Shown: positions 1 through 39,569 of the stretch, one piece after another
How the letters are laid out: every line of letters starts with the position of its first letter
How positions within the stretch are numbered: the first letter of the stretch is position 1
Source of the DNA: an uncultured Sutterella sp.
GTDB taxonomy: Bacteria; Pseudomonadota; Gammaproteobacteria; Burkholderiales; Burkholderiaceae_F
Direction: 5' to 3'
NCBI GenBank assembly: GCA_905192805.1
Contig: CAJJMF010000001.1
Location: 1 to 39,569 of the forward strand
DNA: 39,569 bases
Made by a program: the position numbers and the translations under genes
The notes under the pieces: model-generated
What the model saw: only the letters and a program-made list of their open reading frames with translations
Told to the model about the DNA's origin: nothing
Database searches by the model: none

Positions 1-420
1 ATCCAAAAAACGAATCGCCGCCGGACTCTGTAGGGCACGCGTCACATCCTGAGGCGAGCGCATCGCAAAGGCTCGGATCAAACCTATGGACGCACCCTCG
101 GGGGTTTTTACGCGACCGATGGTCTCAGCCCAGCGGGTTTCCTCTTCCCTCGTGAGCAGCTGGTGGCACTGCACGTGGGTCACCAGCCCCGTGCGAGCCA
201 CATCAAGTACCTCCTCGAGCGATTCATTTAAAAAGACCGCCACCCGCCCAATCGACGGTGCCACCAAGGGAGCGAGTGCTTCGAGCGTCTCACGGTTCAC
301 CGTACGTGCCTTACCGTGGGCGAGCACAAAGCCCACCATCGTGGGCGCGAGGGCATTCGCGATGGCGATCGCCTCAGGGGTTTTCAGCCCACAGAGTTTG
401 ATCCCAAGGGGCGCTCTCAT
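1..420 (-). CDS. trpF: phosphoribosylanthranilate isomerase, 3' end runs off the window (absent from ORF track)
   Basis: Manual translation from ATG at 420: [33 protein letters not shown]...VAVFLNE...VQCH, matching the TrpF IKxCG, vGfv and vQlH motifs; ATGA overlap with the trpC stop. Confidence 0.9.
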   Translation of the reverse strand, partial: MRAPLGIKLCGLKTPEAIAIANALAPTMVGFVLAHGKARTVNRETLEALAPLVAPSIGRVAVFLNESLEEVLDVARTGLVTHVQCHQLLTREEETRWAETIGRVKTPEGASIGLIRAFAMRSPQDVTRALQSPAAIRFLD

Positions 421-1235
421 TGCCCTACCTCCCGGATCAAGCGAATAAGCCCTTCGCGGTCCTCACTGCGCATGAGCATTTCCCCAATAAGAGCGGCATC
501 CGCCCCTGCGCGAGCCACAGCCCGCACATCTTCAAGCGTTTGGATCCCACTCTCGGCCACATAAATGGCCTCAGGTGGCACTAGGGCACGAAGCGCCTGC
601 GCGTGTTCGGTATTAACTTCAAAGGTGTGAAGGTTACGATTATTGACCCCGATCACCGTAGCCCCCACATCGAGCGCCACCGCGATTTCATCAGGGTTGT
701 GCGTTTCAACCAACGCCGCCATATCCAATTCGTGTGCCAAATCCAAGAGGCCCTTGAGAACACTCGGACTCAAAAGCGACACAATCAAGAGGACCGCCGA
801 AGCCCCCAATAATTTCGCTTCGTAAATCATCGCTTCATGCACCGTGAAGTCTTTGCGCAGTAAAGGTGTTTGCACGGTCTGCGCGATGCTCGCCAAGTAC
901 TGATCGTCACCCAAAAAAGCCGTAGGCTCGGTCAATACCGAAATCGCATCGATACCCGCACGCTCGTAGGATTGAGCTATCTCTTGATAAGGAAACACGG
1001 GCGCAATCATGCCTTTACTGGGCGAAGCTCGTTTCACTTCACCAATCAAACGTAACCCAGGGCGACGTAGCGCCGACTCAAACGCTTCGCGTGAAGCCCC
1101 GCGAGCGTTCATTGGGGCTACGAGGGCCTCGGCATTGGCCCGAAGGGTCGCCAAGGGCGTTGTCGCTAACCGCACGGCCACACGATGCTGCGCACGTTGC
1201 GCTAATTCGGTCAAAATCGAAGGGGCTTGGCTCAT
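417..1235 (-). CDS. trpC: indole-3-glycerol phosphate synthase
   Basis: [39 protein letters not shown] motifs. Confidence 0.97.
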
Positions 1236-2269
1236 TTCCCCTCCTCGGCGACGCTCGCCTGACTTTCACGAATCAGTGCCTCGAGTACCGCCAGGGCTTT
1301 GCCCGAATCGATCAATTCGCGTGCGAGCGCAATCCCCTCAGCAATCGTAGCTACTCGATCACCCACACAGAGTAAGGCGCCCGCATTGAGTAACACGGCA
1401 TCACGCTTGGGTCCTAGCTCACCCGATAAGATGGCTCGGGTGATGGCCGCATTCTCCTGAGGATTGCCCCCCAACAAATCCGCCTTGTCGCAACGGGTGA
1501 GTCCCAACGCCTCGGGCGTTATCCGATAGGATTTCGTCCACCCGTCTTTAAATTCACACACTGTCGTGGGTGCTGAGAGCGAGAGTTCATCGAGCTTATC
1601 TTCGCCATAAACGACCATCCCACGCTTCACCCCTAAGCCCATTAAGACTTGTGCCAAAGGTTCGACCAAATAGCGGTCATACACCCCCAAGAGTTGACCG
1701 ACGGGACGTGCTGGGTTGGTTAAGGGTCCCAAAATATTAAAAACCGTCCGAAAACCCAATTCGCGGCGAATCGGCCCGACGTATTTCATCGATGTGTGGT
1801 ACTTCTGCGCAAAGAAAAAGCAAAAGCCGACACGCTCGAGGAGTTGCACCGCCTGCGCGGGGCTCTGATCAATATTGACCCCTAAGGCTTCCAAGCAATC
1901 GGCCGTACCAGACTTGGACGAGGCGGCACGGTTCCCGTGCTTGGCAACTTTCATTCCGCCCGCAACCGCCACAAAGGCGGACGTGGTGGAAATATTAAAG
2001 CTCCCAGCGTTGTCGCCCCCCGTCCCCACGATTTCGTAAACCGGAAACGGTACGTTCACTGCCAGCGCATGTTCACGCATCGCGCTCGCCGCCCCCATGA
2101 TTTCGTCAATCGTTTCGGAACGTGCACTCTTCGTAGACATCGCAGCCAAAAAGGCCGCATTTTGGGTGGGGGTCGTTTCCCCGGCCATGATTTCATTCAT
2201 GACGGTGTAACTTTCTTCAAAGGTTAAATCCCCTTTATTGACTAACTTCACAATGGCTTCTTTAATCAT
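1232..2269 (-). CDS. trpD: anthranilate phosphoribosyltransferase
   Basis: [40 protein letters not shown] motifs; AAAGGA RBS. Confidence 0.97.
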
Positions 2270-2326
2270 GACTTATTCCTTTCTTGGTTAACCGAGACAA
2301 ACCGTCGTGTACGGCCTCCGCTCGTT

Positions 2327-2917
2327 CTAGACACTCGCCTTCACTCCTCGGGCATAGGCTAAAAACGCTTCGAGCATCGAGAGCCCCCCTTGGGTCAAAA
2401 TGGATTCGGGATGAAATTGCACGCCAAAAATGGGATAGGCTTGGTGGCGCACCGCCATCACTTCCCCATCCTCGGTCACGGCGGTGACGCGTAAACTCGG
2501 GGGGACCGTGTCGGGGCGCGCGGCGAGCGAGTGGTAACGAGCGACTTCCCCCGTATCCCCCAATGCTTCAAAAAGCACCGAGTCAGGGGCATAACGAACA
2601 CGGCTCGATTTACCGTGCATCAGCGTCTTGGCATAGGTGACCGTTGCACCAAACGCTTGGCAAATCGCCTGATGGCCTAAGCAGACACCAAGGATTGGTA
2701 TCCGATGGCCTAAGCGCTTTACCACGTCAACAATCACGCCAGCGTCTTCGGGACGCCCAGGTCCCGGCGAAAGGACAATCGCCTCAGGCGCCAACGCTTC
2801 GATCGCGTCCACACTCAACTCGTCGTTTCGAATGACACGAATGTCACGCTCCAGCGTCCCCAGATACTGGTAAAGGTTGTAGACAAAGCTGTCGTAGCTA
2901 TCAATCAATAAAATCAT
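2327..2917 (-). CDS. trpG: anthranilate synthase component II (class I glutamine amidotransferase)
   Basis: MILLIDSYDSF, SPGPGRP, GVCLGHQ, RYHSL, GVQFHPES; ATGA overlap with trpE. Confidence 0.95.
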   Translation of the reverse strand: MILLIDSYDSFVYNLYQYLGTLERDIRVIRNDELSVDAIEALAPEAIVLSPGPGRPEDAGVIVDVVKRLGHRIPILGVCLGHQAICQAFGATVTYAKTLMHGKSSRVRYAPDSVLFEALGDTGEVARYHSLAARPDTVPPSLRVTAVTEDGEVMAVRHQAYPIFGVQFHPESILTQGGLSMLEAFLAYARGVKASV

Positions 2918-4374
2918 AGAACCTCCCCGGACTGCTCTAACGCACGAACCACGGCTTTGGCCTTATTGACACACTCTTGGTATTCGTTCTCGGGAACACT
3001 GTCCGCCACGATCCCTGCGCCACTACGCACATAGACTTGGTTGCCTTTACGATAGGCCAAGCGAATCGCAATACAGGTATCCATATTGCCGGCAAAATCG
3101 ATATAACCGACTGCCCCTCCGTAGATGCCTCGCTGGTTGTCTTCGAGTTCACGGATGAGCTCACAGGCACGGATTTTCGGTGCCCCTGAGAGGGTGCCCG
3201 CAGGCAGTACCGCACTGATCGCATCGAGCGCATCCTTATCGTCGCGAATCTCCCCACGCACGGTCGAGCCGATGTGCATGACATGCGAAAAACGCTCAAT
3301 GGCACGGAGTTTCTCGACTTTAACCGTTCCAAAACGACTAATCTTGCCTAAATCGTTGCGTCCCAAATCGACCAACATGTTGTGCTCGGCCAATTCCTTT
3401 TCATCGGCTAAGAGTTCGGCCTCAAGCGCCAAATCGGCCTCGGGCGTTGCTCCACGAGGACGCGTGCCGGCTAAGGGGAAGGTGTGAAGAACCCCATCGG
3501 TGAGTTTGACGAGGGTTTCGGGCGAGGCACCCGCCACCTCTACGTCCGTCCCCGAAAAGTAAAAGAGGTAAGGCGACGGGTTAATCGTGCGTAGCAACCG
3601 ATAGGTATTAAAGAGACTTCCTTCAAAGGGGCCTGAAAACCGGTTCGATAAGACGATTTGGAAAATATCGCCTTCAGTGATGTAGTGTTTGGCCCGTTCG
3701 ACCATCTGACAAAACGTCGATTGACTAAATAAGGGCGTCATCTCACCCGTGAGTCGACCCGTGGGCGACGGGGCACGGTGCGAGGTATTGAGGAGTGCTT
3801 TCATCTCCTCGATGGCCATCTGGGCGTGGATGTAATTCGCGTCCAGATCGTCCGTGGTCACATTGACAATCAACAGAATCTTTTGCTTTAAATGATCAAA
3901 CGCAATGATGCGATCAAAGAGCATCAAATCGAGGTCTTTGAAGTCGTTAGCAGCGTCGTAGTTGAACTGAAGCCGGGACTCTGTATAACCAAAGTATTCA
4001 AACGAGAAGTACCCAACGAGGCCCCCGGTCAAGGGCGGTAGCCCTTCCACACGGGCCGAACGGTGCGATGTCAAAAGTTCGCGCAAATACTCATGCACGG
4101 GAGCGTCCACGCGCTCGCCATTCACGAAGAGTTCGCCCGCTTGTGCCGTCACACAAAGCCGTGGACGGAAACCCAGAAAGCTGTAACGACCCCAGTGCGT
4201 TTTATCTTCGAGGGATTCGAGTAAAAAGACATGCTCAGAGGCTTCGCGCAACAAATTGACCGCTTCAATCGGCGTCAGCGCATCGGCGAGCATTTCACCA
4301 CAGACGGGCACGCGACGAATCTCTGGATTCTGCGCGAGCGTTTTTAAGGTCTCGAGACTCGGATAAAGTGGCAT
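2914..4374 (-). CDS. trpE: anthranilate synthase component I (start moved to ATG 4374 behind AAGGAA)
   Basis: FLLES and NPSPY Trp-feedback motifs; PLAGTRPRG, KELAEHNMLVDLGRND, PAGTLSGAPK. Confidence 0.95.
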   Translation of the reverse strand: MPLYPSLETLKTLAQNPEIRRVPVCGEMLADALTPIEAVNLLREASEHVFLLESLEDKTHWGRYSFLGFRPRLCVTAQAGELFVNGERVDAPVHEYLRELLTSHRSARVEGLPPLTGGLVGYFSFEYFGYTESRLQFNYDAANDFKDLDLMLFDRIIAFDHLKQKILLIVNVTTDDLDANYIHAQMAIEEMKALLNTSHRAPSPTGRLTGEMTPLFSQSTFCQMVERAKHYITEGDIFQIVLSNRFSGPFEGSLFNTYRLLRTINPSPYLFYFSGTDVEVAGASPETLVKLTDGVLHTFPLAGTRPRGATPEADLALEAELLADEKELAEHNMLVDLGRNDLGKISRFGTVKVEKLRAIERFSHVMHIGSTVRGEIRDDKDALDAISAVLPAGTLSGAPKIRACELIRELEDNQRGIYGGAVGYIDFAGNMDTCIAIRLAYRKGNQVYVRSGAGIVADSVPENEYQECVNKAKAVVRALEQSGEVL

Positions 4375-4393
4375 AAACGTTTCCTTAGGCAAT

Positions 4394-4431
4394 AAAAAAA
4401 CTCCATCGTTAGCCCAGTGCTATCGAGGAGT
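4394..4431 (-). terminator. intrinsic terminator (attenuator) of the trp leader
   Basis: Minus strand ACTCC-TCG-ATAGC-ACTGG-GCTA-ACGA-TGGAG followed by 7 T, ~20 nt before the trpE ATG. Confidence 0.8.
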
Positions 4432-4503
4432 GCTTATTGACTTAGGCCACGCGCCTAAAAACGGTAAGGTAACCTCTCGATAGCCCTATAGGGGGGCTCA
4501 AAG

Positions 4504-4762
4504 AGGTAAGGACGAGCGTGGTGCCCGCGGTGCCACCTTACCTTCATAAGTGCCACGAAGGCGCTTATGCACTTTTTAACGGGTACCATCATACCCTGAA
4601 CCACTCACGTGGGTTCTCTACGTCGCAGAATACTCGGTCCTAGAGAAGGACTTTTCCCTACGCCCTCAGCGGCCCATTATAACGGTGTGTTTCTTACCTC
4701 ACTTCCACCTACTGAGGCTCTCTCTTAAGGCATCATCCGTTTTTACTTCCGCGTCGACGGTG
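4504..4762 (-). ncRNA. T-box riboswitch, tryptophan-specific
   Basis: Stem I with GA motif, AGUA S-turn (4747-4744), AGAGAG bulge (4725-4720), GGUGGAA apical loop (4709-4703), specifier UGG (4676-4674); stem II with GAA/AGUA; CCGUUA F-box; stem III; antiterminator AGGUAAGG-UGGCACC-GCG...CGU-CCUUACCU (4543-4504). Confidence 0.95.
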
Positions 4763-4770
4763 TACTACTA

Positions 4771-4799
4771 ATCCTAGGGAAGTCTTCGGGGCACGTCAA
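4771..4799 (-). promoter_or_regulatory. sigma70 promoter of the trp leader
   Basis: TTGACG (4799-4794), 17 nt spacer, TAGGAT (4776-4771), ending ~10 nt before stem I. Confidence 0.75.
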
Positions 4800-4890
4800 T
4801 GCCCCCTCTCGACTTCTCCCAAGAATGTCACCGGATAGGGGCGTTGACGCAATCGCTCTAAGGACATTCCACTAAGCGTTAACCCATAGG

Positions 4891-4928
4891 AAAAAAGCAC
4901 CACACAGTTTTCTGCGTAGTGCTTTCTT
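4891..4928 (-). terminator. intrinsic terminator after ppsA
   Basis: Minus strand AAAGCACTACGCAG-AAAA-CTGTGTGGTGCTTT-TTT. Confidence 0.8.
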
Positions 4929-4998
4929 TGCGTGGGGAGACGCGCTTTCGGAGGGCTTCTCCGACAGGTCTCCCCTTAGGCGATCCTTTAGGGCGAAT

Positions 4999-7368
4999 TT
5001 ACTTCGCCAAACGACGCCACGTATCGACCACCGTATCCGGGTTAAGCGAGATGGACTCAATACCTTGATCCATCAACCACTGAGCAAAGTCGGCATGGTC
5101 AGACGGACCCTGACCGCAAATACCCACGTACTTACCCTGAGCACGGCAAGCCTTAATGGCCATCGCTAAAAGGGCCTTCACCGCGTCGTTACGTTCATCA
5201 AAGCTCGCAGCCACTAAGCCCGAGTCGCGGTCAAGCCCTAAGGCCAACTGCGTCATGTCGTTCGAACCGATCGAGAAGCCGTCGAAATACTGTAAGAACT
5301 GATCCGCTAACACGGCGTTCGAGGGGATTTCGCACATCATGATGAGGCGTAAGCCATTTTCGCCACGCTTCAAACCATGGCTGGCCATGATTTCGGTCAC
5401 GCGCTGCGCTTCGTTAATCGTACGCACGAAGGGGAGCATCAATTCGACGTTCGTTAAGCCCATTTCGTCACGGACAAACTTCATCGCACGGCATTCCATC
5501 GCGAAGCATTCCGCAAACTGGTTGGCAATGTAGCGCGAAGCGCCACGGAAGCCCAACATCGGGTTTTCTTCATCGGGTTCGTACTGAGCCCCACCGATCA
5601 ACTTACGGTATTCGTTGCTCTTAAAGTCCGACAAGCGAACAATGACCTTCTTCGGATAGAAGGCTGCCGCAATCGTCGCCACGCCTTCGGCGATCTTACG
5701 TTCGAAGAATTCCTTCGGATTGGCATAACCCGCCGACAAACGTTCGGCCGCGTCACGCAATTCGCCAGGCACATTCGGGTAATCCAACACCACCTTCGGG
5801 TGGATACCGATGTTATTGTTGATGATGAACTCTAAGCGAGCCAAACCCACCCCCTTATTCGGGATGCTCTGGAATTCAAAGGCCAACTGGGGGTTACCCA
5901 CGTTCATCATGATCTTGACCGGGACTTCCGGCAACGCACCGCGTTGAACTTCTTCAACGGCCACGTCTTGGAGACCTTCGTAGATGTTACCCGTATCGCC
6001 TTCGGCGCAGGACACCGTCACTAAGTCGTTTTCGACTAAGCGTTCGGTCGCGTCACCGCAGCCCACCACGGCGGGAATCCCTAATTCACGCGCAATAATG
6101 GCAGCGTGGCAGGTACGACCACCACGGTTCGTGACAATGGCGGAGGCCTTCTTCATCACGGGTTCCCAGTTGGGGTCCGTCATGTCGGTCACTAACACGT
6201 CGCCCGGTTGCACACGATCCATTTCGGAGGCGCTTTCCACAATACGCACGGGGCCCTGACCAATCTTCTGACCAATCGCACGGCCCTGGCAAAGCAAGCG
6301 GCCCTTGCTCTTTAAGGCGTAACGCAACTGAACGTCGACACCCTTTTGCTGGCTCTTAACGGTTTCCGGACGCGCTTGCAAGATGTAGATCTTGCCATCG
6401 ATCCCGTCCTTACCCCATTCGATGTCCATCGGACGGCCGTAGTGCTTTTCAATAATGCGAGCAAACTTGGCCAATTCGATCACGTCTTCATCGGTAATCG
6501 AGAAACGACGACGATCTTCGGGCGCCACATCCAAGGTACGAACCGTACGACCCGTCGTGCTATCGGGTTCGAATTCCATCTTGATTAACTTGCTACCCAA
6601 GGTCTTGCGGATGATCGGGTACTTGCCCTGATCCAAAATGGGCTTATGCACATAGAATTCGTCCGGATTCACCGCCCCCTGAACGACCGTTTCACCCAAG
6701 CCGTAGCTCGCGGTAATGAAAACGACCTGATCAAAGCCCGATTCCGTATCAAGCGTGAACATCACGCCAGCAGCCCCCTTGTCGGAGCGGCACATACGTT
6801 GCACACCGGCCGAGAGAGCCACTTCAGTATGGGTAAACCCTTTGTGGACACGATAGGAAATCGCACGGTCGTTATAAAGCGACGCAAACACTTCCTTCAT
6901 GCGATGGAGCACCGCATCGATACCCACAACGTTCAAGACCGTTTCTTGCTGGCCCGCAAAGGAGGCGTCCGGCAAGTCTTCCGCCGTCGCCGAGGAACGC
7001 ACGGCCACGGAGATTTCCGACTGACCGTCCTTTAACCATTCATAGAAATCACGGATTTCTTTTTCTAACTGCTGAGGGAACGGAGCGGCTTCGATCCAAC
7101 CACGGATTTCCGCGCCCGCTTCAGCCAAGGCCTTCACGTCATCGACGTCCAACGTCTGTAAGCGCTGAGCAATACGTTCTTCAAGACCACCTTCCTTAAT
7201 GAAAAGACGGAAGGCTTCGGCGGTAGTAGCAAAACCATCTGGTACACGAATACCCGCAGACGTCAATTGGCTCAGTAATTCGCCCAAAGAAGCGTTCTTA
7301 CCGCCAACGCGATCCACATCGCTCATGCGAAGTTGACTAAACGGGAAAACGTAACGACCCTGTATCAT
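4999..7368 (-). CDS. ppsA: phosphoenolpyruvate synthase (pyruvate, water dikinase)
   Basis: [32 protein letters not shown], phospho-His motif [19 protein letters not shown]. Confidence 0.98.
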
Positions 7369-7872
7369 GTGTATGTCCTCTTAAGCCCAACTGGGGCAGT
7401 GAAACAAGTTGCCCCGATTGTACCCGTTATTGAGCGAATTTTCATGAAGACGGATCAGGCTTTTTTGGGATGCAATTGGTTACTTTTCAGTTTTTTTACG
7501 TTTATCCGCGTGGATAACACGGCGTGAAAAACCCCCTCGAGCGTGGGGGTAGTCCTCAATAGAGGACAACACAAAATCAAGGCTTTTCCCCGTCTTTCAA
7601 TGACTTCCCGCCGATTCGACGGCATGGTCTTATCCGCTCACACACTCCTCAGAGGACTTTTCTAAGACGCTTCTTTCTTTTTCCTCCCTCACGCAAACAA
7701 GGGATAGACAGCACACTACTTAGGGAAAATACTTAGGACTATTTTCCAGCAGAGCAAAGCTAATCTTGCAAAAATAGTTGTTTGCTCTCGACATTCGTCG
7801 TGTCTATGCCTCCTTAAATGAGAGGATTTTCGATAAAATCGCCTCATTTACTATTGTGTGAGCCCCTTCAAG

Positions 7873-8718
7873 ATGACCGAAACTAAAACAGAGCCCGTTC
7901 GTCAGATTTTCATTGTGAGTGATGGCACCGCCATTACAGCGGAAACGCTGGCTCACTCCATCATGACTCAGTTCCCCAATCTGAGTTACAACCAAACGCG
8001 TCTTCCCTTTACCGATACGGTGGAAAAAGCCTTAGAAGTGGCCCGCCAGATTAATGCCAAAGGGGCTGCGGATGGGTTACGTCCCATTATCTTTACGACG
8101 TTTGTGGATCCTGAGATCATGCGCACCTTCAATGAGGCCGTCTCGGGGCACATTATCGACTTGTTCCGCAAGTTTGTCGGTCCCTTAGAAACCGAGTTGG
8201 GCATGAAGAGTGCCCATTCGATTGGGCAGAGCCACCGCATTCGCGATGATGTGAAATATAACCGCCGTATTGCCGCCATCGACTACACGTTGCAGCACGA
8301 CGACGGTCAAACCAATCGCGGGCTTGATGAGGCGGATGTGATTTTGGTCGGGGTGTCGCGCTCCGGTAAAACGCCGACCTCCCTCTTTTTAGCCATGCAG
8401 TTTGGTCTCAAGGTCGCCAACTATCCGTTGATTCCGGAAGACTTTGATCGTGGCAGCTTACCCGAAGCCCTGATTCCGCTTCGCGACAAACTCTTTGGTC
8501 TCTCGATTCGTCCGGAACGCTTGTCGGAAATTCGCAATGAACGTCGTCCGAACAGTCGCTATGCGAGCCTCGAAAATTGCCGTAAAGAAATTGAAGATGC
8601 CGAAAACTTAATGGTCCGCGAAGGCATTCGTTGGCTCAACTCCACCACGAAGTCGATTGAAGAAATTTCGGCCACGATCATTGCCGAATTGGGACTGGAT
8701 CATCGTAAGAACCGCTAA
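7873..8718 (+). CDS. ppsR: PEP synthase regulatory protein (kinase/pyrophosphorylase); alternative start GTG 7858
   Basis: IFIVSDGTAITAE, HDDG, GVSRSGKTPTS, NYPL; divergent from ppsA as usual. Confidence 0.96.
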   Translation: MTETKTEPVRQIFIVSDGTAITAETLAHSIMTQFPNLSYNQTRLPFTDTVEKALEVARQINAKGAADGLRPIIFTTFVDPEIMRTFNEAVSGHIIDLFRKFVGPLETELGMKSAHSIGQSHRIRDDVKYNRRIAAIDYTLQHDDGQTNRGLDEADVILVGVSRSGKTPTSLFLAMQFGLKVANYPLIPEDFDRGSLPEALIPLRDKLFGLSIRPERLSEIRNERRPNSRYASLENCRKEIEDAENLMVREGIRWLNSTTKSIEEISATIIAELGLDHRKNR

Positions 8719-8741
8719 CACGATCCTTACACCCACACGAT

Positions 8742-8790
8742 AAACGCCCAGCGAACACTATCAAATAAGTGTGCTGGGCGTTTTGGTTTT
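8742..8790 (+). terminator. intrinsic terminator between convergent ppsR and the amidohydrolase
   Basis: AAACGCCCAGC...GCTGGGCGTTTT inverted repeat. Confidence 0.75.
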
Positions 8791-8839
8791 ACGTGACCCC
8801 GAGTGAGCAGTCCTACCACCCCTCGGGGAGATAAGGCGT

Positions 8840-9943
8840 TTACGCTAAATGACGCTTCACCCATTCAACAAAGACTGCGGTACCCATGGGCAAATACTGC
8901 TCATCGAAATTCATCGTGGCCGCATGTAACCCCGGTGTCGCCCCTACCCCTACACCAAAGTACGCGGCAGGCAACCCCGGACGGCTCAAGCGATAATGGT
9001 GGAAATCTTCCCCACCACCCCCGCACGGGCGAGCGAGTTTATCGGGTCCCACCACGGTGCGAATCACGTCCGCAATTTCTTCCGTGAGCGCTTCATCGTA
9101 GTCCGCAGCCGGGCACTGGGTACCATACTTGATGGTCGCTTCAGCACCGGCGGCTTTCGCCGTATAGGTGATCGCGTCCGCCATCTTCGCGAGCAACTCT
9201 TTCATCAAATCGTTCGTGCCAGCACGCACGTCAAAGGTGATGCGCGCTTCTTCCGGGATCGAATTGGTTGCGCCTTGGTCGGCATGGAACTGCGTTGCCT
9301 TGGCACTCCAGCTCGCCACTGGGTTGAGCCAAATCGCCTGAACGGCTTGCACAATCTGCGCACCCACGTCAATCGTATTGATCCCTAAGTGCGGACGCGC
9401 CGCGTGCGCGGAACGCCCACGCACCACGACCGACACCGTCGTACTGGCGGTATGGTTCACCGCAGCACAGCACGTACCGGGTTCCAAGTCCTGGATCGGA
9501 CGGATGTGCGCCCCGACAATCATGTCCACATCATCAATCACACCCGCCTTGATCATCGCCAAGGCCCCCTCAATCGTTTCTTCCGCTGGTTGAAAGAGCA
9601 CTTTCAACGTGCCACGCTTTACGAGGTCTTTTAATTCGCTCGCTGCCGCCAACACCATTGCTGTATGCGCATCGTGACCACAGGCATGAATCGCACAGGC
9701 CTTACCGTCGATTTCAAACGGCAGAGCATCCATATCCGCGCGCAACATCAACACGGGACCAGGCTCCGCGCCATGAATGACCCCCATGACGCCGGTCGTA
9801 TCACCGATATGACGGGTGACTTCGTAGCCCAACGCCTGCAACTTATCGGCCACAAACTGTGCGGTCTTTTCTTCCTGAAACGCCAATTCGGGCATTTCAT
9901 GCAAGGCACGTCTGAGCGCAATCGGATCGAGTTTTTCTGTCAT
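8840..9943 (-). CDS. M20D-family amidohydrolase (AmhX/hippurase-like)
   Basis: LHEMPELAFQE, LRADMDAL, HACGHDAH, FQPAEE, GEDF; start set at ATG 9943 behind AAGGAG. Confidence 0.9.
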   Translation of the reverse strand: MTEKLDPIALRRALHEMPELAFQEEKTAQFVADKLQALGYEVTRHIGDTTGVMGVIHGAEPGPVLMLRADMDALPFEIDGKACAIHACGHDAHTAMVLAAASELKDLVKRGTLKVLFQPAEETIEGALAMIKAGVIDDVDMIVGAHIRPIQDLEPGTCCAAVNHTASTTVSVVVRGRSAHAARPHLGINTIDVGAQIVQAVQAIWLNPVASWSAKATQFHADQGATNSIPEEARITFDVRAGTNDLMKELLAKMADAITYTAKAAGAEATIKYGTQCPAADYDEALTEEIADVIRTVVGPDKLARPCGGGGEDFHHYRLSRPGLPAAYFGVGVGATPGLHAATMNFDEQYLPMGTAVFVEWVKRHLA

Positions 9944-10110
9944 CGAATTCTCCTTAGAATGGTTATTGTCGTGCTGATGGAGCACAAGACTCGGTTCAAA
10001 AACTTTAACACTTAGTTCAGCGGTTTGCCAGACCTCGACACAAATGGCGACTTAAAATGGATTAAAGTCGACAAGGTGGGGACTATAAATGAAACAAAAT
10101 ATTTCTCGAC

Positions 10111-10139
10111 TTGCTAATTGTCGACAATATACCTAGAAT
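10111..10139 (+). promoter_or_regulatory. sigma70 promoter with a palindromic operator in the spacer
   Basis: TTGCTA (10111-10116), 17 nt, TAGAAT (10134-10139); spacer contains the perfect palindrome ATTGTCGACAAT (10117-10128). Confidence 0.65.
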
Positions 10140-10154
10140 TTTGTCAATTTAGCC

Positions 10155-10385
10155 TAGAGAATGCTAAGGACGCCTTGCGTCATGCCCATTCTCGGCAATT
10201 CCTAACGACTGCAGCCTTTGGGAGGTTGTTGTTAGGACGAACTCCGTGTAAAGCGCGGGGGACGTTCTGACAACAAACAATGAATTCCAAGACGGGCAGA
10301 CGGGTTGAGTCTCACCTCGGTGCTCACTCCCCTCGCCCTTCGTCAAGTCACATTGTTGTGACTCTTAGACTCATTGTTTTTTATT
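10155..10385 (+). promoter_or_regulatory. candidate structured 5' leader or attenuator RNA (no family recognised)
   Basis: Run of hairpins with G-U pairs and a multibranch closed by AAACAATGA/TCATTGTTT running into a T-tract. Confidence 0.45.
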
Positions 10386-10431
10386 GATTTAGAAACCTTT
10401 TAAATTCTGTTATTGTGAAGGAGTTGCTCAC

Positions 10432-11424
10432 ATGTCACAACCTACCCATCCCCTCACGATTCGCGACATCATCGAACCTGCCATTAAAGCCGCAGGTGGT
10501 TGGGTCAACACCCATGCCCATGCCGATCGTGCCTACACGCTCTCCCCAGATGTGCTCGAAATGCGTCGCACCTGCACCTTGCAGCAAAAATGGGACGCCT
10601 TAGATAGCTTGAAGCGTAATTCCACCGAAGAAGACTTCTACCGCCGTTTCTCGCTCTTTTTCGAAAACCAGATTGCGCAAGGCGTGACTGCGCTCGCGAC
10701 ATTCGTTGACATTGACCCGCAATCCGAAGACCGAGCGATCAAGGCAGGCATTCGCGCTCGCGAACATTATCAAGATCAGTTAACGGTGAAGTTTGCCAAT
10801 CAAACCTTGAAAGGGGTGATTCATCCGGAAGCCCGTAAGTGGTTTGATATCGGTGCGCAGATGGTGGACATCATTGGCGCACTTCCGAAGCGTGACGAAC
10901 GCGACTACGGCAAGGGTGACGAAGCCTTTGACATTATTTTGGGTACGGCCAAAGAATTGGGCAAGATGGTGCACGTTCACGTGGACCAATTTAACGAAAG
11001 TCTCGAATACGAAACCGAACAGCTCTGTGAAAAGACGATCGAACACGGCATGCAGGGTCGTGTGGTGGCTATTCACGGGATTTCGATTGCTGCGCACTCG
11101 CGTGCCTATCGTCAACGCCTCTACGCATTGATGAAGCAAGCCGATGTGATGATGATCGCCTGCCCGACGGCTTGGATTGATACGCCACGTTCGGAAATGA
11201 TTGGTCCGATGCACAACTCCTTGACGCCGGTCGACGAAATGGTTCCCGCTGGGATCACGGTTGCGTTGGGTACCGACAACGTCAGTGACGCTATGGTGCC
11301 TTGGAACGCTGGCGACATGTGGCACGAACTGACCACGCTCGCTACGGGTTGCCGTTTTGACTACTTTGACGAACTCGTTCAGATTGCTACGGTGAACGGC
11401 CGCCGCGCCATTGGTATCCAATAA
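10432..11424 (+). CDS. metal-dependent amidohydrolase, cytosine deaminase (CodA)-like
   Basis: VNTHAHADR (HxH), HVHVDQ, VAIHG, ALGTDNVSD; AAGGAG RBS; substrate not determined. Confidence 0.8.
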   Translation: MSQPTHPLTIRDIIEPAIKAAGGWVNTHAHADRAYTLSPDVLEMRRTCTLQQKWDALDSLKRNSTEEDFYRRFSLFFENQIAQGVTALATFVDIDPQSEDRAIKAGIRAREHYQDQLTVKFANQTLKGVIHPEARKWFDIGAQMVDIIGALPKRDERDYGKGDEAFDIILGTAKELGKMVHVHVDQFNESLEYETEQLCEKTIEHGMQGRVVAIHGISIAAHSRAYRQRLYALMKQADVMMIACPTAWIDTPRSEMIGPMHNSLTPVDEMVPAGITVALGTDNVSDAMVPWNAGDMWHELTTLATGCRFDYFDELVQIATVNGRRAIGIQ

Positions 11425-11446
11425 TTTAGCCCACGAGAGACTTGCG

Positions 11447-12121
11447 ATGTACAAATCTAAACTTGCTGAAAACATTCTTGCTGAACACTTAATCAACATT
11501 GGTGCTGTGTCCTTTTTGACCGACCGCCCGATGCGTTTAAAGTCTGGGCTCATTACCCCGATCTACGTCGACAACCGTACGATCACGGCGCACCCTGAAG
11601 CCTGGCGCGATGTGCTCGAAACCATGGCAACCAAGGTCACCGAATTAGGGATCGAATTTGACCTCGTTGCCGGCGTTGAAGGCGCAGGGGTTTCGCATGC
11701 GGCGGCCTTAGCCTACCGCTTAAATAAGCCGAGCATCTTTGTACGTAACTCCGCAAAAACCTATGGCAACAAGAGCCGTGTCGAAGGCACAAGCGTCGAA
11801 GGTAAGCGCGTTCTGTTGATCGAAGACCATATCTCCACCGGGCTCTCGCTTCTCTCCGCCGTCGAAGGATTGAAAGCCGAAGGGGCGATCGTGACCGACT
11901 GCCTCGCGATCACGAGTTTCGGTATTGACGAAACGCGTCGCCTCTTTGAACGCTTGGACGTGTCTTGCCACGAAATGATTAACTTTACGAAGGTGATCGA
12001 TAAAGCGGTGGAAATGGACAAATTAAGTCCCGAAGATCGCTCCAAACTTAATGATTGGCTCTCGAGTCCCTGGACGTGGGCCGCGCGCCACTCGATCGTC
12101 GCCTTCACAACGGAAAACTAA
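11447..12121 (+). CDS. pyrE: orotate phosphoribosyltransferase
   Basis: LKSGLITPIYVDNR, FVR...K.YG, PRPP motif VLLIEDHISTGLS; start set at ATG 11447. Confidence 0.88.
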   Translation: MYKSKLAENILAEHLINIGAVSFLTDRPMRLKSGLITPIYVDNRTITAHPEAWRDVLETMATKVTELGIEFDLVAGVEGAGVSHAAALAYRLNKPSIFVRNSAKTYGNKSRVEGTSVEGKRVLLIEDHISTGLSLLSAVEGLKAEGAIVTDCLAITSFGIDETRRLFERLDVSCHEMINFTKVIDKAVEMDKLSPEDRSKLNDWLSSPWTWAARHSIVAFTTEN

Positions 12122-12153
12122 GTCTTTTCCGCGAACCTAACCCTTCCCCCTCG

Positions 12154-12189
12154 GAGCCACGCTATGTCTTGTGCATAGGGTGGCTCTTT
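12154..12189 (+). terminator. probable terminator after pyrE
   Basis: GAGCCAC-GCTATG...CATAG-GGTGGCTC-TTT. Confidence 0.6.
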
Positions 12190-12394
12190 CGTTCATTAAG
12201 ACACCGAATTTCTCGACAAAAAGGGGGTACAACAACCCAGAAACCCATGCATAAATTTCGTTGCTTCCGTTTACGCTTTTTCCGCCACAGCCTTTCACTA
12301 AAGTGCTATCGTAAAGCAAACACGTGCCAAGGCCATGGTCTGTCATGACACCTTGACACTCACACAACATCACTCTTAGATAGCGAAGACAAGA

Positions 12395-12928
12395 ATGTTT
12401 AAGAAGACCCTATTATTTACTACGGTTTTAGCGATGGTGGCTACCATGACGGGTTGCGCCATGGAAGACGGTAATCGCTACCGCGCCGACGTCTATTCGG
12501 CCAACACCGTTAACCGCCTCCAGGCTGTCGAAATGGTTGAAATCATCGACATTGAACCCGCACAAGTGGCTGTCCCCGTTTCGGGTGACCGCGATCGTGC
12601 TCAGATGGCGGGGATGATTTTGGGTGCCATTGCGGGGGCAGCCATCGGTAACCATGGCCACCACACGGGTGCCTCGCGCATCATGGGCGGTTTAGCTGGC
12701 GGTGCCTTAGGGAACTTAGCTGGCGGTGTCGTTGGGGACCGTACCGCGAACGAATTTGTTGATGGGGTACAGCTCACCTTCCGCGGTAAAGACGGGCGTC
12801 TTTACCAATCTGCTCAGGTCGGTCAGGTGTGTGAATACCGTTTTGGCCCCGCCCGCTTAGTGGCACCGCAAAATGGCCAAAGCCGTATCCAACCGAATAA
12901 CCCGGGTGGATGCGTCAACACCAAGTAA
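12395..12928 (+). CDS. glycine-zipper outer-membrane lipoprotein (SlyB/Pcp-like)
   Basis: Lipobox MTGC; Gly-zipper GMILGAIAGAAIG...GGLAGGALGNLAG; conserved Y.ADVY and SAQVG..C. Confidence 0.8.
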   Translation: MFKKTLLFTTVLAMVATMTGCAMEDGNRYRADVYSANTVNRLQAVEMVEIIDIEPAQVAVPVSGDRDRAQMAGMILGAIAGAAIGNHGHHTGASRIMGGLAGGALGNLAGGVVGDRTANEFVDGVQLTFRGKDGRLYQSAQVGQVCEYRFGPARLVAPQNGQSRIQPNNPGGCVNTK

Positions 12929-12942
12929 GGAGTACCAAGAGA

Positions 12943-13182
12943 ATGCAAAAAGGGACTTTGCTCGCCGTGAGTCTCATGGCTAGTGTTTTATTGTCAGGAT
13001 GCATTGTCGTTCCTCATGATCATCACAACCATGGGCAACAAGTCAGAGAAGTGCGACGCGTCGAGCGCATTCAGGATAGAGACCATCGCGATGCCATGAA
13101 GTTGCGTCATCAACCGCAACGCAATAATGGTCACCGCGATGAACGGGACGATTCGTATGGTCCTCACTGGTCCTATCGCTAA
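12943..13182 (+). CDS. small His/Arg-rich lipoprotein
   Basis: AAGGAG RBS, ATG 12943, lipobox LSGC then IVVPHDHHNH. Confidence 0.7.
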   Translation: MQKGTLLAVSLMASVLLSGCIVVPHDHHNHGQQVREVRRVERIQDRDHRDAMKLRHQPQRNNGHRDERDDSYGPHWSYR

Positions 13183-13295
13183 AACGGGTTCATACCGTTT
13201 GGATACCGATCCCTGAGTAGCCCGAGAGCGACGATTACCCACACTCGCGTTTTCTCGGATCGTTTCGAATACCTACCCTAAGGAGTAACGCATCA

Positions 13296-13706
13296 ATGAA
13301 AAAAGGGACACTACTGGCAATCACCCTCACGGCCGTTGCACTCATGGCTGGGTGTACCACCAGCCCGCAGGAACGTCGCGAACGTGCCTACCAGCAAATG
13401 CAAGGTCGTCAGCTCGAACGCTTGCAAGAAAGTAGCTACGCGATGGATCAACGCGATATCGCTAAGATTCGTCGCCAACAGGAGCGTGAAGACAAACTCG
13501 AAAGCTATGCGGACCGTCAGCGTGACCTCGAGCAAGAAGTCAAAGAGCTTGAATTGAAGCTCTCAAAGCAAAAGCTCAACCGCTTAAGCGAAGAAGAAAT
13601 CGAACGTACGCGCACCGCTCGCGAACGCGTCCAATTGGAATTGGAACAAATGCGAGCCGAAGCGGAACGCACACGTAAGGGTGAAACGATTAACATCCTA
13701 CGTTAA
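13296..13706 (+). CDS. coiled-coil lipoprotein, hypothetical
   Basis: AAGGAG RBS, lipobox MAGC, E/R/Q-rich helical body. Confidence 0.8.
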   Translation: MKKGTLLAITLTAVALMAGCTTSPQERRERAYQQMQGRQLERLQESSYAMDQRDIAKIRRQQEREDKLESYADRQRDLEQEVKELELKLSKQKLNRLSEEEIERTRTARERVQLELEQMRAEAERTRKGETINILR

Positions 13707-13726
13707 TGCGTCGCGCATCAACAAAC

Positions 13727-13759
13727 TAAGGGGTGGCCACCAAGCCACCCCTTACTTTT
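13727..13759 (+). terminator. intrinsic terminator
   Basis: TAAGGGGTGGC-CACCAA-GCCACCCCTTA-CTTTT, perfect 11-bp stem. Confidence 0.85.
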
Positions 13760-13816
13760 CAATCGTTAGTACCTTGCGTCGTGCGAGGTGAGCACGACAC
13801 CCCTCACGTTAACCTA

Positions 13817-15415
13817 CTACTCAAAGAGTTTATCGATACGTTTGGCTTCCGCCCGTCTCGCCGCATCGGCTTTCACGAGCGCCTCCCACGCGGTCGCAGC
13901 ACTCGTTAACCCATCAATGGGCACATCAAATTCGAGCCGTCCTTCACTCGGCGACACGCTCACACGAGGCATCCAGATGTTGCGAGCGGGCGCCTCTGCG
14001 GTACGGAATTCCCCAGGCGTGCCTGTGGCCACAAAGCGTCGTGCCAACGCCGCTTCCACTGGTTCGAGCGCTTCCGCATTGGCTTGCGTTTTGATAATCA
14101 GGCGGGTTAAGCGATGCGAGTCTGCATCAAACCACGCATCCGACTCTTTTTCTTGCGGTAAACCGAAACAATTCCCTTCGAGAGTAATCACAAAGCCCCC
14201 GTTGGGGAAGACACTCGGTTTCCCGAGGTGACACCCTTCGCGGGATCCCATCGCCAAAACCAATTCATCAACACTGGTGTGCCCAATTAAGAGACCGGAA
14301 AAGCGTGGATAACGGTTTTCTGGGTCGGCATCTAACCAACGACGCGTCTCCCAAGGTTGACGAGCGACAGCACCGTAGAGCAACGTGAGCGTACCATCAG
14401 GATCAGGGGAGAGTTCCAATTCGGCCACCGGATTACGCCAAGCGCTGCCTTCCCCCGACTTCACCCACAAGCCTTGGGGATCCATGTCTTTCACCCGCTT
14501 TTGAATCTCGGTACGAGCGCTCGCTTCTTTATCCTTGGGGATCTGTAAATACATATCCGACACAAGGTTATCGGCCGTATAGCGAATCAAGAGGTAGTTG
14601 ACCCCCAAGCCAAAATCCTCACCCGTGATGGTGTGTCCGGGCCCAAACGGGGCACTCTCATACCAATGGGTCTTACCCTGAAAGCGCGTTTCAATCTCTT
14701 GCTTCGTGGTGACATAGGGCGTAATGCCTAAGAACGCGGGGACGCCTTCAATGTTGGGCACCGTTTTCGGGGCAATTTTCGCTTTCACCTCATCGGTCCA
14801 TTCGCCAGCGTCTTTCACGGCTTGCGTCGGATGACTTTCGTCGACTTCAACACGGCGCCCCGACGCATCCACGGGGATCGCTAACGGCCCTACTTCTGCC
14901 ACCGCTGCACTTTCTGGCTGACGGGGTTGACGTGAAGCGTCGGCGGTTGGGCTGGCTTTAGGGGAGGCACTCGTGGGGGCACCCCCCTCTGAGGACTTGG
15001 TATTGGCGGCTCTCGCTTTCGTGGCCTCGTCTTGAGGCGCTTGCGTCGCGTTTGCCTCCGATGGGGGCGTTTCCTTTTCGGCTTCCCGGGCAATGGCCGC
15101 GATCGGGTCGTCTTGGTTATCCGCACTCTTGGCGTTGTTCGTCGCCGTTGGGCTACTCATCGTGGTGGTATTGGCCACTTGACGGAGCGTTTGCGTATCG
15201 TCTTTCGGAAGGGCGGCACTGGGCGGAACACCCGCCGCGAGCGCTTTCGCAGCTTCCACAGGGTCGACCACATCGGGAACCGCTTCCACATCGGCCGCTT
15301 TAGCACCCTCTGTGGCAGCCCAGACACTTGCCGTCGACAGCATACCTGCCCCCAATAGTGCGCTCACCAATAACGTGAATCCAAACCGTGTAACCGAAGT
15401 CGTCGTATTGTGCAT
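13817..15415 (-). CDS. secreted hypothetical protein with Ala/Pro/Thr-rich linker and a probably duplicated C-terminal domain
   Basis: Start set at ATG 15415, giving a signal peptide ending SVWA; low-complexity stretch; two similar segments PAFLGITPYVTTKQEI and PRFSGLLIGHTSVDEL. Confidence 0.75.
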   Translation of the reverse strand: MHNTTTSVTRFGFTLLVSALLGAGMLSTASVWAATEGAKAADVEAVPDVVDPVEAAKALAAGVPPSAALPKDDTQTLRQVANTTTMSSPTATNNAKSADNQDDPIAAIAREAEKETPPSEANATQAPQDEATKARAANTKSSEGGAPTSASPKASPTADASRQPRQPESAAVAEVGPLAIPVDASGRRVEVDESHPTQAVKDAGEWTDEVKAKIAPKTVPNIEGVPAFLGITPYVTTKQEIETRFQGKTHWYESAPFGPGHTITGEDFGLGVNYLLIRYTADNLVSDMYLQIPKDKEASARTEIQKRVKDMDPQGLWVKSGEGSAWRNPVAELELSPDPDGTLTLLYGAVARQPWETRRWLDADPENRYPRFSGLLIGHTSVDELVLAMGSREGCHLGKPSVFPNGGFVITLEGNCFGLPQEKESDAWFDADSHRLTRLIIKTQANAEALEPVEAALARRFVATGTPGEFRTAEAPARNIWMPRVSVSPSEGRLEFDVPIDGLTSAATAWEALVKADAARRAEAKRIDKLFE

Positions 15416-15735
15416 AATGCCCCAATCCCCAAACGCGCGTAAACAAAAGCGAACTCTTGGTGTTTTCACCAAGGACAATGGGTTCATTCTCGCACACTCG
15501 AAATACCGAAGGCGAGTGGGGGTAGCGTGAAAAAGGTGACGAGCTGTGAGCACAAACGCTTTTCGCAGAGGAGTTTTACGAGCAAACCTCGCTCCCTTTA
15601 CCGTGGGCTTCCTAGGGAAAATCCTAACCCGAAATCAGGGGATTTGGTGGAAAGGCCTGAGATTAGAGCGCCTCGCACGCCTCCAAAAAGCCTACAATGG
15701 GAGTACACACAATTTCTTCATAAAGGAGTTCTGCC

Positions 15736-17859
15736 ATGTCACAGACAAGTGCCTCGACCAGCCAAGTAAAAGAAGTTGACTTGACAGAGCCGCAACTCTA
15801 TACCAACCGAGAAATTAGTTGGCTCGCCTTTGATAAGAAGGTGATGGAAACGGCTGCGGACCCCTCTGTACCTCTTCTGGAACGCCTCAAGTTTTTCTCC
15901 ATTTTCTTCAATAATCTGGACGAGTTCTACATGGTGCGCGTTAAGAACCTGCAACAGCAGGCACGCCGTGGCATCATGTCGACGGCAGCCGACGGACTGA
16001 CCGCTGCCCAACTCTTAAAACAGATTCGCGACATTACGCAAGCCATGCTCGATGAGGCCGAAGCCCTCTGGCATGAGTCGCTCGTGCCTGCGCTCAAAGA
16101 CGCGGGTATCCGCTTTGTTACTTACAGTGACTTGACGGCCAAGGAAAAAGCCCTTGCGGATGATTTTTTTGAACACGAAGTATTTCCTACGTTAACGCCT
16201 CAATCCGTGGACGCAGGGCACCCCTTCCCGCTCATTTCCAACACCAGTATTAACTTTGTGATTGAGCTCTTAGGGACACACCAGTCGGTCACCGGTTTGA
16301 CGCGTTTTGCGCGACTCAAGTGCCCAAATAACCTCCCGCGCTTTTTGTACTTCGATCGCCAAGGCAATAACCCCGTCTTACATACGCATCCCGATGGGGA
16401 ACGTATTTTGTGCTTAGAAGATTTGATTGCGGCGCGCTTGGATCGTCTCTTCCCGGGCTATGCGATTAAATCCTCGGGACTTTTCCGCATTATTCGTAAC
16501 ACCGACGGGGAAATCGAAGAAGACGAAGCCGATGACTTGCTTGCCGCCGTGCGCGACTATGTCGAACAGCGCCGTTTCGGTTCCGTCGTTCGCTTACAGA
16601 TCGAATACGGCATGAGCCGTCGCTTGCAGGAATTCTTGATTAAGAATCTCAATGTGACGCAAACGCAGATTATGCGCACGAAGTTGCCTTTCAGTATGAG
16701 CGACTTTATTCAGGTCTCAGGACTTGAACGGCCGGATCTGAAGTATCCGCCCGCCCCCGCTCGTTTGCCTGTTCCCTTCCAGCCCGATGGAAACCTCTTT
16801 GAAACGCTTTTGAAAGAGGACTTACTGCTCTACCATCCCTATGAATCCTTTGATGGCGTGGTGGAATTCTTGCAACGCGCTGCCCGTGATCCCAACGTCG
16901 TTGCCATTAAGCAGACGCTCTATCGTTGTGGCTCCAATTCACCCATCGTCCAAGCCTTACTGGATGCGCGTCGTCGTGGCAAGCAAGTGACGGCCGTGGT
17001 GGAACTCAAGGCGCGTTTTGACGAAGAACGTAACATTAACTGGGCCGAAAACTTAGAAGCGGCGGGGGTGAATGTGGTCTACGGGTTCCCGAACCTCAAG
17101 ATCCACGCCAAATTGGCGCTCGTGATCCGCCGTGGCGAAAAGAGTCTTGAGCGCTTTGTCCACATTGGGACCGGGAACTACAATGCCGGCTCGGCAAAGA
17201 TCTATACCGACTTAGGGCTCTTTACGAGCAATAAGGCGATTTGTGATGACGTGCAAGAACTCTTCAACGTGATCACGGGTTGCGGTGTGGTGGATCATTA
17301 CCGCAGTCTCTGGGTCTCGCCCGTCAATATGCGCGACAACATGATTAAGGCGATTGACGCCGAAATTGAAAGCCATAAGGCCCATGGTAATGGCTACATT
17401 CTCTTTAAGTTGAACCAACTCGTCGACCCGAAGGTCATCCGTGCGCTCTACCGTGCGAGCCAGGCGGGAGTGAAAGTGGATTGCGTCATCCGTGGGATTT
17501 GCTGCTTGCGTCCGGGGATTGCGGGGGTATCCGAGAACATCTCGGTACGCTCCATCGTCGGTCGCTACCTCGAGCATGCCCGTGTGTACTGCTTTGCCAA
17601 TAATGGCGATATGAAGATGTACATGGGCAGTGCTGACATGATGCCGCGTAACCTCAATGGCCGTATCGAAACCGTCACGCCCATCAACAGTGAAGCGTTA
17701 CGTGAACGTATCCTGCACGACATTCTGGAACCGCAGTTAGCCGATAACGTTAACGCTTGGCTCCTGAAGTCGGACGGGACCTATGACCGTATCACACGTA
17801 AACCCGAGGAAGCCATTTACTCGAGTCAAGATGTGATTCGCGAATTACTGCTTCCCTAA
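15736..17859 (+). CDS. ppk1: polyphosphate kinase 1
   Basis: NREISWLAF, NLDEFYMVRV, HPYESF, ELKARFDEE, KIHAK, GTGNYN, RYLEHAR, SADMMPRNL. Confidence 0.97.
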   Translation: MSQTSASTSQVKEVDLTEPQLYTNREISWLAFDKKVMETAADPSVPLLERLKFFSIFFNNLDEFYMVRVKNLQQQARRGIMSTAADGLTAAQLLKQIRDITQAMLDEAEALWHESLVPALKDAGIRFVTYSDLTAKEKALADDFFEHEVFPTLTPQSVDAGHPFPLISNTSINFVIELLGTHQSVTGLTRFARLKCPNNLPRFLYFDRQGNNPVLHTHPDGERILCLEDLIAARLDRLFPGYAIKSSGLFRIIRNTDGEIEEDEADDLLAAVRDYVEQRRFGSVVRLQIEYGMSRRLQEFLIKNLNVTQTQIMRTKLPFSMSDFIQVSGLERPDLKYPPAPARLPVPFQPDGNLFETLLKEDLLLYHPYESFDGVVEFLQRAARDPNVVAIKQTLYRCGSNSPIVQALLDARRRGKQVTAVVELKARFDEERNINWAENLEAAGVNVVYGFPNLKIHAKLALVIRRGEKSLERFVHIGTGNYNAGSAKIYTDLGLFTSNKAICDDVQELFNVITGCGVVDHYRSLWVSPVNMRDNMIKAIDAEIESHKAHGNGYILFKLNQLVDPKVIRALYRASQAGVKVDCVIRGICCLRPGIAGVSENISVRSIVGRYLEHARVYCFANNGDMKMYMGSADMMPRNLNGRIETVTPINSEALRERILHDILEPQLADNVNAWLLKSDGTYDRITRKPEEAIYSSQDVIRELLLP

Positions 17860-17914
17860 GCGTATCGCTTCGAGAACGGGACGTTGCTCACTTCGGGCAA
17901 CGCCCCCATAGCAC

Positions 17915-17953
17915 AACACCCAGTCAAACGCACTTGGTTTAACTGGGTGTTTT
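17915..17953. terminator. terminator between convergent ppk1 and the response regulator
   Basis: AACACCCAGT...ACTGGGTGTTTT. Confidence 0.75.
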
Positions 17954-17976
17954 CGTTTCTTGGGATTGGGTGCCGA

Positions 17977-18654
17977 TTAGGGAATATCGAGTTTAAAGCC
18001 CGCACGGCGTGCTGCTAAGAGCGCCTCGGTACGGTTTGAGGCCCCCAGTGCACGGTAAATCGCCTGCACATGGGTTTTCACCGTTCCTTCCGATAAGTTC
18101 AAATCCAAACAGATCCGCTTAATCGGGGTCCCTTTGGCTAATTGCATCAGCACGTCTTTTTGACGTTCCGTTAAATGCACTTCGGGAGTAGCGGGTTTAA
18201 TGTTTTGTGTCGTCTCCATGAAGAGCCCTTCGCGTTGCCCTTCACTTAAGAGTTTCGTCGGAATAAATACGCCCCCATTCAACACAAAATCGATGGCAGT
18301 CGTCAACATATCGGAGTCAAAACTCTTGGGAACAAAACCCGCGGCCCCTAATTGCAGCACACGCATAATACTGTGGCGATCCGTTGACCCCGAGAGGACC
18401 AGAATCTTCAGGGTAGGCTGCATCTCCACGATTTTTTCCATCAATTCTGTCCCTTTGACGCCCGGGAGTCCCAAGTCCAGAATCAACAAATCCGCGTCCT
18501 CGCCATGGGTTTGCACCAAGGCTAAGGCATCGGGGGCATTACCCGCTTTATAGATCTCGGCCTGCGGATCTTTATCTTCCAGTAACATCGAAACCGCGGA
18601 TGTCACCAGGGCATGATCGTCGACGATCAAATATTTCACAGTATGAACCTCCAT
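17977..18654 (-). CDS. NarL/FixJ-family response regulator (REC + LuxR HTH)
   Basis: IVDDH, ILDLGLP, VLSG, FVPK; LTERQKDVL...LSEGTVKTHV. Confidence 0.95.
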   Translation of the reverse strand: MEVHTVKYLIVDDHALVTSAVSMLLEDKDPQAEIYKAGNAPDALALVQTHGEDADLLILDLGLPGVKGTELMEKIVEMQPTLKILVLSGSTDRHSIMRVLQLGAAGFVPKSFDSDMLTTAIDFVLNGGVFIPTKLLSEGQREGLFMETTQNIKPATPEVHLTERQKDVLMQLAKGTPIKRICLDLNLSEGTVKTHVQAIYRALGASNRTEALLAARRAGFKLDIP

Positions 18655-18778
18655 ATCGTCACGGCTCAGAACGTGGGGAGCGCTACGGAGCGCTGGGGAT
18701 AGCCCCCGTCATCAGAGTCGCGTTCGAATCCTTTGCGCTCATTGTAGGCGTCTTAGGGCGAACTCTCAAGAGTGAGCA

Positions 18779-20677
18779 TTAACCGTGTGTGCGGTTTTCA
18801 GCCGTGGCAGACGTCGTTTGTTGGGCACTGTTGAGTGCGGCAAGCAGTCCCATCTCATCAATCGGCTTTTGTAAAACCGTGGGAAACACGGCGCTATTGG
18901 CTGCTCCGGAGAACGTCAACTCACGCCAACGGGTTTCGATCAAATCTTCTGAAACAGCCGTCAGCAAAATGCCTTCCAAGGGACGCCCCATCGCCTTAGC
19001 CTTCGCACTCACACGGCACCACGTTTCCAGCCCATCGGGTTGGTCTTCGCCTAAGTTAAAGTCCGTGATAAAGAGTTCCGCCTCCGCGAGTTCGCTCGCC
19101 ATAGCCGCTTCAAAAGCGTCGTCAATACGATGAAAAACGCTGACCGTAGCCCCCCAACTGCGTAGCATCTCTGCCACGGCTTGCGCCACCATCACGTTAT
19201 CTTCGAGCAGCAGCACGCGACCTGACCACTGTGGCATCTCATTTTGGGTGAGCGTCACGCGTTTAGGTTTCACCTCTTCGCTCGTCGCATCTGGACGGAA
19301 CGTCATGCGAAACACACTCCCGCGCCCTAAGTGCGAATCCACGCTTAACTGCGCTCCCAACTGTAAGGCAATGCCTTTCACAATCGAGAGTCCCAACCCA
19401 AAACCTGTGCTGGCGCTCTCTTTACCGGCACTGCCTCGATAAAACGTTTCAAAAATCCGCTTACGATCCTCCGGGCTTAACCCAGGACCACAGTCATAGA
19501 CACCGATCGTCACCGCCCCACTCCCTAAACGGCGTGCCGCAATCACCACTTCGGGGTTGGGCGCATCAGGGCGCGAATAGTTGATGGCATTACTCAAGAG
19601 GTTCTTCAGGGCACGCTTGAGCATCAAGCGGTCCGTAAAGAGCGAACACTCGACGGAGACGACCCGAACGCGTAACCCTTGCTTTTCCGCAATGGGACGA
19701 CATTCTTGGGCCAATTCCTCTAAAAATTCGGTCAAGCTGACGGGCTCAGGATGCAAATCAAGGCGCCCGAACTCCATCCGTGTCACCGTTAAGACCTGTT
19801 CGACCAGCGTGGAAATGGATTCACTGGTGTGCACCAGTTGCTCCACCACGGGGAGCATCGCGGGCGTCGAGCGACGCCGTAACAGGTCGAGATAAATCCC
19901 CATCGCCTGCAAGGGTTGGCGAATATCGTGATTGGCTGCAGCAAAAAATCGGGAGCGTCGATCGCTCTGGAATTCCGCCACACGACGTGCTTTTTCACTT
20001 TGGGTTACTTCGGCTTTGAGGCGCTCAACGAGACGACGATTTTTGTCGTCATTCATAATCGAAGCGTGCACCATTTCGTTCAATTTCCGGCCCGAATACA
20101 AAATAAAAGCGCACGCCACCACCATCACCGCTGACACAAGCGTAGTACTCAAACCAAACTGAAACGCCAAAGCGAACATCATGGGTAAGAGGGCCAAAAT
20201 GGTAAAGGCCGTGAGCGAGGGAAGCCAGCAGGAATACACCGGCCAACTCGCAAACGTCACCGAGACGACGACGGCAACGGTCACCACCTGAGAAATCCCC
20301 GAGAGCGGAAGCATCAGCGCCGGACCCGCCACCCCCCATATAATCCCCGCCGCCACCGCCAACGCCGTCCAGCGGCGGATCCAGAGTCGAATCCGCAGTA
20401 CCCGATCCCGGTCGAGCCAAAAGTAGCGCACATAACGTAACGACAAATACGTCTGTACTAACCCAAAGCTATACCAAATCAGCAAAAACACTCGGCTCAC
20501 GTCACTGTGCCAGAAAACGGCGACCAAACTGGTCATCCCCGCAAATTGCGCCAAAAGGGCAATCGGGTGCAGTTTGAGCGACGTTAAAATCATTTTGGCC
20601 AACGTTCGCCCCGACATGTGGGAAGCCGAGGGGCGGAAAATGAGCCGTAGTAAGCGTTTGATGGGATTATCGTTCAC
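18779..20677 (-). CDS. membrane hybrid sensor histidine kinase (multi-TM + HisKA + HATPase + REC)
   Basis: About 6 TM segments; AANHDIRQPL; NLLSNAINY; DCGPG; GFGLGL; REC LLEDN...ITDFNL...QKP. Confidence 0.93.
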   Translation of the reverse strand: MNDNPIKRLLRLIFRPSASHMSGRTLAKMILTSLKLHPIALLAQFAGMTSLVAVFWHSDVSRVFLLIWYSFGLVQTYLSLRYVRYFWLDRDRVLRIRLWIRRWTALAVAAGIIWGVAGPALMLPLSGISQVVTVAVVVSVTFASWPVYSCWLPSLTAFTILALLPMMFALAFQFGLSTTLVSAVMVVACAFILYSGRKLNEMVHASIMNDDKNRRLVERLKAEVTQSEKARRVAEFQSDRRSRFFAAANHDIRQPLQAMGIYLDLLRRRSTPAMLPVVEQLVHTSESISTLVEQVLTVTRMEFGRLDLHPEPVSLTEFLEELAQECRPIAEKQGLRVRVVSVECSLFTDRLMLKRALKNLLSNAINYSRPDAPNPEVVIAARRLGSGAVTIGVYDCGPGLSPEDRKRIFETFYRGSAGKESASTGFGLGLSIVKGIALQLGAQLSVDSHLGRGSVFRMTFRPDATSEEVKPKRVTLTQNEMPQWSGRVLLLEDNVMVAQAVAEMLRSWGATVSVFHRIDDAFEAAMASELAEAELFITDFNLGEDQPDGLETWCRVSAKAKAMGRPLEGILLTAVSEDLIETRWRELTFSGAANSAVFPTVLQKPIDEMGLLAALNSAQQTTSATAENRTHG

Positions 20678-20689
20678 GTTGCTCCTCTC

Positions 20690-21682
20690 TTAGGCGTGCG
20701 TAGCACGTTCCAGCGTCACGTGAGGGGCATGATAGGTGAGCCGCACCCATTCACCTACCGGTAGGGCGGTCTTCGCATGGATATGCCCAAACGGGAGCCC
20801 ATGCAAGAAGCGTACCCCTGTCCGAAGCGCCCAATCGTTAATCACCGACTCTAAGGTCAGATCCTCGGGCCACGTCTGGGCACGGTCTGCGCCTTGGAAA
20901 TCCCCCAAAATCACCGCTTGTTGTGTGGCCAAAATCCCTGAGAGTGCCAACTGCGTGAGCATACGGTCAATACGGTAAGCGGGTTCCCCCACGTCTTCGA
21001 TAAAGAGAATACCTCCTGCGAGGGCCTTGGCGTCCGGGAAATACGGTGTGCCCATCAGCGAGGTGAGCACAGTCAAATTACCCCCCCAGAGTCGCCCCTC
21101 AAGGGTCATCGAAGAGGGCGCAGGAATCGGGCTAACCGACTCACTCGTAAACGTCACCTGCCACGGTGTTTTGCCTAACGCCATCGCGAGCGCTTCCAGT
21201 GTGAGCGGATCCGGATTAATCAGATCGCGTAACGTCGGCCCCTGCCAGGAGACGATCCCACGGCTCAGCAGGGCTAAATTGAGTGCCGTAAAGTCCGAAA
21301 AGCCCATGAGGACTGGGAAGTCCCCTGCCTCGTAGCGACGTTGCCACGTCGCCCAAGGCAAATGCGCTAAGAGTTGGGCGGCCCCTGCCCCACCACGCAA
21401 CGCCATCACTAGGGCGGGAGAGCGTCCTTGTTCGGGGGAAAGCATCCCCACCAATCCAGCGACCCGCGCCTCCAATGTTCCTGCGTAGCGACGATCATTA
21501 TCAAACGCATTATTGGCGTACCGAACCGTAAACCCCAGTGTATCGAGGGCTTCACGTGCGCGTTGATGAAGCGACTCATCGAGCCCGCCATCGTCACGCA
21601 CCCATTGGCGCGACGGGGCGACGATCCCCATGAGTGTCCCCCAAAAACGTCCGTTGTCTTGGGGGTGAGATTCCCTTAACAT
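20690..21682 (-). CDS. ldcA: LD-carboxypeptidase (peptidase S66)
   Basis: GIVAPS, RGGAG, MGFSDFTAL, WGGNL, IEDVGE, PFGH. Confidence 0.9.
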   Translation of the reverse strand: MLRESHPQDNGRFWGTLMGIVAPSRQWVRDDGGLDESLHQRAREALDTLGFTVRYANNAFDNDRRYAGTLEARVAGLVGMLSPEQGRSPALVMALRGGAGAAQLLAHLPWATWQRRYEAGDFPVLMGFSDFTALNLALLSRGIVSWQGPTLRDLINPDPLTLEALAMALGKTPWQVTFTSESVSPIPAPSSMTLEGRLWGGNLTVLTSLMGTPYFPDAKALAGGILFIEDVGEPAYRIDRMLTQLALSGILATQQAVILGDFQGADRAQTWPEDLTLESVINDWALRTGVRFLHGLPFGHIHAKTALPVGEWVRLTYHAPHVTLERATHA

Positions 21683-22638
21683 TCGTTATCCTCCGCGGGT
21701 TTTGGGGTACGACGTGACGCAAAAAAACGCGTCAAGAGGCCTTGAGAGGCCTCGGCTAAGCAGCCCTGATGCACCTCCGGGTGATGATTCATCCCCGCAA
21801 TCCCAAATAAGTCAAACGCGCCCCCCATGGCCCCTGCTTTAGGATCAGGAAGCGCAAACACCACGCGTCCCACGCGAGCCTCTTTAATGGCGCCCGCACA
21901 CATGGGGCACGGCTCAAGCGTCACATAAAGCGTAGCGTCATTCATACGGTAATTGCCCAGTGCTTGAGCGCCTTGGCGTAGCACCAGCATTTCCGCATGA
22001 GCCGTCGGATCGCCTTCTGTTCGGGTTGCATTGCCCGCTTGCGCGAGCACCTCCCCATGGCGCACCAAAACGGCGCCAATGGGAACCTCTCCTCGGGCTT
22101 GCGCTTGTTGCGCCACCTCGAGCGCCAAGGTCATAAAACGTTGGTCGGTTTCCGAATCGACTTTTAAACTCGGGGGCGCATTCACCGCACGATTTTGCGC
22201 TTGGAGTGTCTCCCGAACACGTCGCCGTCTTTCCATCAAAATGGCCTGAGCCGACTCCATTTCATCAATGAGACGCAATCGATTCACATTACTGGGATGT
22301 GGTTGGCGAATCCGCCACTTGCCCCGTCCCGCTTCCGTGACACGCTCCATCAACCCGATCGCGTCGGCACGCTCCATCAGTACGTCGGGGCGCTCCGCTA
22401 ACCACGCGCCTTCATCACGGAGAAATCGGCTCGCCTCTGCCTGACATACCTGCTCGTCCAGGGTGTCCCCCGCATTGCCTAAGCCCAATACCCAAGCCCC
22501 CAGCACGACGCGCTCATCGTCCTCTTGGTGACGCCGTAAGCTTGCCAGTGTTGAACCCCGACGAAGCATTAACGCACAAAAACGCTCGATATCCGAGAGC
22601 GTAAAGTCACTAGGGGGTAATCGATACATACGAAGCAC
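21676..22638 (-). CDS. tadA: tRNA adenosine(34) deaminase with a ~160 aa N-terminal extension
   Basis: EVPIGAV, PTAHAE, YVTLEPCPMCAGA, FF..RR in the C-terminal half. Confidence 0.9.
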   Translation of the reverse strand: MLRMYRLPPSDFTLSDIERFCALMLRRGSTLASLRRHQEDDERVVLGAWVLGLGNAGDTLDEQVCQAEASRFLRDEGAWLAERPDVLMERADAIGLMERVTEAGRGKWRIRQPHPSNVNRLRLIDEMESAQAILMERRRRVRETLQAQNRAVNAPPSLKVDSETDQRFMTLALEVAQQAQARGEVPIGAVLVRHGEVLAQAGNATRTEGDPTAHAEMLVLRQGAQALGNYRMNDATLYVTLEPCPMCAGAIKEARVGRVVFALPDPKAGAMGGAFDLFGIAGMNHHPEVHQGCLAEASQGLLTRFFASRRTPKPAEDNEC

Positions 22639-22662
22639 GTCCTTTGGGGTTGATCAAAACGG

Positions 22663-23091
22663 TTAGGAGACGGAAACGCTCTTGCGACACAGCAAATAGA
22701 GCCACATCACGAGAATAGCAAAGGAGGCAAAGACTAACGCATAGAGCACAACCACGCTGTCAACACGATCCAACCAGTAGCCTACCAGTCCTTGCGCTAA
22801 GGAGAGTGCGAGCACCCACCAACCCGAAAATCCGGCGTCACGAACACGACGCACGGTGATGGCGAGCGAGGGAATCACCGTGAACACCCCCCAAATGAGC
22901 GGTACCCAATACGCTAACTGGGTCACGAGGGGATGCTCGCTCACGAGCATCAATTCCAATAACGTGACATTCAGTAGCCACGAACACAGCACAAAGAGCC
23001 CCAAAAAGGACCAAAACTCAAAACGCGTGCTTCGCCCCGTGAAATTCAGATAATTGTCTCGAGAAAACGCACCGATAAAGGCTTTCCACAT
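22663..23091 (-). CDS. DUF805 (YhaH-like) inner-membrane protein, paralog 2
   Basis: YLNFTGRSTRFEFWSF, IPSLAITVRRVRDAGFSGWW; start set at ATG 23091. Confidence 0.88.
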   Translation of the reverse strand: MWKAFIGAFSRDNYLNFTGRSTRFEFWSFLGLFVLCSWLLNVTLLELMLVSEHPLVTQLAYWVPLIWGVFTVIPSLAITVRRVRDAGFSGWWVLALSLAQGLVGYWLDRVDSVVVLYALVFASFAILVMWLYLLCRKSVSVS

Positions 23092-23093
23092 GG

Positions 23094-23531
23094 TTATCGT
23101 TCCTGTTGAAGACGCGTGGGCTGTGCACAGAGTCCAAGAAGCAACACGGTTAAACCAAGGGAGACCAAGGAGAGTAGCAGTGCGGCGGTACCCCAATAGT
23201 CGAGCATCCACTCCCCTAACCCATTTACGAGGACCTGTAAGAGGGCGATCGCTAGGAGCCAATAAGGAGAATAGCCCGCATCACGTAAACGACGTACCGT
23301 TAAACACATATACGGAAGAATAGAGGCTAAGGAGAAAATACTGTACACCGCTGCGAGAACCAAGGCAGCGGCTGGCCAATCCCACGCAATCAGCATCATC
23401 CCCAGAGCACCAAAAAGGCTGGTGATAATCCAATAAAACAAGAAAAAGGACCAGAACTCTGCTCGGGTGCTGCGCCCACCAAACGTGGCATAGTGCCCAC
23501 GACGATACGCCAGCAAAAAATTCGTCCACAT
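23094..23531 (-). CDS. DUF805 (YhaH-like) inner-membrane protein, paralog 1
   Basis: YATFGGRSTRAEFWSF, LPYMCLTVRRLRDAGYSPYW. Confidence 0.88.
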   Translation of the reverse strand: MWTNFLLAYRRGHYATFGGRSTRAEFWSFFLFYWIITSLFGALGMMLIAWDWPAAALVLAAVYSIFSLASILPYMCLTVRRLRDAGYSPYWLLAIALLQVLVNGLGEWMLDYWGTAALLLSLVSLGLTVLLLGLCAQPTRLQQER

Positions 23532-23580
23532 ACCAATTAACCGTGAAGAAAACGTGATCTTCCTAGTATAGCAGTCTCCC

Positions 23581-24369
23581 TTAGCCTGCTCTAGAAACTT
23601 CTTTGTGTTTTGCCGTCGCTAAGTGTATCGTGTAATACGCTTGCGTGACTTCGTGATTCATCTGTTCCTTGAGCGATTGAAGTGCCCGATGGGTGAGACT
23701 TACCGAACGCACCACCTCCGTCACACTGGGCATGTCTTCAGGAACAATCAATTGGGCCCATCCCCATACGTCTCGCCAGCTAAGCGCGTTGGCCATGATC
23801 CATGCCATGACGGGACGCAACTCCTCATCAGAACTACTCACCCGTTCTAAGACCAATACCAGCACACCGTCTTTTTGCGAGAAGCCACGTAGAAGTCGCT
23901 CACCATTCGGGGTGGTCAACGGCCACAATTCTGTGAGATAGCGCTGGGAAAGCGTCGCTTCCTCGACCGTGGGTTTGAGGCGCGCTCGGACAATGCGCCG
24001 AGGCTCCAGTCCCACTGCCTCATGCTGAGAGACGACAAGTGAGGAGTGTTGACGTAGACACACCGCGAGCAGGTACGCGAGCTCTTGGGCTCGCTCGGGC
24101 GTGTCGTGCACATCAACACGTACCGAAAAATTGGTCGTGTGGTAAAAACCGCCACGCTCAATCTGAGGGTGTCCTACGGAGAGCCTCAGTACGGGCGTTA
24201 AGAGGGCGAGGGCGGCGCGGGCAATGGTCTCGGTGAGGACGTATTGCTCGGCGGCTGAGTGCGCCTGCCACGCACTCACAGCGGCCTGATCCCGAGGATC
24301 CGGGGCCACTTCAAACTGCAAAAACACCTCAGCGGGATCGCTAAGCACATCGCGCTCACTCGCCTCCAT
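23581..24369 (-). CDS. hypothetical protein
   Basis: 262 aa ORF 6 nt after the U32 stop, co-oriented with the run; no family recognised. Confidence 0.7.
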   Translation of the reverse strand: MEASERDVLSDPAEVFLQFEVAPDPRDQAAVSAWQAHSAAEQYVLTETIARAALALLTPVLRLSVGHPQIERGGFYHTTNFSVRVDVHDTPERAQELAYLLAVCLRQHSSLVVSQHEAVGLEPRRIVRARLKPTVEEATLSQRYLTELWPLTTPNGERLLRGFSQKDGVLVLVLERVSSSDEELRPVMAWIMANALSWRDVWGWAQLIVPEDMPSVTEVVRSVSLTHRALQSLKEQMNHEVTQAYYTIHLATAKHKEVSRAG

Positions 24370-24375
24370 AGTTCT

Positions 24376-25620
24376 CTACCGGTCCGCGGGCACGACGCGG
24401 TAGAGTTTATCGTTCGTGCGAATTTTCTCTGGCACGACAAACGTCACCTCATCGCCCTTTTTGGCCACGGTGCCTGGTTGATCATTGACACGCATCCCTT
24501 CAACCGTGAAACTCACTGCCCCTGTGGTGGGACCCGTCACCAAGACCTTATCACCTTCGTGCAATTCCCCGGCTTGCACCTTAAAGTGCCCCACACCAGC
24601 CTTAGCGTAGTAGTCCAAGGTAATGGCGCAATAGACCTTCTTTTCAGTAGCTTTGGATCCATAGCCGTCGGTTAATTGGGCAACCGGCTCCCCTAGGTAG
24701 TAGCCATTCCAGAACCCACGGTTAAAGACTTTCGCTAACCGTTCATCCCATTCACTCTTGGCGTTTTCGTCCCAATGCCCTTGAGCAATCCGCTTGAGGG
24801 CCTCATCGTAGGCTTCGGTCACGGTACGCACGTACTCTGGCCCACGGGCTCGGCCTTCGATTTTGAAAACGCGAGCACCCGCAGCCACCATACGATCCAA
24901 AAATCCGATGGTTTTGAGGTCTTGAGGGGAGAAAATGTAGCCATTGTCTACGGCTAATTCGATATCACGCTCTTTGTCTTTGACGATGTATTCGCGTCGG
25001 CACGTCTGAAGACATTCACCGCGGTTGGCACTTTTACCACGCGTGCCTTCACTTAAGTAGCAACGTCCACTCACGGCCATACAAAGTGCGCCATGGCAAA
25101 ACATTTCCAAGCGAATCGGTTCCCCACGGGGCCCTAAAATCGGCTCCTCAATCACTTGTTGGTGAATATGAGCGACTTGTTCGAGCGTCAATTCACGGGC
25201 GAGCACCGCCACGTCCGCAAACTGCGCATAAAAACGTAGCGCTTCGACGTTAGCGATATTGAGTTGTGTGGAGAGATGGACTTCTAAACCCACCGAGCGT
25301 GCCGCCAGCATCGCCGCGACGTCCGCCACAATAACGGCTGAAATCCCCGCGGCTTTGGCTTGGTGCATGATCGTATTCAACGCCCCCAAGTCTCCGTCGT
25401 AAATCACCGTATTGACCGTGAGATAACTCTTCACACCGTGTTCGGCGCAGAGTTGAGCCAATTGGGGCAGATCGTCCGCCGTAAACGCTTTGGCTGAGTG
25501 CGCACGCATATTGAGAGCACCCACACCAAAATACACCGCATCCGCACCGCCTTGAAAAGCGGCGTGCATGGCTTCTAAGGACCCTGCCGGGGACATCAAT
25601 TCAAAATCACTACGTTGCAT
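24376..25620 (-). CDS. peptidase U32 family Fe-S protein (TrhP/RlhA-like O2-independent hydroxylase family)
   Basis: ELMSPAGS, GADAVYFG, HLSTQ, LAREL, EMFCHGALCMAVSGRC...NRGECLQTCR, FKIEGR. Confidence 0.92.
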   Translation of the reverse strand: MQRSDFELMSPAGSLEAMHAAFQGGADAVYFGVGALNMRAHSAKAFTADDLPQLAQLCAEHGVKSYLTVNTVIYDGDLGALNTIMHQAKAAGISAVIVADVAAMLAARSVGLEVHLSTQLNIANVEALRFYAQFADVAVLARELTLEQVAHIHQQVIEEPILGPRGEPIRLEMFCHGALCMAVSGRCYLSEGTRGKSANRGECLQTCRREYIVKDKERDIELAVDNGYIFSPQDLKTIGFLDRMVAAGARVFKIEGRARGPEYVRTVTEAYDEALKRIAQGHWDENAKSEWDERLAKVFNRGFWNGYYLGEPVAQLTDGYGSKATEKKVYCAITLDYYAKAGVGHFKVQAGELHEGDKVLVTGPTTGAVSFTVEGMRVNDQPGTVAKKGDEVTFVVPEKIRTNDKLYRVVPADR

Positions 25621-25635
25621 GCTTTTCCTATGGGT

Positions 25636-27453
25636 TTATCGATGGTTGGTGAGTCTCACTCGCCGATCGATGTCACTAAAACTGGGCGTAGGTGTCTCGG
25701 GTTGGGCGCTCGCGTACTCGCAGTGCAACAATTCATGCGCCAAATGCCCATTGGGTGCGCCCAAAAAGTCTTGATAGAGCGCCTGTACATCCGGGTTCTC
25801 ATGCGCCCCTTTGATCGCATTGGCCTCATCGAGCGCATACACTTTGGCTTGACGCTGAGCAAGGGTACGTAACCAACCTGCACCGCGTGCGGTACCGCCC
25901 CCACCAATACATCCGCCTGGGCAGGCCATCACTTCAACAAAATGGTAAGGCGACTCGCCCCGCTTGACTAACTCAAGCATTTTCTCAGCACTACGAATCC
26001 CGTAGACGACCGCCACACGAAGTGTACCGAATTCTTCGGTTTCAATCGAGGCCTCTTTGGTATTCTCGAGTCCACGCACGGGCGTGAGGGGTAAGTGTCC
26101 AAAACGAGGACCCCCGGTTTGTGCCGACACCGTGCGCACCGCGGCCTCCATCACACCTCCCGTCGAAGCAAAGAGTTGCCCCGCCCCCGAGGTTTGGGTC
26201 ATTAAGTGCTGATCAAACGGCTCCGGCGCCAATTGCAGTAGATCAATGCCACGACGTTCGAGTAACCGGTGTAATTCTTGCACCGTCAAGACTAAGTCGA
26301 CATCACGCTCACCACCGTGCTTGAGGTTTTCGCGAGCACTCTCGCCTTTTTTTGCCGTACACGGCATGATCGAGAGGTGGCGGATCACCTTCGGGTTTAG
26401 CCCTAATTTTTGAGGCAAATACGTTTTGGCTAAGGCGCCAAAAATTTGTTGTGGCGAGCGCGTGCTCGACAAATGCTCTAACAGATCGGGGTGCGTTTTT
26501 TCCATATGGTTCACCCAACCCGGACAACACGAGGTGAACATCGTGTCGGGGTGAGTGAGCGTGCCCTTTGCTTTCGCTTCACGAAGCCGCGTCAGTAATT
26601 CCGTCCCCTCTTCCATAATGGTCACATCGGCCGCCCAACGCGTATCCATCACATAGTCCGCCCCTAAGCGCTTCAAGGCGGCCACTAATTGCCCTTCGAG
26701 ATTCGTTCCCGCGGGTGCGCCAACCATTTCGCTAATGGCAATACGTGTGGCCGGTGCAAACTGCACCACCGTCGTCACGGCCGGATCATCGAGCCAATCG
26801 AGTGCCTGTTCGCATTGGTCTTTCACCGAGAGGGCGCCCGTGGGACATACGAGGGCGCACTGCCCACATTGGATACAACGGTTAGAATCGCCCCAAAGTC
26901 CGCCATCAAAGCCAATCTGAGCCTCAGTCCCTGTACCTTCAAACGTGATCGCCCCAATCCCATGCAACTGACGACACACTTCCACGCACCGCACACAACG
27001 AATGCACTTATCCTGAATAAAGGTAAGCCCCGTTGCCGACCAGTCCGTTCCTTCACGTGCCGTGAGCGTACCCGACAGATGACCGACATCGAGTCCCACT
27101 TGCAAAGCGACCTGTTGCAATTCACAAGCCCCATGCCGTGGACACGCGGAACACGTTTCGCAGTGATCCATAAAGAGTAATTCGGCTTGGAGTTTTTGGT
27201 GGGAACGCACCTTCGCCGAGCGGGTGTCCACGTAAGAGCCCTCCAGTGCCCGTGTATCACAGGCACTCACGAGTCGCTTACCCTCAGACGTTGTCATCTC
27301 CACGAGACACATACGGCAAGTACCCGGGCGGTGATTGAGTGCTGCAAATTCGCACAACGTGGGCACAAAGACCCCTTCGCGTCGCGCCACCATCAAGAGC
27401 GTTTCGCCTTCCGTAAAAGACACCACACGTCCATTTAACGTCATTTGAGCCAT
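25636..27453 (-). CDS. hydA: [FeFe]-hydrogenase catalytic subunit (group A; [2Fe-2S], His-[4Fe-4S], 2x[4Fe-4S], H-cluster)
   Basis: H-cluster motifs TSCCPGW, MPCTAKKGE, EVMACPGGCIGGGG; CRMC; HCETCSAC...C; CIRCVRC...C; CIQCGQC...CP. Confidence 0.95.
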   Translation of the reverse strand: MAQMTLNGRVVSFTEGETLLMVARREGVFVPTLCEFAALNHRPGTCRMCLVEMTTSEGKRLVSACDTRALEGSYVDTRSAKVRSHQKLQAELLFMDHCETCSACPRHGACELQQVALQVGLDVGHLSGTLTAREGTDWSATGLTFIQDKCIRCVRCVEVCRQLHGIGAITFEGTGTEAQIGFDGGLWGDSNRCIQCGQCALVCPTGALSVKDQCEQALDWLDDPAVTTVVQFAPATRIAISEMVGAPAGTNLEGQLVAALKRLGADYVMDTRWAADVTIMEEGTELLTRLREAKAKGTLTHPDTMFTSCCPGWVNHMEKTHPDLLEHLSSTRSPQQIFGALAKTYLPQKLGLNPKVIRHLSIMPCTAKKGESARENLKHGGERDVDLVLTVQELHRLLERRGIDLLQLAPEPFDQHLMTQTSGAGQLFASTGGVMEAAVRTVSAQTGGPRFGHLPLTPVRGLENTKEASIETEEFGTLRVAVVYGIRSAEKMLELVKRGESPYHFVEVMACPGGCIGGGGTARGAGWLRTLAQRQAKVYALDEANAIKGAHENPDVQALYQDFLGAPNGHLAHELLHCEYASAQPETPTPSFSDIDRRVRLTNHR

Positions 27454-27472
27454 GTATCGTTACCTCGTTCGC

Positions 27473-29485
27473 TTAAACCCGTTCCATGGCCGTGTTGCCT
27501 GGAATATGCTTCAAAGTACTGACCCCAAAGAGTCGATAGCAACGCATGCAGCGCGAGGCTTCGGCCCATGCCTGATCTTGGGTTAACCCTTGTTCGACTT
27601 CATCCCAATTCTGAGCGCGCTCCTGAGCGCTGAGTCGCGCCATTTCAGCGCGCGCTTTAACAGGTAGCGGTCGTTCGGCATGGCACTCGGCTAAGAGTTT
27701 CCCTTTGGCAATCAATTCGCCCATTCGACGACGTGCGATAAAACCCGTGTCAAGCGTCATCAGGTATTCGTCAATACTCTTCGCCGCTTGTTGTCCTTGG
27801 GCCATCCCATGAATCAGGGTCGTAGGCCCCGCGGCAGCATCGCCGCCCGCAAACACCCCTGGGCGAGTGGTCTGCAACGCGTCATCCACGGCGATCGTGC
27901 CACGACGCGTTAAGGCAACCCCATCGTCAGGACTCAACACAGCGGGATCCAATTTCTGACCAATCGCGGCAATCACATAGGCGCACGGAATCACGAATTC
28001 ACTGCCTTCAATGGGCACCACGGCACGGCGCCCCGTGGCATCGGGCTCAGTCTCGCGCATACGAATAACTTCTAAGCCAACGACTTTGCCGTTTTCAACC
28101 AAAATCCGTTGGGGAGCCGTTAAAAATTCAAAGCGAATGCCTTCATCAAGCGCGGCATCAATTTCTTCTTGGTCCGCGGGGGCCGAGGCACGCGTGCGTC
28201 GATAACTAACGATCACATTGCCTTCTTTGACCATACGGCGGGCACTACGACAGCAGTCCATCGCCACGTTGCCACACCCCACCACAACCACGTCTCCCTG
28301 AAGTTCAGGGGCTTGTCCGTTACGCTGGGCTTTTTCAATGTCTAAAAGGAAATCCAACCCTTTTAAGTAGCCTTGCGCCTCGGTGTCTTCGTTGGGGAGT
28401 CCAAGGTATTGTCCGAGTGCACACCCCATCGCTAAAAACACAGCCTCATAACCCCGTTTAAATAAGGAGTCAATCGAAAAGTCTCGCCCTAAGCGCTGAT
28501 GGTAGAAATACTGTCCCCCCATCTTTTCAATGACCCCCGTTTCGGTATCCAAAAAGTTGTTTGGCAAGCGATACATGGGAATGCCTAGGCGTGCCATACC
28601 GCCCGCGCCCCCCTGCTCTTCAAAAATATCCACCTGATGTCCGAATCGCAGTAAATGGTAGGCACAGGTAATCCCAGCCGGTCCCGCCCCGACCACGGCG
28701 ACACGTTTCGATACAGGGGTGAGGCGATGGGGAGGTTCATGGGAAAACAAATTCTCAATCGTACTACCCGTATGGTCCGCCGCATAGCGCTTCAAATCAC
28801 GAATCGCCACGGGGCGATCAATTTCGGCACGCACACACGCCCCCTCGCAGGGGCGCACACACACGCGACCACACGAGCCCACCAAGGGATAGTGCTCCAG
28901 CAACACCCCGGTGGCTAACTCCGGATGACCATCACGAATGTAATCAATGTATCGCGGCACATTCACATGGGCAGGGCACGCCTCAATACAAGGCGCCGTC
29001 GCAACCGAATAAAAATCCCGACCCGAATCAGGGATGGCTGGCGCATCGGCAACTAAGCTACGAAAATGCGTGAGGGCCCCAATGAGGGCCGCCGGTGTCG
29101 AAATACCAATCCCGCAGAGACTCGTTTCGGCCATGTGCTCGGCGATCAGTAAAACACGGTCCCAGTCGACCGTGTTACCTTCTCCTTGGCGAGCTTTGTC
29201 GAGTGCCTCATCAATTAATACGGAACCGGCACGGCACGGTGTACACCGGCCGCAGGAGAGCTCCCGGGTACGATGGTAGTAACGCCAGAGAATATCCGCG
29301 AGCGTGACACGCGTATCAAAAACGAGAAACCCTTGAGGTCCAACAAATCCCGCCACCGGGTTGCCGGGATTAAACATCGAAAACTCTTCGATCGGTAAGG
29401 AGTCCGGTACTTCTCCGTCAATCGTGCGACGGTTGTCGTAGACACGGCCCTTCCAGACGCCATAAATGAGTTCGTCCATAGCCAA
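27473..29485 (-). CDS. Fe-S flavoprotein: NuoF-type 4Fe-4S domain + GltD-like FAD/NAD(P)H domain (SfrB-like); alternative start ATG 29479
   Basis: SCGRCTPCR...SLCGIG; APCIEACP; CGRVC.RPCE..C; GAGPAG; GCGNVAMD...YRR; FAGGD; RCMRC. Confidence 0.9.
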   Translation of the reverse strand: MAMDELIYGVWKGRVYDNRRTIDGEVPDSLPIEEFSMFNPGNPVAGFVGPQGFLVFDTRVTLADILWRYYHRTRELSCGRCTPCRAGSVLIDEALDKARQGEGNTVDWDRVLLIAEHMAETSLCGIGISTPAALIGALTHFRSLVADAPAIPDSGRDFYSVATAPCIEACPAHVNVPRYIDYIRDGHPELATGVLLEHYPLVGSCGRVCVRPCEGACVRAEIDRPVAIRDLKRYAADHTGSTIENLFSHEPPHRLTPVSKRVAVVGAGPAGITCAYHLLRFGHQVDIFEEQGGAGGMARLGIPMYRLPNNFLDTETGVIEKMGGQYFYHQRLGRDFSIDSLFKRGYEAVFLAMGCALGQYLGLPNEDTEAQGYLKGLDFLLDIEKAQRNGQAPELQGDVVVVGCGNVAMDCCRSARRMVKEGNVIVSYRRTRASAPADQEEIDAALDEGIRFEFLTAPQRILVENGKVVGLEVIRMRETEPDATGRRAVVPIEGSEFVIPCAYVIAAIGQKLDPAVLSPDDGVALTRRGTIAVDDALQTTRPGVFAGGDAAAGPTTLIHGMAQGQQAAKSIDEYLMTLDTGFIARRRMGELIAKGKLLAECHAERPLPVKARAEMARLSAQERAQNWDEVEQGLTQDQAWAEASRCMRCYRLFGVSTLKHIPGNTAMERV

Positions 29486-29704
29486 TCTTTTCCTTTATGT
29501 CTAGGCGTGGGTCGCATAAAGACAGGACTGCTTCACACGACACAAAGGGAGACTACGCCCAAGACAGAAAACGAAGCCAACAAAGGGGTCAGACTGACTC
29601 ATTACTCAGGCGTAAGCTCATGCGTTTGGCAATATTATCATTAGCTTCTCGGGATTGCTATGACGAAATAACGCCCTAGGGCTACTCAACTTGGCCGAGT
29701 ACGA

Positions 29705-30568
29705 CTACTTTTGTGAGCGAGCAGAATGGCGATAGGGCTGCAAACACTTCACCACCTGTTCAAACGAGGCTGGCATTTCCTTAAAACGATAGACCGTTTT
29801 CATGGCTCCCGAGAGCGCTTCGTAGCGATACACGTCACCCGTATACTTCACCCAGGCACGGTAGAACACACTGTCGGGATAGGTTTTGGCCGTTTCCACA
29901 AAAATAAGGTGTCCTCCCAAGAGCGTCACAAGCACCCCTTCCGAGGTGGACTGAAGGACTTTGGCATAGCTTGACGTTGGATACACCCAACCCGACTCTG
30001 GCACATGGCTCCCATCGGATCCCCCCGCGACAAACCAATCCACCGTGCGCTCTAACTCCACGCCCTCCACCGGGAAGTCACCAAAACAGGCTTGGATCGC
30101 CGCTTCACGCGCTTCTTCGGGCGTAGGGGCTTTCGGTTCAGGTTGAGCGGTACGTGTGATTTCTTCGGTGATAGCCTCCGCTAAGGGCGCTGCCGTACGA
30201 GGTTCGGGACGAGTCGTCTCGTGAGACCCACGAGGCGCGCTTGCCTCAGCACGATCCTTCACCATCTTGCTATAGACAGCCTCGGAGTCGGCAAACCACT
30301 CGCGCACACAGTGAAGCGTTTGACAGGCTTCACGCTTTTTCCAATTAGCGACCACGAAGGCCCGAAATTCGGGCGTATTACCCGTCGCTTTTTTGGCCGC
30401 TTGATAGGTCTGCGACAAATGCTCATCCGCGAGCGAGAGCTGCGCATCCGCGCAGATGAGTTTTTCCGAATAGGAGCGTGCCTTGGTGCAATCAAAACTG
30501 GCGGCCCAGAGTGGCGTCGCGAGTACACCGAGCGTTATCCACGTGCAAAGCGAGGGGGTCAATCGCAT
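29705..30568 (-). CDS. secreted protein with LprI (DUF1311)-like N-terminal domain
   Basis: Signal peptide, then ASFDCTKARSYSEKLICAD..LS.AD..L...Y...W...R..C....C; Pro-rich linker; beta-rich C-terminus. Confidence 0.8.
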   Translation of the reverse strand: MRLTPSLCTWITLGVLATPLWAASFDCTKARSYSEKLICADAQLSLADEHLSQTYQAAKKATGNTPEFRAFVVANWKKREACQTLHCVREWFADSEAVYSKMVKDRAEASAPRGSHETTRPEPRTAAPLAEAITEEITRTAQPEPKAPTPEEAREAAIQACFGDFPVEGVELERTVDWFVAGGSDGSHVPESGWVYPTSSYAKVLQSTSEGVLVTLLGGHLIFVETAKTYPDSVFYRAWVKYTGDVYRYEALSGAMKTVYRFKEMPASFEQVVKCLQPYRHSARSQK

Positions 30569-30889
30569 ACAAAATCCTCTTAATCACGACAATTTCAGTT
30601 GTCAATAGTGTTCATTATAGTCATTCACTCTCGTCTCACTCGACTTGATACTAATCAGTATTTTCAGAAAAAATTCGCTTTTCCATAATTTTTTATGAAA
30701 ATACTCATTCTTTTGGTGGAGTCCATTGCGATTTTTCTTTAAAATGACTTCGTTTTCTCATCAACCTTCCCGGGCACGTCATGGCTCGATCGCCCTTTGA
30801 CGGGGTTAACGGAGCTTCTACCCAAGTCCCCGTCTCCCGTTGTATCGTGCCTACCCGCTATGACCCTTGTCCGAACTTTGGATACCCTT

Positions 30890-31564
30890 ATGGCTTCTGA
30901 GATTTCTCCTATTCTTTCTCAATACATCCCCATTGCCGATTTACTCGTCAAAACCTTCGGTGAGGACTGCGAGGTCGTTTTGCATGACTTGAGTAAGCCA
31001 GAAAACTCTGTCGTTTATGTCGCTAATGGTAAGGTGACGGGGCGTCGCGTTGGAGACAGCTTTCAGCATCTGATTTCGCAAGCGCTCATTGCGGAGAAAA
31101 CCTATAAGGATGTGATCCCTAACTACTACTTCCGTCATCAAGATAAGCTCATTCGCTCCTCGTCGCTCTTTATTCGCGACTTGGAAGGGCATTTGGTGGG
31201 GGCGCTCTGTATCAACCTGGATACAAGCAAAATCACCCAGCAAATTACCTACTTAACGGGACTCTTACCGGACGTGCAAAAAGCGCCCAGCAGTCTCAAT
31301 CCGTTCCGAAGTTTTACGCTCGATTCGATCGATCCAACCAATGTCAATAGCAACATGCTGGATATTGTCAACGAAATGATCGACAGCATTTTGGCCAGTC
31401 ACGACTCGGCCTTTAATAAAGAATCGCGCTTAAAAATCATTCGCTTCATGCTCTCGCGTGGCGTATTCCAAGTCAAGGGGGCCGTCGAAATCGTGGCCGA
31501 ACGCTTGGGAATTTCGAAAGCCACGATGTATGGCTACATTGATGAAGCCCGCAATAATCCTTAA
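30890..31564 (+). CDS. YheO/DauR-like transcriptional regulator (PAS_6 + HTH_22)
   Basis: FGEDCEVVLHDL, NG.VTGR.VG, IRSSS.FIRD...GALCINLD, GVFQVKGAV..VA..LGIS..T.Y.Y; start set at ATG 30890. Confidence 0.92.
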   Translation: MASEISPILSQYIPIADLLVKTFGEDCEVVLHDLSKPENSVVYVANGKVTGRRVGDSFQHLISQALIAEKTYKDVIPNYYFRHQDKLIRSSSLFIRDLEGHLVGALCINLDTSKITQQITYLTGLLPDVQKAPSSLNPFRSFTLDSIDPTNVNSNMLDIVNEMIDSILASHDSAFNKESRLKIIRFMLSRGVFQVKGAVEIVAERLGISKATMYGYIDEARNNP

Positions 31565-31609
31565 TCGCGCTCACCGTACTCTTGTTTTTCCTTCCTAGGG
31601 AGGCCTACT

Positions 31610-32704
31610 ATGGATTTCATTTGTTCGCGTTGCGGAGAACGTACTCCGAGCACTACGCATGCGTCTCACTGCCATTGTGGGGGACTGTTTAATATCGACT
31701 TTGAAGCCCCCCGTTGGGACGCTTCCCTGATTGATCGCTCCGAGTGGAGTCTGTTTCGCTATCGCCGCTTTATGGCAATCGATGGGGACGCTTGGCGTCA
31801 CATCACCATGGGTGAAGGGATGACCCCTGTGATTCGTCTGGACGATCAGGTCTTATTAAAGATGGATTACACCATGCCCACGTTATCCTTTAAAGACCGT
31901 GGGGCAGCCACCCTCGTGAGCCACATGGCAGAAATTGGGGTGAAACGTTGTGTGCAAGACTCCAGCGGTAATGCGGGTAACAGCGTGGCTGCTTACTGTG
32001 CGCGTGCGGGGATTGCCTGCGACATTTACGTCCCCGAAGGAACCAGTCCTAAAAAGATCACCATGATCGAATCCCATGGTGCCAAAGTTCATGTGATCCC
32101 CGGTACGCGTGACCACTGTGCCGATGTGTGCCGTGCGGCCGTCCTCAACGAAGGCGCCTACTACGCCAACCACGTCTACAACCCCTATTTCTATGAAGGG
32201 ATGAAGGCGTATATCTACGAAACCCTCGAACAATTGGGTCGTTTACCTGAACACATCGTCGTGCCCGTCGGGAACGGTACGCTCTTTATTGGTGTCATGA
32301 AGGCCATTGAACATTTAATGGCCTCGGGTGCCATTGAAAAAGAACCCCATATCGTCGCGTTGCAAAGCGAATACTGCGACCCGCTTTACCAGGCCGTGGA
32401 ACAAGGCAAAGACGAACCCGTCGCCGTCACACCGCGTCCTACCCAAGCCGAAGGCATCGCGATTGGTCGCCCGATGCGCGGTCGTCAATTGCTTGACTAT
32501 GTGAAACGCCATAACGTCACCATGGTCCATGCCCCGGAAGATCAGATTTTAGCCGCCCGTTCGCACTTAGCCAAACGCGGGATTTATTGTGAGCACACGA
32601 CGGCTGCCAACTATGCCGCCTGGCTCCATTACGCTGAAACTGCCCACCCCGAAGGGGACGTGCTGATTACGATGTGTGGTGCGGGCATTAAGTCCGACCA
32701 TTAA
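31610..32704 (+). CDS. threonine-synthase-like PLP enzyme (fold type II)
   Basis: N-terminal CxxC...CxC, MGEGMTP, PTLSFKDRG (PLP Lys), DSSGNAG, VPVGNG; GGGAGG RBS. Confidence 0.85.
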   Translation: MDFICSRCGERTPSTTHASHCHCGGLFNIDFEAPRWDASLIDRSEWSLFRYRRFMAIDGDAWRHITMGEGMTPVIRLDDQVLLKMDYTMPTLSFKDRGAATLVSHMAEIGVKRCVQDSSGNAGNSVAAYCARAGIACDIYVPEGTSPKKITMIESHGAKVHVIPGTRDHCADVCRAAVLNEGAYYANHVYNPYFYEGMKAYIYETLEQLGRLPEHIVVPVGNGTLFIGVMKAIEHLMASGAIEKEPHIVALQSEYCDPLYQAVEQGKDEPVAVTPRPTQAEGIAIGRPMRGRQLLDYVKRHNVTMVHAPEDQILAARSHLAKRGIYCEHTTAANYAAWLHYAETAHPEGDVLITMCGAGIKSDH

Positions 32705-32724
32705 TCGCGACCCTTGCTTTTGCC

Positions 32725-32760
32725 ACCCGTGAGCGTGCACCGCACGATCACGGGTTTTCT
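32725..32760 (+). terminator. intrinsic terminator
   Basis: ACCCGTGA-GCGTGC-ACC-GCACGA-TCACGGGT-TTT. Confidence 0.75.
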
Positions 32761-32773
32761 CTTTTGGGACCCG

Positions 32774-33304
32774 TTAATAGACGGCGTGCATGACACGCGA
32801 CACTAAGAGCGTGTTGAAGGCTTGGTATTCGTCCGCAGAAATCGCCTTCGGTGAACTCATCACGACCAAATCATGGCCTCGGTACCCTGGGTGATAGGCA
32901 GGGTGCACGTGTGGATACGGATTGGCGACAAACCCCGAACGTTCATAAAACCCCTGACGGCGTTGCGAGATGGCATCAATCGGAGGATCAATTTCGAGAA
33001 CAACCGTTTTGCCTTTCGCTTGTAAGTAGCCCAGGGCCTGCTTCCCTAATCCTTGATTACGACGACTGCTATCAATGGCTAAGTGTTCAACATAGAGAAA
33101 CGAGTCCCCCTCCCAGTAGAGCACAATCCCGGCAAACGTTCCCTCCTGCAACATCACCTCAAAGTGATAAGCGGGATCACTGAGAATGCGATCTTGTGAC
33201 GGGGCCTCACGCTGTTCATGGTACGGAAAACTCTGCGCATACAACGCACGGGCGTCGGCATAATACGGATCGTGAGGGGACTTAATACGGATAAATTCGC
33301 TCAT
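32774..33304 (-). CDS. GNAT-family acetyltransferase
   Basis: LYAQSFPYHEQR, YVEHLAID...RNQGLG, VLEIDPP...RR.GFYER.GF; start set at ATG 33304. Confidence 0.88.
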   Translation of the reverse strand: MSEFIRIKSPHDPYYADARALYAQSFPYHEQREAPSQDRILSDPAYHFEVMLQEGTFAGIVLYWEGDSFLYVEHLAIDSSRRNQGLGKQALGYLQAKGKTVVLEIDPPIDAISQRRQGFYERSGFVANPYPHVHPAYHPGYRGHDLVVMSSPKAISADEYQAFNTLLVSRVMHAVY

Positions 33305-33482
33305 AGTATTCTGTAGGTTCACTCGCTCAGTCCTTTCTGTTAGTGAGACTGAGCGTTGAAATGACAAACGAAAGCCCATGGTACGCCAGTGACCCAAGGG
33401 GGTCAAGCACAACGCGCGAGATCCAAAAAGGAACGCCCGCTTCAGCAACAACCGAAACGGGCGTTTTTCCGAGCCACCGAAT

Positions 33483-34649
33483 TTAGAGACAGGTGTTGAG
33501 GATCACCTCAACGTCTTCTTTCGCTAACGGGAGCAAATGGCCCACGGGACCCCGTGCGCAACAACGCTGTGCCAAATCCGCCACCGGCACATCGGTATAC
33601 CCCAATTCCGAAAGCGTCAAGGGCATCCCCATGTTCTGGTAGAACGCACAGAGTTTGGCAATCCCCAAGGAAATGGTTTCCGTCTCGGACTCTTGTGCCG
33701 GGACCCCCATCACACGGATGGCAAACTGGACAAATCGCTTGGGTTTTTGCAAGGCGACATAGCGCATCCAAGCGGGGATCACAATCGCCAACCCCATCCC
33801 ATGCACAATCTCTTCGTTCCAACCCGAGAGCATGTGTTCGATCGCATGGCAGGCCCAGTCTTCTTCGCGCCCTAACCCAAAGTAACCATTATGAGCAAAG
33901 GTCCCGACCATCGCTACTTGGCACCAGGAATCGTAGTCTTCGGGGTTATTGCGTAAGCGTAACCCAAAGACCATTGCCGTACGCATCGCGGCTTCCGCCT
34001 GCGCATCCGTATAGGCCGTGTGGGGGGTATTGGAGAAGTAACGCTCCATGATGTGCGAAATCATGTCCACCACCCCAGCACCGATTTGCTTCATCGGCAA
34101 GGTCATGAAGAGTTCGGGATTGATGATAGCAACACGCGGGCGAATGCACTCGGCCCCAATCCCCGTCTTCACACCGTTGTGCGTCATCACGGAGCGAATG
34201 GATTGTTCACTACCCGCAGCAGGCAACGTTAATACCGCAATCACCGGGAGAGCTTCGGTCGGCTGGCGCCCTTCCGCATAGTAAACCCAAGGGTCGGATT
34301 TGGTTTTTAACCCCACCGCCGCAGCCTTGGCGGTGTCGATTACGGAACCGCCCCCAGCGGCAAGCACTAAGTCAATGGTTTCGTCCTTTAATTCGTCCAT
34401 TAACTGATGCACAAAACTCATTAACGGGTTGGGCTGAACCCCACCACGTGCCAACACCGTGTGACCGGCTTGTGTCAATTGGGTTTCTAAGCGCCCTAAG
34501 AGCCCAGAGCGGACTACCGACCCTCCACCATAGACCACCAAAACACGTGCAGGACGACCTACAACTTGTGTCACCAAATCACCGACCTGATTTTCAGCGC
34601 CGCGACCAAAAACTAAACGACACGGATTGTAGTAACTAAAATTCAACAT
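33483..34649 (-). CDS. iron-containing alcohol dehydrogenase (BdhA/YugJ/YqhD-like)
   Basis: YYNP.RLVFG, VYGGGS, GGGSVIDTAK, TLPAAGSE, D.ISH..E.Y, H.IEH, HG.GLA. Confidence 0.93.
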   Translation of the reverse strand: MLNFSYYNPCRLVFGRGAENQVGDLVTQVVGRPARVLVVYGGGSVVRSGLLGRLETQLTQAGHTVLARGGVQPNPLMSFVHQLMDELKDETIDLVLAAGGGSVIDTAKAAAVGLKTKSDPWVYYAEGRQPTEALPVIAVLTLPAAGSEQSIRSVMTHNGVKTGIGAECIRPRVAIINPELFMTLPMKQIGAGVVDMISHIMERYFSNTPHTAYTDAQAEAAMRTAMVFGLRLRNNPEDYDSWCQVAMVGTFAHNGYFGLGREEDWACHAIEHMLSGWNEEIVHGMGLAIVIPAWMRYVALQKPKRFVQFAIRVMGVPAQESETETISLGIAKLCAFYQNMGMPLTLSELGYTDVPVADLAQRCCARGPVGHLLPLAKEDVEVILNTCL

Positions 34650-34939
34650 CGCTCAATACCCTCAAACAATTCAAATCGAGCGTTCATAGGCCATAAGGGC
34701 ATAGTGAACACTCACTCCACTCAAATGCAACAAGCAAAGTTCATGCTTTACAGCCGTCACCAGTGCCTCTTGGACAACCTGTCTGCCTGCCGTGAATGGC
34801 AACCCAATCACCCATAGAGGTGGGTATTCCAATTCAATTATTTTAGCGAGTCCACCCCATGGCGACTAGTAGCCAAGCGATTGGGCTCCTACTGCGTCGG
34901 GAGAACTAGTCGTGAAGATCCAGCACCCCTCCCTGTGAG

Positions 34940-35731
34940 CTACTTTCGCCAGCGACGGCGTTGCTCAAATAAACAGACGGCTGCAGCAGCGGCCACGTTT
35001 AAACTTTCACAGTCGGGCTCAATCGGAATGTAGAAGCGGCGATCCGTAAGCGAAAGCGCCTCTTCAGAGACTCCAGGCCCCTCCGCTCCCATAATCCACG
35101 CCGTAGGCGCTGGCGGATAGTGGTCGGTGGCAAAGAGATCCTCCCCTCCTCGCGCATCGGCTGCTAGGATCGTGCCTGAGAAGCGTTCACGCAGTTGGTG
35201 AGCACTCACTCCTTCAATCAACGTCGCCCCAAAATGGGCCCCCATGCCTGCACGTAATACTTTCGGTGTCCAGAGCTGCACCGTGTTGGGTGACGTAACA
35301 ATGGTTTTTACCCCAGCCGCCACCGCCGTACGAATTAACGTCCCCGCATTGCCCGTATCCTGTACGCCATCCAAATAAAGCAGGGACTGCGTGGCGTCGA
35401 CTGAGTCAATCGTCAGCACCGGGACGGCGATTTCCATCATGATGCCAATACCATGCTCCACAGGGCTCAACGCTTGAAAAAGGGAATTTTTAAGGGTAAA
35501 TAGTGCGATCCCTTGGGTTTGGGCACGAGCGAGCAACGCTTGGGCTTCCGCATTGGGCGATTCGTTCACCAAGAGGGCAGCGACACGCGTCGAGCGATTC
35601 GCCAGGGCTGTCTCGCAAAGATGGGCGCCTTCCAATAAAGTGGCCCCCTCTTTTTTCACCGCTCGTGACTCGGTGGCTAACTTTTTCCAGCGCTTATAGC
35701 GCGGGTTAGATTCACTCTCAATGAATGTCAT
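34940..35731 (-). CDS. TrmH/SpoU-family RNA methyltransferase
   Basis: LDGVQDTGNAGTLIRTA, MGAEGPG, ESLNVAAA; start set at ATG 35731. Confidence 0.92.
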   Translation of the reverse strand: MTFIESESNPRYKRWKKLATESRAVKKEGATLLEGAHLCETALANRSTRVAALLVNESPNAEAQALLARAQTQGIALFTLKNSLFQALSPVEHGIGIMMEIAVPVLTIDSVDATQSLLYLDGVQDTGNAGTLIRTAVAAGVKTIVTSPNTVQLWTPKVLRAGMGAHFGATLIEGVSAHQLRERFSGTILAADARGGEDLFATDHYPPAPTAWIMGAEGPGVSEEALSLTDRRFYIPIEPDCESLNVAAAAAVCLFEQRRRWRK

Positions 35732-35735
35732 TGAA

Positions 35736-36428
35736 CTACTTCTCACTTGTGTGTTCGTTAAGATAGTCGCGAATTGGCTTGAAGGTTTTCCGATGAATCG
35801 GGGTCACCCCAAATTGCGCAATGGCAGCAAGGTGTTGCCGTGTGCCATATCCCATATGTTGGGCAAAGCCGTACTGAGGGTAGGTCTTATCGAGGTCGAC
35901 CATTAATGCGTCGCGACTGGTTTTGGCCAAAATGGAGGCAGCGGCAATCTGTGCAACGCGCGCATCTCCCTCGACCAAGGTGGTCACTGGGTAAGGAAAC
36001 CCTCGGGGACGATAATTCCCGTCAATCATGACAATCGTCGGTTTGAGCGTTAAGCCTAATACCGCTCGCTTCATGGCCAGTACCGTGGCTTGCAAAATAT
36101 TGTGCGTATCGATTTCCGGTTCGGACCCCCACGCCACACACCACGCCAAGGCTTTAGCACGGATTTCTTCGGCTAAGACGTCACGCTCGTGAGCGCTTAA
36201 CTGTTTGGAGTCGTTTAATCCGACAATCGGACGATGGCGATCCAAAATCACGGCGGCCGCACACACGGGACCGGCGAGGCATCCACGCCCCGCTTCATCC
36301 ACACCGACCGCATTGACCTCATCCCAAGGGTAAAGCGTCTCGGCAAAAAGCCCCGGTACCCCAGCCTCTAACGTGAGGGCTGGTTTATCGCCCTCACCGA
36401 TCCAGAACCAATCGTTTTGCGCCGACAT
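35736..36428 (-). CDS. rnhB: ribonuclease HII
   Basis: GVDEAGRG.LAGPV, LNDSK, IDGN, IAAASILAK, GYGT..H; start set at ATG 36428. Confidence 0.96.
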   Translation of the reverse strand: MSAQNDWFWIGEGDKPALTLEAGVPGLFAETLYPWDEVNAVGVDEAGRGCLAGPVCAAAVILDRHRPIVGLNDSKQLSAHERDVLAEEIRAKALAWCVAWGSEPEIDTHNILQATVLAMKRAVLGLTLKPTIVMIDGNYRPRGFPYPVTTLVEGDARVAQIAAASILAKTSRDALMVDLDKTYPQYGFAQHMGYGTRQHLAAIAQFGVTPIHRKTFKPIRDYLNEHTSEK

Positions 36429-36436
36429 ACCCGTCT

Positions 36437-37603
36437 CTAGTGCCGCGCGTACTGGCAAATCACGTCCGCAGCCAAATTCGCCGTATCGGCCTTCAAGCTA
36501 GCATGCATCGCTTGGAAGCGTTCCACCAAGTAGGCACGACGCTTGTCGTTCGTGAGTGCATCCTCGATCGACCACGAGATGGCATCGGGCTCACAGAAAT
36601 ACTGTAGGAATTCGGGCACTAAACGTTCCCGCGCCAGAATATTCGGCAGGGAAACGTAATCAATTAACCCCTTCTTTTCCATCAATAGCCCCGTAAAGCC
36701 AGGCATTTTGTAGCCTACCACCATCGGTTTTTTGTAAAGGGCACACTCTAGGGCTGCCGTTCCCGACGCCACCAGTACGGCATCCGAGGCTTCAATCGCG
36801 CGGTGGCTTTGCCCCACGACGACGGTTAACCGTTCTGCTAACCGCGGGTACTGGTTGGCTAACTGCTCTAATGAGGCTTTGGCCTGATCATCGATCGCTG
36901 GCACAATCACGCTCACCGGGCCCGAGCGCTTCATTAACCGTTCAACCGCTTCAAAGAAAATCGGGGCACAACCCGACAATTCGGACGCACGCGAACCAGG
37001 CATCACCGTTAAGACACGATCATTGAGGGGCACATTCAAAGCCGTTCGGGCGCCCACCATATCGGGTTCTTCGGGAATCATCGAGGCGAGCGGATGCCCC
37101 ACAAATGTGGCAGGAATACCCGCCTTACGGTAGATCTCTTCTTCAAAGGGGAAGACAAGCAGCATATGGTCGACTGCACGGCGAATCGTTTGAATGCGCT
37201 CTGGACGCCATGCCCAAATCGAAGGACTCACCAAATGCACGACAGGAATCTGTCGACGACGTAATTCCGTCTCCAGTCCCAAATTAAAATCCGGGGCATC
37301 CACGCCCACAAACACGCGAGGCAGGGAATCCGCAATACGTCCTCCCAGCGAGCGACGTAACTTCAGTAAACGGGGTAAGTGGGCTAACACTTCCACATAG
37401 CCACGCACCGAGAGTTCATTGATATCGTGCCAACAACGGAAGCCCACCTCACGCATCTTGGGACCACCGATCCCATACTGCAGAGCGCCCTCCATACGGC
37501 GTTGCACTTCGGGAATCACCATACTGGCAATTAAGTCACCACTGGCTTCGCCCGCCAACCAAACGGCACCATCGCGCTGAACCGTATTTTCTTGAGTTTG
37601 CAT
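36437..37603 (-). CDS. lpxB: lipid-A-disaccharide synthase
   Basis: AGEASGD, GIGGPKM, DAPDFN, SPSIWAWR, FPFE, VGHPL, PGSR..E, SGTA, SLPNIL; start set at ATG 37603. Confidence 0.97.
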   Translation of the reverse strand: MQTQENTVQRDGAVWLAGEASGDLIASMVIPEVQRRMEGALQYGIGGPKMREVGFRCWHDINELSVRGYVEVLAHLPRLLKLRRSLGGRIADSLPRVFVGVDAPDFNLGLETELRRRQIPVVHLVSPSIWAWRPERIQTIRRAVDHMLLVFPFEEEIYRKAGIPATFVGHPLASMIPEEPDMVGARTALNVPLNDRVLTVMPGSRASELSGCAPIFFEAVERLMKRSGPVSVIVPAIDDQAKASLEQLANQYPRLAERLTVVVGQSHRAIEASDAVLVASGTAALECALYKKPMVVGYKMPGFTGLLMEKKGLIDYVSLPNILARERLVPEFLQYFCEPDAISWSIEDALTNDKRRAYLVERFQAMHASLKADTANLAADVICQYARH

Positions 37604-37652
37604 AGTCTTACCACCGTTTGTGGGTCGTGTCCCGTTGACACGACGCCCCATT

Positions 37653-37705
37653 AAAAAGAGGCGTTAGCTCAACCGAGAGGCCTCCCGTTGCGAGCCTAAC
37701 GCCTC
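37653..37705 (-). terminator. terminator-like hairpin between cdsA and lpxB
   Basis: GAGGCGTTAG...CTAACGCCTC inverted repeat followed by TTTTT on the minus strand. Confidence 0.65.
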
Positions 37706-37733
37706 AGATGTCTTTAGGACAATATTACCCAAA

Positions 37734-38585
37734 TTAGAGTAACTGAATCGAGAGGAGGATAAACGTTGCCGTCGGTAAAACGGGTAACGAGGCATCCAAG
37801 CGATCGAAGAACCCACCGTGACCCGGCAACAAATTGGAGGAGTCTTTAATCCCCACTAAGCGTTTTAACATCGATTCCCAGAGGTCCCCTGAAATCGAGA
37901 GTGCCACCAAACCTAAAATGATCAATACCCCAGGCCCAAAGCCTAAGTTATCGAACACATAGTTTGTGAAGACAATCTTTTGATCACAGAAGACATAAGT
38001 GAGAATGAAAAAGAGCGTCACGATCAAATATGCACCCAACGCGCCTTCCAAGGTCTTCTTGGGGCTGATCGCCGGTGCCATCGCATGACGTCCCCAAGCG
38101 CGACCACAGAAATACGCCGAAATATCCGCGCCCCAGACAATCAAAAAGACCGAGAGAACCAACACCCAGTCGCCGGCCTGATAAAGCCAGAGCATGGACA
38201 AATAGGCCGCGGGCACAAAACAAACGGCTGACCAGAGGCATTGCCGCTGGCTCACTTTAAAGCCCGTCGTGCGGCTGAGGAGTTCCGCCACAAAAATGAC
38301 AAACCAAGCCACCATAACGAGCCCGTTCATCACAAAGAGGAACCAATTCATGCGATCCAGGCCGCCTGCCCAATAAATGGAAAATTGCGCCGCCATTTCC
38401 ACAACGGACACCAGTAATGCTGGGCGAGGCCCCAAGCCCCCCATACGCAGCCATTCGTAGAGTGCAGCTCCAAAGGCGATGGCCATGACCCCGCCAAAGG
38501 CTAAGGGCCCCAACCAAATGGAGAGCATCAAAATCACAAGCAGAACCACTGCTGTAATTACACGCGTGAGCAACATTCTTCGCAT
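37734..38585 (-). CDS. cdsA: phosphatidate cytidylyltransferase
   Basis: Multi-TM; WGAD..AYF.G, ISPKKTLEG, GDL.ES.LKR..GIKDS..LLPGHGG..DR.D. Confidence 0.96.
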   Translation of the reverse strand: MRRMLLTRVITAVVLLVILMLSIWLGPLAFGGVMAIAFGAALYEWLRMGGLGPRPALLVSVVEMAAQFSIYWAGGLDRMNWFLFVMNGLVMVAWFVIFVAELLSRTTGFKVSQRQCLWSAVCFVPAAYLSMLWLYQAGDWVLVLSVFLIVWGADISAYFCGRAWGRHAMAPAISPKKTLEGALGAYLIVTLFFILTYVFCDQKIVFTNYVFDNLGFGPGVLIILGLVALSISGDLWESMLKRLVGIKDSSNLLPGHGGFFDRLDASLPVLPTATFILLSIQLL

Positions 38586-38737
38586 TCCTCCGCTGGGTTG
38601 GCCCCCAGCTTTCTCGAAAACAGTCCTAATCCTCCAGAGGGATTAGCGCTAAACACCTCTCATTCTAACTAAAAGTAGCTAGCAAGGAGAAGTGATATCA
38701 CAAAGTCGCGCATTTTTTCTCGCCAGCCCCACTGGGG

Positions 38738-39442
38738 TTAATTGCCCGTGTGTTGGAGTTGCTCACTCGTTCGGCCAAAACGCCGTTCACGCCCGGCGTA
38801 CCAACGCAGCGCCTCAGTGAAATCGTCTTCATTGAAGTCGGGCCAAAGCCGTTCGGTGAAATACACTTCCGCGTAGGCACTCTGCCAGAGTAAGAAGTTC
38901 GAGAGTCGATATTCCCCCCCTGTGCGAATCATCAGGTCAACGGCCGGCACCGTGAGGTGCGCCTCAATACTATCGGGAGTCACTGCAAGCCCCTTTTGGT
39001 TGAGCTGCTCAACGGCTTGAATCAGGTCCCAGCGCCCACCATAGTTGGCCGCCACGTTTAACCGCATCTGGCTACCCAAGCGCGTCGCCTCTTCGGCGTC
39101 AGTAATAATGGTGTTGAGCTCACTCGAAAAAGCCGTTTTATCCCCAATGACACGCAAGGCCACACCGGCATCCAGTAGTGGTTGTGTCCACTTTTGCAAT
39201 GCCGACGCAAAGAGTTTCATCAGCATGTCCACTTCGGTCTGGGGGCGTGCCCAATTTTCGGACGAAAAGGCAAAAACGGTGAGCTCTTTGACCCCAGCGC
39301 GAACCGCTGCCTCCGTGATGCGGTTTAAGGCTTGTACCCCACGACGGTGACCTTCTGCACGGGGTAAATGTCGCTGTTTAGCCCAACGACCATTCCCATC
39401 CATAATGATGGCAACATGAGGAGCAATGACGGGTACAAACAT
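38738..39442 (-). CDS. uppS: undecaprenyl diphosphate synthase
   Basis: HVAIIMDGNGRWA, FSSENW.RP, NYGGR, IRTGGE.RLSNFLLWQ. Confidence 0.97.
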   Translation of the reverse strand: MFVPVIAPHVAIIMDGNGRWAKQRHLPRAEGHRRGVQALNRITEAAVRAGVKELTVFAFSSENWARPQTEVDMLMKLFASALQKWTQPLLDAGVALRVIGDKTAFSSELNTIITDAEEATRLGSQMRLNVAANYGGRWDLIQAVEQLNQKGLAVTPDSIEAHLTVPAVDLMIRTGGEYRLSNFLLWQSAYAEVYFTERLWPDFNEDDFTEALRWYAGRERRFGRTSEQLQHTGN

Positions 39443-39473
39443 GGGTGTATTGATGCACGATGGATAGAAAGTG

Positions 39474-39510
39474 AAACCCCTCAGCTCAATAGGTTGGGAG
39501 GCTGAGGGGA
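39474..39510 (-). terminator. hairpin or terminator upstream of uppS
   Basis: CCCCTCAGC...GCTGAGGGG, followed by TTTCACTTT on the minus strand. Confidence 0.55.
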
Positions 39511-39514
39511 TTGT

Positions 39515-39569
39515 GTCCGCGACCGGGGTACGGGACGTCCGACCAAAAAGGAGCGGCGCGAGCTGGACA
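39515..39569 (+). pseudogene. orphan fragment resembling the C-terminus of Hsp15 (HslR, S4-domain protein)
   Basis: Reads VRDRGTGRPTKKERRELD; in-frame TGA at 39503-39505 upstream, so the 5' part of the gene is absent. Confidence 0.55.

Follow-up and report, generated by a model that had tools for sequence, protein, structure and literature searches.

A tryptophan T-box leader with a predicted relay of alternative helices to a distal terminator upstream of trpE

The trp locus and its T-box leader

The window, by which we mean the whole 39,569-nt stretch of DNA analysed here, carries on its minus strand a run of trp genes that opens with trpE and is preceded by a leader of 390 nt, with ppsA lying further upstream (Table 1). 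A promoter-like site sits just upstream of position 4766, where a T-box begins, and a likely Shine-Dalgarno (SD) sequence is found at the other end of the leader. Neither a second T-box nor a second trpE was found in this 2.43-Mb genome.

Table 1. Positions of the genes and of the leader elements in the window
Feature	Position	Strand	Basis or remark
ppsA	7368-4999	-	gene of the window, upstream of the leader
promoter-like site, TTGACG-17-TAGGAT	4771..4799	-	sole sigma-70-like match in 4300-5000; shuffles average 0.3
T-box leader, Stem I to antiterminator	4505..4766	-	RF00230 match
specifier codon UGG (Trp)	4674..4676	-	RF00230 alignment, UAUAA-UGGGCC at the specifier position
antiterminator: helix A1 AGGUAAGG/CCUUACCU, 7-nt bulge UGGCACC (4535-4529), helix A2 GCGGG/CUCGU	4504..4543	-	RF00230 alignment, folds, inverted repeat I4
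helix X, putative anti-antiterminator: ACCUCUU/GAGAGGU plus AGCCC/GGGCU	4472..4507	-	MFE structures
relay strand with core GCUAUCGAG (4484-4476), forming the 3' arm of helix X	4473..4487	-	complements the 5' arm of T2; inverted repeat I2
capture strand UACCUUACC, which repeats the antiterminator's 3' strand	4463..4471	-	folds, inverted repeat I3, direct repeat D1
U5 run, possible first branched terminator T1'	4457..4461	-	one base (G) after the capture stem; read from sequence
small hairpin UUAGGC (4458-4453)/GCCUAA (4447-4442)	4442..4458	-	enclosed by the relay duplex in the ON-type fold
distal terminator hairpin T2, CUCC-CG-UAGC/GCUA-CG-GGAG	4401..4430	-	-12.2 kcal/mol
U7 tract of T2	4394..4400	-	read from sequence
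likely Shine-Dalgarno AAGGA	4382..4386	-	7 nt upstream of the trpE ATG (4374); read from sequence
trpE (anthranilate synthase component I)	2914..4374	-	ATG at 4374; followed by trpG, trpD, trpC and the start of trpF

When the leader alone was compared with the RF00230 model it scored 73.7 bits (E 4.9e-16) over the full length of the model, positions 1-219 of 219. This score lies below the Rfam gathering score of 93, which is a curation threshold and not a biological feature, so that there is no match at the gathering level. The conserved T-box motifs are all matched by the leader. Its UGG specifier agrees with the amino acid of the downstream genes trpE, trpG, trpD, trpC and trpF, and the UGGC of the antiterminator bulge complements the GCCA end of the tRNA-Trp of the genome. 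The one tRNA-Trp that we found there has the anticodon CCA and the 3' end ...CCCCUGCCA (GCCA); both of the contacts that a T-box makes with its tRNA therefore fit. By its aptamer, its UGG specifier and its bulge, all read from the sequence, the leader is a Trp T-box.

Leader-peptide attenuation was considered as an alternative and rejected: the leader has no plausible open reading frame and its platform has no mini-ORF with Trp codons. A search for a mini-ORF containing W between the antiterminator and trpE likewise returned none in the window and five other leaders of the genus. None of the sequencing runs listed as containing this sequence is registered as RNA. Four runs of a single study, labelled RNA-Seq although their kind is a guess, gave contigs over 4521-4753, 4530-4752, 4530-4751 and 4568-4741, each with 2-4 differing letters, and these contigs leave the platform and trpE uncovered. 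Contigs of this sort cannot show RNA ends and so they carry no weight for or against any reading of the platform.

Alternative helices in the expression platform

The initial annotation had placed an antiterminator at 4543-4504 and a terminator at 4431-4394 of the minus strand and had described them as having no sequence in common. Both are found at these positions: the hairpin and U7 tract of T2 (4430-4394) begin 72 nt past the antiterminator and the two elements have zero nucleotides in common. It had also proposed that a strand between them could pair with T2, and the strings on which it based this are all present. The relay core GCUAUCGAG (4484-4476) is complementary to CUCGAUAGC (4427-4419), a match that was recovered independently by a repeat search as part of an inverted repeat (4416-4427/4476-4487, 12 nt, 92%). 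The hairpin that was said to sequester the relay was located too, ACCUCU (4507-4502) facing AGAGGU (4477-4472) and AGCCC (4498-4494) facing GGGCU (4486-4482), as was a second ACCUUACC (4470-4463) opposite the antiterminator 5' strand GGUAAGGU (4542-4535), these last forming a perfect inverted repeat of 8 nt (4463-4470/4535-4542, 100%). The antiterminator itself appears in the same search as 4504-4511/4536-4543 (8 nt, 100%). The small UUAGGC/GCCUAA hairpin is there as described and occurs in every predicted state of a 154-nt segment that spans the platform.

Helix X starts with ACCU (4507-4504), which is the 3' end of antiterminator helix A1 and the only stretch that the two share, and the relay GGGCUAUCGA is nearly a copy of the 3' arm of T2, GGGCUAACGA (4406-4415 versus 4477-4486, 90%). 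A simple terminator scan called neither T2 nor the U5 site. The same scan returned a single hairpin, on the opposite strand and inside Stem III.

The 191-nt region folds better than any of the 200 shuffles that it was compared with (z = -3.97; 0/200 fold as well). The 154-nt segment (4545-4392), left free, has an MFE of -59.3 kcal/mol and is predicted to form a three-way junction, the small hairpin and T2, in that order: GGUAAGGUG (4542-4534) pairs with the capture strand UACCUUACC in a 9-bp stem that closes the junction around helix A2 and helix X. If the antiterminator is enforced, this segment folds at -53.5 kcal/mol, all nine relay pairs being present and T2 absent. The relay is extended in this fold by AGG:CCU and by pairing of AGCCC with the second GGGCU, and the small hairpin is nested inside. 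Enforcing T2 together with the antiterminator gives -51.8, a cost of about 1.7 kcal/mol relative to the relay fold. Constrained folding of the two states thus gives what the annotation had anticipated, namely a sequestered relay with T2 when the RNA is free and pairing of the relay with the T2 5' arm, at the expense of T2, when the antiterminator is held.

The relay pairing is stronger than chance would lead one to expect. Its duplex with the 5' arm and loop of T2 has an energy of -17.8 kcal/mol against -10.7 +/- 2.4 kcal/mol for dinucleotide shuffles of the spacer (9/1000 as good), and with the T2 arm alone 1/500 shuffles did as well. For capture of the antiterminator 5' strand the corresponding values are -18.0 against -13.4 +/- 2.2, with 39/1000 shuffles as good.

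Refolding barriers, put at 14-17 kcal/mol, keep the two paths apart kinetically in estimates for growing transcripts. When the 3' end is at 4462 the OFF-type fold is 7.5 kcal/mol more stable, and the barrier from ON to OFF is put at 6.4 by a direct-path estimate; a barrier this low to the favoured OFF form means that tRNA would have to act when the capture strand has just emerged. Once the 5' arm of T2 has emerged the two forms are near-isoenergetic (OFF -44.9, ON -46.8) and are separated by barriers of 15-17 kcal/mol, and passage from the relay to T2 is estimated to cross 13.8 kcal/mol. In these models the barrier profile is that of a kinetically decided switch. When the antiterminator was enforced on the whole leader (4766-4394), the MFE held four of the four pairs of the T2 outer stem and none of the nine relay pairs, and prefix folds of the whole leader were erratic, being ruled by long-range pairings with the aptamer, so that we place little reliance on them. 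The modelled thermodynamic margin of the relay is thin in this species, and it is gone in the whole-leader fold.

The free fold lends itself to a different account, in which the branched structure formed by GGUAAGGUG:UACCUUACC and followed by GUUUUU is the regulated terminator, T2 is an unregulated or weakly regulated back-up and the relay is incidental. The three-way junction is the MFE structure, it lies 7.5 kcal/mol below the antiterminator state once the capture strand is out, its closing stem ends one base before U5 and it occludes the UG of the tRNA-binding UGGC; moreover, one other leader of the genus (L002) has a similar capture-like strand that is followed by UUUU. We nevertheless judge this account to be unlikely, if worth keeping in mind. 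U5 is short and is separated from the stem by a G, and the capture pairing is significant in three of six same-genus leaders (L001, L005, L008) but not in the others (L002, L004, L006), with no U-run after it in L005 and L008. Branched terminators whose closing strand lies some 70 nt away are unusual, to our knowledge. An unregulated T2 with its U7 would throttle the sole trp operon, and the co-variation of relay and T2 described below would be left unexplained. The original contention that the platform departs from that of a standard T-box needs dividing: T2 does share nothing with the antiterminator, whereas the capture junction with its G and U5 may be a first terminator that shares the antiterminator's 5' strand.

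Related leaders and the co-variation of relay and terminator

Within the genus, seven of the 42 species genomes gave T-box matches, eight leaders in all, and a search of 16 genomes belonging to other families in the order found none. Seven of the eight leaders were confirmed to have the UGG specifier; the platform of the remaining one, L007, differs from that of L006 at a few bases only. The leaders precede trpE in three genomes (G000, G005, G049) and TrpD-family genes in G024 and G050, while L007, in G046, is nearly identical to the leader of G050 and one leader of G005 precedes a gene for an SNF-family transporter. A distal CUCC...GGAG hairpin with a tract of U6-8 is present in seven of the eight (the window and six others). 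In the eighth, L003 of G017, the T-box is present and no distal hairpin was seen by inspection of 330 nt. Among the other seven leaders, which were scanned for terminators, only L004 keeps a T1-like helix, and its U-rich tail is weak.

Enforcing the antiterminator removed T2 from the MFE in six of seven same-genus leaders; in the exception, L007, the automatic pick of T2 was an over-extended hairpin, and this leader was later left out as a near-duplicate of L006. The relay was favoured over T2 by 5-10 kcal/mol in L002, L004 and L005 and by 0.5-1.6 in L001, L006 and L008. (The T2 of L005 was set by hand, and L016 and L021 were left out of later counts as their automatic picks were not real second terminators.) The sequences of relay and T2 arm diverge strongly between the species while their complementarity is kept: UAUCGAG/CUCGAUA in the window, CUGUCG-AGGAG/CUCCUCGACAG in L002, ACGGC..UCGAG/CUCGAGCCGU in L008 and GCUGCCGGG/CCCGGUCAGUGC in L005.

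A much larger set of relatives comes from Clostridia-type loci, in which the T-box core motif was found upstream of trpE in 131 of 160 cases, 130 of them usable. A canonical terminator, T1 (CGUCCUUGACAGA...UCUGUCAAGGACG and a U-run), is present in 128 of these 130 leaders, and 38 of the 130 have a second hairpin with a U-run, T2, with a 5' arm (CUCCUYUGRCAGA) homologous to that of T2 in the same-genus leaders. Helix X occupies a position homologous to that of T1 in these leaders and to that of the CGUCCUUGACAGA/UCUGUCGGGGACG helix of L004, and we infer that it is a remnant of T1. The window platform thus looks, from sequence comparison, like a derived member of a wider two-terminator family of Clostridia-type trpE leaders and not like an isolated oddity. 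The members of that family (L029-L176) share with it a homologous T-box, a TrpE that is 61-66% identical, a homologous T2 and, on the 5' side of it, a strand complementary to the 5' half of T2, supplied by the 3' arm of either T1 or helix X. They differ in having a strong, canonical T1 with its own U-run, a role that T1 has lost in the window and its genus, and with respect to the capture strand, which was seen only in some of the same-genus leaders; T2 is weaker in that genus, at -9 to -12 kcal/mol compared with -9 to -24 in the Clostridia-type leaders.

These relatives also put the low RF00230 score in context. All eight same-genus matches fall below the gathering cut-off. When 20 T2-bearing Clostridial leaders were scanned, 19 gave T-box matches at E <= 1e-5, and just three of the 19 exceeded the gathering score; the other 16 lay below it, most of them at 70-92 bits. 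A sub-threshold score is therefore normal for this subfamily. There is very little chance, in our estimation, that the T-box of the window is a decaying relic of horizontal transfer that regulates nothing, a reading that could otherwise appeal to the score and to the rarity of T-boxes in the genus and their absence from the other families sampled. Against it stand the complete set of matched motifs over the full model length and the fit of specifier and bulge to the tRNA-Trp of the host.

The complementarity between the spacer and the 5' half of T2 recurs in 20 of the 20 T2-bearing leaders tested, at 2.4-4.8 SD below shuffles (0-25/1000 as good). It is specific to the individual leader: over 26 leaders less than 90% alike, the energies of cognate spacer/T2 pairs added up to -467.1, whereas permuted partners gave -376.4 +/- 13.8, and none of 20000 permutations did as well. 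The 20 Clostridial leaders taken separately gave 2/20000 and the six same-genus leaders 2/720. Relay and T2 arm therefore co-vary among homologous leaders, one of the checks that had been proposed for the relay. In a 21-leader MAFFT alignment (alignment A1) pairing in the relay helix amounts to 85.6%, a figure that drops to 45-60% when the helix is slid; seven of its 17 pairs change on both sides and 2/500 shuffles reach its covariation score. This alignment-based signal is moderate, and relatedness by itself can let sequences outdo shuffles where there is no structure. The Clostridia-type T2 hairpin is itself 99.5% paired, with nine of ten pairs compensatory. The pairing of the relay also reaches loop positions of T1 and T2, where neither hairpin constrains the sequence, as in L063 (UUCUAUUUC:GAAAUAGAA) and in L061. 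Constrained folds, barriers, complementarity in 20 of 20 leaders and co-variation within leaders thus lend in silico support to the relay logic first suggested for the window.

The 5' arm of T2, CUCCUUUGGCAGA, resembles that of T1, GUCCUUGACAGA, so that part of the complementarity may have been inherited through duplication. Pressed further, this resemblance would make T2 a diverged duplicate of the canonical terminator that just lowers basal expression, its complementarity being inherited and unselected; consistent with such a role, T2 stays in the MFE despite an enforced antiterminator in 12 of 14 Clostridia-type leaders with both T1 and T2. We regard simple duplication as quite unlikely because cognate relay/T2 pairs outdo non-cognate ones, the pairing reaches loops that the hairpins leave unconstrained (L063, L061), the relay helix includes G-U pairs that a repeat at the DNA level does not predict, and the same-genus arms have diverged strongly yet remain complementary. 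If the relay operates in those 12 leaders, where T2 is retained, it could act only kinetically, by forming first.

A role in translation comes into question because, among 79 Clostridia-type leaders without T2, 32 still have a relay target located 15-45 nt upstream of the AUG. In the window, inverted repeat I1 (4395-4383 with 4446-4434) covers the SD sequence and the T2 5' arm contains CUCCU; the distal element might then be mainly translational, the flanks of T2 or this anti-SD-like arm masking the ribosome-binding site (RBS) and the relay freeing it. This is highly unlikely for the window, where U7 follows T2, the SD sequence lies outside the hairpin and the two halves of I1 are only 85% complementary, and the U-tract is conserved in seven same-genus leaders. 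The SD sequestrator that is the hallmark of a class II T-box is likewise lacking: the SD sequence follows the antiterminator at a distance of 117 nt and lies past both T2 and the U7 tract, with only the weak I1 pairing to cover it.

A probable relayed T-box: proposed mechanism, precedents and origin

We think it probable, while leaving considerable room for doubt, that this Trp T-box is read out by a chain of alternative helices and not by a two-state pair of antiterminator and terminator; the evidence consists of nearest-neighbour folding and comparison. In order of transcription the strands would be the antiterminator 5' strand with its UGGC bulge (1), the antiterminator 3' strand, from which helix X also starts (2), the relay (3), the capture strand (a second copy of strand 2) with U5, then the T2 5' arm (4) and the T2 3' arm with U7 (5). 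Read-through would correspond to 1:2 with 3:4, and termination to 2:3 with 4:5.

With charged tRNA or none, helix X would take ACCU from the antiterminator and the capture strand would pair with the freed 5' strand, including the UG of UGGC, to give the three-way junction of the MFE fold. This exchange, which leaves strand 1 paired with the capture strand in place of strand 2 and covers the UG of UGGC, would strengthen the OFF state. The junction may already terminate transcription at U5. The relay being locked inside it, T2 would form and terminate at U7. Uncharged tRNA-Trp would, by analogy with other T-boxes, hold the antiterminator, so that helix X and the capture stem would be unable to close; the relay would then pair with the T2 5' arm upon its emergence, as it does in the constrained folds, T2 would be unable to form in the time available (estimated barrier about 14 kcal/mol) and RNA polymerase could proceed into trpE. 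Stabilisation of 1:2 by uncharged tRNA-Trp would thus turn the trp operon on, which is the right parity. The action of the tRNA, termination at either U-run and the timing are all parts of the scheme that we infer.

Enteric his and trp leaders are ribosome-mediated attenuators with chains of alternative hairpins, in which 1:2 with 3:4 gives read-through or 2:3 with 4:5 gives termination. A chain of at least four strands with mutually exclusive pairings that ends in a terminator is found in silico in the window as well, and in both schemes a choice made at the first helix travels along the strands to a distant terminator. The sensor differs, being a tRNA-binding T-box here instead of a stalled ribosome, and there is no Trp leader peptide. 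With canonical class I T-boxes the window shares Stem I and its specifier, the UGGN bulge for the 3' end of the tRNA, an antiterminator that uncharged tRNA would stabilise and an intrinsic terminator; it adds helix X, the relay duplex and the capture strand, and its terminator lies 72 nt downstream. The platform of class I T-boxes is described as a two-state one in which the terminator reuses the antiterminator 3' strand, and TBDB gives each leader a single annotated terminator, trimmed at the first penta-U (PMC7778990, in the sections available to us). That hallmark is seen in 128 of 130 Clostridia-type relatives and is absent here, where helix X shares just ACCU and is followed by UACCUUACC and not by U's.

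Riboswitches built from an anti-antiterminator, an antiterminator and a terminator, in which stabilisation of the sensor helix leads to termination, offer a further parallel (PMC5314783, from the portion of its text at hand). The three-helix logic described there is the same, with the sensor helix setting whether the antiterminator strand is free; the window would add one inversion, so that stabilisation of the sensor helix leads to read-through. In the tandem T-boxes of Bacillota trp operons, each terminator has a complete aptamer of its own and needs its own tRNA (PMC12452182, as far as the extracts of it go). Those leaders, like this one, place serial terminators before trp genes for tighter control of a costly pathway, whereas in this leader one aptamer seems to control the two stops by means of an RNA-RNA relay. 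The literature searched yielded no T-box that governs a second, non-overlapping terminator, and an earlier mention in comparative reviews or supplements is possible; the text excerpts that dealt with a T-box and a second terminator concerned the rimP leader and not a relayed design.

T-boxes are treated as two-state switches, and a relay to a second terminator would depart from that. If the relay is real, it would explain how an otherwise lethal extra terminator is tolerated before the sole trp operon, and it would be a cheap way to sharpen a riboswitch or make it fail-safe that, unlike tandem T-boxes, does not duplicate the aptamer. It would also provide a natural modular part, consisting of sensor, inverter and terminator, for RNA engineering.

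In genome and metagenome collections the TrpE proteins nearest to that of the window reach only 61-66% identity, and nearly all of the genome records among them are titled Clostridia. TrpE occurs in ten of 42 genomes of the genus, three having the type found in the window and seven a type that is 41-44% identical. The nearest Atlas clusters of the flanking ppsR are mostly from Pseudomonadota, which is weak evidence for the host phylum. A Clostridia-like TrpE, patchily distributed in the genus and located beside a ppsR of mostly Pseudomonadota relatives, indicates that the trp operon and its T-box were probably acquired horizontally. The design may derive from Clostridia-type trpE leaders with T1 and T2, in which the 3' arm of T1 would double as the antiterminator of T2, and within the genus T1 would have lost its U-tract and now serve solely as an anti-antiterminator.

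The broader proposal, which we consider evenly balanced between being right and being wrong, is that these leaders represent an unrecognised class of T-box platform. In that class the 3' arm of T1, or of its remnant, would be the antiterminator of a downstream terminator or RBS-adjacent element to which a single tRNA-binding event is relayed. It would embrace about one third to one half of Clostridia-type trpE T-boxes, counting the 38 of 130 with T2 and, among 79 others, the 32 that have a relay target, and it would have been carried horizontally into a probably proteobacterial genus, where T1 degenerated to a pure anti-antiterminator with a strand-swap junction. A survey of 2008 recorded T-boxes in only two of 125 proteobacterial genomes (PMC2494555, in the part of the article available); the leader described here documents one, with its regulation predicted from sequence, in a lineage in which T-boxes are rare.

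Repeats around the capture strand and the distal terminator

A repeat search of the window found two copies of a 15-nt direct repeat in the leader, 80% identical and with a spacing of 42 nt. The capture strand, a second copy of the antiterminator 3' strand, and the U-run that follows it look, from this resemblance, like a local duplication of the antiterminator 3' strand together with the sequence adjoining it. The same search found that the two flanks of T2, the distal terminator hairpin, are 85% complementary across 13 nt, and the Shine-Dalgarno sequence AAGG falls inside these complementary flanks. Their pairing may provide additional masking of the ribosome-binding site once T2 forms.

Coordinates of features in the window leader and at two other T-box loci
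Feature	Positions	Strand	Sequence
Direct repeat, one copy	window 4455-4469	-	CCUUACCGUUUUUAG
Direct repeat, other copy	window 4497-4511	-	CCUUACCUCUUUGAG
T2 flanks	window 4383-4395 and 4434-4446		
T-box aptamer portion covered by contigs	window 4521-4753		
Trp T-box of L003 (G017)	1501-1802		
tRNA gene of L040	733-806		

Possible relay targets and mini-ORFs in Clostridia-type leaders

The complement of the 3' arm of T1, the canonical first terminator, is present as a YCCYUGGCAGA-like element in 32 of the 79 distinct Clostridia-type leaders that have no second terminator (examples among loci L009-L178 are L048, L072, L050, L016 and L012), the criterion being that at most 15 of 300 shuffles were equally good. 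The element is positioned 15-45 nt 5' of the start codon, and the relay in such leaders may act on the ribosome-binding region too.

Some long Clostridia-type trpE leaders contain a mini-ORF 3' of T1 and T2. Tandem Trp codons (e.g. ...KRWWR...) occur in five of these mini-ORFs, 3' of T2 (L061, L103, L162, L164 and L170), and a single Trp codon (...RYWR...) in four further leader mini-ORFs (L125, L126, L128 and L130). Leaders that combine T1, T2 and a mini-ORF would be controlled in three layers. The mini-ORF search found no such Trp-codon mini-ORF in the window leader or in its genus.

T-boxes across the genus and at individual loci

A TrpE homologue (E <= 1e-30) was found in just 10 of the 42 species genomes of the genus (G001-G057), most of whose members may be tryptophan auxotrophs. 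Where T-boxes occur in members that lack TrpE, they are placed 5' of TrpD-family genes. The L003 leader is a Trp T-box, scoring 84.8 bits, whose Stem III contains a large insertion; neither a terminator in 330 nt nor a clear gene up to the contig end was seen downstream.

Four runs labelled RNA-Seq, all from a single wastewater study, contain short contigs that span just the aptamer portion of the window leader, with 2-4 letter differences each and library adapters at both termini. These contigs would be consistent with a leader fragment that is abundant and stable, while being uninformative on RNA ends or levels. At the Clostridia-type locus L040, a tRNA gene lies directly 5' of the T-box.

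Follow-up and report, generated by a model that had tools for sequence, protein, structure and literature searches.

The window, that is, the whole stretch of 39,569 nucleotides analysed here, comes from an uncultured Sutterella (Sutterellaceae, Burkholderiales, Betaproteobacteria in the NCBI taxonomy) and carries at one end a set of tryptophan genes preceded by a long leader, all of them on the minus strand, as are the other features described below. The first gene, trpE (2914..4374), encodes a 486 aa anthranilate synthase component I, recognised by Pfam Chorismate_bind and Anth_synt_I_N and by NCBIfam trpE_most with 509 bits, and is followed by trpG (2327..2917, glutamine amidotransferase, Pfam GATase), trpD (1232..2269, anthranilate phosphoribosyltransferase, Pfam Glycos_transf_3), trpC (417..1235, indole-3-glycerol-phosphate synthase, Pfam IGPS) and the 5′ part of trpF (1..420, Pfam PRAI), which is cut by the contig end. 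The remainder of trpF, trpB and trpA open contig C111 of the same genome (1-294, 337-1524 and 1205-2284; tblastn with proteins of genome G049). On the other side of the leader lies ppsA (7368-4999), a host-type gene with the Pfam domains PPDK_N, PEP-utilizers and PEP-utilizers_C, together with a hairpin and U6 run belonging to it (about 4922-4891), which was read by eye and is absent from the output of the terminator scan. Judged from its sequence, ppsA with this hairpin (4891..7368) shows where Sutterella-type DNA gives way to the acquired unit.

Downstream of this boundary, the promoter TTGACG-N17-TAGGAT claimed in the earlier note was located at 4799-4771, a sigma-70-type site found by motif scan with the -35 element TTGACG at 4799-4794, a 17-nt spacer and the -10 element TAGGAT at 4776-4771. 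It agrees with the consensus at 9 of 12 positions in the promoter scan, which found one promoter-like site against 0.7 expected from shuffles, so that the site is not significant by itself. Its position is kept among relatives, as TTGACG-N17/18-TAG(G/C)AT ends 5 nt ahead of the T-box start in 6/8 Sutterella leaders.

The leader core, from Stem I to the antiterminator (4505..4766), matches the T-box model RF00230 over its full length (model positions 1-219 of 219; 73.7 bits, E-value 6.3e-16) in a cmscan run with an E-value threshold, and is the only RF00230 match in the 2.43 Mb genome (E 4e-16). The covariance-model check is thus significant by E-value, yet the score stays under the Rfam gathering score of 93 bits. 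For that reason the whole window gave no RF00230 match at the gathering threshold, and such a T-box would escape standard annotation. Within Stem I (4664..4760), delimited by the cmscan alignment and by RNAalifold on 13 elements from the host's family, sequence and alignment place the AG bulge at about 4726-4718 (AAGAGAGAG) and the distal loop at 4711-4703 (UAGGUGGAA). The specifier loop of the same stem presents the codon UGG for Trp (4676-4674), with the purine G4673 right after it; bulge (AGAGA) and distal loop (GGUG) both align to the model. Stem II, the IIA/B region, an additional conserved hairpin (about 4598-4581, predicted with compensatory changes in alignment columns 193-208) and Stem III (4570-4545) occupy 4545..4663 in the cmscan alignment. 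The antiterminator (4505..4542), supported by both the RF00230 and the family alignment, consists of the 5′ strand GGUAAGG (4542-4536), the bulge UGGCACC with UGGC at 4535-4532, an inner hairpin (4528-4512) and the 3′ strand CCUUACC (4511-4505); the conserved T-box sequence reads AAGGUGGCACCGCGG and contains the UGGC bulge.

Among the 54 tRNA genes found in the genome there is a single tRNA-Trp (anticodon CCA, contig C123, 165-240), with discriminator G73 and an encoded CCA, and the UGGC bulge is complementary to its G73-C-C-A end. The tRNA-Trp of E. coli likewise has a CCA anticodon and G73. Both tRNA contacts proposed in the earlier note, the one with the UGG specifier and the one with the bulge, therefore fit the host's only tRNA-Trp. 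The statement that every canonical T-box element lies in order held for the sensing parts and failed for the terminator overlapping the antiterminator: the window has none, and a distal terminator stands in for it. Furthermore, the interval given there ended at 4504 and left out the expression platform, which extends to 4394. The full-length model match, the parts of Stem I, the UGGN bulge, the cognate tRNA and the Trp genes downstream are those of a class I T-box; since the overlapping terminator is absent, it is the sensing domain that places the leader in RF00230, while its platform is regarded as a variant.

Origin of the operon

The trp genes resemble those of Clostridia rather than those of the host's own order. 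The TrpE of the window is 62-68% identical to Clostridia proteins and 40-48% to those of 57 other genomes of the order, while TrpG and TrpD reach median identities of 64% and 72%, respectively, the former to genes adjoining Clostridia-type trpE loci and the latter to Clostridia-type loci. In a TrpE tree, built with FastTree only and with 80 Clostridia-type sequences sampled, the TrpEs of the order together with a second Sutterella type form one clade with support 100, and path lengths from the TrpE of the window are 2.4-3.0 to this clade against 0.8-1.3 to named Clostridia-type rows. In the same tree the Sutterella TrpEs of the T-box type stand at the base of the 80 Clostridia-type sequences and not within them, so that no donor lineage is singled out, and the three of them were not recovered as a single clade. 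A T-box motif is present upstream in 69 of the 80 Clostridia-type trpE loci, and the T-box RNA of the window has blastn matches in 97 of 160 donor-type loci. A metagenome scan for further leaders of the Sutterella type returned only TrpE loci at 61-66% identity.

The proposal that the switch was transferred along with its operon thus agrees with the affinities of TrpE, TrpG and TrpD and with those of the leader, and it appears from these sequences that the Sutterella lineage acquired the trp operon, leader included, from Clostridia-like bacteria. In our view the locus is quite probably a class I, tRNA-Trp-specific T-box controlling a seven-gene trpEGDCFBA operon that was acquired with its leader from Clostridia-like Bacillota. 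We infer function of the T-box in its host, with the identity of the element, its match to the tRNA, the host taxon, the operon's foreign affinity and the covariation described below all documented in the sequences.

Expression platform and proposed relay

In a canonical platform the antiterminator 3′ strand serves as the 5′ arm of the terminator and a U-run follows directly, an arrangement that the window does not have. The place of the canonical terminator helix is taken in the folds by hairpin 2:3 (4470..4509), which is formed by segment 2 (UUACCUCU..GAGCCC, 4509-4494), sharing 5 nt with the end of the antiterminator 3′ strand, a loop (4493-4487) and segment 3 (GGGCUAUCGAGAGGUUA, 4486-4470), and no U-tract comes directly after it. 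Instead there is a second copy of CCUUACC (4469-4463), then a G and a run of five U (4461-4457), which leaves a gap of 8-9 nt between the hairpin and the U-run. In minimum-energy folds the second copy can pair with the antiterminator 5′ strand and close a three-way junction just ahead of the U5 run, and it is possible, on the basis of these modelled structures, that the U5 site and the junction represent a first terminator, unique to the leader of the window. Sequestration of the Shine-Dalgarno sequence was considered as well, and the fold did show that UUUUUAGGC (4461-4453) might pair with GCCUAAGGA (4390-4382).

The distal intrinsic terminator (4431-4394) is predicted from a hairpin of -12.2 kcal/mol followed by U7. 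Its 5′ arm is segment 4 (ACUCCUCGAUAGC, 4431-4419), which is complementary to segment 3 too, and the loop (4418-4414), the 3′ arm or segment 5 (GCUAACGAUGGAG, 4413-4401) and the U7 run (4400-4394) follow. It lies about 75 nt past the antiterminator and has no bases in common with it. The hairpin is bulged and weak, as in the other leaders (-9 to -12 kcal/mol), and a simple terminator scan of the window came up empty for the minus strand. The Shine-Dalgarno sequence AAGGA (4382..4386) stands behind it, 7 nt ahead of the trpE ATG at 4374.

According to the mechanism that we propose, transcription would start at the TTGACG-N17-TAGGAT promoter and tRNA-Trp would dock on Stem I via UGG:CCA pairing. 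An uncharged tRNA would pair its free G73-C-C-A end with the UGGC bulge and stabilise the antiterminator helix (4542-4505), whose direct competitor would be hairpin 2:3 (4509-4470) and not the working terminator. With segment 2 held in the T-box helix, segment 3 would be free for segment 4, and the 3:4 pairing would block the distal terminator 4:5 with its U7 (4431-4394), so that RNA polymerase could read into trpE. With charged tRNA, 2:3 and then 4:5 would form and transcription would stop. As for transcriptome data, no RNA runs carrying the region are listed, and four wastewater runs matched 0.14-0.17 of the sampled words.

Several computations bear on such a relay. The 3:4 duplex of the window has -19.0 kcal/mol, a value as good being reached by 9 of 500 shuffles, and in 6/7 leaders the duplex beats dinucleotide shuffles (0-21/500 as good) with sequences that differ from leader to leader; the exception, L005, gave no support, its terminator having been wrongly parsed. 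This main test used the 5′ arm of the terminator together with the loop, and with the 5′ arm only the result is clear in 2/7 leaders and weaker in a third. Left to fold freely, the leader of the window forms the distal terminator, which disappears once the T-box helix is imposed. Enforcing the helix removes it in all seven leaders, while the free fold has it in 5/7 and already lacks it in two (the G005 transporter leader and G024). Blocking the T-box 5′ strand, on the other hand, left a predicted terminator in just 3/7. The switch pattern arises in 7 of 200 linker shuffles for the window and in 3.5-8% across leaders, and 13-40% of the shuffled-linker controls lose the terminator too under the enforced helix. 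The g84 leader shows the pattern too, but among the 28 donor-type leaders that carry two terminators in tandem only 5 have it, so that Sutterella-type and donor-type leaders differ with a Fisher p of 0.012, or 0.03 if a near-identical pair is counted as one; as the leaders are mutually related, these leader counts overstate independence. On such folding models, we would give even chances to coupling of the T-box with the distal terminator 4:5 through a relay.

Alternatively, the leader could be an ordinary two-state T-box that works through a proximal terminator, with U5 (4461-4457) behind hairpin 2:3 or the three-way junction, in which case the distal hairpin and U7 would amount either to an attenuator without coupling to the T-box or to a remnant second terminator such as many Clostridia-type leaders have. 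The offset of the U5 run from the T-box motif, 76, does fall in the canonical range of donor-type leaders (in the named set, 52-76 between the 5th and 95th percentiles and 95 at most), a 9-bp helix is closed 1 nt short of the U-run in the minimum-energy fold, and two successive terminators occur in 29 of 119 distinct donor-type leaders, the second being unaffected by the enforced T-box helix in 23 of 28. However, a strong U6-U8 terminator stands 109-140 nt past the T-box motif in 7/8 Sutterella leaders, against a donor-type median of 61-63 nt, and the six of these other than the window have no run of five or more U at the canonical position. In the window itself hairpin 2:3 ends 8-9 nt short of the U-run, a distance that a simple intrinsic terminator would not tolerate, and an uncoupled strong terminator 20 nt ahead of the start codon would block the operon. 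Since 3:4 complementarity and the switch pattern are, in addition, enriched both against shuffles and against donor-type leaders, we regard the two-state reading as unlikely.

With regard to how the relay could have arisen, one tentative scenario, to which we assign somewhat less than even chances, is that the T-box lost its own U-tract after entry into a proteobacterium and would now act on the remote terminator through the succession of T-box helix, 2:3, 3:4 and 4:5. Such rewiring might reflect adaptation to the RNA polymerase of proteobacteria, an enzyme that requires a strong hairpin together with an uninterrupted U-tract.

Distribution in the family, selection and assembly

A survey of Sutterellaceae for T-boxes, suggested in the earlier note, showed that the element is not confined to this genome: 13 Trp T-boxes were found, distributed over 12 sampled genomes from four genera of the host's family. 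All 13 score 73-91 bits against RF00230 and thus under the gathering score, and pipelines using this cut-off would probably miss them. Compensatory changes were detected by RNAalifold in 33 of 54 predicted pairs across the 13 elements, Stem I being recovered with compensatory pairs, and both AAUGG at the specifier and the UGGC bulge are invariant in the alignment (13/13). The identified genes downstream are all Trp-related, namely trpE, trpD, a TrpB-like enzyme and an NSS transporter. Judging by these genes and elements, a small Trp T-box regulon is scattered across the host's family. The covariation and the invariant specifier and bulge also speak for the idea, put forward in that note, that the switch was kept under selection.

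It could be argued that the T-box is a non-functional passenger that arrived with the operon, whose expression would now be constitutive or otherwise controlled. No T-box was found in 147 genomes of other families of the order, 150 of the class and 150 of the phylum, so that the host lineage has no tradition of the mechanism, and the canonical terminator is degraded. Against this stand the 13 elements from four genera that keep specifier, bulge and all stems with the compensatory changes mentioned above, the conserved position of the promoter, the four different kinds of Trp gene that family elements precede, and the terminator directly ahead of the start codon, which is kept in 7/8 Sutterella leaders and would silence the operon unless regulated. 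A passenger is therefore very improbable, and a T-box that regulates its operon remains the reading that we prefer.

The proteobacterial identity of the host, also claimed before, is borne out by the adjoining PpsA, whose identity to proteins that bear the label Sutterella wadsworthensis, S. massiliensis or Sutterella sp. is 91-95%; in a protein atlas its commonest assignment is Pseudomonadota, which is a weak indicator. The sucA RNA motif, used as a Burkholderiales marker, had no match in the genome, nor in any control genome, and thus carries no information on the host. A Clostridia fragment misjoined to, or misbinned with, Sutterella DNA has a practically negligible probability: although the assembly is fragmented (299 contigs) and the nearest named relatives of the trp genes are Clostridia, the Sutterella-type ppsA and the T-box lie on a single contig with 230 nt between them, the same junction recurs in the independent congeneric genome G017 (identity 85% for ppsA and 77% for the T-box), T-box-trp operons are found on long contigs in G005 and in G049 as well, the latter within a contig of 285,717 bases, the TrpE of the window is at most 68% identical to any Clostridia protein yet has relatives at 98%, 89% and 73%, the GC content of the trp region (0.50-0.60) resembles that of the genome (0.526), and contamination is estimated at 0.12%.

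Implications and comparison with known systems

T-boxes are usually regarded as a Gram-positive mechanism and as a Gram-positive-specific antibiotic target. A conserved and apparently selected Trp T-box regulon in Sutterellaceae would mean that the switch can cross phyla along with its operon, and for this a T-box would need only the host's tRNA and RNA polymerase. If the interpretation is right, Gram-negative gut bacteria have a functional tRNA-sensing regulon comprising trpE, trpD, trpB and a transporter. A TrpE match is absent in 32 of 42 sampled Sutterella genomes, so that the acquired unit would decide which gut Sutterella make tryptophan, and when. Similar sub-threshold T-boxes may be hidden elsewhere. 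The case can also serve as a natural experiment on the changes that a T-box requires in order to work under proteobacterial transcription machinery, and the change in the new host appears to be at the terminator end and not at the sensing end. The relay, if true, would constitute a new class of T-box expression platform.

In its logic the proposed platform is reminiscent of the enterobacterial trpL attenuator (RF00513), which operates by 1:2, 2:3 and 3:4 helices. The two have in common mutually exclusive helices, a U-run terminator directly ahead of trpE and a middle segment that decides. Unlike trpL, the present leader encodes no leader peptide, the linker being devoid of any ORF that starts with AUG and contains Trp codons, and its proposed input is tRNA binding to the T-box helix instead of ribosome stalling. 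A leader-peptide trp attenuator was considered for the window and rejected, as no ORF with tandem Trp codons of the RF00513 type is present at 4766-4375; cmscan of 4200-5100 gave no Trp-leader RNA among two matches with E up to 10.

No publication describing a T-box from the Sutterella lineage came to light, while supplementary tables of T-box surveys and TBDB might list proteobacterial entries. Trp T-boxes ahead of trpE and NSS transporters are described in the available parts of PMC2494555, among whose references is one on tRNA-Trp-dependent antitermination in the trp operon of Lactococcus lactis. Compared with the Firmicutes Trp T-boxes ahead of trpE, all sensing parts from Stem I to the UGGC bulge are alike, as are the operon order trpE-G-D-C and the targeting of an NSS/SNF transporter. 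The differences are that the host is a proteobacterium and that the terminator helix sharing bases with the antiterminator has no U-tract next to it, the working terminator lying about 75 nt further.

Among Proteobacteria, T-boxes upstream of leuA in two delta-proteobacteria (Geobacter sulfurreducens, Pelobacter carbinolicus) are the sole cases in the available parts of two surveys (PMC2494555, PMC3766115). As far as these parts go, they share with the present element an isolated T-box ahead of an amino-acid biosynthesis gene, in a genome otherwise without the mechanism. In contrast to them, the Sutterella element belongs to another class of Proteobacteria, is specific for Trp and not Leu and has another target gene, its transferred operon is visibly Firmicutes-like, and it has reached several Trp loci and four genera of one family. 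Finally, the class II T-boxes of Actinobacteria, described in the accessible part of PMC7778990 as translational, with a sequestered ribosome-binding site and a shortened Stem I, likewise join a sensing domain to a non-standard expression platform, whereas the Sutterella leader, set against that description, has a full-length Stem I and a platform ending in a U7-tailed hairpin, with the Shine-Dalgarno sequence lying free behind it.

The Trp T-box, its operon and its host

At the Rfam gathering threshold, a scan of the whole window returns no match to the T-box model RF00230, because the gathering score in the release used is 93 bits and the element scores 73.7. With an E-value threshold, the model aligns over all of its 219 positions to 4505-4766 on the minus strand (E 6.3e-16), and this is the sole T-box match in the genome (2,431,206 bases searched; 299 contigs, completeness 97.6%, contamination 0.12%). 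From the model alignment and the sequence we read the AG bulge and GGUG distal loop of the sensing domain, the specifier UGG followed by G (4676-4674, minus strand), the T-box sequence AAGGUGGCACCGCGG, and the bulged antiterminator, composed on the same strand of GGUAAGG (4542-4536), UGGC (4535-4532) and CCUUACC (4511-4505). The genome has 54 tRNA genes and a single tRNA-Trp(CCA), with discriminator G followed by a gene-encoded CCA, so that both tRNA contacts match the UGG specifier and the UGGC bulge, as the earlier note had proposed. The element is a genuine Trp T-box, and in its sensing domain it belongs fully to the T-box family. An extra hairpin, GGGUAUGAUGGUACCC (4598-4581, minus strand; columns 193-208 of the alignment of 13 T-box elements from Sutterellaceae), separates the IIA/B region from Stem III; relative to the Rfam consensus it is an insertion, kept with compensatory changes in all 13 elements.

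The promoter TTGACG-N17-TAGGAT of the earlier note was recovered by a promoter scan at 4799-4771 (minus strand); a single site where 0.7 are expected carries no significance on its own, but in six of the eight Sutterella leaders the motif ends at the same position, 5 nt before the T-box start. On the same strand, the T-box is followed by trpE, trpG, trpD, trpC and the start of trpF, where the contig ends; contig C111 begins with the remainder of trpF, followed by trpB and trpA, and in the congener G049 the order T-box-trpE-G-D-C-F-B-A is unbroken. Upstream lies ppsA with its own hairpin and U6 (the hairpin read by eye from the sequence), and beyond it a divergent gene for the PEP-synthase regulatory kinase.

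The host was rightly taken for a betaproteobacterium. Its PpsA is 91-95% identical to proteins labelled Sutterella wadsworthensis, Sutterella sp. and S. massiliensis, and NCBI places Sutterella in Sutterellaceae, Burkholderiales, Betaproteobacteria. With one T-box in the genome and none in most congeners or in the sampled genomes of other families of the order, it is unlike a Firmicute. A chimeric assembly is ruled out, since the ppsA-T-box junction recurs in the genome G017, the T-box-trp unit of G049 lies within a contig of 285,717 bases, and the GC content of the trp region is ordinary for the host genome.

Origin of the operon and its leader

Among 185,579 species genomes searched, the best 80 matches to the window's TrpE share 62-66% identity with it, and by record title 71 of these 80 are Bacillota, chiefly Lachnospiraceae, Oscillospiraceae and unclassified Clostridia. 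The closest named TrpE in a collection of 5.8 billion proteins is 68% identical (Lachnospiraceae or Clostridia), only unnamed metagenome proteins being nearer (98%, 89% and 73%). Identity to the window's TrpE falls to 40-48% for the TrpE of 57 other genomes in the host's order, a range that holds without the unpublished G066, one of the 57, whose locus was excluded from subsequent analyses. In a FastTree phylogeny of 118 TrpE sequences, a clade with support 100 unites a second Sutterella TrpE type, from seven genomes, with the 28 sequences from the order. The proteins of the window, G005 and G049 do not belong to this clade and branch at the base of the 80 named sequences; the path length from the window's TrpE is 0.8-1.3 to the named set and 2.4-3.0 to the clade of the order. 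These three proteins were not recovered as one clade, and the tree picks out no single donor lineage. The neighbouring genes agree, median identity to Clostridia-type loci being 64% for TrpG and 72% for TrpD, against 47-53% and 46%, respectively, to the order or the other Sutterella type, and the order of the trp genes is common to the window and the Clostridia-type loci. Of the 80 named loci, 69 have the T-box core motif in the 700 nt preceding trpE, the bulge of 132 donor-type (Clostridia-type) leaders reads UGGC in 122 and UGGU in 10, and the T-box RNA of the window has direct blastn matches to 97 of 160 donor-type loci, at a median 71% identity over 142 nt. The Clostridia affinity of TrpE, TrpG and TrpD, the T-boxes at donor loci and the similarity of the RNA together indicate that leader and operon arrived together, the T-box having moved into its betaproteobacterial host with a Clostridia-type trp operon, which upholds the transfer suggested in the earlier note.

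Some Clostridia-type TrpE sequences come from records with non-Bacillota MAG labels (L024, L062 and L081, named Planctomycetaceae, Sumerlaeota and Alistipes, and also L038, L053 and L056), and three of the records so labelled also have an upstream T-box motif. Either these bins are mislabelled or contaminated, or the T-box-trp unit has crossed between phyla in further cases.

Terminator arrangement downstream of the T-box

In donor-type leaders, the first run of five or more U lies at a median of 61-63 nt past the T-box motif, and beyond 100 nt in none of 61 leaders from named genomes and 7 of 63 from metagenomes; this U-run is that of the canonical terminator overlapping the antiterminator. 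Seven of the eight Sutterella leaders and the leader of genus g84 have a strong hairpin with U6-U8 at 109-140 nt, immediately ahead of the start codon. This distal hairpin has no bases in common with the antiterminator, and the antiterminator-overlapping helix is retained without an uninterrupted U-tract. The expression platform departs from the overlapping terminator that defines the family.

On the minus strand, the window's leader continues with a hairpin 2:3 (4509-4470), a second CCUUACC followed by U5 (4469-4457), unique to this leader, a small hairpin (4458-4442) and the terminator 4:5 with U7 (4431-4394). One reading is that the U5 ends a proximal terminator and the distal terminator is uncoupled from the T-box; we consider this improbable for the window's leader. 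In the alternative that we favour, the T-box would be coupled to the distal terminator by a relay through 2:3 and 3:4. Segment 3 (GGGCUAUCGAGAGGU) is nearly a repeat of segment 5 (GGCUAACGAUGGAGU) and segment 4 (ACUCCUCGAUAGC) is complementary to segment 3. The 3:4 duplex beats dinucleotide shuffles of the linker in six of seven leaders (0-21 of 500 as good), the seventh being mis-parsed, and always uses the 3' arm of the hairpin after the antiterminator, with sequences that differ between leaders. When the T-box helix is enforced, the distal terminator is gone from the minimum-energy fold of all seven leaders, while the unconstrained fold keeps it in five and the other two fold 'on'; this switch pattern is also found in the g84 leader, and in 3.5-8% of shuffled-linker controls. 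Two successive terminators, the canonical one and then a hairpin with a U-run, are present in 29 of 119 distinct donor-type leaders (L006-L085, L133-L212), where the second switches in 5 of 28 and is unaffected by the enforced helix in 23 of 28 (Fisher p 0.012 for Sutterella-type against donor-type; 0.03 if G046 and G050, which are near-identical, count as one). We hold the chances of the relay to be about evenly balanced, because the stability of the terminator hairpins is low (-9 to -12 kcal/mol), two leaders adopt the 'on' fold unconstrained, the terminator is predicted in only three of seven once the 5' strand of the T-box is blocked, the leaders are kin of one another, and the tests are thermodynamic folding throughout.

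Six metagenome contigs with GC 0.59 (L133, L134, L136, L138, L140 and L141) represent one near-identical population, whose trpE leader closely resembles the leaders of genus g84 and of Sutterella G024. In this leader the U-tract of the first terminator is interrupted (CUUUUGUUUG), and a strong second terminator follows; the population may represent an intermediate, or may itself belong to the host's family.

In the minimum-energy fold of the window's leader, UUUUUAGGC (4461-4453) pairs with GCCUAAGGA (4390-4382), which contains the trpE Shine-Dalgarno sequence, a predicted pairing that could provide a translational layer. GCCUAAG also occurs at 4447-4441.

Trp T-boxes of Sutterellaceae and of other bacteria

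Eight T-boxes were found in 7 of 42 Sutterella genomes, that of the window included, and in the sample of the family 9 of 151 genomes and 4 of 26 genera have one; the two surveys combined give 13 T-boxes in 12 genomes. Large searches beyond the family, over 147 genomes from the rest of the order, 150 others of the class and 150 others of the phylum, gave no T-box; they can miss weak matches because they used stricter filters and scored few candidates per genome. The UGG specifier and the UGGC bulge are constant in all 13 elements. RNAalifold recovered Stem I, Stem II, the extra hairpin and the antiterminator from the 13 sequences, and 33 of the 54 predicted pairs change on both sides with pairing kept in one sequence or more, as would be expected if the RNA is functional. 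Such conservation argues that the T-box is kept under selection in several Sutterellaceae lineages. The overall interpretation of the earlier note is supported, to which we add a family-wide Trp T-box regulon, elements below the Rfam cut-off and a terminator that appears to have been rewired.

The T-box precedes trpE in G000 (the window's genome), G005, G049, G122 and G209, trpD in G024 and G050 (by Pfam), G046 (near-identical leader) and G017 (blastn match to the window's trpD start), a TrpB-like PLP enzyme in G157 and G110 (by Pfam) and G141 (near-identical layout), and an SNF/NSS transporter in G005. In Sutterella, TrpE has no match at E up to 1e-20 in 32 of 42 genomes, seven (L092-L098) lack a T-box and have the second, order-like type, which is 41-44% identical to the TrpE of the window, three have the Clostridia-like TrpE with a T-box, and none of the 42 has both types. 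Anthranilate synthase appears lost in G017, G024, G050 and G046 (L003, L004, L086 and L087), since their T-boxes precede trpD and no TrpE match was found. The T-box of G017 is followed by about 480 nt of unassigned sequence before trpD begins, with no U6 terminator; trpD is one frame of 345 aa in G050 and two ORFs of 206 and 137 aa in G046. In genera g80 and g68 (L128-L131), the T-box leaders are AT-rich and their terminator is of the canonical, overlapping kind; these T-boxes differ considerably in sequence from the Sutterella/g84 group, suggesting that they were acquired separately.

In full-text searches we found no published T-box in Sutterella or Burkholderiales; the T-box riboswitch and Betaproteobacteria occur together in one review, on branched-chain amino acids, and supplementary or database tables might list a case. 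In the sections considered, Proteobacteria go unmentioned in the main text of the article on TBDB (PMC7778990), as do beta-proteobacteria in PMC9413887. Sun et al. (2013, PMC3766115) described T-boxes as limited to Firmicutes, Actinobacteria, Chloroflexi, Thermus/Deinococcus and Geobacter. Wels et al. (2008, PMC2494555) reported them in 53 of 53 Firmicutes genomes against 2 of 125 Proteobacteria, the two being Geobacter and Pelobacter, before leuA, and Trp T-boxes in Firmicutes before trpE and NSS transporters. The second Trp T-box of G005 (L002, G005:C5:54030-57285) precedes an SNF/NSS-family transporter, with another SNF-family gene directly upstream, and this arrangement resembles that reported in the Bacillus cereus group, where Trp T-boxes control NSS transporters (PMC2494555).
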